This document shows, one piece after another, positions 1-64,000 of a stretch of 64,000 nt of DNA. Source of the DNA: Octopus vulgaris (Eukaryota); NCBI GenBank assembly GCA_951406725.2, contig OX597825.1:52700001-52764000 (forward strand), read 5' to 3'. Each line of letters opens with the position of its first letter. Within the stretch, counting starts at the first letter, position 1. A program made the translations under genes and the position numbers. The notes beneath the pieces are model-generated. The model had not been told where the DNA came from, did not search any database, and saw nothing but the letters and a program-made list of their open reading frames with translations.

Positions 1-956
1 CTTAACCATCAATTTCTCTTCCTTAGGAAACTATCGCCTTCCCAATTATCCATCCCTCAAAATCATTCTTACCAGCTCACATCACTTCTTTGTACTGCTA
101 ATCATAGCTTCTTCTCTTCATACCCAGGTCACTCCTTATCAACATCCATCACCCACTTACTCTGTCCCAACTATTTTAAGAACTATTCAACATTCACTCT
201 CACCTAGTATCCCTTTGTCCAAATTTAATGGTCAACTGGAATTGAGCTAATGACTGAAATAAGCCATCTACCACTAATACTGTTATCATTGTTATGATAC
301 TTTTACACCTACTACTTATACTGCTACTATTACACACACATTTCTCAGCTACATGGTTTAGGGTTCAGTTTCACTGCCTGGCATCAGTTTCACTGCGTTG
401 GCCTGAGTTTACCAGTGCTTTGATGTGAATTTGGAGGATGGATTGTATCGCTCCCATTACATCCAGCCATTATTGTCTCTCTCCCTTTACACTCTGCCAT
501 TTCTGTCTCTTCTATTATTATTTCAGCTCTGTCATCTCCTTTTCTCGCTCTTCTTATTCACTTCTATCCTCTGACTTTCCCTTCATACTCTCGTTTCTTT
601 CCCCGTTTCACTCTAGTTCTGCAATATCCTTCTCTTGTGATTACTCAATTAACCACAATGATCATAAACAGAGACAACATAGAGCAGTGAGGACTCTGAT
701 TATTTTGAAGGGTACAAGGTTACCTTGCTTGTGTATGTCCCACTGTAAAATATGATCAGTACTCACTACTTGGTATTATGTGGTTGGTGTTAAAAAAACT
801 TATGCAGTCATATAAAACATGGTAAATTGAAACGTATGAGTAAAAAGTGCTTCCCTGGTCTGTCTGAGAGGGCAGTAATTCTATATAAGAAATTATTTAA
901 ACCATGACAACTCAGCCAAACCATGCCTGCATTGGAAATTAGAGATAAAACGATGA

Positions 957-1001
<45 letters not shown>

Positions 1002-1004
<3 letters not shown>

Positions 1005-1133
1005 TGAGAGGGACTGTAATCAGTCAAACACCGACTGAGAATAACCTAAACTGACTGATCAGTTTCGATTATTTCCATAGCATCATCAGCAAGAACTGCT
1101 CACCCAGTTGATTCTGGGCTTAATTCTCTCTCA

Positions 1134-1136
<3 letters not shown>
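1002..1136 (-). mobile_element. Small element in (TA)n with short terminal inverted repeats and a degenerate hammerhead core
   Basis: Ends tgctgagag...ctctcagta, flanked by (TA)n. The minus strand reads CTGATGA-16 nt-GAAA-ctgatcag-TC with a palindromic stem III; stems I and II pair poorly. Confidence 0.4.
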
Positions 1137-1168
<32 letters not shown>

Positions 1169-1650
1169 CCATAAAAATTAATGGATGATATAGTGAATCG
1201 CTAATGTGTATACAAAAATTAATATAAAGCATGAACACACACATGCACATAGATGTGTGGTTAATAAGTTCGTTTCTCGGCCACATAGTTTGTGGCTCAG
1301 TCCTACTGTGTGGTATGTAGGGTGCAAATCATCTACCATTGGCCAGAGCTTACCAATACCTTGAGTGGGAATTTGGAAGATGGATGCTAGAAGTAGATTG
1401 TTGTATGTTTGCGTTCGAGCATTTGTTAACATTTGATCTCTATGAATGCTATGCACTATATATGACAAGTGTAATTATTATCACCTCTTTGTTAATAAAT
1501 CATCCACCTGCTTCATACTATGAGGCCCTGAAAGATGTGTGAAATAAAACACCCATTAATTGAAAAAGTGGGTTATGGTCAATGACAGGAAGGACATCTA
1601 GTTGTAAAACAATTCTTTAACATATTCATTTAACCCATGCTATCCTGGAA

Positions 1651-4600
1651 ATCTTTATACATAAATGGCAATTTCTGTCTGTCTATGCGTCTGTCTGTTA
1701 TCATCTTACTGCCCAAATCAGCTAACCAATCTTCGACAAACTTTGTATATATGTTGAACTAACATCCAGTTCAATTTTAGGCTAAATGGATTTCAATAAA
1801 AATTGATAATGGGCCGACTACGGGGGTTGGGCTAGCACATGATATATGAGAGAGGTGCAAATGTATAAACTTCAGGGAAATGCGGCATAATGAGGGTGGC
1901 CGATATCAGGGAAGGGACGGAGACAGGAAGGGATAGACACAAAAGGAATATGAGAGACAGAGAGAACGATAGATAGGGACAGAATGGGAGGCACAGAATT
2001 TTAATACTTAGATATTTCAATTCTTCCTTTCACTTATCACATAACTATTGTATGTTCAGTCAAAACTTTTACAACATATGTTAAACAAGTGAAAGGTAAA
2101 GTGTTTTATATTTGTTTTCAAATCACTGTATTAGGTTTTATTAAAACTTTATCAACATATTCAAGCAATAGACTATATATAATGGCTTTCCTTTTCTTCC
2201 ATAGACGAATAGCTCCTCGTCTTCCTAATATATATATATATATATAAGAGTTTGTATGTGTGTGTATGCGCATGCATATCTTCCTCATGCATTTGAAAAT
2301 TTTGACGTATGGCATATCAAAGGATTCAATAATCTTACGACTACCAAATAAACTTTATTTTCCTTTATATATTTGCATAAAAATTTTGCATTATAATCTT
2401 TTTCTATAAGTCAACTATCGTAAAATTTTATACCATGACGTCAACGATGACGACGTTACATTTTCTATGAGAGTGTGTAACTTAAAACACACCCATTTCT
2501 CTATGTTATAATGAAATATAGTTACCCACTCTCTCTCTCTCACACACACACATATGTACACGCACACATATATACAAAAAGATGTATGCATATGTATTTA
2601 TGTACGTGTATATGAAAGATGTGTGTGTGTGAGAGACAGAGTGACCGAGTGAGTTGCCGCTTACACATGCAAAAAAAAATACATACATGACAACACACAC
2701 CTTCACTCACTCACTCTCTCCTTCTCTCTCTGTTTCTCTCTCTCTCTCTATCTATCTATCTCTGTCATGCACACGTACACACACACGTCCATTTCATATA
2801 CACGTACATACATCTTTCACTTTCTGCTCTCACTTCAGAGCAAATGTCATCATTTCACTTTCAGCTCCCTTTCAATTTCTGCTCGCTTCAAAGCATAAAG
2901 CGATAAAAAAAATTATGGAAATTAACGAATACATTCGAAAACTGAGTTTCCAGTTTTCACATATGAGGTATCAAAAGATTCAGTAATCTTTCAGCTAAGA
3001 AATAAACTTTGTTTTCCTTAACATATTTGCATTACAAAAATTTAACATTATGATCTTTCTATATAATTCAATTATCCTTAACGACATTTTATACCAGGAC
3101 GACAATGTCATATTTTCTATATGAGTGTGTACCTTAAAACACATCCATTTTTCTATATTCTATATTCTATGAGGAAATACAGTCAGTCACTTTCTCTCCC
3201 AAATGTCTCACCAAAAAGATGTATGCATATGCATTTATGTACGTGCGTACGAAAGATGTGTGTGTGAGATAGAGAGATAGAGAGAAAGCGAGTGAGTCCC
3301 ACTTACATATACATGCAAAAAAGTAAATATATGACAATACACATCTTCACTCACTCTCTCTCCCTCTCACGCATACATGCACAAACACACACACACGTTC
3401 ATTTTATATACAAGTACATACATCTTTCACTTTCTCCTCTCCCTTCAGAGCAAATGTTGCCTTTTCACTTTCTCCTCTCTTTCAATTTCTGCTCTCTTCA
3501 AAGCATAAAGAAATAAAATATTTTCACAGAAATTATCGAACAATCATATGATCCCATATGATCGAGTATATGATCTAGTAGTCAACTTTTCTGCTTCAAA
3601 TAGAAGAATGCCATAAAATAACTTCTGGCACACACACACATTCATGGTAAAACTTCTTTATGAATTATGTTATTTCTTGCTATGTACACGTGCAAAATTT
3701 CAGCTCAAATCCAATTGAAATCACTTTTTTCTATTCTGTAATTTGTGTTTGCGATGAGTGTATTTATAAACTTGATCTTCGGTATACATTTAAAAGGAAG
3801 TTCTCCCAGAAAACTTGTCCTTTACCTGTTGTTTCTAGCATGTCCGAGGTAATACTTGCGCCCCCTGATATTTTTCCTAAATTTCTTCCAATTGTTTTCA
3901 ATACAGGAGATTAGGATTTCGGCCGCAAAACACATTCTCAATATTTTAATTTTCTCCCTCTCCATCCCAATTTCTTCCTCTTTTACTTTTTTCTAATTTT
4001 TTTCTTGGTAATACATGGAGAAAAAACAGAGTACGAATCTTTAAGAATTTTCACCGTTATTTATTCTTAAAGAATCACTAAAATCTCATTCCCAAACATC
4101 CACCTATTACCTCACCAATTTCAAAATGCCACAAATTATCAATGTTTCACTTTTAGCTTTTTGGAAACCAGGCAAGTTTCTTCAGAAATAATGTCGTTTA
4201 CCTGTCGTTTCTAGCATGTCTTATTTTCTGGTGATGCTCTATATTTTACAATTCTACACATGCGTGAAGCATCAACAGAGAGTGAAACATTGGGTGTTTT
4301 TTAGCTTTTTGAAAACAGGTAGGTGATGGGTGGCGAAGTGGGGGAAGGGGCACTGAGTGTTTCTTTAAGAAAAATAAAACTTTGAAAAAAATATATATAT
4401 TTCCCACATTCGTAATCTCCGCATTTTTCTACATGGATAGGAAAAAAAAATTCGTTAAAAAGTTTCAAATTAAGTAATTGCAATGGGGACGAGGAAAATC
4501 AAAATTTTGAAAACGTCATTTCTGGGCAAAATCATATTAAACACCCTTTTTATTAACCCCCTTTTATACTATGAAACGGAGCTTAGTTTGTGATCTTTCA

Positions 4601-4808
4601 TGCAAATCCATGCAAAGCACTTTCCTGCAAATCCATGCAAACTGTACCCTCCCCCGCCTTCATTTTAAACAAACAATAACTTCCATTATACCAGTAATCC
4701 AATTCATTATATATCCGCAGTACTGATTCTGCCCATAAGAAAGGAACAAATAATACAATATGACTGGAGTTCATAACATTTAGGCAACGCCGGGATGCAT
4801 TGCTTGTA
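1651..4808 (+). mobile_element. Large non-autonomous Helentron/HINE-like element (composite)
   Basis: 5' end atctttatacataaa...ctgtctgtct and 3' end ggcaacgccggg...gcttgta match the terminal pattern of the 22095-22609 element. It contains an internal diverged direct duplication. Confidence 0.5.
2310..3540 (+). repeat. Diverged ~650-bp direct duplication (approx. 2310-2940 vs 2960-3540)
   Basis: Shared blocks: tatcaaaggattcaataatctt / tatcaaaagattcagtaatctt, aaaaagatgtatgcatatg, tacatctttcactt, cttcaaagcataaag. Confidence 0.75.
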
Positions 4809-4870
4809 TAGGTATAAAATAATTATATTATTTTTGAGATGACTGATGAGAGGCACATGATATATGTATT

Positions 4871-5385
4871 ACTAGCAGTATCGCCCGGCGTTGCTCGGTT
4901 TGCAAGGGAAATAACTATATAAGCATTTTTAGAGAGTTACTTCCCTTATAGATGCCAATTCGGGCTTTCTTAGCCATTTCTGTTTTGGTGTCTTCAAGCC
5001 ATGAAGTCGTTGTTCTAAAAGAACGCTGGTCTCCTTGACAACGCTTTACGACGTTGATTTCCTTACACTCCCTTCCCCACAGCTTCACGGGGGAGGGAAG
5101 AAGGGGGAGAAGCAAACAGGTGCAGCTGTGAGCGTGGACGCCAACTCCGCCGCTATCGACACACGAAAAATTATGCATTAAAATGGAATAAAAAATGATG
5201 TTAAATTATTTTTAAAATCGTAGACTCATCGTAGACGCGCGCTAATGCTCAGACGGGCTCGATATGAATCACGACTATAAGATACCCTGAATTTGGTTAA
5301 ACTGCACCGCAAAATGTGGGAGTAGTTAGGAATCTAAATCGAAGGGGACAGACACTCACACAACTACAGTTTTATATATATAGAT
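4871..5385 (-). mobile_element. Helentron/HINE-like non-autonomous element, copy 1
   Basis: Reads actagcagtatcgcccggcgttgctcgg...tatatatagat and is a near-identical reverse complement of 22095-22609. It sits between two T residues without an obvious TSD. Confidence 0.75.
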
Positions 5386-5841
5386 TACTTCCAACTTAAC
5401 GAAGACGGAGGTATTTTTTCCAGTTGTGGTTGTTTGACATGGATAATATATCTCAAGAACCGCTCGATGGATTCAAATGAAACTTTGAGGGATGTTTGGC
5501 CTTGTGACTGGCATAAACGTATTAGATTTTGGGATCGATCCGGTACCGGACAAGGATTCTGGATTATTTTCTTGTATTTTCTTTACATGTACACATAAAG
5601 TTTCACATAGTTCTCTTGTACACACACACACACGCATACACGCAGGCACGCACGCACACAAACATACCTCACTTTTACACACATATATACTCACACTTCA
5701 AACGTAGTTTATCGGCTTTTTCACCCCTTCCTTCATTACTCATCTATCACCCCTTCCTTTCTCATTCATACGATGTTCTCTTCGCCATTTATTTCCCCTA
5801 TCTTCATCTCTCACTGCAGCTCTGTTTTGTGTATATACACA

Positions 5842-5873
<32 letters not shown>

Positions 5874-6052
5874 TGTAAAGACAAAGCTCATTATTATACT
5901 AGGAGATTATACATACATTTTAACTTTTCAGTACACTTACATATATACATAATTCTATACTTCGATCTAAAACAATAGGATTACTAAGACCAGAATTTAA
6001 GAGAAGAGAAAACCAAAAGGTCTCAAGATATTCATTGAAGGATTTTATTTCA

Positions 6053-7156
6053 GACTAGGAGGATAGCCCGGCTTTGCTCAGGATTAAGTTAGGATTATTA
6101 AGCTAATCAAGCTTTTTATTTCAAAGCAAACTAAGTAACATCAACGTCAAATTTGAGTGAAATTCGTTGAAATTGCAAACATTTAGCTGAAATTTTGCAG
6201 ACAATTTGATTGGGAAATTCCATTTGGAATCGGTTTATCGATTTTTTCCACTCACCGATTGCTTTTTTTTTTCGTTTTTGGAGAACTTCAAAGATCCCAT
6301 GAGCCCTAAGTAATGCTGGCATCAAGTTTAAACAAAATACATCAAAATTGGTAGACGTTATGGTTGAAAAGAGTCGGATCTCTCCTTTCGAAAACATGGA
6401 CAGTTTCGAAATATTGTCTACAAAATGCAAATTTGTAAACAACCAGACGTAAGTTTTGTAAGTGGAATAGAGAGGCCTACTCCCATAGAGATGTGAGAGT
6501 CAGATCTCTCCTTTCGAAAACATGAACAGTTTCGAAATATTGTCTACAAAATGCAAATTTGTAAACAACCAGACGTAAGTTTTGTAAGTGGAATAGAGAG
6601 GCCTACTCCCATAGAGATGTGAGAGTCGGATCTCTCCTTTCGAAAACATGGACAGTTTCGAAATATTGTCTACAAAATGCAAATTTGTAAACAACCAGAC
6701 GTAAGTTTTGTAAGTGGAATAGAGAGGCCTACTCCCACAGAGATGTGAGAGTCAGATCTCTCCTTTCGAAAACATGAACAGTTTCGAAACATTGTTTACA
6801 AAATAATAGCTGATCGTTTGCGAAGGAGTGTGTCTACAGTCAACACGTAGGTCTTTTGCTCCGGTAACCTCTGCTCTCTCCCTGTTCCCGCACGACCAGC
6901 TATATATCGCTATGAGTAGAGCAATGGATTCAGCTAATTTGGAAATTAGTTGTTGAAAAACGGAAAATATCGTTATATTGTGTGTATATATATATACAGG
7001 CAACACACACACTGCATACATGTGTTTTGTACGCATACATGCTCGTGTGTGTGTGTGTGACTGAAGCCATTCACACATACATACATTCATAGCAACACCT
7101 GTCTGTCTGGTTTTGCCTGTCAATCAATCAGTAAAAAGACGAAATTTTAAAAATCT

Positions 7157-7228
<72 letters not shown>

Positions 7229-7501
7229 CCTCCCTTAACACCGTCACTTGAAGGGGACTTAACTATGTTTGTAAACAATGGTGGATTTCTCCGCCATGAA
7301 AATTGTTAAGTTATGGTCGAAAATTTATTTTTACTGCTATTCGCTGGTGCCTTGGGGTAAAATAATTTGAAGAAAATACAGCTAAGATCGTGACGAATTT
7401 CCTCCTAAAATTGGAGTGACATGCGTGCTAATTTGTGGACGTGCATAAATAACATTCACGTACACACACACATATCCTGCCTTTTATATATATATACAGA
7501 T
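6053..7501 (-). mobile_element. Nested Helentron/HINE-like element with an internal minisatellite
   Basis: Begins actagg...cccggctttgctcagg, similar to the 4871 terminus, and ends cttttatatatatatacagat. Confidence 0.55.
6371..6805 (+). repeat. 126-bp tandem repeat, about 3.4 copies, with alternating A/B variants
   Basis: Units start at 6371, 6497, 6623 and 6749. gtcgga/atggac alternates with gtcaga/atgaac. Confidence 0.95.
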
Positions 7502-10500
7502 ATTCTCATTTTAAAAATCATCTCCGGTTAATCGTTGAGAGGACATTGGTCTTGCGTTGGTGGAGGTTTGCACTCTCTACGTGCTCTTGTTACATTATGA
7601 ATTCATTATATTTATATCTTTTTAATATCGATATTTATGTTCTTAAAATGCTTTTTCAATGTTGTATTTAAATAATTGTAACTTCAGAACTAAACTGATA
7701 CCATAACCTTCAGTCGTTGTTGAGGGTGTGTATGTGTGTGTGTAAAAGTTTTACTCCAGTTTTTTCTTTTGAATTATATACTGTTAATTTGTGTTAATGA
7801 TCATTTTGATTTCATTTCACATGACCAAGAACTGAAGTTTTAGACAAGATTTTTTTTTTCTGTTTTCTTAAGAGATTCTTCACAACATAAAATATCGATC
7901 CACTTTCATCTTTGATCTCTTTCAAATGTACCATCGTCAAATTCACCAAATCTAACTTTGAATCTTGCTAGATCCTTCATAACTTGGTAAATGTCTTTTA
8001 CAAAGCTCATGTAACATGACAGTTGTATATTACTGATATTTAATTGATTTTGAAGGAAAATATTCAGTCCTGGGTTAATTTGAATGTACAACATCTAGTC
8101 AAAATAAAAGTGTAATGAATTTTGTTTTACACATTGTAGCATAAACTTATGTTAAATAACAGAAATATTGATTTTGTAAGAGGTTAAGCTTGACATTGAC
8201 ACAGAGGAAGAAATAATATGGAATGCCATTCATATCTCTTTCTCTGGAATATTGACAATATTACATTTTTCTGGTTATAAACCTATAAACTTTGTGTTTT
8301 GGAAATGCAATACGTAATTAATATCTATTTATTTACTTATTATCTACATTTCAACCAGTTTAATCTCCAGTCACCCTCAGGTGTCTTATTACTAGCTGTG
8401 TACACAGTACCAGACTGGAGTTGAACTATAAACCTGTAATTTTAAAGGAAGGATTGCAACACTCTTGTTCACAAGGCTACTGACATGCTGAATTCAAATA
8501 GTTGTATGTTAAGTTGGTTGTAATCACAGTTCACTAGAAACTTTGCAATATTTTAGCCTACATCAAATGTAGTGCTTACATTGTGATGTAGGTTGATATT
8601 AAACACCCTGTTCATTTAAGTAAAGATTAGTGTAGCTTACATTAACACATGGTTTTTACATAATTACAAAGGCTAAAATATTTACATAAATAAACAGATT
8701 GCATTTTACTTCTGTATGTTGCCAATTGATGAGAGAGAGAGAGAGAGAGATGAGCTCTGCATAACAGCTGATGCCTCTATAGCACAAATGTGCACCATGT
8801 AATGCCATTGCTTCTGTATCTGTGATAAAGCAGTTACTAAACACACATACAGACATCATGGGTCATATGAGAGGAAACAAGAAAATCCAACCCACTATTA
8901 AACAACCACCCAGCTATTCTGTTACTGACACACACCAATCTTCACCTATCTGTTCTACCACTAGTACAATGACCACTGCTCCTCTGAACTAGAAAGTAAC
9001 ATACCATTGCTGCCAAAGTCAGTTGCACACACATCTCTGCTCTATTTCATCATCTTTATTGTATTTCATAGAACCTCAATTCTCTGAAATTCTTTACTGC
9101 TTGTGATTTCATTACAGAATTACAAGCTGAACAGTTACCACATTACATGCACCAGCCTGGCAGGGATAGGTCTACAAGACCTACAAACACTATTTGGTAA
9201 AATCACCTTTGACATATTGCTTGTACTCAGTATATTAACATTGACATAAAACTTTTTACACTGACAATATTCAAATTCAATAATTCTTTGGTTAAATATA
9301 TTCTTACATACTCTATATCTCTGAATAACTCTTCTCACCACAGTGGCCTTTCACTCCCTAAATCAGTACTTTTAAATATAGATACCAAGATTAAATATTC
9401 AATTTCTTTAAAGTATTCTAATTTCTTTCATATTCCAATAATTTGTAGAAATAACAAAACAATTTCATACTTTAACTTCTCATTTTTACTTCAATCAACT
9501 TTTTAGAATGTTTTTATTTTAATTTTTGTTTTATTTAAGATGGTTTTATATAAATTTTTATCATGTTTTGTTTCTTCATTTCTTTCCTGTAATGAAATTA
9601 AAATGATTGTATCTCCCAATCGTTTTTTACGCTTGCTTTCATCTATAAACCTTTCACTTGTCGAATTTGTTTAATTTTCAAAATTAAAATCTCAAGACTT
9701 TTTCAATTGTTCTTCCTACTTTAAGGCATAAATCAACATTGTTTCAAGCAAAAAAAAAAAAAAGAAAAGAAATGTATATATATATATATGAAGATGAGTT
9801 AAGTTGGCTTTCATTTGAAAATACCAATTACAAAATTGAGAGTATTTGCACTGTGTTAGGTAGGATCAGAGTTAATTTTATTTCACAAATGACATATCTT
9901 TGGAGACCAATTAAATAAGAAAACAAACCATTTATATTTGTTTTCTTGGAACTCAATAACATTTAAATGAATCTTCTTCACTGAGGTTGTTCTATCATTG
10001 CTAATCTACAATAATACTGTTGTTGTTCTACTTTATCATATTATTCTTATGACAAATGATTTCTCAGTCAGAGAAAAGAAAAAAGAAAAAGGAAAAAACA
10101 CAAATGAAAAGAAAAAATGAAAAATATTTGGTTCGTCATTTTTCTCTTGGAATGTATCTTTGATATTTTGTGGCTGACTGGATTAAGCAATGATATTGGT
10201 TCATTTGATAACATTTAGTATTTCTGGCTGATCTGTTTATAATAAACAGTAAATTAGGTGATAATTAATGTGTGAGTATGAGCATCATCACCATCATCAC
10301 CACCATCATCATCTTCTTCATTGTCATCAGTATTATCTCTGTTTCTCTACGCTAGCACCATGCCAACACATATCCCCTTAGCATTTTATTTTGTCAGCAA
10401 GGATGGTAAGAACAAGGATGGTAATATCATCACTTCTACCCACATATTCCACTTTTTTGGTGCTTCTTAACTTCTCAACAAAACATATTTCTTGACATTT

Positions 10501-11569
10501 CTACCCGAGATCAATAACCAAAGTAATAGTTATCTCCCATGTATTCAACAGACTAGTCATCACCCACTCCACTCACATACCTTTCAACTTTAACGTAGGT
10601 TACATATCTAACAAGTCATACCTAACCCACTTATGCTCAACCTTCAGACCTGGTACATGCAATGTATCCATGTCTCACAACCATGTAGCGTCACAGAATC
10701 TACCTTTTGAAGAAAAAATGGAAATCTTTTGTTGTCAACAGGTAATGATTATCTCAGTGTTTTAGAGCAGATACATACCGTAGTTGTTGTCACAGAACTT
10801 AGCATTTCCCTTTCCTTTTGTAGAGGTTTACAATGAACATGTCTACAAATACTGGTGGAAATGTCCTTCTGGTACCAGACTGAGTGAAAGACCTCTTATA
10901 AATTTGGTTGGAATGGTCACAGGTTCATGAGGCCTACCACTAAGCAAAACACATATGACCTTCAAAACCACATTTTCAGTAGCAAGATCAGCAAATAACT
11001 TAACCCTACTCGAAGGGGAGGTGAGGGGAGCACTTCAGAACATCATGGAGGCAATCTGTCTATCTGTCAAGGATCTCTAAGCAGCCTGTTATGCAAATCA
11101 ATCTGTACTCAGCAACAGAGATGAGTCAGAGATCCAATGAGCTTTGGGTAGCCGTTAATGCATTATAGGAACATCCTGAAGAATCCTTGTCTATGCAGGA
11201 CTGAATCTCACCAGAACTTCTCTCTTTGTTTGAACAGTCCTTCCTCCTGTCATCATGAAGGCATAGATCTAGACTTGGAATAAGTTGTCATTCTGTAAGA
11301 TAGAAATTCTAGTATCATGGTATTACCATTGTTAAACTAGTCTTGATGGTTTTACATTAAGGAGTGAAGGCATTTCAGTGATATTTGATAGAATATGTAT
11401 ATGCGAAGCAGCCCACTCCTCTTTTACAAAAATAAAAGAGAAGTTAAAGTTTTCAAGTCCTGTCTCCAAGACATTATTGAGATTCTCATTGACAGGCATA
11501 GAAGGTAACCTGGAGACGTCCACCCTTCTGGTTAACTTTCTTACTTTGGGGTGATCGCATGTGCAAATA

Positions 11570-12250
11570 TTAAACAATGGTAGTCACTTCATCTGGCAAC
11601 AACACAAGGCCTTGTCACCCACAATCATGGTGAAGAATCAGACTGACCATTAACAGGCTCACATATCTTGGCAACACTCTCAAAGAATCATAAACATCCA
11701 CATTGAAATCAACAGCAGAGTTACCATCACCAATCTTAGAAGACAATGTAAGAATGTCTGAGAAAAGAATGGTCTAAGTCTCCACATGAAGCTGAAGTTC
11801 TACAGAGCCATTGTTCTGTCAACTCAAAAGTATTCCTATGGGACTTGGACGGTTTACAGCAAGGATTGTAAGAAGTATAAAGAATTTCAAATGAACCATT
11901 CATGTAGAATTCATCACGAGAAGGTCACAGATACAAAGGTCTTCAATTGTTCAGTGTTGCAAAGTTTTCACTATTTCATATATGAAACCAGCTGCATTGG
12001 AATGGTCACCTTTCCAGAATGAATGATGAGCAATTTCCAAAATATATTTTGTATATTGATTTAATAAAAGGTAACACTTAGTTGGTGGACTTTACATATG
12101 CTACTGGTACACTCTCAAAGTTTCCTTCAAGATTTCAAAATAAATCTAGTGTTGTGGAGAAGTCCCTGATACACTATTGTTCACATCAATGGATGAATAC
12201 CAATATGGTCAGTCTACTTACTATAAAGAATAGCAAACAAATAGCCAGAA
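11570..12250 (+). mobile_element. Old, decayed RTE-clade LINE fragment (RT C-terminal region)
   Basis: Translates to TYLGNTL and KLKFYRAIVLST...YGTWTVY, resembling the RTE pattern KLKVYRAVVLxTLLYxxETWT. Many stops and frameshifts. Confidence 0.65.
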
Positions 12251-12725
12251 AATAAGACACTACATCATCAAAGAAGCACATATTAGATAATGTAGTCCTA
12301 TACAAAACAATGAGACATCAATAAAAGCAGGATAGTCATTGCTGGAGTGCCTTTGATTATAAGTAAGTTGAATCAGAGCAACAACAAAAGTAACTTGATT
12401 AATGAAAATAATCAAGCAGTCATATAGATAATTCTTAAGTATACAATAATCATTCAGTCAGTGCTGTGTTGTGTGAAAACGTTAAGACAACAATATTGAA
12501 ACTACGCATCAACCATTTACTAGAATAACATCGCAGAGATAAAACAAATCAAAATTACAATATTTTTTTTATAAATGAAGACATTTCCATCTCTTAAGTT
12601 TTCAAAAGAAGCTACCAAAATAAGGAATATAGCACAAAGTAGATAGGGTGCAAGAATGAGCATGTGCACATATATATATATATATATATCTATCTATCTA
12701 TCTATATATATATATATATATATAT

Positions 12726-14100
12726 ATTTCAACAATTGAGGGTAAAATTAATTAATTATTAATCAATTTCACCAAGTGTTCAGTATGCAAAGGGACCATT
12801 TAAGGCGAATTCAAATTATTACAATATATAAAAGGGCTTAGTAAAATAAATTACTTTGCCGCATACTGAACTCATTAGAAATAGCAGCTAAAAAACTTTT
12901 TTAAAAAACCATTTCTAATACTTAAAGAAAATCTCTCTCATATAGTGCTTGCTTAACTCAACTCACGAAAGTTTGGGGGTAAAGACATCAAAAAATCAAA
13001 TGCAAAGGTTATTTGAGAACGTACGTTTCAAGATTAGTCAACACGACACTTCTATCATCAGCTCAGAAACTCCTTGGTTTGGATTTGAAAACACTGAAAG
13101 TGAGAGCATACTCTTTCCGCTTCTCATCGCTTTCGAAGATCTGCTCATAACTAACAGTGCCAACAAACCCAAACATGCAAGCGAAGAATTTCTGTTCTCC
13201 CCTTTCCACCAGCGTGGGTTAAAATCAGCAAACACTCTGCTTATTTCGGTAAAATTCGAAGCATTAATTAGAGGGAGATTAATTATAATTTCAACAATTG
13301 AGGGTAAAATTAATTAATTATTAATCAATTTCACCAAGTGTTCAGTATGCAAAGGGACCATTTAAGGCGAATTCAAATTATTACAATATATAAAAGGGCT
13401 TAGTAAAATAAATTACTTTGCCGCATACTGAACTCATTAGAAATAGCAGCTAAAAAACTTTTTTAAAAAACCATTTCTAATACTTAAAGAAAATCTCTCT
13501 CATATAGTGCTTGCTTAACTCAACTCACGAAAGTTTGGGGGTAAAGACATCAAAAAATCAAATGCAAAGGTTATTTGAGAACGTACGTTTCAAGATTAGT
13601 CAACACGACACTTCTATCATCAGCTCAGAAACTCCTTGGTTTGGATTTGAAAACACTGAAAGTGAGAGCATACTCTTTCCGCTTCTCATCGCTTTCGAAG
13701 ATCTGCTCATAACTAACAGTGCCAACAAACCCAAACATGCAAGCGAAGAATTTCTGTTCTCCCCTTTCCACCAGCGTGGGTTAAAATCAGCAAACACTCT
13801 GCTTATTTCGGTAAAATCCGAAGCATTAAGTAGAGGGAGATTAATTATAATTTCAACAATTGAGGGTAAAATTAATTAATTATTAATCAATTTCACCAAG
13901 TGTTCAGTATGCAAAGGGACCATTTAAGGCGAATTCAAATTATTACAATATATAAAAGGGCTTAGTAAAATAAATTACTTTGCCGCATACTGAACTCATT
14001 AGAAATAGCAGCTAAAAAACTTTTTTAAAAAAGTTTTTTAGCTGCTATTTCTAATGAGTTCAGTATGCGGCAAAGTAATTTATTTTACTAAGCCCTTTTA

Positions 14101-14106
<6 letters not shown>
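12726..14106 (-). mobile_element. 562-bp tandem repeat (2.3 units) with terminal fold-back; hammerhead-bearing retrozyme/Penelope-pLTR-like element
   Basis: Units start at 12726, 13288 and 13850. A perfect palindrome with 80-bp arms is centred at 14026/14027. Flanked by (TA)n on both sides. Confidence 0.85.
13014..13065 (-). ncRNA. Type I hammerhead ribozyme motif (repeated at 13576-13627)
   Basis: Minus strand: tgag CTGATGA tagaagtgtcgtgttgactaatctt GAAA cgtacg TT ctca. Stem III is the palindrome aacgtacgtt; stem II is imperfect; the triplet is GUU. Confidence 0.65.
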
Positions 14107-14153
<47 letters not shown>

Positions 14154-15196
14154 CGTAAATACTATGAATAATAAATATATATATATTAATATAATAATAT
14201 ATAGCAAACATAGGATATATATATCACACAATATGATGATACATAGATGTATAAATATACTGCAGATGTTTTATTATTAACCCCAACCCATGCTAGCATG
14301 GAGAACGGACGTTAAACGATGATGATGATGATGATGATGACAATGATAAATGATTGTAGTGAAGATGTGAATAAAGATTGCTCAAGATTAATATATCTAG
14401 TGTGGGTTTATTTTATGGAAATGTACATTTTTTTCAAGCAACTTCTTGATATACATATATGTGTGTACATATATATATATATATACACATATATATACAT
14501 ATATTACACATATATATACATATATATATGCATATACATACATATATATACATATATACATACATACATATATATGTATATATATACGTATATATGTAAA
14601 TATATATACATATATACATATATATATATACATATATATGTATATATATATATATGCATATATATGTACATATATAGACATATATATAAATTTATATATA
14701 TATATGCATATATATACACATATATATATATACATATATATACATACATAGATATATATATATATGTGTGTGTGTGTGTATGAATGTATATATGATGGAT
14801 TCTCTTGTCATGGATGACAAATGAGAGATCAGTAAAATAAACTGTTGATCATTTTCTATGGACTTGAACAAGTCTCTTGAAGCCTGCTGGTGTCTTGCAA
14901 ACCTTTTGGCAAATGGAAGAAGTTGAGAACTCTGTTTGCTTGAATGCTTGTGGATTATTTACTATGTTTTCTTGACTGGATGTCTAAGCCTACTTTGCTT
15001 CATGCCACAAAACCACAATGACAGATAACATTACCATATAGAGGAGCAGTGTTTTGACAGTGTGCCTTCATGCTTGCATAAAATTGTTCCTGGTGTTTGA
15101 GTCAATTTTGCTCAAATTTTTGAACTGAGAAGCAGTTATTTATATATATTTGTGTGTGCGTGTATATATATATATATATATACATACATACATACA

Positions 15197-15331
15197 TAGG
15201 CGCAGAAGTGGGTGTGTGGTATGTGGCTTGCTTACAAACCACATGGTTCTGGGTTCAGTTCCACTGCATGTCACCATGGGCAAGTGCCTTGTGAGTGGAT
15301 TTCATAGACAGAAACATATATACATATATAA

Positions 15332-15401
<70 letters not shown>

Positions 15402-15409
15402 CTTGTATG

Positions 15410-15441
<32 letters not shown>

Positions 15442-15501
15442 TACATATATACATATATATGCATATATATATGTATATACATATTTATCCTCATATATAT
15501 G

Positions 15502-15535
<34 letters not shown>

Positions 15536-15795
15536 CATATATATATATAATATATATATTTATACATATATATGACTGTGTGTGTGTATGTTTGTGTGTC
15601 TGTGTTTGTCCCCCCCCCAACATTGTTTGACAACTGATACCGGTATGTTTACATCCTTGCAACTTAGGGGTTCAGCAAAAAGACTGATAGAATAAGTACA
15701 AGGCTTACAAAGAATAAGGCCTGGGGTTGATTTTCTCAACTGAAGATGGTGCTCCAGCATGGCTGCAATCAAATTACTGAAACGAATAGAAGAAT
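15197..15795 (+). mobile_element. Degenerate tRNA-derived SINE split by a (TA)n/(TG)n expansion
   Basis: Head ggcgcagaagtgggtgtgtggt...gggttcagttccactg; tail ggtgctccagcatggctgc...actgaaac resembles the tail of the 23724 SINE. Confidence 0.6.
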
Positions 15796-15901
15796 AATAG
15801 ACAATATATATGTACATATATATGCATATGTACATATATATATAAATACATATATGTGTACGTACATATATATACATTCATATATATATATATATATGAT
15901 C

Positions 15902-15954
<53 letters not shown>

Positions 15955-16007
15955 CATATACACACACACACACACATATATATATATACATATACACATA
16001 TATATAA

Positions 16008-16775
16008 TCATCATCATCATTTAATGTCCGCTTTCCATGCTAGCATGGGTTGGACAATTTGACTGAGGACTGGCAAACCAGATGGCTGCACCAGGCTCCA
16101 ATCTGGTCTGGCAGAGTTTCTACAGCTTTATACCCTTCCTAATGCCAACCACTCTGAGAGTGTAGTGGGTGCTTTTATGTGCTGCTAGCACGAGGGCCAG
16201 TCAAGCAGTACTGGCAACGGCCATGCTCAAATTGTGTTTTTTATGTGCCAGCAAGGCAACGCTGTTAATGATCACACTCAAATGGTGTGTTTTTTACGTG
16301 CCACTGGCACAGAAGCCAGTTTGCCGCTCTGGCAACGATCATGCTCGGATGGTGCTCTTAGCGCTCCACTTGCACGGATGTCAGTCATTGAATTTGATTT
16401 CGATTCCACTTGCCTCAACAGGTTTTCGCAAGCATAGTTTAGTGTCCAATGAAGGAAAGGTACACATAAGTGGGCTGGTTACACCCCTGGCATAGGCCAC
16501 GAGGTTATAGTCTCACTTGGCTTGCCGAGTCTTCTCAAGCACAACATATTTCCAAAGGTCTCTGTCACTGCTTGAAGGTTATGCTTCACCACCTCATCCC
16601 AGGTCTTTCTGGGTTTCCTCAACTGCTAGGGTGTGGCACTTTTTCACACAGCTATCCTCATCTATTCTCGCCACATGACCATACCAGCACAGTCGTCCCT
16701 CTTGCACACCACATCTGATGCTTCTTATTTCCAACTTTTCTCTCAAAGGTACTTACACTCTGTCGAGTATGCACT
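16008..16775 (-). mobile_element. RTE LINE 3' fragment with (GAT)n tail
   Basis: Reverse complement of the 19.8-20.9 kb RTE 3' region: (cat)n-tttaatgtccgctttccatgctagcatggg, followed by a decayed RT C-terminus. Confidence 0.75.
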
Positions 16776-17002
16776 ATGTGTATAAAGGTTGAATGTGGAT
16801 TTCTCCATTAATTTGGAGGTTTCCAAAAAAGATTTATTATGTTGATTCTTCATACTTTGCTGGTTGTTTACAGGCATAAATTTGCGAAGATATGAAAGTA
16901 GTACTTCTATATAATAATGTGGTGAATTTACGGAATGAAGTCCCATAAAACCCATCAATTTAGTTAAAAATGGAGGAGACAAGTTGTTAATATATATAAG
17001 AA

Positions 17003-17120
17003 TTTTAATTCCTGCAGATGTTCATTTTGTACAGATATATGATAATAATAATGTAAATTCATGATTGAATTAAATTATACTAATTACATATCAACATACT
17101 CATCAGCGCAGGAAGTAAAA
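17003..17120 (-). ncRNA. Degenerate type I hammerhead motif
   Basis: Stem I ttttacttcctgcg / tgcaggaattaaaa (13 of 14 pairs) flanks CTGATGA...GAAcATC. The GAAA box and stem III are damaged. Confidence 0.45.
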
Positions 17121-19019
17121 TCCTTAATACAAAGAACTTGAGAAGGAATATAGCAGACAAATTGCATCTAGGAGATTCATATTTTTATCCATGCGAGAAA
17201 GAGATGTGAGTAATGTTAGATATATAACCATAATTAACGGCAACAACAGATGTTTGAAGATATTAGTAAAGAGGTATCATAGACATTCCCTCTATAGATG
17301 AGTAGGGAAATTAGAAATTTAAACTCCAAATAAGTAGCATAGGGCAAATATGTATTAGAAATGTCCAGTGGAACGAAACTCCAAGGTTTGAATTAGAAGA
17401 TGAGCTAACCGTTGAAATCATTACATTGTATAATGTATTTTTTAAAAATTTCTATACATCAGAATGAAGTTTAACATGGAGAGATGGTATACAAGAAGTC
17501 AATACTAGATAGTTAACGTAAGCAAATAGTAGGAGAAATAGAGGGATAAGAATGAGTTAAAGATAGAATATGATGTACATAAGGGATTCATGTTTGCATA
17601 AAAGATCATATTAGGTAATACTTATTAATGATAAAGCAGAAAGAAGTAGAAATAACAATTAAAATAGTGTTTGAACTTGCTGTGTCTATAAAGATATAAA
17701 AGTTGAATTGCAATTGGGAATAAAGACAGGTTTATTTAAATAAATAAATTAATAAATTTAGGGGAGATAAATGAGTAGACGAGGAGAAGAGCAAAAAAAA
17801 AAAAAAAGAAAGAAAGCTAATGATATTGCTGTGTTAAGTTATACAGTAGGTGTGTTTTAGTATATATAAAAAAAGATTATGTTAGAGGCAATAATCTAGC
17901 TTAGTATTATGTGAGAAGGATATGTAATGGTAGCAAAGTTGTAGTAGTATTCAAGCTGTACGGGTGTAGTGCTAGTAAGAATATAAAAAAGTATGAGTAC
18001 ATGGGTGCGCATAAGTGTACAATAAATTTACACATAATATTGGAAAAATATAATCTAATAAGGAGAAGAGTGTATGTATATATACTCGTAGGTATACGAT
18101 TAAGGTATGCATATAAAATGTTTATACACAGTAGAAATATGCCCAAACTGGTACAGGGAGAGAAGGGGCAACACACATATAGATATAAATACACACACAT
18201 AATAAATTGTATATATATGTATGTGAAACATACATAGATATGCAGATACACACGTTCATATTAATATACATGTTATTAACTACATATAAAAATCAAACAC
18301 ATATCTAATGATTGACACACAAATATAACATATAAGATCCATACCTAGATGTGCATACATGGGTGTAGACATGTGAGACACCAAGAAGAACTATATGTGC
18401 ATACATGGGTGCTTATATGAGCAGTAAAATATACATATTTATAAGGTATAATAACAAAAACAGTAATAGTTGGAATGGATATTTTGAGATGGGGGAAAGA
18501 GAAGAGCAAAAAGAGGGGAGTACATAGACACATTATGTAAATAAAATTGAATGCAAAAATTATATATATACATTATATACTAAGTAAAAATATAATTTCC
18601 GTTATCCAAACCTATGGAGACAAAAAAGTGTTGGGAGAGTTAGATAAAGTAATGGCCCTGTATATGGTGGGTCATGCTACTGTGATAAAGAAATGTTTAT
18701 GAAAAAAATGAACAAAGATAATGTAAAGTGGATGCAATTGTAAGAAGGAAATGATAAAGAAACAATGTAAAAAGATAGTATATGCTATAGTAATGTAAAA
18801 GTATGGGATGAGTAATTATATTCCAAAGTAAAGAGTAAAATACAGATGTAATTTTTTAGAGAAATATCAAACTAAGCAAAAAGTGAGTGAAGTATTATTT
18901 TAGGTTGCAGAATAGGAATTTGGCCATGTGTTTATATGAGAAAATATTTCATCCCTAGTATTAACCAAATTTCCATTCCTTCTCATTACATTATAGCTAT
19001 CTTCTTATATACGTCTTTT

Positions 19020-19190
19020 GCTGGTCTATTTTGAGTTTCTTGTCATCATATTGGTTCATTTGGGATATTGGATAGTAAGAGGTCAAGTTGTTTCATGAAA
19101 ACATCTATTGCCACTACATGGAGCACCTGCAAATATTTTGGCAAGGAGTTAAATAGCAGGGGGCACTTGAATCGCAAACTATTGCAGTAG
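19020..19190 (-). mobile_element. CR1-group LINE 3' ORF2 fragment (different subfamily)
   Basis: Translation [19 protein letters not shown]...FMKQLDLLLSNIPNEP parallels GPALFNITP...FKKSLDRFLQEIPDKP in the other CR1 copies. Confidence 0.6.
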
Positions 19191-19310
19191 ATGTATATAT
19201 AGAGATATACACACATGCATATATATATATACATATAAATGCGTGTATATGTATACATATATATATATACATATGTATATGTACATACATATATATATAT
19301 ATATATATAA

Positions 19311-19345
<35 letters not shown>

Positions 19346-19348
19346 CAT

Positions 19349-20868
19349 ATATAAGATGCACCAAGTGTAAGCTATGGACACATAAGAGGTGCAGCAATGT
19401 CATAGGAAGGCTAACTAGGAAGATGGTTTTTGTATGTGGCAGATGCTCGGGAGCATTAACCTCTGAAAATCTGCAGAAAACAACTTCCGTCACTTTCCAG
19501 GGGGAAAAACTAGAAGTAGTTGATAGCTTCCGTTATCTTGGTGACCAAGTCAGTAGTGGGGGTGGGTGTGCTGAAAGTGTAACGGCTAGAGTAAGAATAG
19601 CCTGGGCAAAGTTTAGGGAGCTCTTACCTCTGTTGGTGACTAAAGGCCTCTCGCTCAGAGTAAAAGGCAGACTGTATGATGCATGTGTACGAACAGCCAT
19701 GCTACATGGCAGTGAAACATGGGCCGTGACTGCTGAGGACATGCGTAAGCTCGCGAGAAATGAAGCTAGTATGCTCCGTTGGATGTGTAATGTCAGTGTT
19801 CATAGTCGACAGAGTGTAAGTACCTTGAGAGAAAAGTTGGACCTAAGAGGAATCAGATGTTGTGTGCAAGAGAGACAATTGCGCTGGTATGGTCATGTGG
19901 TGAGAATGGATAAAGATAGGTGTGTGAAAAAGTGCCACACCCTGGCAGTTGAGGGGACCTGTGGAAGAGGTAGACCCAGAAAACCTGGGTCGAGGTGGTG
20001 AAGCACGACCTTCGAACTCTAGGTCTCACCAAGGAAATGACCAGAGACTGAGACCTATGGAAGTATGCTGTGCGTGAGAAGACCCGGCAAGACCAGTGAG
20101 AACAATCAAAATCATATCATATATCAGAAAGCAGGGGTTAAGTGACCCATCCGTTCGTGTCCGCTGTCAGCCTCGTCTGGCACCCGTGCCGGTGATACGT
20201 AAAAGCACCATTCGCTCGTGGCCATTTGCCAGCTCTGCCTGGCCCCGTGTCGGTGGCACGTAAAAGCACCATCCGTTCGTGCTCGTTGCCAGCCTCGCCT
20301 GGCCCTGTGCCGGTGACACGTAAAAGCACCATCCGTTCGTAGCCGTTTGCCAGCTCTGTCTGGCCCCGTGTCGGTGGCACGTAAAAGCACCATCCGTTCG
20401 TGGCCGTTCGTGGCCGTTTGCCAGCTCTGTCTGGCCCCGTGTCGGTGGCACGTAAAAGCACCATCCGTTCGTGTCCGTTGCCAGCCTCGGCTGGCCCCCG
20501 TGCCGGTGACACGTAAAAACACCGTCCGTTCGTGGCCGTTTGCCAGCTCTGTCTGGCCCCGTGTCGGTGGCACATAAAAGCACCATCCGTTCGTGTCCGT
20601 TGCCAGCATCGCCTGGCCCCGTGCCGGTGACACGTAAAAGCACCATCCGTTCGTGGCCGTTCGCCAGCTCTGTCTGGCACCTGTGCAGGTGGCACGTAAA
20701 AAACACCCACTACACTTGCGGAGTTGTTGGCGTTAGGAAGGGCATCCAGCCGTAGAAACACTGCCAGATCTGACTAGGCCTGACGAAGCCTTCCAGCTTC
20801 ACAGACCCCAGTTGACCCGTCCAACCCATGCTAGCATGGAAAGCGGACGCTAAACGATGATGATGATG
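19349..20868 (+). mobile_element. 5'-truncated RTE-clade LINE (RT C-terminus, 3' UTR minisatellite, (GAT)n tail)
   Basis: The ORF contains [54 protein letters not shown] and RGRPRK. It ends ccatgctagcatggaaagcggacgctaaac(gat)n. Confidence 0.92.
20145..20705 (+). repeat. GC-rich ~61-bp minisatellite (about 9 units) in the RTE 3' UTR
   Basis: Recurrent ggtggcacgtaaaagcaccatccgttcgt...ttgccagc...ctggcccc motif. Confidence 0.93.
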
Positions 20869-21188
20869 ATATATATACATGCATATGCTCTTATATATAT
20901 ATATAATATACATATGTATATACATATATATACGTACATATATATACATATATATGCATATATATATATACATATATGTATATATACATATACATATATA
21001 TGTATGTATATACATATAAGTATATAAATATATATATATACCTATTTATATACATATACATACATATATACACACACACACATATATATACATATGTATA
21101 TATCTACATACATATATATGTATATTCATATATGAACATACATATATATAAATATATATGTATATATACATATATGTACATACATATA

Positions 21189-21615
21189 TCATCATCATCA
21201 TCATCATCATCGTTTAACGTCCGCTTTCCATGCTAGCATGGGTTGGACGATTTTGACTGAGGGCTGGTGACCCCCAGATGGCTACATCAGGCTCCAATCT
21301 TGATTTGGCAGAGTTTCTACAGCTGGATGCCCTTCCTCATGCCAACCACTCCGGGAGTGTAGTGGGTGCTTTTTATGTGCCACTGGCACGAGGGCCAGTC
21401 AGACTGTACTGGCAATGACCTCGCTCAAATCCTTTTACACATGCCACCAGCACAGGTGCCAGTAAGGCAACTTTGGTAACAATCACGCTCGAATGGTGCC
21501 CTTTTACGTGCCACTGACATGGAAGCCAGTTGGCTGCTCTGGCAATGATCATGCTCGGATGGTGCTCTTGGCACCCTACTAGCACGGACACAAATGCCAG
21601 TAAGGTGACGCTGGT
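21189..21615 (-). mobile_element. RTE-tail/SINE-like element
   Basis: (cat)n cgtttaacgtccgctttccatgctagcatggg...ctggatgcccttcct is the reverse complement of 20700-20868. Confidence 0.8.
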
Positions 21616-21630
21616 ATACATATATATGTT

Positions 21631-21677
<47 letters not shown>

Positions 21678-21691
21678 GAGAACGCTGGTAT

Positions 21692-21723
<32 letters not shown>

Positions 21724-22094
21724 TAATAAATAAAACATATGCATCTATATATATACATATATGTACGTACCTACCTCTACATGTATATATACACGCATGT
21801 ATGAGTACAGGACACCAAAAAAACGTTGAACACAATGAGAAACGAAAACATAGGCACAAACCCAAGGAACTGGACATTTTTCTTAAACAACAACAAAAAT
21901 AGAGTACAGGACAAATAACACAAGGAAAAAAACCCTTCTTCAGTCGCCATGGTTTCATCTACTCTACGTTTCGAAGGTGAAGGCGAGACGTATCTTCAAT
22001 AGAAACTTTCCTTCCTGCGAAAAGCAAATCAAATAAAATTTGAGATCTTTGTGCAGAGGGGTAAAAATGGTAACAAAAACAGGACAATATATAT

Positions 22095-22609
22095 ATCTAT
22101 ATATATAAAACTGTAATTGTGTGAGTGTCTGTCCCCTTCGATTTAGATTCTTAACTACTCCCACATTTTGTGGTGCAGTTTAACCAAATTCGGGTATCTT
22201 ATAGTCGTGATTCATATCAAGCCCATCTGAGTATTAGCGTGCGTCTACGATGAGTCTACGATTTTAAAAATAATTTAACATCATTTTTTATTCCATTTTA
22301 ATGCATAATTTTTCGTGTGTCGATGGCGGCGGAGTTGGCGTCCATGGTCACACCTGCACCTGTTTGCTTCTCCCCCTACTTCCCTCCCTCGTGAAGCTGT
22401 GGGGAAGGGAGTGTAAGGAAATCAACGTCGTAAAGCGTTGTCAAGGAGACCAGCGTTCTTTTAGAACAACGACTTCATGGCTTGAAGACACCAAAACAGA
22501 AATGGCTAAGAAAGCCTGAATTGGCATCTATAAGGGAAGTAACTCTCTAAAAATGCTTATATAGTTATTTCCCTTACAAACCCGAGCAATGCTGGGCGAT
22601 ACTGCTAGT
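22095..22609 (+). mobile_element. Helentron/HINE-like non-autonomous element, copy 2
   Basis: atctatatatataaaac...cccgagcaatgctgggcgatactgctagt; highly similar to 4871-5385 in reverse orientation. Confidence 0.8.
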
Positions 22610-22659
22610 ATATATATATATATATATATACATAGATATATATACATACTTGTATATAT

Positions 22660-23270
22660 AACTAAGAATAACTTAGAAAGGTTTTGGCCAGTATTGGACC
22701 AGGCCATGTCTAACTTAATAGCACCACCTGGCGAAGTCTTTCAATTCAGGATTTGGGCACCGAGGCCTTTTCGAGCAGAGAGTTATTGTTTGCGGAGACA
22801 TATCCAGGTGTGGGTGGTTTGTCCAGGACTGTTTGAAGGAATTTGTCCAAAGACTTCTTGAATTTTGTGTGGTCAGTTTCTGTTTTGACGTGTCCTAGTG
22901 TAATGTTGAAGAGAGCGGGTCTAATTGAGGTGAAATAATTGTGCCGTATTGTCGTTATGTGATGCGATTTAGATTTTTGTTGTGGACAGATGGCACGTGG
23001 TCCAAGCCTTGGATGTATTTTGAAGGTGATGCCAACATCATTTGGACAGTGCTGATGGAATATTTTCCACATCATACAGATAATGTAGCATTCACGGCGT
23101 CGTTGGAGTGAATACAGTTTCAGCTTCTCTAGTCTACCCCAGTAGTCAAGGTCTGACATGCCATCTATGTTTTTTGTGATTGACCTTTGGGGAGCTTCAA
23201 TTCTCATAATATTTTGTTTTGTGTAGGGAGACCACAGTGGACACAGTGGGCAAAAGTGGAGAAGAGAAGG
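22660..23270 (-). mobile_element. CR1-group LINE 3' fragment
   Basis: ORF RIEAPQR...DYWGRLEKLKLYSLQRRRE...FKKSLDKFL, nearly identical to 31210-31985, with a tandem-repeat tail (aactaagaataacttagaa on +). Confidence 0.9.
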
Positions 23271-23489
23271 ATAATATAAATATATATAGAGAGAGAACTT
23301 ATAAAAAAAAAACAGACAAAGAAGGGTGTGTGAACAACAAATAGATGTATTAGTTTAATACTCAGGAAGTGAGAGTACCTTTCATGTTTCAAGCCTACGC
23401 TCTTCGACAGAAAGGAACACAGAAATACTTACATATATATACATACGCATATATACATACATAAATATACATATGTATATATATATATG

Positions 23490-23541
<52 letters not shown>

Positions 23542-23723
23542 TATACATATATACATATATATATGTACATATACACATAGATATATATATATACATATAT
23601 ATATATAGATATATAAATATATATATATACATATACATATATAAATATATATATATACATATATATATATATCTTCATATATATACACATATATATATAT
23701 CTGCATATATATATATATCTTGC

Positions 23724-23945
23724 GGAGCGCAATGGCCTAGTGGTTAGGGCAGCGGACTCGCGGTCGCAGGATCGCGGTTTCGATTCTCAGACCGGGCGTT
23801 GTGTGTGTTTATTGAGCGAAAACACCTAAAAAGCTCTACGAGGCTCCGGCAGGGGGTGGTGATCCCTGCTGTACTCTATCACCACAATGGCGGTGCCCCA
23901 GCATGGCCACAGCTCAAGAGCTGAAACTGGAAAAACAAAAAACAA
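23724..23945 (+). mobile_element. tRNA-derived SINE with retained CpGs
   Basis: A box tggcctagtgg, B-box-like ggtttcgattc, body ending gcggtgccccagcatggccacagctc...gagctgaaac and an A-rich tail. It lacks a closed acceptor stem, so it is not a tRNA gene. Confidence 0.8.
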
Positions 23946-25883
23946 AAAAACAAATATATACACATACATACATATATATATAAACATATCTATATATACA
24001 TACATACATATATATCTGCATATATATACACATACATACATATATATATAAACATATCTATATATACATGCATATATATATATATATATAAATATATATA
24101 CATATACATATATCTATATACATTCATATATATACATATAATTTATAAATAAGGGAAATGAAAAAAAATTCTGTGCCAATATGCTGAGAAATAGACTTGA
24201 AATCGGATTAATTCGAAAAATAATCAATACAGAGATAAGGCATTTTTCAAAGAATTCTGTTAACTTGCTCTCTTCTCAATTCTGCACAATGTGTATTTAT
24301 AGTGATGTATATTGTATGTAGTGATTGATGATTTAAAGTCAATTTCTAAGCATGTCGGCATAGAAATTGTTTTTTATTTTACCCTTATTTATATTTTGTT
24401 TATAATTTTCACCTTAAAATGTATTTTAATATGCTGGCCACTTGATGAAATTTTTGAAAACTGTTATCCTATATTAGAACTACATATATACATACATACA
24501 TACATATATATACATATATATATATATATACATTTATATATACATATATATCTAAATATAATATATATATGTATAAACACACACATATATATATATACAT
24601 ACACATATATATACATTTATACATATACATATATATGTATACATATATATATTCATATATATAAAATATATTCATATAATTTTTTCTTTTGCTTTTATTC
24701 ATAAATTATACATATGTATATATATATGTATATACATATATATGCATATACATATATATATATACAGATATATATATACATATACATACATATATACATT
24801 TATATATATATATATATATATATATACATACACATAAACATATATATATACAAATACTTATGTATTTCATATGGGTTTGATGGTTTGACTGAAGACTGTG
24901 GAGCCAGAAGGCTGCTCCAGGCTCCAATCTGATCTAGCAAATTTTCTACAGCTGAAGTCTTGAGAGCTAGTGGCTGCATGAGGCTCCAATCTGATCTGGA
25001 AATGTTTCTACACCTGGCAGTGTATCCATAGACACAAATTGGTGATTGCAAAGAGACAGAGAACGAGAGACAGAGAGAAAGAAAAGAAGTGGTTCTGGAA
25101 TGCATAAATTGTGACATTAGTGGAGTGGAGGAGGAAACTTATTTTCTGTGTTTTCAGTATGGAGATAAAAAAAAAACAGGTAACTATTCTGGAGCCTAAT
25201 TAGTTGAAATAAGGCTAACAAAACCATATTATTTAAGGAATGGTATATAAAAGTCTTTTAGATCATCTTGACAAAGAACCGGAGGGTTAGCAAGCTGGCA
25301 GTCTTTGCGATGTATGATGTTCAAATTCATGACAAGTGTTCCTAAAGTTACATGTAGAACACATTATTGTACATTATCTTGGTTATTTAGCATTTCAAGA
25401 ATTATATTTGTAATAAATCTATCTTCCAGGCAAGGAAAGATTTACCATTTCATCCAATTAATCTTTGAAAATTCATCTAAGCATCATCCTTTAAAATGGC
25501 CATGGATCTTAATGAATTTTTACACAATAACTTTGAACATACTTGACATTAGAACAGAGTATGAAGACAGTATGGTTAATATTCAATTTGTATTGCAATA
25601 GGTTAGAAATTGTAAGAAAAATTAAAATGGAGAAGAAACTAAGTTCCAAAGAATTTCAATTCCATGTTAGAAGGATTGGCCAAAATAGCCAATATTATGA
25701 TTGAAGTCTTGGTGCAGAAGAGAGATAAATTAGTAGCATTGTATCAGTATATTCAGAGAAATTAAGGCCAATCCAATTACTTGTCCATGTTCAGAGATCA
25801 ACCAGCAGTATATGTGAATATAATCATAATTATATGAATTTACAGAGATGTTCAGCCCATGCTAAAATAAAAAAAAGTAATAT

Positions 25884-25916
<33 letters not shown>

Positions 25917-27026
25917 CATGTGTGTGTGCGTGTGAGTGTGTGTGCACATTTACATACAATTATGGACATAGACATATGAACATACTCATATACTCCTATA
26001 CAATAAGATAGAAGTTTAGATTTATAAGCAGCATTTGATAATATAAGGATAATTTAAGTGCAACTATTTCTAAAACCATCAACAGCAGTCTTGTTGCCAA
26101 TTCTACAGTTCTATAGAACCACCAATTATTTTGTCACAAATTCTAAAGTTCTTTAAGATAACCAGACAGTTTTTGTTCACATTCATAAACTTCTGTAGAA
26201 CCTCCAGATGGTTTTGTGAGCCAACTGCTACAGTCTTCAGAATCAGAAGCTAGAATTTCCTGGCTATGCAATAGCAAATACTAGAGCAAAATATTGAATG
26301 AAGAATTAATTTGGTAAAAAAGTAAGTTGTTGGATTAGATGATGGAACAAGAAAGTCTGCGATGCTGTTAAGACAGAAATTAACTAAGACAATGCTGACA
26401 GAGAATGCATTGGAACATGAATAAATGGGAAAATGAACAAATAATAATAGAATAAAATAATAAAGAAAACAATACAAACACAGAGTTTAAGTAAAGTAAT
26501 GATGTGACAGAGATTCCAGGAAAATGGTAAAGGTAAAAAGATGAGTTATTTACTGAATAGAACAGTATGTTGTACTACAAGTTATGAGAGAGGGGAGAGA
26601 GGGGGCAGAGAGAAAGAGAGAGAGAAAGAGATTAAGCTATGTTAGAATAAATCTGATGCACCGTTATTAGATTAATTCTAGTGTATAAAGAGAATCAACA
26701 TGAAAAGAAAAGAAAAAAGATATCAAGTGTATCTTGGAGTAAATGCTGCAGCAGAACCAGTTAAAGATTGCACACATATATTGCTTAACAGTGTTTGGAA
26801 AATGCTGTCAACAGCAGAATATATATCAAACTTAGTCTTTAGCACTTACGTTCTTCAACACATAGACAAGAACATGCAAAGGAATAGAAACAAGATTTAA
26901 TTTGTTTAGATCAACTGAGAGATATAACTTTGTAGCATATCACTTGTAAAGAAGAAACAGGCAATAAAAAATGCCTTTATATATGTGTGTGTGTATGTAT
27001 ATAAAGATTTTTATTTTTAGATATAT

Positions 27027-27059
<33 letters not shown>

Positions 27060-27956
27060 CATACATATATACAAATATATATACATATATGATATTGATG
27101 TTCTGTAATTTGTAGATATCTGAAAGGAAATCCAAAAGGAGTAACAGGGAAAATTTCCCAATAGATCGAGGGTTTACAAACTAAAATTGTCTCACACAGA
27201 ATAGAGCAAGGAAACAATTTGTTCTGACAATGTAACAGAAATGGTGCAATGCCTTAAACTGAAAAATGTTCTGATGTAAGCAGAAGATCACATGACCACA
27301 TGCCTGCATTTATACAACGCAATAAAATGTAATAAAATGTAAAAACATGGTTTGGATAGAGCAGATCCCGCACATAATTTCTGAATATAAATCTTTGTAG
27401 TGAAGTAAAGTTATATTAAAAACACATAAAGATCACCTGCAGTCTCACAAAAGCAACCACAATTCAGTCGTTTATTCTGCCTTTATTTTATTGCTTGCGT
27501 GTGAAAGTGGCTTTAGATTAAAGCAATTACAAAATTCTTGGAAGAAAGCTAGCTCAGCTTGACATGGTGATACAAGAAAAACCAAGATATTCTAGTTGTA
27601 GTAACAGCAGTAATAATGGTAATAATAGTGGAAATAATAATGACTAACATTAGTGGAAGACAGCAAATTTTAAAGGTGGGTGTAGTAATTGATTTAATCG
27701 TCCTTGGTATTGATCTTAGACTGTTTTAGTGACCTTGAAGAATGAATAGTAAAGCTGACATAAGTAGGATTTGAACTAAAGAGTTACAAATTTTTTGTTC
27801 TGCAATACCAAAACCACTAAACTGAAATAGTAATAATGATGAAAGTATAGCATGGTGGTAGTAGTAATAATAGTTGTTAGAAATAGAGAATGGTATATTG
27901 GAGACATGACTGAGACATACACATATTTTATGCTTGTGTGTGTATGTATGTGTGTA

Positions 27957-28046
<90 letters not shown>

Positions 28047-28130
28047 TATATTATATTATATTATATTATATTATATTATATTATATTATATTATACTATA
28101 TTATATTATGTATAAATGTATATACATATA

Positions 28131-30400
28131 TAACTTAGATAACTTAGATTGGTTTTTGGCATTATTGGGCCAGGCCATGACTAACTCAGTAGCACCACCT
28201 GGAAAAGTCTTTTAGTTAATTAGTTTGGGACACCATGGACCACTCAAGCAGAGAGTTGTTGGTTGAGACATATCCAGATGTAGGTAGTTTATCCAGTATT
28301 TGCTGGAAGAATTTGTCCAGGTACTGTTTGAAAGTTGTGGAATCTTTTTCTACTTTAATTTTTTTTAGGATAACATTGAAAAGAGCAGGACCATTTGCAG
28401 TGAAGAAATTGTGTTGCCATGTTCTTGTGTGATGTGATCTCAACCTTTGTAGGGGATGCATTCCATGGGTTGGGGGCTAGTCTTGGGTGAATTGTAAACA
28501 TAATACCAATATCATTTGGATAATATTGGTGGAATATTTTCCACAGGGTGCAAATAAGGTATTGCTCATGGTGGCATTGCAGAGAATAGAGTTCTAGCTG
28601 TTTAAGTCAATCCCAATAATCAAGTCCCATCATGCCATTTGTTTTTTTAGATATTGATCTTTGTGGTGCTTCGATCTTCATTATGTCTTGCTTTTTGTAG
28701 GTGGACCACAATGGGCAGCAGTATTCAAGGTGGGGCCAAGCAAATACGGAGAAGAGTAGGATGGCTTCATGATCCCTAGATTGGAAAGTTCTGAGGATCC
28801 ATGAGCACATTCTTTTTTGTTTATGTGCCCACCCCAGCTAAGGTTGCTGTCAACAGTTACACCTAAGTCTCTGATATTATCCAACAGTTCAAGTAGGTCT
28901 CCTAACAGTAGTGAATATGGCTGTTTGAGTGTGCCCTCTTTTCCAAAGTGAATGAGCTCAAATTTTTCTTTGTTTTTTTGTGCCCACTGGGTTCCTGTGC
29001 ATAGGTCTGATTGAAGCATTGCTTGATTATATACTCCCTTAATGACTTTCTGGAGATTAGAGTCATCTGCAAATATTTTTATGGTGCTATGTTCAATGGA
29101 ATCTGCAATGTCATTGATATAGACAATAAAAAGAAGTGGACCCAGCACAGTACCCTGCAGGACTTTGCAGATAACTTTTGCTGGTCTTGGTTGGATGCCA
29201 TCAATTACAACATGCTCAGTCCTGTTTGTTAGGAAATACCCAATACATTGAAGTAGCTTTCCACCAACTCCAGAATTGGATAGTTTCCTTAACAGTATAT
29301 TGTGTTCAACTCTGTCAAAGGCCTTGCTGAAATCAAGGTATATAACATCCGCATTGGAGCCCTCACTTAGTGCATCTAAGATGTCATCAAAGTAGTGGAG
29401 AAGCTGTGTTAGACAGTCCCTCCCACCACGAAAGCCATACTGGTTTCATTTTAGGAGTTGATTTAGTTCTAGGAAGGCTGTTATTCTTGATCTCAACACT
29501 CTCTCAAATACTTTGATGTTATGTGAGGATAGTGAGATTGGATGGAAGTTTACAGGGAGTGATTTATTCCCATTTTTAAAGATAGGAACAATTAACTGGG
29601 AGAGATGGTTATGAGGGATAAAACTGACATCCAGTGATTTCCTGCAGAGATTTGCAAGAGGAGCTGCAAGTTGCTGTCTGCATTCCTTCAGCACTCTAGC
29701 AGGAAACCTGCCCAGACCAACTGCTGAATCAAGTTTGATTTCTTTTATTGCTGCTAGGATATCAACGGCATCAAAAGTTATGTTGAGGATTCAAAGAAGC
29801 AAGGCTGTTTGAGTCAATTGAATCAGGGTCACTGAAAACAGAGCAGTATTGACTTTGCAGGATCTCAGCCATGACTTTGGCATCACTGTGAAGGATGCCG
29901 TTTCCATCAAGCAGTGGGCTGATAAAGGAAACTGTGGTCCCATATCTTTTTGCAAAGGAGTAAAAGACCTTAGGATTATTGATGATGTTTTTAATAGCAA
30001 GACTTCCACTCTTTGGTCGTATATGAAGGTTATCATATAGTTCGGCAGTTGTTGCTTCTTTGCTTCCAATGTTGTTAATGGTCTCGATTGGGGGTGATGT
30101 TGATGATGGTATTTTAGAGTATTGATTTTTATTCTCCTGGTGAACATATTTCTCTGTTTTGGAATCCTGCATCTACTGTTATTTGTGAGTTGTGAGGGTG
30201 TGTATTTTGAGCATATATGGGTGACTGTTAGGATAGCTATGCATTCTGATAAACAACCCCTCCTCAATAGGAAATTTGAGAACAAAACTTTTTTTTGTCT
30301 TCATGTACGCCTCTGTGTCTTTTCAAAGTATCAGTAAAATAGTAGGACTCTCTACAAGTCCCACACTAGCATATTCATCTCTATAAGTCTAATTAACAGT
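28131..30400 (-). mobile_element. Decayed CR1-group LINE, ORF2 RT region (multiple frameshifts)
   Basis: Fragments IVPIFKNGNKSLPVNFHPISLSS, LGPLLFIVYIND...[16 protein letters not shown] and NPKVFYSFAK; tail (taacttaga)2. Confidence 0.9.
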
Positions 30401-31092
30401 TGGAAGAAGGCAGTCTGGGTCAAATGCTTCTTTTAGCAGTTTCCACATGAATACTTGGCCAATAGTAAGCAACAAAGTAAAGGATTACTAGTCTGAGAAA
30501 ATAACATAATTCAACTGCTCTAAGGACCAATTCTGTAGGTTTTCACTCCACTTTAAATGCTTTGCAACGTCTGTTTTGAAAGTAGTGGTTTGCAGTCCTC
30601 CCATAAAATCTGGCTTTGCGCAGCTCCAAGCAAACAGATTTTATGGAAACTATGTTCTCGAGGTGGTCATTAAGCTCTGCAGTAAATTTGGGAGCTGTAT
30701 TTTTGTAATTCTTTCTAAGAATTCACGTATTTGTCTGTGAGTCCCTTCCAGAGTTTGTTTTGATGAGGTGGTTTTTCCCTCATTCCCAAGGGATGTCATT
30801 ACTTTCGGTACAGTACTTCTTGATGCACCAAACATTTTGGCTACTTTCATCATGCTAGTGTCTGCTATATGATCACCAGCAATTTGACCTCATTGAAAGT
30901 TCGATAGATCTGTCATTTTAATGAATTTTAATTACCTTTTTCTGATGATATCTGAAATGAAACAGCAATTTTAGCAAAACTAATAATAAATCAAAAAGCA
31001 TAAAAATAAACAAGCGTTTGACGGTTTTATAGATATTTCAAAATTATAATGCTATGATGCTAGGTGTTTCCATTATTTTGTGCAAACCCTAT
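30400..31092 (-). mobile_element. Tc1/mariner fossil, 5' half with TIR
   Basis: TIR tagggtttgcacaaaataatggaaacacct on the minus strand; HTH-like KVAKMFGASRSTVPKVM; overlaps in homology with 47150-47375. Confidence 0.75.
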
Positions 31093-31123
31093 ATGTGTGT
31101 GTGTGTTTGTGTATGTGTGTAGG

Positions 31124-31185
<62 letters not shown>

Positions 31186-31209
31186 CATAGATACATGCAC
31201 ATACATATA

Positions 31210-31985
31210 TAACTTAGAATAACTTAGAAAGGTTTTGGCCAGTATTGGACCAGGCCATGTCTAACTTAATAGCACCACCTGGCGAAGTCTTTCAATTCAG
31301 GATTTGGGCACCGAGGCCCATTCGAGCAGAGAGTTATTGTTTGCGGAGACATATCCGGGTGTGGGTGGTTTGTCCGGGACTGTTTGAAGGAATTTGTCCA
31401 AAGACTTCTTGAATTTTGTGTGGTCAGTTTCTGTTTTGACGTGTCCTGGTGTAATGTTGAAGAGAGCGGGTCCAATTGAGGTGAAATAATTGTGCTGTAT
31501 TGTCGTTATGTGATGCGATTTAGATTTTTGTTGTAGACGGATGGCACGTGGTCCAAGCCTTGGATGTATTTTGAAGGTGATGCCAACATCATTCGGACAG
31601 TGCTGATGGAATATTTTCCACATCATACAGATAATGTAGCGTTCACGGCATTGTTGGATTGAATACAGTTTCAGCTTCTCTAGTCTACCCCAGTAGTCAA
31701 GGTCTGACATGCCATCTATGTTTTTTGTGATTGTCCTTTGGGGAGCTTCAATTCTCATAATATTTTGTTTTGTGTAGGGAGACCACAGTGGACAGCAGTA
31801 TTCAAGGTGGGGTCGGGCAAAAGTGGAGAACAGAAGGATAATAGTGTGGGAATCTCTCGACTGGAAGGTTCTGAGAATCCAGGAACACATTCTGCGGGCC
31901 ATGTCAACTTTGGTGCTTATATGTGTAGCCCAGCTTATGTTGTTGTCCACTGTTACTCCCAAGTTTCTGATGTTGTTGGATGCCA
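31210..31985 (-). mobile_element. CR1-group LINE 3' fragment
   Basis: 229-aa ORF with [22 protein letters not shown] and FKKSLDKFL. The 5' truncation abuts a (TA)n tract. Confidence 0.92.
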
Positions 31986-31997
31986 TCTATCTATCTA

Positions 31998-32050
<53 letters not shown>

Positions 32051-32179
32051 TATATACATATATATATACATATATATATACATATATATATATATATATG
32101 TATATATAATATACATAGATACATATATATAAGTATATATATGCATATATATGTGTGTGTGTGCATATATATATGTATA

Positions 32180-32210
<31 letters not shown>

Positions 32211-32234
32211 CGCAGCATACGTACACCTTGTTCA

Positions 32235-32286
<52 letters not shown>

Positions 32287-32304
32287 TATATATATATACA
32301 TGTA

Positions 32305-32644
32305 AATTAACAGAATGAGATAAAAATCAAAGGCTGTGAAAGATTTCAGAACATTTATAAAGAGAAAGACTTACAGGTGTTTCCCGGATATTTTATATAT
32401 ACCTTTATTGGAGGCAGCGCGAGAAAATGGTTAAGCAATAGTTATTCTAGAGATGATATGAAATAAGAGTCCGCTTCACTCTCTATTTCATATCTTCTCT
32501 AGAATAACTATTACTTAACCGTTTTCTTACACCGTCTCTGATGATGGGATATATAAAATATCCCAGAAACAGCTGTAAGACTTTCTCTTTATAAATGTTC
32601 TGAAATCTTCCACAGCCTTTGATTTTTATCTCATTCTGTTAATT
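32305..32644. mobile_element. 340-bp fold-back (inverted repeat) element in (TA)n carrying a hammerhead
   Basis: Arms aattaacagaatgagataaaaatcaaaggctgtg... / ...cacagcctttgatttttatctcattctgttaatt, centred near 32470. Confidence 0.85.
32534..32581 (+). ncRNA. Canonical minimal type I hammerhead ribozyme
   Basis: gtct CTGATGA tgggatat-ataaa-atatccca GAAA cagctg TA agac. Stems I and II are perfect, stem III is palindromic (acagctgt), and the GUA cleavage site is predicted after 32577. Confidence 0.85.
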
Positions 32645-32645
32645 C

Positions 32646-32681
<36 letters not shown>

Positions 32682-32683
32682 AT

Positions 32684-32740
<57 letters not shown>

Positions 32741-33244
32741 CATATATATACTTATATATATGTATATATGTATGTGTGTGTATGTATATATATATATATA
32801 AATGTTTAGCTGAGTTAGAGGTTAAAATAACTATCTAAGGGATAGAGGTATCCATTATACTACCAGTATATTAACTATGTTTACCCATGAGCATACATAT
32901 GAAAGCATAGTATGCACTAAAGTTATTCGCAAAGACGAAGATAAACATGAGTTTATGAGGAATCAAAGTTTAAAGAAACAGAAAATAGAGAAAAATTGAT
33001 GAACAACAACTGATTTACGTTATTACTTATTAATTCAATACAAATACACTGCATATATTTCAATTGAATTGATAAATATTAATTAATGTTACTGAATAGT
33101 TATTCATGAATATTTCTCCATTTTCTCTTTTCTTTATATTTTATATGTATTTATTTATCTCTCTATCTATATATCTATATACACATATATATTCATACTA
33201 GCAGTATCGCCCGGCGTTGCTCAGGTTTGTATATATATATATAT

Positions 33245-35090
<1,846 letters not shown>

Positions 35091-36488
35091 TACTTTGATA
35101 CTTTGATACTTTGATACTTTGATAGGTTTCGGCCATTATTGGCCCAGGCCATGTCTAACTTAATAGCACCACCTGGTGAAGTCTTTCAAGTCAGAATTTG
35201 GGCACTATGGCCCACTCAAGTAGAGAGTTATTGTTTACAGAGACATATCCGGGTGTAGGGGGTTTATCCGGGATTTCTTGAAGGAATCTGTCCAAAGACT
35301 TCTTGAACCCTATAGGGTCAGTTTCTGTTTTAATGTGTTTTGGTGTAATGTTAAAGAGAGCGGGGCCAATTGAGGTGAAATAATTGTGCCGTATTGTTGT
35401 TATGAGATGAGAGTGCGATTTTTGTTTTGGGCGGATGGCACGGGGCCCAAGCCTTGGATGTACCTTAAAGGTGATGCCAACATCATTTGGGCAATGCTGA
35501 TGGAATATTTTCCACATCATGCAGATGATGTAGCGCTCACGACGACGTTGGAGAGAATAGAGTTTTAGCTTTTCTAGTCGACCCCAATAGTCGAGGCCTG
35601 TCATGCCATCTATCTTTTTTGTGATTGCCCTTTGAGGTGCTTCGACTTTTTTGATACCTTGTATTGTGTGGGGAGACCACAGTGGACAACAGTATTCAAG
35701 GTGGGGTCGGGCAAAAGTGGAGAAGAGAAGGATAATGGTGTGGATATCTCTCGACTGGAAAGTTCTGAGAATCCAGGAACACATTCTGCGGGCCATGTCA
35801 ACTTTGGTGTTTATATGAGTGGCCCAGCTTACGTTGTTGTCCACAATTACTCCCAAGTCTCTGATGTTGTTGGACGCCGCGAGAGTTTCACCTGAAGGAA
35901 GGGAGTATGGGAGTTTCAGGGCATCCTCTTTTCCAAAGTGGATTAGCTCAAATTTATCCTCGTTCAGCAGCATATTGTTTTTTTCTGCCCATTGGATAAC
36001 AGCCAGTAGATCTGACTGAAGGCATGTCCGGTCACTCGCCTCATTTATGACCTTCTGTAGCTTGGAGTCATCTGCAAAGATTTTTATGTTGCTGTGCTTG
36101 ATGATGTCATTAATGTCATTAATGTAAATGAGGAAAAGAAGTGGGCCCAGCACAGTGCCTTGCGGAACGCCACTACTGACTTTGGCTGGGCTTGATTTTA
36201 CCCCTTCAACTACAACATGTTGAGATCTGTCTGTCAGGAAACACTTAATCCATTTCAGTAACTTTCCAGAGACACCAATGTTGGATAGTTTTTTCAATAG
36301 GATCTTGTGATCGACCCTGTCGAAGGCCTTACTGAAATCAAGGTAGATGACATCGGTGTTGGAGCCCTCTCCCAAAGCTCTCAAAATGTCCTCAAAGTGA
36401 TGCAGGAGCTGCGTTAGGCAGTCCCTTCCATTACGGAACCCATGTTGGTTGGAGATCAGCCGATCTGTTGCTTTCCAGAAATTGGGTT
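35091..36488 (-). mobile_element. Young CR1-group LINE, 3' 1.4 kb, with an 8-bp tandem tail (ATCAAAGT)n
   Basis: Open RT frame and a 3' terminal (atactttg)4 on the + strand; short tandem tails are typical of CR1-group LINEs. Confidence 0.93.
35191..36384 (-). pseudogene. LINE ORF2 reverse transcriptase, 5'-truncated but uninterrupted for 397 aa
   Basis: [54 protein letters not shown]. Confidence 0.92.
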
Positions 36489-36489
36489 A

Positions 36490-37890
<1,401 letters not shown>

Positions 37891-37894
37891 TGAA

Positions 37895-39475
37895 TATCCC
37901 AAATGTTGATCTTGTAGAGGAACTAGTTATATACCCTGCTAGATAAAGTAATTAAAAATGCAGATACTGGGGATTGACTAGTGGTTAATTAGAGATGTAC
38001 AGGCCTTGTACGCCATTAGAAGGTAAGAATCAGCAGTGGGTATAGCGAAGAATTCCGGGTAGAAGTAGGGTTTCACCAAGGATCAGTCCTCAGCCTCCTC
38101 TTATTCATTATAGTCCTCCGGGCAATAACAGAGAATTCAAGACAGGCTGCCACTGGGAGCTGTTCTATGCTGATGGCCATCCTCTCATAGTGGAATCACA
38201 ACCAGAACTAGAGAAGAAATTTCAGGTGTGGAAGCAAGGTTTAAGATCAGTCTGCCTTAGAGTCAATGTTCCTACAAAGTAGGAGGCGAACACATCACAA
38301 GCACCTTCAGAGTACATAGCCCTGCTTGATCTATAGAAAAGGCATAGGTGGAAACTCCATAAGACGTAGCCAGTGTAAGCTATGGATACATTAAAGGTGC
38401 AGCAACATCAAAGGAAGGTTAACCAGGAAGATAGCTTTTGTGTGCGGCCGATGCACAGGGCAAGAAACACTGCAGATGCTCAAAAAACTGATTCCATCAC
38501 ATGCCAGGGGAAGAAACTAGAAGTAGTTGAGAGCTTCTGTTACCTAGGTAACAAAGCCTTGAGTGGGGGTGGATGCTCAAAGAACGTTGGCACTAGAATA
38601 GGCTGGCCAAAATTAAGAAAGCTCTTACCTCTACTGGTGACTAAGGACTTCTCGCTCAGAGTGAAAGGTAGATTGTTTGATGCATGTGTGTGAACTATCA
38701 TGCTTTACGGCAGTGAATCATGGACCATGATTGCTGGAGACATGCATGGGCCCGAAAGATATGAAGCTAGTATGATCCACTGGATGTGTAAATTGTAAGT
38801 GCCTTGAGAGAAATGTTGGACATAAGAAGTGTGCAATAGAGACGACTGCACTGGTATGATCATGTGTTGTGAATGGATAGGACAGCTGTGTGAAATAGTG
38901 TCATACTCTAGGAGTAGAGGTAACCTGTGGAAGATGTAGACCCAGGAAGACCTGGGTTTAGGTGGTGAAGCATGACCTTCGAAAATTGGGCCTCACTGAA
39001 GCAATGACATGTGACCGAGACCTTTGAAGATATGCTGTGACTGAGAAGGCTCAGCAAGACAAGTAAGATCACAGCCATAGCATACACCAGTGCTGCATAA
39101 CCAGCCCATTTAAAAAGTATCTTTGAATCGTCGGACGACATGCCATGCTTGATGAAACTTATTAAGTCAAGTAAATGAATATCAAAATCTAAATCAAATC
39201 ACAATGAAATGGAAACGGTAGTTGTGACAAATACCAGTGCTGGTGGCACGCAATAAGCACCATTCATGTATGGGTTGTTGCCAGAGCTGCCTGACCAGCC
39301 TCCTCACTCTCACTGGCTCCTGTGCTGGTGGCACATAAAAAACACCACTCAAATGTGGCCAAAGCCAGTGCAGCCTGACTATCTCCAGTGACAGTGGCAT
39401 ATAAAAAGCAGCCACTACACTCTCAAAGTGGTTGGTGTTAGGAAGGGCATCCAGCTGTAGAAACATTGCCAGTTA
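37895..39475 (+). mobile_element. Decayed RTE-clade LINE (RT core and 3' UTR)
   Basis: VGFHQGSVLSLLLF, CHWELFYADG and KKLEVVESFCYLG; homologous to the 19349 element, with many disablements. Confidence 0.88.
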
Positions 39476-39660
39476 AGACACACACATATATGCATATATA
39501 CATAAATAGGTTATGAGAGGTAATGGTGTCAAGAAGACCCAAAGATGGCAGGTAATGCTGAGTAAGTGCTATGGGTAGACCATAGTTAGGCTCCAGGTTC
39601 GGTGATTATGTGAATGAGGAGTCCAACATAGGTCATATATCAGCATGTGCACATATAAAA

Positions 39661-39821
39661 AATTAACACAATGAGATAAAAATCCAAGGCTGTGAAAGGA
39701 TTCAGAACATTTATAAAGGGAAGGTCTTACAGCTGTTTCCAGAATATTTTATATATCCCTTCTCTTTATAAATGTTTTGAAATCTTTCACGGCCTTGGAT
39801 TTTTATCACATTCTGTTAATT
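39661..39821. mobile_element. Internally deleted fold-back relative of the 32305-32644 element
   Basis: Same arm ends (aattaacacaatgagataaaaatccaaggctgtg). It keeps gtcttacagctgtttc but lacks the CTGATGA half. Confidence 0.75.
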
Positions 39822-40003
39822 AGCACCCTCTACACTCTCGGAGTTGTTGGCATTAGGAAGGGCATCCAACTGTAGAAACTCTGCCAGATCAGATTGGCGT
39901 CTGTTGCAGCCATGTGGTTCACCAGACCTCAGTCAAATCGTCCAACCCATGCTAGCATGGAAAGCGGATGTTAAGCGATGATGATGATGATGATGATGAT
40001 GAT
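39822..40003 (+). mobile_element. RTE-tail/SINE fragment with (GAT)n
   Basis: ggcattaggaagggcatcc...ccatgctagcatggaaagcgg(gat)n. Further copies at 40211-40364 (-), 40848-40985 (+), 53372-53585 (+) and 55905-56152 (+). Confidence 0.8.
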
Positions 40004-40059
40004 AACATGGATATATATATCATAGATATATATAAATACACAAACATACATATATATAC

Positions 40060-40108
<49 letters not shown>

Positions 40109-41017
40109 CATATATACTCATATATATACATATACACACACATATATATACTCATATATATACATATACACACATATATATATATATATATTCATACATA
40201 TATATATACACATACGTATATGTACATATCATCATCATTTGGCATCCGCTTTCCATGCTAGCATGGATTGGACGGTTCAACTGGGATCTGTGATGCCAGA
40301 AGGCTGCATCAGGCCCAGTCTGATCTGGCAGTGTTTCTACGGCTGGATGCCCTTCCTAACGCCATATATACATATACATATATATATATTGCATACTTAA
40401 GCTAGTAACCTGCCTCATTCTTGATTCCGAATTCCTTTTGCCAAGTCTGTCCGTAAACGAAGTGATCCCAAGATAAGAAATCTTTGAACTTTAATTCATC
40501 CCGTATCTCTATTTATTATTATTATTTATTAATTATTATTATTCTGATCCCCCTAGTCACCACTCTGTTTACTATTTCAGCCTCGCCTCGTTTTTGCATA
40601 TTCTGTATAATTCACTAGTTATCGTTATAGATATTTAAGATCTATCTCCCTTACAGGGCTGATAGAAATTGGCTGCCGATTCTTTGCGGCGCGCCCGCTC
40701 TACCCACCACCAATACCGGATATCTCTATTTTGCTCCAACTATACCGGATGTCGTTTCTCCCACCACCATTATAGGTGTCTACATATCAATACGCTATTT
40801 CACCATGCATTACCCTCTCTCGATATATATATACGTATGCCAGACCCCTCTGGCACCTGTGCAGGTGGCACGTAAAAACACCCACTACACTCGCGGAGTG
40901 GTTGGCGTTAGGAAGGGCATCCAGCTGTAGAAACACTGCCAGACTAGACTGGAGCCTGGGGCAGTCCCGAGCTCCCCAGACCCCGGTATATATATGATGA
41001 TATGATATATGATGATG

Positions 41018-41056
<39 letters not shown>

Positions 41057-41068
41057 CACATACGTATA

Positions 41069-41116
<48 letters not shown>

Positions 41117-41339
41117 TCAATATAGGGTGGCAAAAAAAATTTTGTAGAATTCTTTTGCCACCAGCGGCCTAGTGGGAAAAAAATTAAATAGTCATAGACC
41201 ATTTTTAAGTTCAACATCAACAATCAAGGAACGGCCATAATAGGCCATTCACCCACTAGAAATAACAGCCAAAGCTTCAACCGCAAATAAAAATTAATTC
41301 CGTAAACCAGGAGAAAATTTAAAAAACATTTACCCTGTA

Positions 41340-41446
41340 ATTTCTTATACGATATACCGTTTCATCTGCTGATTAATGGTAAACTAACCTGATTAAATTA
41401 AATCAAGCCAATCTTCCAAAGGCCCTCAGATTCTTCAGTAAGAAAT
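41340..41446 (-). ncRNA. Type I hammerhead ribozyme, one per 492-bp unit
   Basis: atttctta CTGAAGA atctg...gattggcttgatt/aatcaggttagtt...cagat GAAA cggtatatcg TA taagaaat. Stem I is 8 bp, the stem II base is 5 bp with a 13-bp distal helix, and the GUA cleavage site is predicted between 41348 and 41347. Confidence 0.88.
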
Positions 41447-44400
41447 AGCCCAAGTCGGAACAGATATTTTCACGAGGCATTTCCGACCTTGCCAAGTTTA
41501 TATCTGACCTAAAATTTTCAAATCGTCGCACTCGCGCCAAATTTATCGGCAGCAAATAAATATAAGCCGTCGATTCCATTACGGAATTAACCAGAAAATT
41601 CATAATTAATCAATATAGGGTGGCAAAAAAAATTTTGTAGAATTCTTTTGCCACCAGCGGCCTAGTGGGAAAAAATTAAATAGTCATAGACCATTTTTAA
41701 GTTCAACATCAACAATCAAGGAACGGCCATAATAGGCCATTCACCCACTAGAAATAACAGCCAAAGCTTCAACCGCAAATAAAAATTAATTCCGTAAACC
41801 AGGAGAAAATTTAAAAAACATTTACCCTGTAATTTCTTATACGATATACCGTTTCATCTGCTGATTAATGGTAAACTAACCTGATTAAATTAAATCAAGC
41901 CAATCTTCCAAAGGCCCTCAGATTCTTCAGTAAGAAATAGCCCAAGTCGGAACAGATATTTTCACGAGGCATTTCCGACCTTGCCAAGTTTATATCTGAC
42001 CTAAAATTTTCAAATCGTCGCACTCGCGCCAAATTTATCGGCAGCAAATAAATATAAGCCGTCGATTCCATTACGGAATTAACCAGAAAATTCATAATTA
42101 ATCAATATAGGGTGGCAAAAAAAATTTTGTAGAATTCTTTTGCCACCAGCGGCCTAGTGGGAAAAAATTAAATAGTCATAGACCATTTTTAAGTTCAACA
42201 TCAACAATCAAGGAACGGCCATAATAGGCCATTCACCCACTAGAAATAACAGCCAAAGCTTCAACCGCAAATAAAAATTAATTCCGTAAACCAGGAGAAA
42301 ATTTAAAAAACATTTACCCTGTAATTTCTTATACGATATACCGTTTCATCTGCTGATTAATGGTAAACTAACCTGATTAAATTAAATCAAGCCAATCTTC
42401 CAAAGGCCCTCAGATTCTTCAGTAAGAAATAGCCCAAGTCGGAACAGATATTTTCACGAGGCATTTCCGACCTTGCCAAGTTTATATCTGACCTAAAATT
42501 TTCAAATCGTCGCACTCGCGCCAAATTTATCGGCAGCAAATAAATATAAGCCGTCGATTCCATTACGGAATTAACCAGAAAATTCATAATTAATCAATAT
42601 AGGGTGGCAAAAAAAATTTTGTAGAATTCTTTTGCCACCAGCGGCCTAGTGGGAAAAAATTAAATAGTCATAGACCATTTTTAAGTTCAACATCAACAAT
42701 CAAGGAACGGCCATAATAGGCCATTCACCCACTAGAAATAACAGCCAAAGCTTCAACCGCAAATAAAAATTAATTCCGTAAACCAGGAGAAAATTTAAAA
42801 AACATTTACCCTGTAATTTCTTATACGATATACCGTTTCATCTGCTGATTAATGGTAAACTAACCTGATTAAATTAAATCAAGCCAATCTTCCAAAGGCC
42901 CTCAGATTCTTCAGTAAGAAATAGCCCAAGTCGGAACAGATATTTTCACGAGGCATTTCCGACCTTGCCAAGTTTATATCTGACCTAAAATTTTCAAATC
43001 GTCGCACTCGCGCCAAATTTATCGGCAGCAAATAAATATAAGCCGTCGATTCCATTACGGAATTAACCAGAAAATTCATAATTAATCAATATAGGGTGGC
43101 AAAAAAAATTTTGTAGAATTCTTTTGCCACCAGCGGCCTAGTGGGAAAAAATTAAATAGTCATAGACCATTTTTAAGTTCAACATCAACAATCAAGGAAC
43201 GGCCATAATAGGCCATTCACCCACTAGAAATAACAGCCAAAGCTTCAACCGCAAATAAAAATTAATTCCGTAAACCAGGAGAAAATTTAAAAAACATTTA
43301 CCCTGTAATTTCTTATACGATATACCGTTTCATCTGCTGATTAATGGTAAACTAACCTGATTAAATTAAATCAAGCCAATCTTCCAAAGGCCCTCAGATT
43401 CTTCAGTAAGAAATAGCCCAAGTCGGAACAGATATTTTCACGAGGCATTTCCGACCTTGCCAAGGTTATATCTGACCTAAAATTTTCAAATCGTCGCACT
43501 CGCGCCAAATTTATCGGCAGCAAATAAATATAAGCCGTCGATTCCATTACGGAATTAACCAGAAAATTCATAATTAATCAATATAGGGTGGCAAAAAAAA
43601 TTTTGTAGAATTCTTTTGCCACCAGCGGCCTAGTGGGAAAAAATTAAATAGTCATAGACCATTTTTAAGTTCAACATCAACAATCAAGGAACGGCCATAA
43701 TAGGCCATTCACCCACTAGAAATAACAGCCAAAGCTTCAACCGCAAATAAAAATTAATTCCGTAAACCAGGAGAAAATTTAAAAAACATTTACCCTGTAA
43801 TTTCTTATACGATATACCGTTTCATCTGCTGATTAATGGTAAACTAACCTGATTAAATTAAATCAAGCCAATCTTCCAAAGGCCCTCAGATTCTTCAGTA
43901 AGAAATAGCCCAAGTCGGAACAGATATTTTCACGAGGCATTTCCGACCTTGCCAAGTTTATATCTGACCTAAAATTTTCAAATCGTCGCACTCGCGCCAA
44001 ATTTATCGGCAGCAAATAAATATAAGCCGTCGATTCCATTACGGAATTAACCAGAAAATTCATAATTAATCAATATAGGGTGGCAAAAAAAATTTTGTAG
44101 AATTCTTTTGCCACCAGCGGCCTAGTGGGAAAAAATTAAATAGTCATAGACCATTTTTAAGTTCAACATCAACAATCAAGGAACGGCCATAATAGGCCAT
44201 TCACCCACTAGAAATAACAGCCAAAGCTTCAACCGCAAATAAAAATTAATTCCGTAAACCAGGAGAAAATTTAAAAAACATTTACCCTGTAATTTCTTAT
44301 ACGATATACCGTTTCATCTGCTGATTAATGGTAAACTAACCTGATTAAATTAAATCAAGCCAATCTTCCAAAGGCCCTCAGATTCTTCAGTAAGAAATAG

Positions 44401-45867
44401 CCCAAGTCGGAACAGATATTTTCACGAGGCATTTCCGACCTTGCCAAGTTTATATCTGACCTAAAATTTTCAAATCGTCGCACTCGCGCCAAATTTATCG
44501 GCAGCAAATAAATATAAGCCGTCGATTCCATTACGGAATTAACCAGAAAATTCATAATTAATCAATATAGGGTGGCAAAAAAAATTTTGTAGAATTCTTT
44601 TGCCACCAGCGGCCTAGTGGGAAAAAATTAAATAGTCATAGACCATTTTTAAGTTCAACATCAACAATCAAGGAACGGCCATAATAGGCCATTCACCCAC
44701 TAGAAATAACAGCCAAAGCTTCAACCGCAAATAAAAATTAATTCCGTAAACCAGGAGAAAATTTAAAAAACATTTACCCTGTAATTTCTTATACGATATA
44801 CCGTTTCATCTGCTGATTAATGGTAAACTAACCTGATTAAATTAAATCAAGCCAATCTTCCAAAGGCCCTCAGATTCTTCAGTAAGAAATAGCCCAAGTC
44901 GGAACAGATATTTTCACGAGGCATTTCCGACCTTGCCAAGTTTATATCTGACCTAAAATTTTCAAATCGTCGCACTCGCGCCAAATTTATCGGCAGCAAA
45001 TAAATATAAGCCGTCGATTCCATTACGGAATTAACCAGAAAATTCATAATTAATCAATATAGGGTGGCAAAAAAAATTTTGTAGAATTCTTTTGCCACCA
45101 GCGGCCTAGTGGGAAAAAATTAAATAGTCATAGACCATTTTTAAGTTCAACATCAACAATCAAGGAACGGCCATAATAGGCCATTCACCCACTAGAAATA
45201 ACAGCCAAAGCTTCAACCGCAAATAAAAATTAATTCCGTAAACCAGGAGAAAATTTAAAAAACATTTACCCTGTAATTTCTTATACGATATACCGTTTCA
45301 TCTGCTGATTAATGGTAAACTAACCTGATTAAATTAAATCAAGCCAATCTTCCAAAGGCCCTCAGATTCTTCAGTAAGAAATAGCCCAAGTCGGAACAGA
45401 TATTTTCACGAGGCATTTCCGACCTTGCCAAGTTTATATCTGACCTAAAATTTTCAAATCGTCGCACTCGCGCCAAATTTATCGGCAGCAAATAAATATA
45501 AGCCGTCGATTCCATTACGGAATTAACCAGAAAATTCATAATTAAATAATATAGCTGTTATTTCTAGTGGGTGAATGGCCTATTATGGCCGTTCCTTGAT
45601 TGTTGATGTTGAACTTAAAAATGGTCTATGACTATTTAATTTTTTCCCACTAGGCCGCTGGTGGCAAAAGAATTCTACAAAATTTTTTTGCCACCCTATA
45701 TTGATTAATTATGAATTTTCTGGTTAATTCCGTAATGGAATCGACGGCTTATATTTATTTGCTGCCGATAAATTTGGCGCGAGTGCGACGATTTGAAAAT
45801 TTTAGGTCAGATATAACCTTGGCAAGGTCGGAAATGCCTCGTGAAAATATCTGTTCCGACTTGGGCT

Positions 45868-45974
45868 ATTTCTTACTGAAGAATCTGAGGGCCTTTGGAA
45901 GATTGGCTTGATTTAATTTAATCAGGTTAGTTTACCATTAATCAGCAGATGAAACGGTATATCGTATAAGAAAT
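45868..45974 (+). ncRNA. Type I hammerhead ribozyme in the inverted block (again at 46360-46466)
   Basis: CTGAAGA at 45876-45882, GAAA at 45951-45954, GTA at 45964-45966; same stems as the direct units. Confidence 0.88.
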
Positions 45975-46587
45975 TACAGGGTAAATGTTTTTTAAATTTT
46001 CTCCTGGTTTACGGAATTAATTTTTATTTGCGGTTGAAGCTTTGGCTGTTATTTCTAGTGGGTGAATGGCCTATTATGGCCGTTCCTTGATTGTTGATGT
46101 TGAACTTAAAAATGGTCTATGACTATTTAATTTTTTCCCACTAGGCCGCTGGTGGCAAAAGAATTCTACAAAATTTTTTTTGCCACCCTATATTGATTAA
46201 TTATGAATTTTCTGGTTAATTCCGTAATGGAATCGACGGCTTATATTTATTTGCTGCCGATAAATTTGGCGCGAGTGCGACGATTTGAAAATTTTAGGTC
46301 AGATATAACCTTGGCAAGGTCGGAAATGCCTCGTGAAAATATCTGTTCCGACTTGGGCTATTTCTTACTGAAGAATCTGAGGGCCTTTGGAAGATTGGCT
46401 TGATTTAATTTAATCAGGTTAGTTTACCATTAATCAGCAGATGAAACGGTATATCGTATAAGAAATTACAGGGTAAATGTTTTTTAAATTTTCTCCTGGT
46501 TTACGGAATTAATTTTTATTTGCGGTTGAAGCTTTGGCTGTTATTTCTAGTGGGTGAATGGCCTATTATGGCCGTTCCTTGATTGTT

Positions 46588-46622
<35 letters not shown>

Positions 46623-46656
46623 ATATATACATATACACATACACATATACATATAT

Positions 46657-47375
46657 AGGGGTTGGACAAAATAACAGAAACAGCTAAAAATTTCAAACAA
46701 ATTTATTTTAATATGGGGTAGGACCACCTTTGGCAGTAACTACAGCTTGAATTTTTGTCCATTCTTCAGCTAAAACAGTCTCCATTTCTTGTAGTGATGA
46801 TGATGGAGGATATAGACACTTTACCTGTTTTCCTAAAATGCCCCTTAAATGTTCAGTAATATTGAGATCTGGGGTCTGTGGTGGTCAGAGAAGATGTTTA
46901 GCTTCACTAGAATGTTCCTCATGTCATTCAGTAACAAATTTTTCTGTGTGAATTGGTGAATTATCATCCTGAAAGATTACGTTTTCCTCCGGAAACTATT
47001 CTGCAATTGAAGGATTAATTTGATCAGATAAAATGCTTAAATAGTCTTGACAATTAATTCTGCCATGAAGGGAAACCAATGGATCGGTGGATTTCTGAGA
47101 CATAGCTACCACCCCCAAGATCATCACAGATCCCCTTCCATGTTTAACAGTTGGAAGGAGGTAGTCTGGGTCAAATGCTTCTTTTGGCTGACTCCACACA
47201 TTTACTCGGCCAGTGGTCAGAAACGAGGTAAAAGATGACATGTCTGAGAAAATAACATTCTTCCACTGCTCTCAGGACCAATTCTGTAGGTTTTTCTCCA
47301 CTCAAAATGCTTTGCAACGTTTGTTTCTGAAAGTAGTGGTTTTCTGATTGCAACTCTCCCATGAAATCTGGCTTT
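46657..47375 (-). mobile_element. Tc1/mariner fossil, 3' half with TIR
   Basis: PTVKHGRGSVMILG, FQDDNSPIH and PPQTPDLNITEHL (WPxxSPDLNxIE-like). TIR taggggttggacaaaataacagaaacagct follows a TA tract. Confidence 0.85.
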
Positions 47376-48103
47376 GTGTGTGTATATGTCGTATATAGTG
47401 GATGTGTGTTTGTGTCGATTGACACACTATGACATTCATTATATGTGTGATTATTCTATGTGTATGTTGATGTCACTGAAGCCATGTTTTATTTTGTCAA
47501 GAAATAAAAATGATTGTATTTAATCGCTTAAATAGAGGTCCTTATATCACAAAAATTTGTACTGCACTACTGATGGTAAGTATGAAAATAAATATGCCAA
47601 AAAAATTAAGATAAAATTTACTATTTCTGAGATATTTCAGGTACACACAAATGCCTCTAGAGTTTAAGCCTTACTGACATATATATATATATATATATAT
47701 ATATACATTCAAAAATTGAACAGATGGATGCAAAAAGGAACAAATGGAAAATTTACATGCTAAACAACCGACATGTGTGTTTGTGTGTGTATTTATTTGT
47801 TTCATACTACTACCTGACAACTAGTGTTGCTTTCTTTATGTCCCTGTAACTTAGTAGTTCAGGAAAAGTAACAGAATAAAAATCAGGCTTGAAAACAAAA
47901 TCTTCAATTTTGGGGTTAATTTGGTTGATTAAACCCTTCAAAGGGGTTCCACAGCATGGCTCCAATCAAAAACCTGAAACAAGCAAAAGATAAAAGATAT
48001 GTGTGTGTGTTTATGCATGCACACGTGTGTGATATATACACACATATTTTCTTTTTGTTTTTTTGACCATTTGCATTGAGCAAGTTGAATGCATTTATTT
48101 ATT

Positions 48104-48484
48104 ACAGTTCTATATTTAAGAGATGAGGAATTATGTACATTATTTACATTATTTACATTTGACAGATATTTGTTCTCATCTTGTTTGTTGTTAACACAAC
48201 GTTTCAGCTGATATACTCTTTAGCCTTCATCAGGTGTCTTGGGGAATTTTCGAATCTGGGATCTCATTCCTATGGAATTTTCTGAGTTCAATCCCAGGTA
48301 GTGACCTGAATAATAATAATAATAATAATAATAACATCGAAAAATACCTTAAGAATGATAACCCATGTTTGAAATTTCCCCAAGATACCTGATGAAGGCT
48401 GGAGGGTGTATCAGCCGAAACATTGTGTTAACAACAAACAAGGTGAGAACAAATATCTGTCAAATGTAAATAATGTAAATAATT
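48104..48484. mobile_element. Fold-back element with a (TAA)n spacer and a minimal hammerhead in each arm
   Basis: Arms approx. 48130-48285 and 48340-48484. Minus 48193-48238: gacac CTGATGA aggc...agct GAAA cg TT gtgtt. Plus 48384-48429: gatac CTGATGA a ggctg..cagcc GAAA catt gtgtt. Confidence 0.75.
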
Positions 48485-49562
48485 TATTTATTGGTCAAGT
48501 CAGTTTGGGTGTGGAGGTATGCAGCATCGTAGTGCATGTCTGCATTCATTATTTGATGGTCTTTACATGGATTGTCCCAGGCAACCACCAAGCAATATGT
48601 ACTGTATATATAGGTGCAGCTGCCTGTGCAAGAATTGTGTAGTGTATTTGCATGTTCAGGGGTGGCTGTGTGTAGTGTACAGGAGTGTGGCCACATGTGT
48701 AGATGTGGTACCATAGGTAAATGTGTTCAATGGCCTCAGCTTCATCAGAACATCGTGAGGAAAATTAGTTAGATGGGAGGGTGCATCTCATTTCTTTTGT
48801 TTTAAAGCTGATTCATTGCAAATTTAACACAAGTTCCAGAAACTCTCTTAGTAGGGTCTATTTATTTGAAGGTACTGGGACCTTCTGTAAGGAGTGGAAA
48901 AAGTTAAAAAAAAAGGGTGTGTGTTTCAATGATGGGAAGTATATATGTATGTGGGAGTGATATGAATATCTGTGGGTGCATCAGGAGAGGTATGTGTGTA
49001 TGTGAGTGAGAGAGAGAGATGTTTATTTGTATGTGAGTGCAAGTGTGTGTGTTGCTGGAGTGGGTGTCAGTGAAAAGAATGTATGCAAATGTATCAATGA
49101 GAAAGACATGTACATTTATGTCTGGGGGAAGTACTGTGTCAGTGAATAGGTTGTGTCAGTTGAAGGGAAGTATATGTCATTTGGAAGGAGGTGTAGGTGT
49201 CAATGGGAAGTAAGTGTGAGTGTGAATCTGTGAATTTGATGTTCATTAGTTTGATGTGTACAAGTGTCAGTAAGGAATATGTGTGTTTGTATGTGTATGA
49301 ATACAAACGTGTGTGTGTGTGTGTGTTTACTAGTGAGTGAGTGTGATTGGGAAAGATGTTTGGGTAATGTGCAAGTGACATGTGTATTGCTTGAGTGAAT
49401 AGGGGAATGTTGTGTGCAATGTTTGTCTGTGATATGCATTTAATTCTTGCACATCCTGTTTATGAAATACAAGTCACAAAAAGCAAGTAGGAAATGTGTC
49501 TTAATTTTAAATGTGTAATATGAGTGTGTGCAATACTTTTCAGTGATTTGAGCTTAATGTAT

Positions 49563-49614
<52 letters not shown>

Positions 49615-49817
49615 CACGCAGTTACATACACACACACAAACACATGTACATATACATAAGCAATGTGTGAGTGTAATATGTCAGTAAATATTATATAGTG
49701 TGGATTAAGTATATGATTTGAGTCAGCGCAGTTGAGTGTGTCGAATGGGTTGTGGTTCCAAGTGGAATTGATTTTCTATGAACATGGAATATTGTGTGTG
49801 TGTGTGTGAGTGTATGC

Positions 49818-49849
<32 letters not shown>

Positions 49850-52129
49850 GTGTGTGTGTGCGTATGTGTGTGTGTGTGTGCCTCATAAAACATTGATTCT
49901 TCCTGTAGTACTAGTTGACAGGACAGTTATAGGTGTGTTCTCTCAAAAAGGCATAAAAAAATTAATTTTATTTTTTTTAAGTATTGGCAAAAAATGCTTC
50001 CTTTATAATCTATTCTCTCTTTTTCTCCCAATCTCTCTCTCTCTCTCTCTCTCTCTACTAGACTATCGTGTCAAATTTCTAATGTTTTGAATTCTTTGTT
50101 GCATGTGAAATGTTCCGTTAGTCTCAAACCAATAGGCATGTTACTCAATAGTCTGTGAAATATTGCCATTCTTATGTCCCTCCCCACTACCCACCCTCCC
50201 CTACCTAACTTATACAAATGACATTCACCATTCTTTCAACAATGTCCTTGTTTGTTATTTGAAGAAATCCGCTACAATTAATTACCGTGATGATGCTTAG
50301 TTTCTCCTTTCCTTTCTTTTTTTTCCTTCTTTCATTATATTTTTTAAATTCTTTTTTCTCTCTCCTACCCCACCAATGACAACAAAATCTCAGACTCAAC
50401 CATGGTTGACTAAAGTTTGCTTCTGTCTTATTAAATTCTTGATTCTTTTTTCACAAATCTTGATACATTGATTTTTAGAATTTTGGCAGAAAAAACTAGA
50501 AATAACAATAATAATAATAATAACATCTTTGTTTCATTCACTATTTTTTCCAAAAAGAGGAGAAAAAATTGGAAATTTTGTTAGAATTCAGAAAACTTTT
50601 TTGTTTTTGTTTATTTCATTAAATTCATTCACCAGTTTTTCTTTTTATGTTCTTTTTCTAGTGTGAACATAATTCTCTATAGTTTCTTCGATATTTCTTA
50701 TAGTTGGAAATAAAAATTCTATGGAACAAAGACAATAAAAACAATAAATGATACAAAACGATAGAAACAAAAAAACAAAAAAACTCTCTGTCATAGTATT
50801 TCTCTCAGATTTATTGTTCCATCTGTGGAATAATATCAACTGAATGGAAACCAATTATTTTTAGCTATTTTAGTATGACATGGCTATTTTCTGCCATATA
50901 ACAGTTGACAATACCAGAATACTGGCACATTGGTAAAATCGTTAGAGTGTCAGATAATATTTTATGGTATATGTTCCAGTTCTTTATATTCTGATTTCAA
51001 ATCTTGCTGGGGGTCAAATACACTTTTTCACCATTCAGGGATCAATAAGATAAAACAAGTCAGGTACTGGCATCAGTGGTAATACCCCCCCCCCGCCCCC
51101 ATGAAACCTAAGAGCTTTGTGCCTCTGTGAGAAGCAAAAATAGTGAAATGGCAAAATTCTAAGAACATCAGAGAAACTGCCTCGTGGTATTTGTTCAGCA
51201 TTTTATATTCTGAACTTAGTTTCTGCTGATGTCAGCTTTGCTTTTTGTCTTTCTGGGTATCAGTCATGTACCAGGTTGCTGGTATTGATTTAGCCTCCTC
51301 TTTCAAAATTCATGGCTTTCTACCTAAATCATAAATCCTTATCACACATACACACATAATGAGGTTCTTTCCCTTTTCAGACACCACCTCCTTTGCATGT
51401 GTGTCTGCATATCATTTCCAATCCTCTGTTCCTTTTCTCTCATCACCTTCTTGTACCTTGAGGGTACACCCTAACACCTCATCACTAACATCCTTATTTC
51501 TCTTTCTAGTTACTCTCATCGACCCTTATATAATATGGGGTAGCCATATATTTGCTCAGTAGTAAAACACCTGTCTTGTCACTCCACCATCAGCCCAAAA
51601 AGTTTGTTCTTAATATTTCTCTCAGTATATATTATAATCATTTCAAAGAAATTATCTGCAACAATTGTAAAATTGTCTTGAGTATAGTGTAAAGAAAAGT
51701 GAAGTGTTTAGTCTTGCATACAACAAGGCAACCTCTCAAGTGCTGGTGCTGCAATGAACACATCCAATTCATCCCCTCAACTCCTGGCATAAAACCACTT
51801 CTACCTCAACTATTCCCCCACCACAGTTTAAGAATCTTTTTTGTCTTTGATGTTACTTGAATGATACTTGGTAATCTCATTAGTGCCAGTGCCATGGGAA
51901 CAGGCACCCAGTAAAATGGTTGGTATTGGAAAGAGCAAACAGTTATAGATACCATGCCAAAACAGACATTGGAGCACAGTACAATCCTCAGCCTACTGGA
52001 TCCTGCTGAATTCCTCCACCTGTACCACTATGGAATACATATGTTAAATGATGATGATGATGACATATAAAGTGAAAGGTTTTAACAATTATTCAGAAAA
52101 GAAGAAGGGGAATATTATTCTCTTTTGCT

Positions 52130-52500
52130 TCTTTTTCTTGTTTCAGTCATTAGACTGCAGCCATGCTAGAGTACTGCCTTGAATAATTTTAGTCGAACAA
52201 ATTGACCCCAGGGCTTATTACTTTTTTGTGAAGCCTGGTACTTATTCTATTGATATTTCTTGTCAAACCACAAAGCTATAGGGACATAAACACACCAACA
52301 CTATTTGTCAAGCAGTGGTGGGAGATAAGCACACATTCACACAATGGGCTTTTTTCAGTTTCTGTCACCCAAATCCATTCACAAGCCTTTGGTCAACCTG
52401 AGGTTATAGTAGAAGACATTTACTCAAGGTGCTATGCAATGAAACTGAACCCAGAACGATGTTGTTGGGAAGCAAACCTTTTACCACACAGCCTCAACTG
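52130..52500 (-). mobile_element. Degenerate tRNA-derived SINE
   Basis: Reverse-strand match to the 15197-15795 SINE (gtttcagtc...gcagccatgct...ttaccacacagcc). Another copy lies at approx. 58730-59055. Confidence 0.6.
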
Positions 52501-55500
52501 CACCTGTTCTCTCAGTCCATTTTGATTTGTTTTCTAAGTGTTACAACAGAGGCCAAAAAGCTACATATTTTGTCAGGCAGTTTAAAAATTAAGAATTAAA
52601 CCCGTAAAAATGGTCCTCTAGCATGGTTTAAAGAAAGGAACTAAGAAAACTATAAAATGTATTAATATTGATCAATAGTTTGTCAGAGCAAAAAAGTGAT
52701 GAAAATTTTATTGAAATTGTGACCAATCCAGGCAGAAGAATATTCCATTACCAAATAACTAAGGAACACTGGAGGAAATATTTCCTCTGTTAAAATCGCT
52801 AAATTGATCAGTTTAACAATGGAAAAAAGTATTTGTAGTGCTGAAAACACAACATCACGTGGAAACCCAGTGTCTAAAATAATTTTATGTCAGCTATCCA
52901 CCACACATGTCATGAAAAACAGGCACCTAAAATGTTTGGACTGTGGCAGAATATGTTCCTACCAATTGAGGATATTTACTCTAGTTTAGAGTAACTTCTG
53001 AATATAAGATGACACACTTGAATTAGTGTTGTTATTCTACTCAGCTGTAAAGATTGACTTGGGAGAAATATTTTATATATAAAAAAAAAGGTAACTTTAA
53101 CTTGTACCTCACTACAAAAGTTTTGTAAGCAGAGGTTCCTTCAAAATTGTTCCACCTTTTATTTAGCCAACTTTTCATGATAAACTGTATTGTGAATAGT
53201 GATGTTTTGCCTTTTACCAATGATCCAGTGTATTAAAGAACTGAAAAGAACTAATTACAGTAAGCCTTCTTGGAAATGAAGTCATTAGAGGAGTCAACCT
53301 TTTCACCTAACATGAAAGGTTTTCAAAGGAGCCATCAATACTTTTAGAAATTTTTGTTTTAATTCAACTCATGGCTCCTGTGCTGGTGGCACATAAAAAG
53401 CACTCACTACACTCTTGGAGTGGTTGGAGTTAGGAAGGACATCCAGCTGTAGAAACACTGCCAAATCAGATTGGAGCCTGGTGTAGCCTCCTGGCTTGCC
53501 AGTCCCCAGTTAAACAATCCAACCCATGCCAGCATGGAAAACTGATGATGATGATGATGATGATAACGATGACGATGATGATGATGGGGAGGAGGATTCC
53601 TCCCAATATGTATTACAATCAATTCAATGAAATGGTCTGCAACAATTCTAAAATTGCCTTGAGCTTAGTGTAAAGGGAAATGAAATGTTTAGTCTTGCAT
53701 GGAACACCAGGTTAAGAAAATGTTTTACTTTTGCTAAGGACATGACAAGCTCTGTAGTGCTGCAGCCCATACATTCTGAAAATGGCTGGTATTAGGGAGG
53801 TCTTTTAGTCATAGAAATCAAGATAAAATGTCACATATGAACAAAATGTGATCCTCTGGCACATCTAAGACTAACATTGTATAAGAACTGATTCATGCCC
53901 AACATTTGTCAACATGGAAAACTGCAGACATTAGACTGTGCCTGTCTAAATGTAATTCCTTCTTTGAGATATTTACATAACACTAATGGATTTCTCAAAG
54001 AAGACCAACCTGTCTTGGAATAGATAAAGAGTAGGTGGACTGTATACTTACAACAGCACCTTTCCCACCTGTCTACTGATGCTGGCTATGCATTTTGGAA
54101 TTGTTTGGCTTCAATCTGAGAAGATGCCTCTTAGTCAAAAACACTTGTAAATGTTGCCATTATGCGCTCAGTTGATTGCTCAAAGTACTCCAGCCTATGA
54201 GCAAGGGATTGGTATTTTAAATACTGGCAAAAAAACAAAAAAACAATCATGAAGCAATAGTGGAATGGTATATTGCTAGAGCACAACTCCACGTTGCTTA
54301 AAAAAATATAAAGATCAATATCAAAATCATGAACTACTGGATTATTTAAGAGCCATTGCTCATAATTTGTCTTTCAAAAGTGTTTCTTCTTTCCTCCAGT
54401 TTTACAAGAAGTTAACTTTTTACTGCATTTTTTAGTGATTCAATATTTAAAACTGATTTATTTTTCATGTCTGTATTGAATAAACGCTATATTGATAATT
54501 TTCATGCTTTCTTTTGTTTGTTTCTTTTTTTTGCTGTGTTTCTTTTTCATTTGTAATGAAATATGACAGATTTACTCTGTGAATAAAAACTTTGATGTTT
54601 AGCAATATATTTAAATCATGACAATGCATTTGGCATGACAGAGGGCATGATTTGATCTCCGAATATAAAGTGAAGTAACCAAACAAAAAAAAAACAAATT
54701 TATTCATTGAACTCTATTGATCCTGCCATGTCATTGCCTTATAGTATCTGGGGCCTAAATAAGTTTTGTAAAACAGTGGATCTGTCTCTGGACAGTTCCT
54801 CACCAAAGCAAAGGACTGAGCAAAGCCTTTACTTTCATGGAAGACCAGCAGGTGCCCACACATGCAAGTCTTCTCTCCCCACATTGTCCCAAGGCAAGAC
54901 AAGAACCAGTACAGTTTGGTACCAATGCTGTCACTGATGTTGCCATCAGAACACAAAGATCTGAAGATATACCACCAAGATATTCTGTCTGATGTGCTAA
55001 CAAAACAATTAATTCACAATGGAGGAGGCAAGTCATATGATCAGTTCACAGACTAACATATATTTATAGGGAAAAGGAGCATAATTGAATTAGAGTGATA
55101 GCATGTCTGAGAATTACTGTGTTGAGCCCAGAGGAAGATAAATCAAAGTTGACTCAGCTGAGAGATGATCTGAAGAAACAGAAGTACAAAACTATATACT
55201 GTAAGTTTTACACCTTCTCTCTCTCTCTCTCTCTCTCTCTACCATTGTAGCCACCTTCAACCTTCAATACCCTGATAAATAATATTTATAAAGATAATGA
55301 CAATCATTATTATTATCGTTAGAACAACAACAACATCAATAATAATCTTCTTCAGTGATCTGCTGTGTATCATCAGCAGTCATTGATTGTCTTTATGGCT
55401 AAAATTACTGAATAAAATAAGCAGCGATGAAATGAAGCGAAGACAACATAAGTCTACTAATAAACACTAGTTTGCTTCATTGGTAGAAAGAGAGAGGTGT

Positions 55501-56151
55501 TGTAGCTTTGATCAATAATAGATTGATACTTAACATCATTGTTAAGTTAATGTCTTGTAATACTTAATTATTTCATATCATCTAACATAAGACTAACACA
55601 AATTTCCATAATTCATATTAACCATTCTCATAGAAAATCCTTCAAGTATAAAAAGAAGCTTTTTATTATTATATGTTGTTTCAGGGTGGTGGAGTGGCAC
55701 TCATAGTGGTGAGGTGACACATAGGGTGATGTGTTGGACTAAACATAACACCACAGTATTTAATTCTTGTTTTTTTGATATTTAGAGTTCAAAACTGATT
55801 TGTCTCGGTTTTTGTCTCCAAAACAAGAACTGAGATAAGTAGACTGGCGAGGATGAGTTTAATTCAATTGACTATACCCATTCCAAATAAACCTATGGCT
55901 CAGTACCGGTTGCACGTAAAAAGCACCATCCGTCCGTGACCGTTTGCCAGCTCCGTCTGGCACCTGTGCGGGCGGCACGTAAAAAGCATCCACTACACTC
56001 ACGGAGTGGTTGGCGTCAGGAAGGGCATCCAGCCATAGAAACACTGCCAGATCAGACTGGGCCTGATGCAGCCTTCTGGCTTCACAGACCCCAGTTGAAC
56101 CGTCCAACCCATGCTAGCATGGAAAGCGGATGCTAAATGATGATGATGATG

Positions 56152-56217
<66 letters not shown>

Positions 56218-56219
56218 GG

Positions 56220-56931
56220 TATCAATAATAATAAAGGGTAAAATTAATTAATTAACTAGTGATTAATAATTCCACCAAGTAGTATTCGGCATGTTAAAAG
56301 GACCATTTTTCGGTAAACTTAAACAATATTTTATAATTATGAGTATAATTATAATTAGGGTCCAGCAAAAATTTGCTTAACCACATACTGAACTTTAGAA
56401 ATAGCAGTCAAAGAACCTTAGCTATTTCTTCTACCATAAAGAGAAATTTCTAGACAACAAATACTCAAAACAAGCCACATAGACAGAGATGAAAAACAAC
56501 AAAATTCACTCGGCAATTGATTACCTGTGGACACGTTTCAGAATTAGATCGGTATGAAAAATGTAAAGATCACACTTCACCCAATCATTTTCCTCTTCAG
56601 CACAAGGATTTCAAGATGTTAAATTTGAGAGCACTGAAAAAATTGAACATACCTATCCAATTCAAGTAGTATCAGACAAACTATATTCAATGACCAGTAC
56701 CAACAAATTCAAAACATACAAATGAGATCTCGTATCTTCCCTCACCCATCCACGTGTATTGTCGAGTAAAAAATACTACAGAAAAAAAACTATAGTTTAT
56801 TATCAGGGAGAGAATTATATTATCAACAATAATAAAGGGTAAAATTAACTAATTAACTAGTAATTAATAATCCTACCAAGTTTATTTAAGTTTACCGAAA
56901 AATGTTCCTTTTAACATGCCGAATACTACTT
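56220..56931 (-). mobile_element. 601-bp unit plus partial repeat plus short inversion; hammerhead-bearing element related to the 562 and 596 families
   Basis: Direct repeat 56220 vs 56821; 56885-56931 is an inverted copy of approx. 56277-56323; follows (TA)n. Confidence 0.8.
56524..56606 (-). ncRNA. Type I hammerhead motif with a very short stem III
   Basis: cttgtg CTGAAGA ggaa...ttct GAAA cgtg TC cacagg; GUC triplet. Confidence 0.7.
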
Positions 56932-59082
56932 TTCATCATCATTCCCTATAATATTCTGCTTGTTGCAGTATACATTTGTGTTAGACTTCAGACGAAAGCA
57001 ATAAGAGTAAGTTTTGCCTTTTTCGAAAGAAAAAAATAGTGAAAGTGTTTCTCCGGACAAAAATATAAAGAGAAAAAAATATCTTTGTAATACTAAGGAA
57101 AGCTGGATCTAGTGTCAGTAAATAATTGTTCAAATCTATCATTAGAATCAGTAGAATGCCACATACATCCAGGATTTTCATTATGAGCAGATTATATCAA
57201 TGAATGTTTATTTCTACTTGCACTGTGTCCCCACTCCCCCTTATACTCTTGAAAACCAACCAACACTCATATATCCTTTGTGCCCACTTTTACTCACCTC
57301 ATACCTTGAGGGGCTACCAAGATACCTATCACCACTGTTCTATCTCTTCCCAGCTTCACCCTATCATTCTCACCCTCCCTTCTAAATGTGAGCTTCTACA
57401 GCAAGAAACCTGTTCTTCTCTCTCATTGTTTAGCTTCTCATTTCCTGGCATAAAAGCTGCACCCCACTCCTGCCACCTCAGGTTCGTAGTCTTGCAAGCT
57501 GCATGGTAACCTTACTAGTGCAGGTGGCATGAAAACAAGCACCCAGTATATGTTGTAAAGTGGTTGGCTTTAGAGGAGGACATCTCACCATAGAAATCAT
57601 GCGAAGTAGACACTGGAACTTGATGCACTCCTTAAATCACTGGGTCCTGTCAAACTGCTCAACCTTTACCAGTACAGAACATGGATGTTAAATGATGATG
57701 ATGAAGCCAGCACTTTGCTATCATTACTGACTGCTTGTTTTAAGGCTACAAACTGGGAGAATCATTAGCAGCATTTCATCTGTCTTTACATTCTGAGCAA
57801 AAATTTCACCAAGGTAGGTTTTGAGCTTTCATCCTTTCATGGTCAATAAAACAAGTATCAGTTGAGCACTGGAGTCAACATAATCAACTATGCCCCACCT
57901 GCCCCAAAGTTTTAGGCTTTGTGCCTATTAGTAGAATTGATTATTGATTGCATGTGTTTCTTCCTAATTTTATTGTCTCGGAAATCAATTTCCTGTTTTT
58001 TATGAAGGGGAGACAATTTCACCTTTCAATTCGACACAGAACAAGAAATGATTTTTCACCACACAAACATTGAAATATAAGTAAAATATGCATTTTGTAG
58101 TGCTGCAAGAACTATAACATGCTGCAAGACAAAATACGTCTCCCCATAAATATGAATGGCACTTCAGCTGACACACTGGTACCAGGCAGCAGAATTTTCC
58201 TACAAGTCATAAAACCACTACTGCATTTTATTAGAGAAAATCGACATTATGCAATCTGCAGCACCAACAAAAAACACCATATTTATTTCACTATCTTGAT
58301 CCAATGTGTTACCTTCTTTAATTTCACAATGGTGAGAATGGATGGCACCAAGATATGTACCATGTTGAAGAATGAAGAACCCTTGTTTGAAATATAGTAA
58401 CTATTATGGAAAACTTCTGTTACCATTGAACATACAGAGTTGGCTTCAATGTTATTCACATATCTAAAGAAACCTATTCAAAAATATTGAATTAATGAGT
58501 ATATCAAAGATGAATGATACCATTTACAGCTGGTAAGAAGCAATCGGCTGGTTGAACAGTACAATGGACTGATGTATTGCCTTGGGACTAAGGAATACTA
58601 GAATTTGTTATGTTGTAACTGATATGACTAAATCTGAATTTATATAACCTCAGTCCATTGGTCATTGTCATAAAAATTTGTAACATAATGAAACATTTAT
58701 GGAGACATACACATATATGTATTATCTTTTACTCCTTCCACTCACTGGACTGCAGCCATGCTGGGGTAATGCCGTCATAGATTTAGCCATGCTGGGGTAA
58801 TGCCGTCATAAATAGACCCTAGTAGTTCTTTTAATTCTGGTTCGCATCTTGTCAACCTTTTTTGCTGAATTGCTAAACAGAAACATCACACACACATATG
58901 ATGGGTTTTCACATGATATCCATCTACTGAATTCACTCACAGGGCATTGGCTGGCCCAGTGCTATAGAAAAAGACACATACTCAAGTTGTCACACAGTGA
59001 ACTGCAACCCAAAATCATATGACTGCAAAGTAAGCTTAACAACCATGACTACATCGGCCTATCTATACAACATCTTTGAATG

Positions 59083-59745
59083 CAGTTCTATTTTTAAGAG
59101 ATGAGGAATGATGTGCATTATTTACATTATTTACATTTGATGGATATTTGTCCTCATCTTGTTTGTTGTTAACACAATGTTTCAGCTGAAATACCCTCCT
59201 TGCGATCACAATATAGCGGCGAAAGAATTTGACAAGATCAGTAAATATAAAGACTTGCAAATAGAAATTGAAAAAATGTGGCATCTTATGGTGACTACAA
59301 TACCAGTGATTGTAGGATCTCTAGGAATGATAAAAAAAAAGGTAGTGAAACCTATTTGAAAATGATACCAGGCTTACCATCCCTACATGAAGGTACTGAG
59401 AAGAGCATTATCGCAGTGGAAACAACATCCATTCATGAATTTGTTAATTTTTTAAATACATATTTTACCTGTGAATTTGCACGTGTAATCTAGGAATGCA
59501 TACAATGAGCTTCTCTGCCTTAAGTGTATGGAAAACACTCAGCGAGAAACGAAAGAAAATTTGAAGAAAGAAGGAAAAAATAATAATAATAACATCGAAA
59601 AATACCTTAGGAATGAGAACCGAGGTTCGAAATTTCCGCAAGACACCCGAAGAAAGTTGGAGAGTATATCAGCTGAAATGTTGTGCTAACAACAAACAAG
59701 ATGAGGATAAATATCAGTCAAATGTAAATAATGTAAATAATGTAT
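59083..59745. mobile_element. Second copy of the 48.1-kb fold-back family, interrupted by a retrotransposon fragment
   Basis: Arms match 48104-48484 (gatgaggaa...tttacattatttacatttga...ttaacacaa); the hammerhead core has decayed to CCGAAGA. Confidence 0.8.
59198..59580 (+). mobile_element. 3' end of an R4/Dong-like non-LTR retrotransposon (restriction-like endonuclease C-terminus)
   Basis: PCDHNIAAKEFDKISKYKDLQIEIEKMWH...IPVIVGSLGMIKK contains the KxxKY and PxxxGxLG motifs of RLE domains; it ends at (TAA)n. Confidence 0.75.
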
Positions 59746-60407
59746 CTTTGAATACATTTGCACAATATTGAGTTTCTATGGTTCTCTATTTGCTATTATT
59801 ATTACAGGGCACTGGACTAGCAAAATCATTAGAGTGTTGAATGAAATGGTTTGTGGTATTTGCTGTAGCTATATGTTCTAAGATCAAATCCAGCTGTGGT
59901 TAACTTTACCCCTCATGCCTTCAGGCTTGAACCAGCTGAGTACTAAGGCTGAATTAATCGACTATTACACACCTGTGATTATGCCTGTATTACAAACAAC
60001 CTTTATTATCACCATCATTGATAGGAAAAACATGTTAATTCCTCTGCAAACCTATATTTTATTCTACTAATGCATTGGTTAAAAACTAAGTCTTTATTTC
60101 ATGCCAGAGTAAGATGTTGCAAATGTGAGGTGTTGACTGTCTCTACCCAAAGCATAGAGTCAGAAAAGGTTGCTGATAAACTGTTACAAACAAGTTACAG
60201 TGCTCAATCAAGTGCAATTACTGTTAATAAATATAATTAATTCTGTCTGGCTTCAGAGTTTCACACTCACACACACACACATAACACAATGTATATTCAC
60301 AGAGGTGTGTGTATAATGATTTAATTAATTCAGAAAATGATGCAGAACAATGAAAAATCTTAGTTAATTAGAAAATCTCTGCTTGTCTATGAATTATATA
60401 TACATAC

Positions 60408-60465
<58 letters not shown>

Positions 60466-60882
60466 GTATGTATATATGTATGTATGCAGAATACTCATAT
60501 TGCATGTGCACATAATCATATGCATATCTACATACATATAAATATATACATATATATATACGTACATGCATACAAATACATTATACTCATTCTGTATGTT
60601 CCCATAATCACACACATATATAAGCATGTGGGTATTTATATATATATGTATAAAATATTAGAAAAAAAGCACCTTTTATCAATTGAAAATGAATAATTAA
60701 ATTACACCATCTAGAAAATTACATATAATAGAAAAGTTAAAATTAAAATAACAATAAAATGTAAAGATTAAGTAAATTGCAAAAATAATAATAAAAATGT
60801 ATATAATAGGTATATATATATATATTTATATTTATGTATATATTTATATATATATTTATGTATATATATATATCTATATCTA

Positions 60883-60921
<39 letters not shown>

Positions 60922-61019
60922 GCCACCACAGCAAATGAACAGTAAATGATGATCATTATATATATACACACTCATATAATTGTTGAATAATTTGAACATC
61001 TGCTGCTTAATAATAATTA

Positions 61020-61228
61020 TTTCAAATTTTGGCACAAGGCCAGCAAGTTTGGAGAAGGAGGGGCTAGTCAAATGCATTGATCCCACTGGTACTTATTTTA
61101 TTGACCCCAAAAGGATAAAAGGCAAAGCGGACCTTGGCAGCATTTTAACTCAAAATGTAAAAGTCGACAAAATGCTGTTAAGCCTATTATCTGGCACAAT
61201 AGCGATTCTGCTAGCTTGCCACCTTCTG
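61020..61228 (-). mobile_element. Old SINE (probably Nin-domain type); further copies near 50920, 51150, 57770 and 61410
   Basis: Minus strand gcctttt atcctttt ggggtcaataaaataagtaccagt resembles my recollection of the Nin/Deu central domain. Confidence 0.5.
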
Positions 61229-62125
61229 CTGATTAATAATGATAAATAATGATATACACCCTGTTTACCAGTATGTAAGAAGTGCTTTCTTAGATGCAAA
61301 AAATTACATCAAGTTTAACATGGTCATATTACAGATGACAGACCATGCACCATAGACTATGGAGCCAGATAAGCATAAGTCCACATGGTCCAACAATAAA
61401 AATTGATTTCATATTGGTACAAGGCCAGCAGTTTGAGGGAGGGGCTCAATTGATTGAATATACCCCAGTGTTCTGCTGGCATTTATTTTATCGACCTTGA
61501 ATGAATGAAAGGTAGAGTCAAACTCAATGGAATTTGAACTCAGAATGTAAAAAATGCCACTAAGCATCTTGTCCAGCGTACTAAGAATTCTACCAGCTTG
61601 CCACCTTCCAATAATAAAATATTGAAAACAGGCCAAAATATCACAGTGTTCTAGCAGAAAAAAACTCATGAAAATTTTCTTAGTCTTTTGGCAGTTATAT
61701 GAGAAGGGGAAATCATCTCTTTATGCCTCCTTCTTGGTACATGGCTTGCAGCATTTAATGACTGTTATGTTTAAGAAACTAGTTTTTGATTATCAAATGC
61801 AAAACTCTAGAAACATGAAAAGAACTTAAATTAAAGTTGCCAGACATTTGCAACTAGTGAATGACAACTAAACCATAGCCTTGGTGTGCATCCATGGTGG
61901 TCAAACACACTTACACAAAACATCACAGGCAGAAAGACAAGTTTTACGTTTTGTACAGCAATTCATTCTACCAAATTATAAACAAATATACAGCTCATCT
62001 GAAAGAAAATAAAACTGAAATATTGCAACAGTATATAATAATATACTGTTTTCAAATTTTGGGACAAGGCTGGCAATTTTAGGGGCGGGAGTAAGTCGGT
62101 TAAATTGCCACCATTCTCATATATG

Positions 62126-62179
<54 letters not shown>

Positions 62180-62184
62180 TAATA

Positions 62185-63183
62185 ATAAATATTAGGGAAT
62201 AAATCCAAACTTACAGGGAAAAATCAGATTTAGGATTGAATCCAATTTTATAGTAAAATATTATATTATATTAAATTAGAGACAAAACCACTATTAGGCA
62301 AATCAAACAATGAAAAACTTATGCCAATACATAAGATTATTTAATTTATATTATTTAAATATATAACAAAATTATTAAAAAAATATAATTAATATCACAC
62401 TACGATTGTTTCATGGCTGCTAACTTCTTCAAATTTTTGAGTCACAGTCATTCATCAGGTGGTTTAAATATCTAAAATATAATCAGTATTTTTAAGATAT
62501 AAATAATATATATAATATAATAATTTTACTTATAATAAACTCTATTATTAAATATGATTATATCAAAATCGACTATAATGTTAAATATTAACTTTAATTT
62601 ATAAGGTAGGAAACCCATAATCTAATATCAATATTAGTCTATATCTAATTACATAAATATTTAAAATGACTAATATATATAAATTATCAATGAAAATATA
62701 TATAAATATTATAAACACTAATAAAAATGATTATAATATTTATATATATTTTCATTGATAATTTATATATATTAGTCATTTTAAATATTTATGTAATTAG
62801 ATATAGACTAATATTGATATTAGATTATGGGTTTCCTACCTTATAAATTAAAGTTAATATTTAACATTATAGTCGATTTTGATATAATCATATTTAATAA
62901 TAGAGTTTATTATAAGTAAAATTATTATATTATATATATTATTTATATCTTAAAAATATTGATTATATTTTAGATATTTAAACCACCTGATGAATGACTG
63001 TGACTCGAAAATTTGAAGAAGTTAGCAGCCATGAAACGATCGTAGTGTGATATTAATTATATTTTTTTAATAATTTTGTTATATATTTAAATAATATTAA
63101 TTAAATAATCTTATGTATTGGCTTAAGTTTTTCATTGTTTGATTTGCTTAATAGTGGTTTTGTCTCTAATTTAATATAATATA
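62185..63183. mobile_element. AT-rich fold-back element (~450-bp arms, 16-nt spacer) with a hammerhead in each arm
   Basis: Arms 62262-62714 and 62731-63183 are nearly perfect inverted repeats; (TA)n on both flanks. Confidence 0.88.
62984..63047 (+). ncRNA. Type I hammerhead ribozyme (antisense twin at approx. 62398-62461)
   Basis: cac CTGATGA atgactg tgact...agtta g cagccat GAAA cgatcg TA gtg. Stem III is the palindrome acgatcgt; the triplet is GUA. Confidence 0.78.
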
Positions 63184-63226
<43 letters not shown>

Positions 63227-63476
63227 TAACTATTTGAGGGAATATTAATCCTAACTTACAGGGAAAAATTCAATTTAGAAATACTAAATCAAATTTCACA
63301 CAATATAATATATATATATAAAAAAATTAGAAAAAAACCCACCTTTTATCAATTCAAAATGAGCAATTAAATTACACCATCTAGAAAATTACATATAATA
63401 GAAATATTAGAATTAAAATAACAATAATATACTGATGATTAAGTAAATTGCAAAAAAAATAAAAACGTATATAATT

Positions 63477-63516
<40 letters not shown>

Positions 63517-63569
63517 CGTGTGTGTTTGTATATATATATATATATATACGTATATATACATATATATAT

Positions 63570-64000
63570 ATGGTCATGTGTTGCGAATGAATGAGGATAG
63601 CTGTGTGAAAAATTGTCACACCCTAGCAGTTGAGGGGACTTGAGGAAGAAGTAGACCCAGGATGAGGTGGTGAAGCATGACCTTTGAACATTGGGCCTTA
63701 CCAAGGCAATGACTAGTGACCGGGACCTTTGGAGATATGCTGTGCTTGAGAAGACTTGGCAAGCCAAGTGAGACCATAGCCTATGGCCTATGCCAGTGGG
63801 TGTAACCAGCCCATTTATGAATACCCCTCTTTTATTGGACAATAGACCTACTGAGGCAAGTGAAACCAAAATCAAAATTGCTGACATGGTCGATGACAGT
63901 ATCACTTGATTGTCACTCATGCCAGTGGAACATTAAAAGCACATCTGAACATGGGGTGTAACCGGCCCACTTATGAGTACCCTTCATTTATTGGACAATG
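63570..64000 (+). mobile_element. RTE LINE 3' fragment
   Basis: tggtcatgtgttgcgaatg...gcagttgaggggac...gtgaagcatgacctt matches 19890-20100. Confidence 0.85.

Follow-up and report, generated by a model that had tools for sequence, protein, structure and literature searches.

A non-LTR retrozyme array in Octopus vulgaris with the insertion footprint of Penelope-like elements

Structure of the array

The window, i.e., the whole stretch of 64,000 nucleotides of Octopus vulgaris DNA analysed here (contig OX597825.1, positions 52,700,001 to 52,764,000), contains two abutting tandem repeats of period 492, detected by TRF at 41112-45554 (9.0 copies, 99%) and 45554-46590 (2.1 copies, 99%), in agreement with the nine direct and two inverted units of the original prediction. 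The long arm (B; 41112-45554) comprises 9.03 units with the ribozyme sense on the minus strand, and the inverted arm (A; 45554-46590) comprises 2.11 units on the plus strand. With nt 1 defined as the base directly after the predicted cut, the long arm has its RNA 3' end at nt 235 and its 5' end near nt 222, and the inverted arm has its RNA 5' end at nt 79 and its 3' end at nt 132. The arms are joined head-to-head at 45546-45554, with a 1-base overlap and two mismatches immediately before it. The segment between the two inferred reverse transcription start sites, nt 133-235, is found only at the outer end of the long arm (41112-41215, minus strand) and is referred to as the tail, a concept taken from PMC11167929 and the available text of PMC8557442. 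The target is a microsatellite, seen as (TA)n on the left (40987-41113) and (AT)n on the right (46589-46657). This flanking (AT)n hides any target-site duplication, which in retrozymes exceeds 4 bp when present.

The entire element in the window consists of unit sequence. A cut-to-cut monomer of 492 nt, such as that at 41840-42331 on the minus strand, has a GC content of 35.6% and a longest ATG frame of 66 codons. Seven of the nine cut-to-cut monomers are identical, and the monomer at 43316-43807 and the inverted monomer each have one base different. The sole variant unit of the long arm carries C at nt 343 (position 43465, minus strand), a letter that the inverted arm shares in each of its two passes (45817 and 46309). 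Unit number at this locus is as given by the assembly alone. The window also contains long poly-A and (TC)n runs that are suspicious for assembly.

The hammerhead motif

A type I hammerhead was identified by motif search in all 11 units, of which nine carry it on the minus and two on the plus strand. The first lies at 41340-41446 with a predicted cut at 41347/41348, and hammerheads 1-9 recur every 492 bases up to 45276-45382, with predicted cuts at 41347/41348 + n x 492 to 45283/45284. The two on the plus strand lie at 45868-45974 (predicted cut 45966/45967) and 46360-46466 (predicted cut 46458/46459). Each motif comprises an 8-bp stem I, a CUGAAGA core, a 68-nt stem II in which 5 bp are followed by a long extension rich in G-U, then GAAA, a stem III and the site GUA. 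The eleven intact hammerheads and the three hairpin pairs per unit had been anticipated from the sequence and are all present; the strand had been left unstated, and it is the minus strand that carries the ribozyme in the direct units.

The exact motif has 820 matches genome-wide, while the reversed (backwards-read) motif has 0, and the motif is therefore not due to chance. Over the window, Rfam returned 0 matches at gathering score, and on one unit no hammerhead family came up at E values as high as 10. When the motif is folded in isolation, the minimum-energy structure ties part of the core into other pairs, and in the circular monomer the canonical hammerhead fold (-132.5) costs 2.5 kcal/mol relative to the minimum (-135.0 kcal/mol). 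The z-score of the circular fold is -4.5 and that of the antisense -5.0; these scores do not favour the sense strand and are therefore uninformative on the working strand. Across the family, variation within the motif is confined to N7, loop III and the cut-site base, and a colinear sister family has other base pairs substituted in stems I-III and thus keeps the hammerhead through compensatory changes. Judged by its predicted pairing, the hammerhead is a candidate ribozyme. The unit is covered in three runs of three studies, which are presumed to be RNA and consist of contigs only, giving no ends, strand or level and no silent control stretch.

A dispersed family with a fixed insertion anatomy

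The array had been viewed as a lone locus, but it is a single, very young copy of a dispersed mobile repeat, to which the 820 exact motifs belong. Of 1003 candidates, the 40 that were scored contained 194 BLAST matches, 598 B-end junctions were found on the forward strand, and the family is estimated at roughly 1,200 insertions. Anatomy was determined in 74 loci, i.e., the 40 best BLAST loci (the window included) and 34 more picked along C1 and C2 in genome order, omitting arms below 88-90% identity from the arm counts.

All 57 inverted insertions in this sample are head-to-head, and 19 insertions have a single arm. The pairing of the inverted insertions is A+B in 52, A+A in 0 and B+B in one, with one end unclassified in the remaining four. 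In the 52 A+B cases, the end of one arm lies near RNA nt 132 and that of the other at nt 233-238, giving a tail of about 106 nt between sites A and B. Each start site has AT or TA at its end, making pairing with the target possible, and 123 of 126 outer ends adjoin (AT)n. Inner junctions show an overlap of 1-23 bases in 40 of 57 cases, and their position varies freely among loci, as does arm length (0.1 to 9.35 units, the longest being 9.35, 7.43 and 6.52). Arms of at least three units make up 16 of 126 and are spread over many chromosomes. Near the cut site, the 5' ends of arms are slightly over-represented (10 of 73 against 5.1 expected, p 0.03), hinting at some linear templates.

One haplotype per locus

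The two arms of a locus agreed in 569 of 576 marker comparisons over 50 loci, as compared to a mean of 156 and a minimum of 115 differences after shuffling. In 193 of 205 cases, a marker was fixed across all passes, a proportion inflated because marker sites were picked as fixed in three or more loci. In addition, eight locus-private letters are fixed in both arms. Divergence is 0.34% within loci vs 1.57% between loci (68 loci, leaving out the divergent or recombinant L062, L138, L139, L145, L153 and L163 and masking 40 columns in or beside homopolymer runs), and all 241 detected cut-site crossings are of exact length. The window haplotype occurs in 21 copies in the assembly, eight in the window and at most four at any other locus; within this one haploid assembly, no same-haplotype array is as long as that in the window. 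The shared haplotype and the lack of an equally long same-haplotype array fit a reverse transcriptase rolling round one unit.

The window locus itself breaks the haplotype rule, nt 343 being A in eight of nine long-arm units and C in the inverted arm, and at L148 only one of the arms contains a deletion unit; thus, two RNA molecules or later conversion do occur. A separate mini-family was considered for this deletion unit and rejected, both copies being within L148 only. Periodic variants at L051, L056 and L060 point to possible local duplication or multimeric templates. On the ribozyme strand, A>G accounts for eight of 22 rare locus-fixed variants, as compared to 11 of 106 variants confined to a single unit (post hoc Fisher test, p 0.005); the ratio of A>G to T>C alone shows no difference between the two classes (p 0.42).

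Relation to known retrozymes and Penelope-like elements

The family is a non-LTR retrozyme, a known class: its units are short, tandem, non-coding and each carry a type I hammerhead (by motif search, not Rfam), no LTR flanks a central region, and copies are dispersed. As described in the available text of PMC7229834 and bioRxiv 10.64898/2026.07.22.740005, metazoan non-LTR retrozymes likewise have tandem non-coding units with a GC content below 50% and a type I hammerhead each, and form dispersed multi-copy families without LTR that co-occur with Penelope-like elements. The 492-nt unit exceeds the 170-400 nt given in that text of PMC7229834 and lies within the 51-972 bp of the preprint. In contrast to the retrozymes covered there, the octopus stem II is 68 nt long and Rfam-invisible, and the fixed two-site, two-arm (TA)n insertion has no counterpart in the available parts of either source. 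Homology to a pLTR was not found here, whereas the preprint, as far as available, reports Repbase matches in 24 of 57 Xenopus families.

The insertions also resemble Penelope-like elements, for which the available text of PMC8557442 describes an inverted-copy-plus-tail footprint. Neptune and Naiad (same source) and the Poseidon element PAc (PMC11167929) share with the retrozyme partial tandems, an inverted 5'-truncated copy, a one-ended tail, two internal start sites and AT-rich or (TA)n targets; here, the inverted 5'-truncated copy at the 5' end is seen in 57 of 57 and the one-ended tail with two start sites in 52 of 57 insertions. For PAc, nicking of both strands and a predicted dimer are described (PMC11167929). 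The retrozyme differs in having no ORF, a full three-stem hammerhead instead of the minimal one, and start sites that could pair with the target, while PAc starts without homology (PMC11167929). Lacking an ORF, it is no autonomous Penelope-like element, nor was the unit found as the pLTR of one among the 40 GIY-YIG loci searched. The Chlamys MRC1-type elements are similar in being non-autonomous, Penelope-type and inserted in multicopy head-to-tail form, yet their 3' end is similar to that of their autonomous partner, and they belong to a clade without canonical hammerheads, according to the available text of PMC8557442.

The two-arm anatomy informs both retrozyme and Penelope-like integration. 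Inverted, head-to-head insertions can also arise in L1 by twin priming from two primers, the first on the poly(A) tail and the second at a variable internal site. In the retrozyme, however, both starts lie at fixed internal positions, and either of the two arms may be longer than a unit.

A candidate partner is present in the genome. Among 150 GIY-YIG candidates scored of 6136, a young Neptune-like element has an intact 781-aa open frame with RT, CX4CxxC and, at the C terminus, GIY-YIG. All three two-arm loci of this family (18 loci examined) have one tail-less arm and one arm with a ~31-nt tail; hence, the resident Neptune-like element shows the same inverted-copy-plus-tail footprint. The retrozyme tail, at about 106 nt, exceeds both these ~31 nt and the 30-40 nt of published Penelope-like elements, an observation that speaks against a Penelope-like mode of insertion.

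The retrozyme unit has no RT or GIY-YIG ORF, and searches of 40 GIY-YIG loci with dimer blastn and a five-sequence nhmmer profile gave a single retrozyme fragment, at L072. This 57-bp arm lies in a TA run by an older Neptune-like end; a hybrid was considered, and the locus was read as a shared target. The DNA past the 5' end of 17 single-arm loci contained common flanking repeats only and no Neptune-like ORF, and Rfam gave chance-level matches only on the Neptune-like copy L093.

Proposed mode of insertion

Since the inverted-copy-plus-tail footprint is that of Penelope-like elements, we consider it probable, at roughly two chances in three, that the array is a recent non-LTR retrozyme insertion made by a Penelope-like RT/GIY-YIG protein, which would have cut (TA)n on both strands and, starting at two fixed internal sites, copied a 492-nt RNA that was likely a circle. 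An array would be transcribed, the hammerheads would cleave the transcript into 492-nt monomers, and a host ligase may circularise these, a step also suggested for the retrozymes of coral, mussel and axolotl. Both DNA strands would then be nicked by a protein of the Neptune or Naiad type, probably in dimeric form, and each DNA 3' end would prime a cDNA, one per site, making 0.1 to 9 turns round the template before the two cDNAs are joined centrally, mostly via short overlaps. At the window locus, this would amount to nine turns from site B and two from site A. For retrozymes elsewhere, the 2026 preprint bioRxiv 10.64898/2026.07.22.740005, in its available part, reports cleavage in only one of nine Xenopus elements tested.

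The original prediction of a self-cleaving unit, a circle and rolling-circle reverse transcription is thus partly supported: it agrees with the published model (PMC7229834, available text) and gains genomic support from single-haplotype loci, exact crossings and the window array being the longest of its haplotype, while a multimer that stays uncleaved is a serious competing template. The array, first called a template or product, is certainly a product and only possibly a template. The proposal that the inversion serves to yield sense RNA from either strand gives way to a family-wide Penelope-like integration footprint.

The same twin priming may, with a lower but real probability, have used an uncleaved linear read-through multimer of a young homogeneous array, the hammerhead acting at another step. 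A uniform multimer likewise predicts exact cut-site crossings and shared haplotypes, the main substrate of PAc is unprocessed RNA and its ribozyme is dispensable (PMC11167929), long arrays exist, and the core misfolds in the isolated motif. Yet at least 17 markers and the eight private letters would each have to spread from one unit to both whole arms, whereas variants of a single unit are for the most part not passed on to others (of 103 private cases, 97 are mixed). Furthermore, a nine-unit same-haplotype donor is lacking from the haploid assembly, and no two loci with the same ordered variants were noticed by eye in the per-locus tables.

It is unlikely that a short insertion reached nine units by later DNA-level duplication or assembly inflation. 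Near-identical units permit collapse or expansion of reads, the suspicious runs noted above are in keeping with an artefact, and the periodic markers of L051, L056 and L060 suggest that block duplication may occur. However, arms of three or more units on many chromosomes, on which a single-locus artefact was rejected, and the unit-private changes of older arrays, which are thus real and not homogenised, argue against it, and it would change the unit count at the window only, leaving the family mechanism unaffected.

MITEs have TA targets and inverted ends. Despite this likeness and the failure of Rfam to find a hammerhead, a DNA transposon relic with an incidental hammerhead is very improbable, and both a TA-targeting MITE and a Helitron-derived satellite were rejected on the outer ends, which are two unlike sequences 106 nt apart in the unit, the freely variable inner junctions and arm lengths, the covariation of hammerhead stems between sister families and the strand bias of fixed variants.

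Implications

According to the available text of a 2020 review (PMC7761336), no motif in metazoan retrozymes betrays the mobilising element, and the accessible part of the preprint bioRxiv 10.64898/2026.07.22.740005 draws on co-occurrence and similarity to pLTRs to argue for a Penelope-like role, while describing the mechanism as unresolved. In the octopus, the retrozyme insertions themselves bear the Penelope footprint, place the two start sites to an accuracy of a few bases and show a one-unit bottleneck. More tentatively, it could be speculated that one Penelope-like enzyme dimer cuts (TA)n on both strands and starts two reverse transcriptions on the same 492-nt circle, each from its own fixed site and both rolling, with about a thousand dated genomic records. 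If true, a strict one-site-per-strand rule would explain the inversion-plus-tail of all Penelope-like elements, and a ribozyme circle without detectable pLTR homology would be a direct substrate. In the available text of PMC8557442, the tandem/inverted structure and the preference for microsatellites are named as open questions of mechanism. With a 492-nt RNA, a (TA)n target and a 781-aa candidate enzyme in one genome, both may become approachable in vitro, and at stake is whether an endonuclease-reverse transcriptase can write arrays off an RNA circle.

The window array and its hammerheads

The original prediction of a 492-bp array with eleven hammerheads proved real: nine direct units (9.0 copies, 41112-45554) carry a type I hammerhead on the minus strand, two inverted units (2.1 copies, 45554-46590) carry it on the plus strand, and (TA)n tracts flank the array on both sides. 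Cuts are predicted at 41347/41348 + n x 492 in the direct units and at 45966/45967 and 46458/46459 in the inverted units. Each motif combines three stems, I (8 bp), II (68 nt), and III (short), with the sequences CUGAAGA and GAAA and a GUA site. No hammerhead was recognised in an Rfam search of the window and of one unit, probably because of the long stem II. The best predicted fold of the isolated motif differs from the catalytic fold; when the monomer is folded as a circle, the catalytic structure is predicted to lie 2.5 kcal/mol above the minimum.

To the left of the array, another young dispersed repeat (40390-41010) ends in a (GAT)n tail and has no Rfam match at E up to 1. Elsewhere, its 5' part occurs in tandem arrays with a 382-bp unit (16.2 copies, 99%, at genomic locus L167:1605-7796), and the repeat may be a second array-forming retroelement. 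The stretch 34268-37759 holds a 431-codon RT-like frame (35191-36486, minus) flanked by runs that look like base-calling or assembly artefacts: poly-A of 340 and 628 bases, (TC)281, and (AT)n of great length. Elsewhere lie two small arrays (126 bp x 3.5 at 6370-6804; 61 bp x 9 at 20147-20701), a 562-bp direct duplication (12946-13879), and decayed RT fragments putatively labelled LINE-like (19171-20001, 22746-23354, 28681-30172, and 31297-31986).

A dispersed retrozyme family

A search of the 2.8-Gb genome of the species with the 492-bp unit yielded 1003 candidates, and the 40 that were scored held 194 matches. The stem III motif has 820 exact occurrences, its reversed control none. One end junction has 598 forward-strand matches, giving an estimate of ~1,200 insertions; reverse-strand matches are counted several times. 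The unit is also present in runs from 7 studies under two organism labels (one run possibly the source of the window DNA). Judged from sequence, the family appears to share every checkable feature with non-LTR retrozymes as presented in PMC7229834 and bioRxiv 10.64898/2026.07.22.740005, and the window array is a real, further example of an already known element class.

Within the hammerhead, the places that vary at family level are N7, loop III, and the cut-site base (145-161 passes per column). A colinear sister family (68 exact core matches) has the same two ends, and its hammerhead stems I, II, and III differ in sequence yet stay paired around a CCGAUGA core and a GUC site. This family is older, with a ~490-bp unit and both ends in (TA)n (loci L111-L130, e.g., L129:1199-1900 and L125:780-1900); its palindromic stem III could permit dimeric cleavage. 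A third, intermediate subfamily (L062:3614-5426 and L163), ~9% from the window unit, has a CUGAUGA core and a GUC site, and at L062 adjoins a separate main-subfamily insertion in one TA run.

Two arms with two probable start sites

We mapped 74 loci, namely the window, the 39 best BLAST loci, and 34 from the motif list in genome order. All 57 inverted insertions are head-to-head with the RNA 3' ends pointing outward, the expected product, we infer, of two target-primed cDNAs, one per cut strand; 19 further insertions have a single arm. With nucleotides numbered in ribozyme sense from the first base after the predicted cut, 52 of the 57 pair an arm ending near nt 132 (site A) with one ending at nt 233-238 (site B); there is no A+A pair and one B+B pair, and four insertions have one unclassified end. 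By our own arithmetic, 52 mixed pairs among 53 would have a chance of ~6e-15 if arms chose sites freely at even odds. (AT)n directly adjoins 123 of 126 A or B ends. Inner junctions have no fixed place along the unit: 40/57 overlap by 1-23 bases, lengths inflated by BLAST extension, 5/57 are blunt, and 12/57 have extra bases. Arms reach 9.35 units, and 16/126 have at least three. Slightly more arm 5' ends than expected lie near the cut (10/73 against 5.1 expected, p 0.03), a result that counts against a single circle.

A probable path from one unit to an array

At 17 marker columns in 50 loci, both arms of the same locus carry the same letter in 569 of 576 comparisons; shuffled pairs gave a mean of 156 differences and never fewer than 115. 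Markers, preselected as fixed in at least three loci, are fixed through every pass in 193/205 cases. Eight locus-private letters are fixed in both arms, and arm-private letters are mostly confined to single units (97/103). Over 68 loci (six divergent ones left out), the difference between units is 0.34% inside a locus and 1.57% from locus to locus. All 241 detected cut-site crossings have the exact length; large indels would escape the pattern used. The window's long-arm haplotype is present 21 times in the assembly: 8 times in the window, 4 times at C23 (another place in the assembly), and at most 3 times anywhere else. From these results we infer that every new variant goes through a single unit before it spreads over the whole locus, seemingly faster than DNA-level homogenisation acts.

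Reverse transcription rolling round a circle would make an array from one unit and is the simplest cause of this pattern. The circular-RNA model originally proposed is probably right but is the one already published. A uniform linear multimer could possibly serve as template without a circle. Several loci suggest that, in some cases, there were two templates or multimeric ones, or that units were duplicated later. The window locus is an exception to the one-haplotype rule, as A stands at nt 343 in 8/9 long-arm units, and the fifth unit shares its C at this place with the inverted arm; the C makes a palindrome perfect and may be a recurrent change. At L148, a deletion unit of 239 nt that has no site B occurs twice, in one arm only. 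This unit (L148:2223-2791, nt 141-391 missing) keeps the ribozyme and site A and is unique in the genome. Periodic variants run through a single arm at L051, L056, and L060; at L063, both arms carry one of period 2.

On the ribozyme strand, A>G makes up 8/22 rare locus-fixed and 11/106 single-unit variants (p 0.005, post hoc), a pattern consistent, on these small numbers, with an RNA stage at which editing or RT error occurs; taken by itself, the ratio of A>G to T>C gives p 0.42 between the classes. In sequencing run X2, which is guessed to be RNA, is shallow, and has no matched DNA, the plus strand shows T>C at 11/15 places of difference, a hint at most.

A probable link to Penelope-like elements

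According to PMC8557442, Penelope-like element (PLE) insertions combine partial tandems with an adjoining inverted 5'-truncated copy, prefer (TA)n, and carry a tail of 30-40 bp that is often confined to one end. PMC11167929 shows the tail to be the stretch between two internal start sites, with both target strands cut and extended, and predicts a dimer; it reports the ribozyme as dispensable in vitro for Poseidon PAc, which also counts against a single circle. A young element in the octopus genome has an open frame of 781 aa (RT, CX4CxxC motif, C-terminal GIY-YIG) and matches the Neptune/Nematis description in PMC8557442. Among 18 of its loci examined, three have two arms; in each of these, one arm lacks a tail, the other has a ~31-nt tail, and both lie in (TA)n. 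This Neptune-like element (L093:1744-6960, further copies L090-L106) also has a 479-aa open frame preceding and overlapping the 781-aa frame, a long 3' region, and a hairpin in its tail; a hammerhead scan and Rfam found no hammerhead in these copies. Because no sequence in common with the retrozyme was detected in it, and only 150 of 6136 GIY-YIG candidates were scored, it is a candidate enzyme partner and not a proven one. Type I hammerhead-like motifs flanking GIY-YIG loci (L073:632(-), L077:117(+), L091:7181(-), L098:2053(-), L102:2940(-)) are possibly further families, or chance.

For metazoan retrozymes, PMC7761336 says that the mobiliser is not identified by any motif, and PMC11722881 restates the PLE hypothesis. 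In searches of freely accessible literature, we found neither a cephalopod retrozyme nor a two-arm, two-site retrozyme insertion; the main text of PMC13282606 does not mention ribozymes, and the supplements of PMC7229834, the preprint, and PMC13282606 may contain the family or the anatomy. The retrozyme inserts in Penelope fashion but, unlike an autonomous PLE, is itself not autonomous. What the analysis adds is a footprint, seen across the family, that connects a retrozyme mechanistically with Penelope-type integration and yields exact start sites open to testing.
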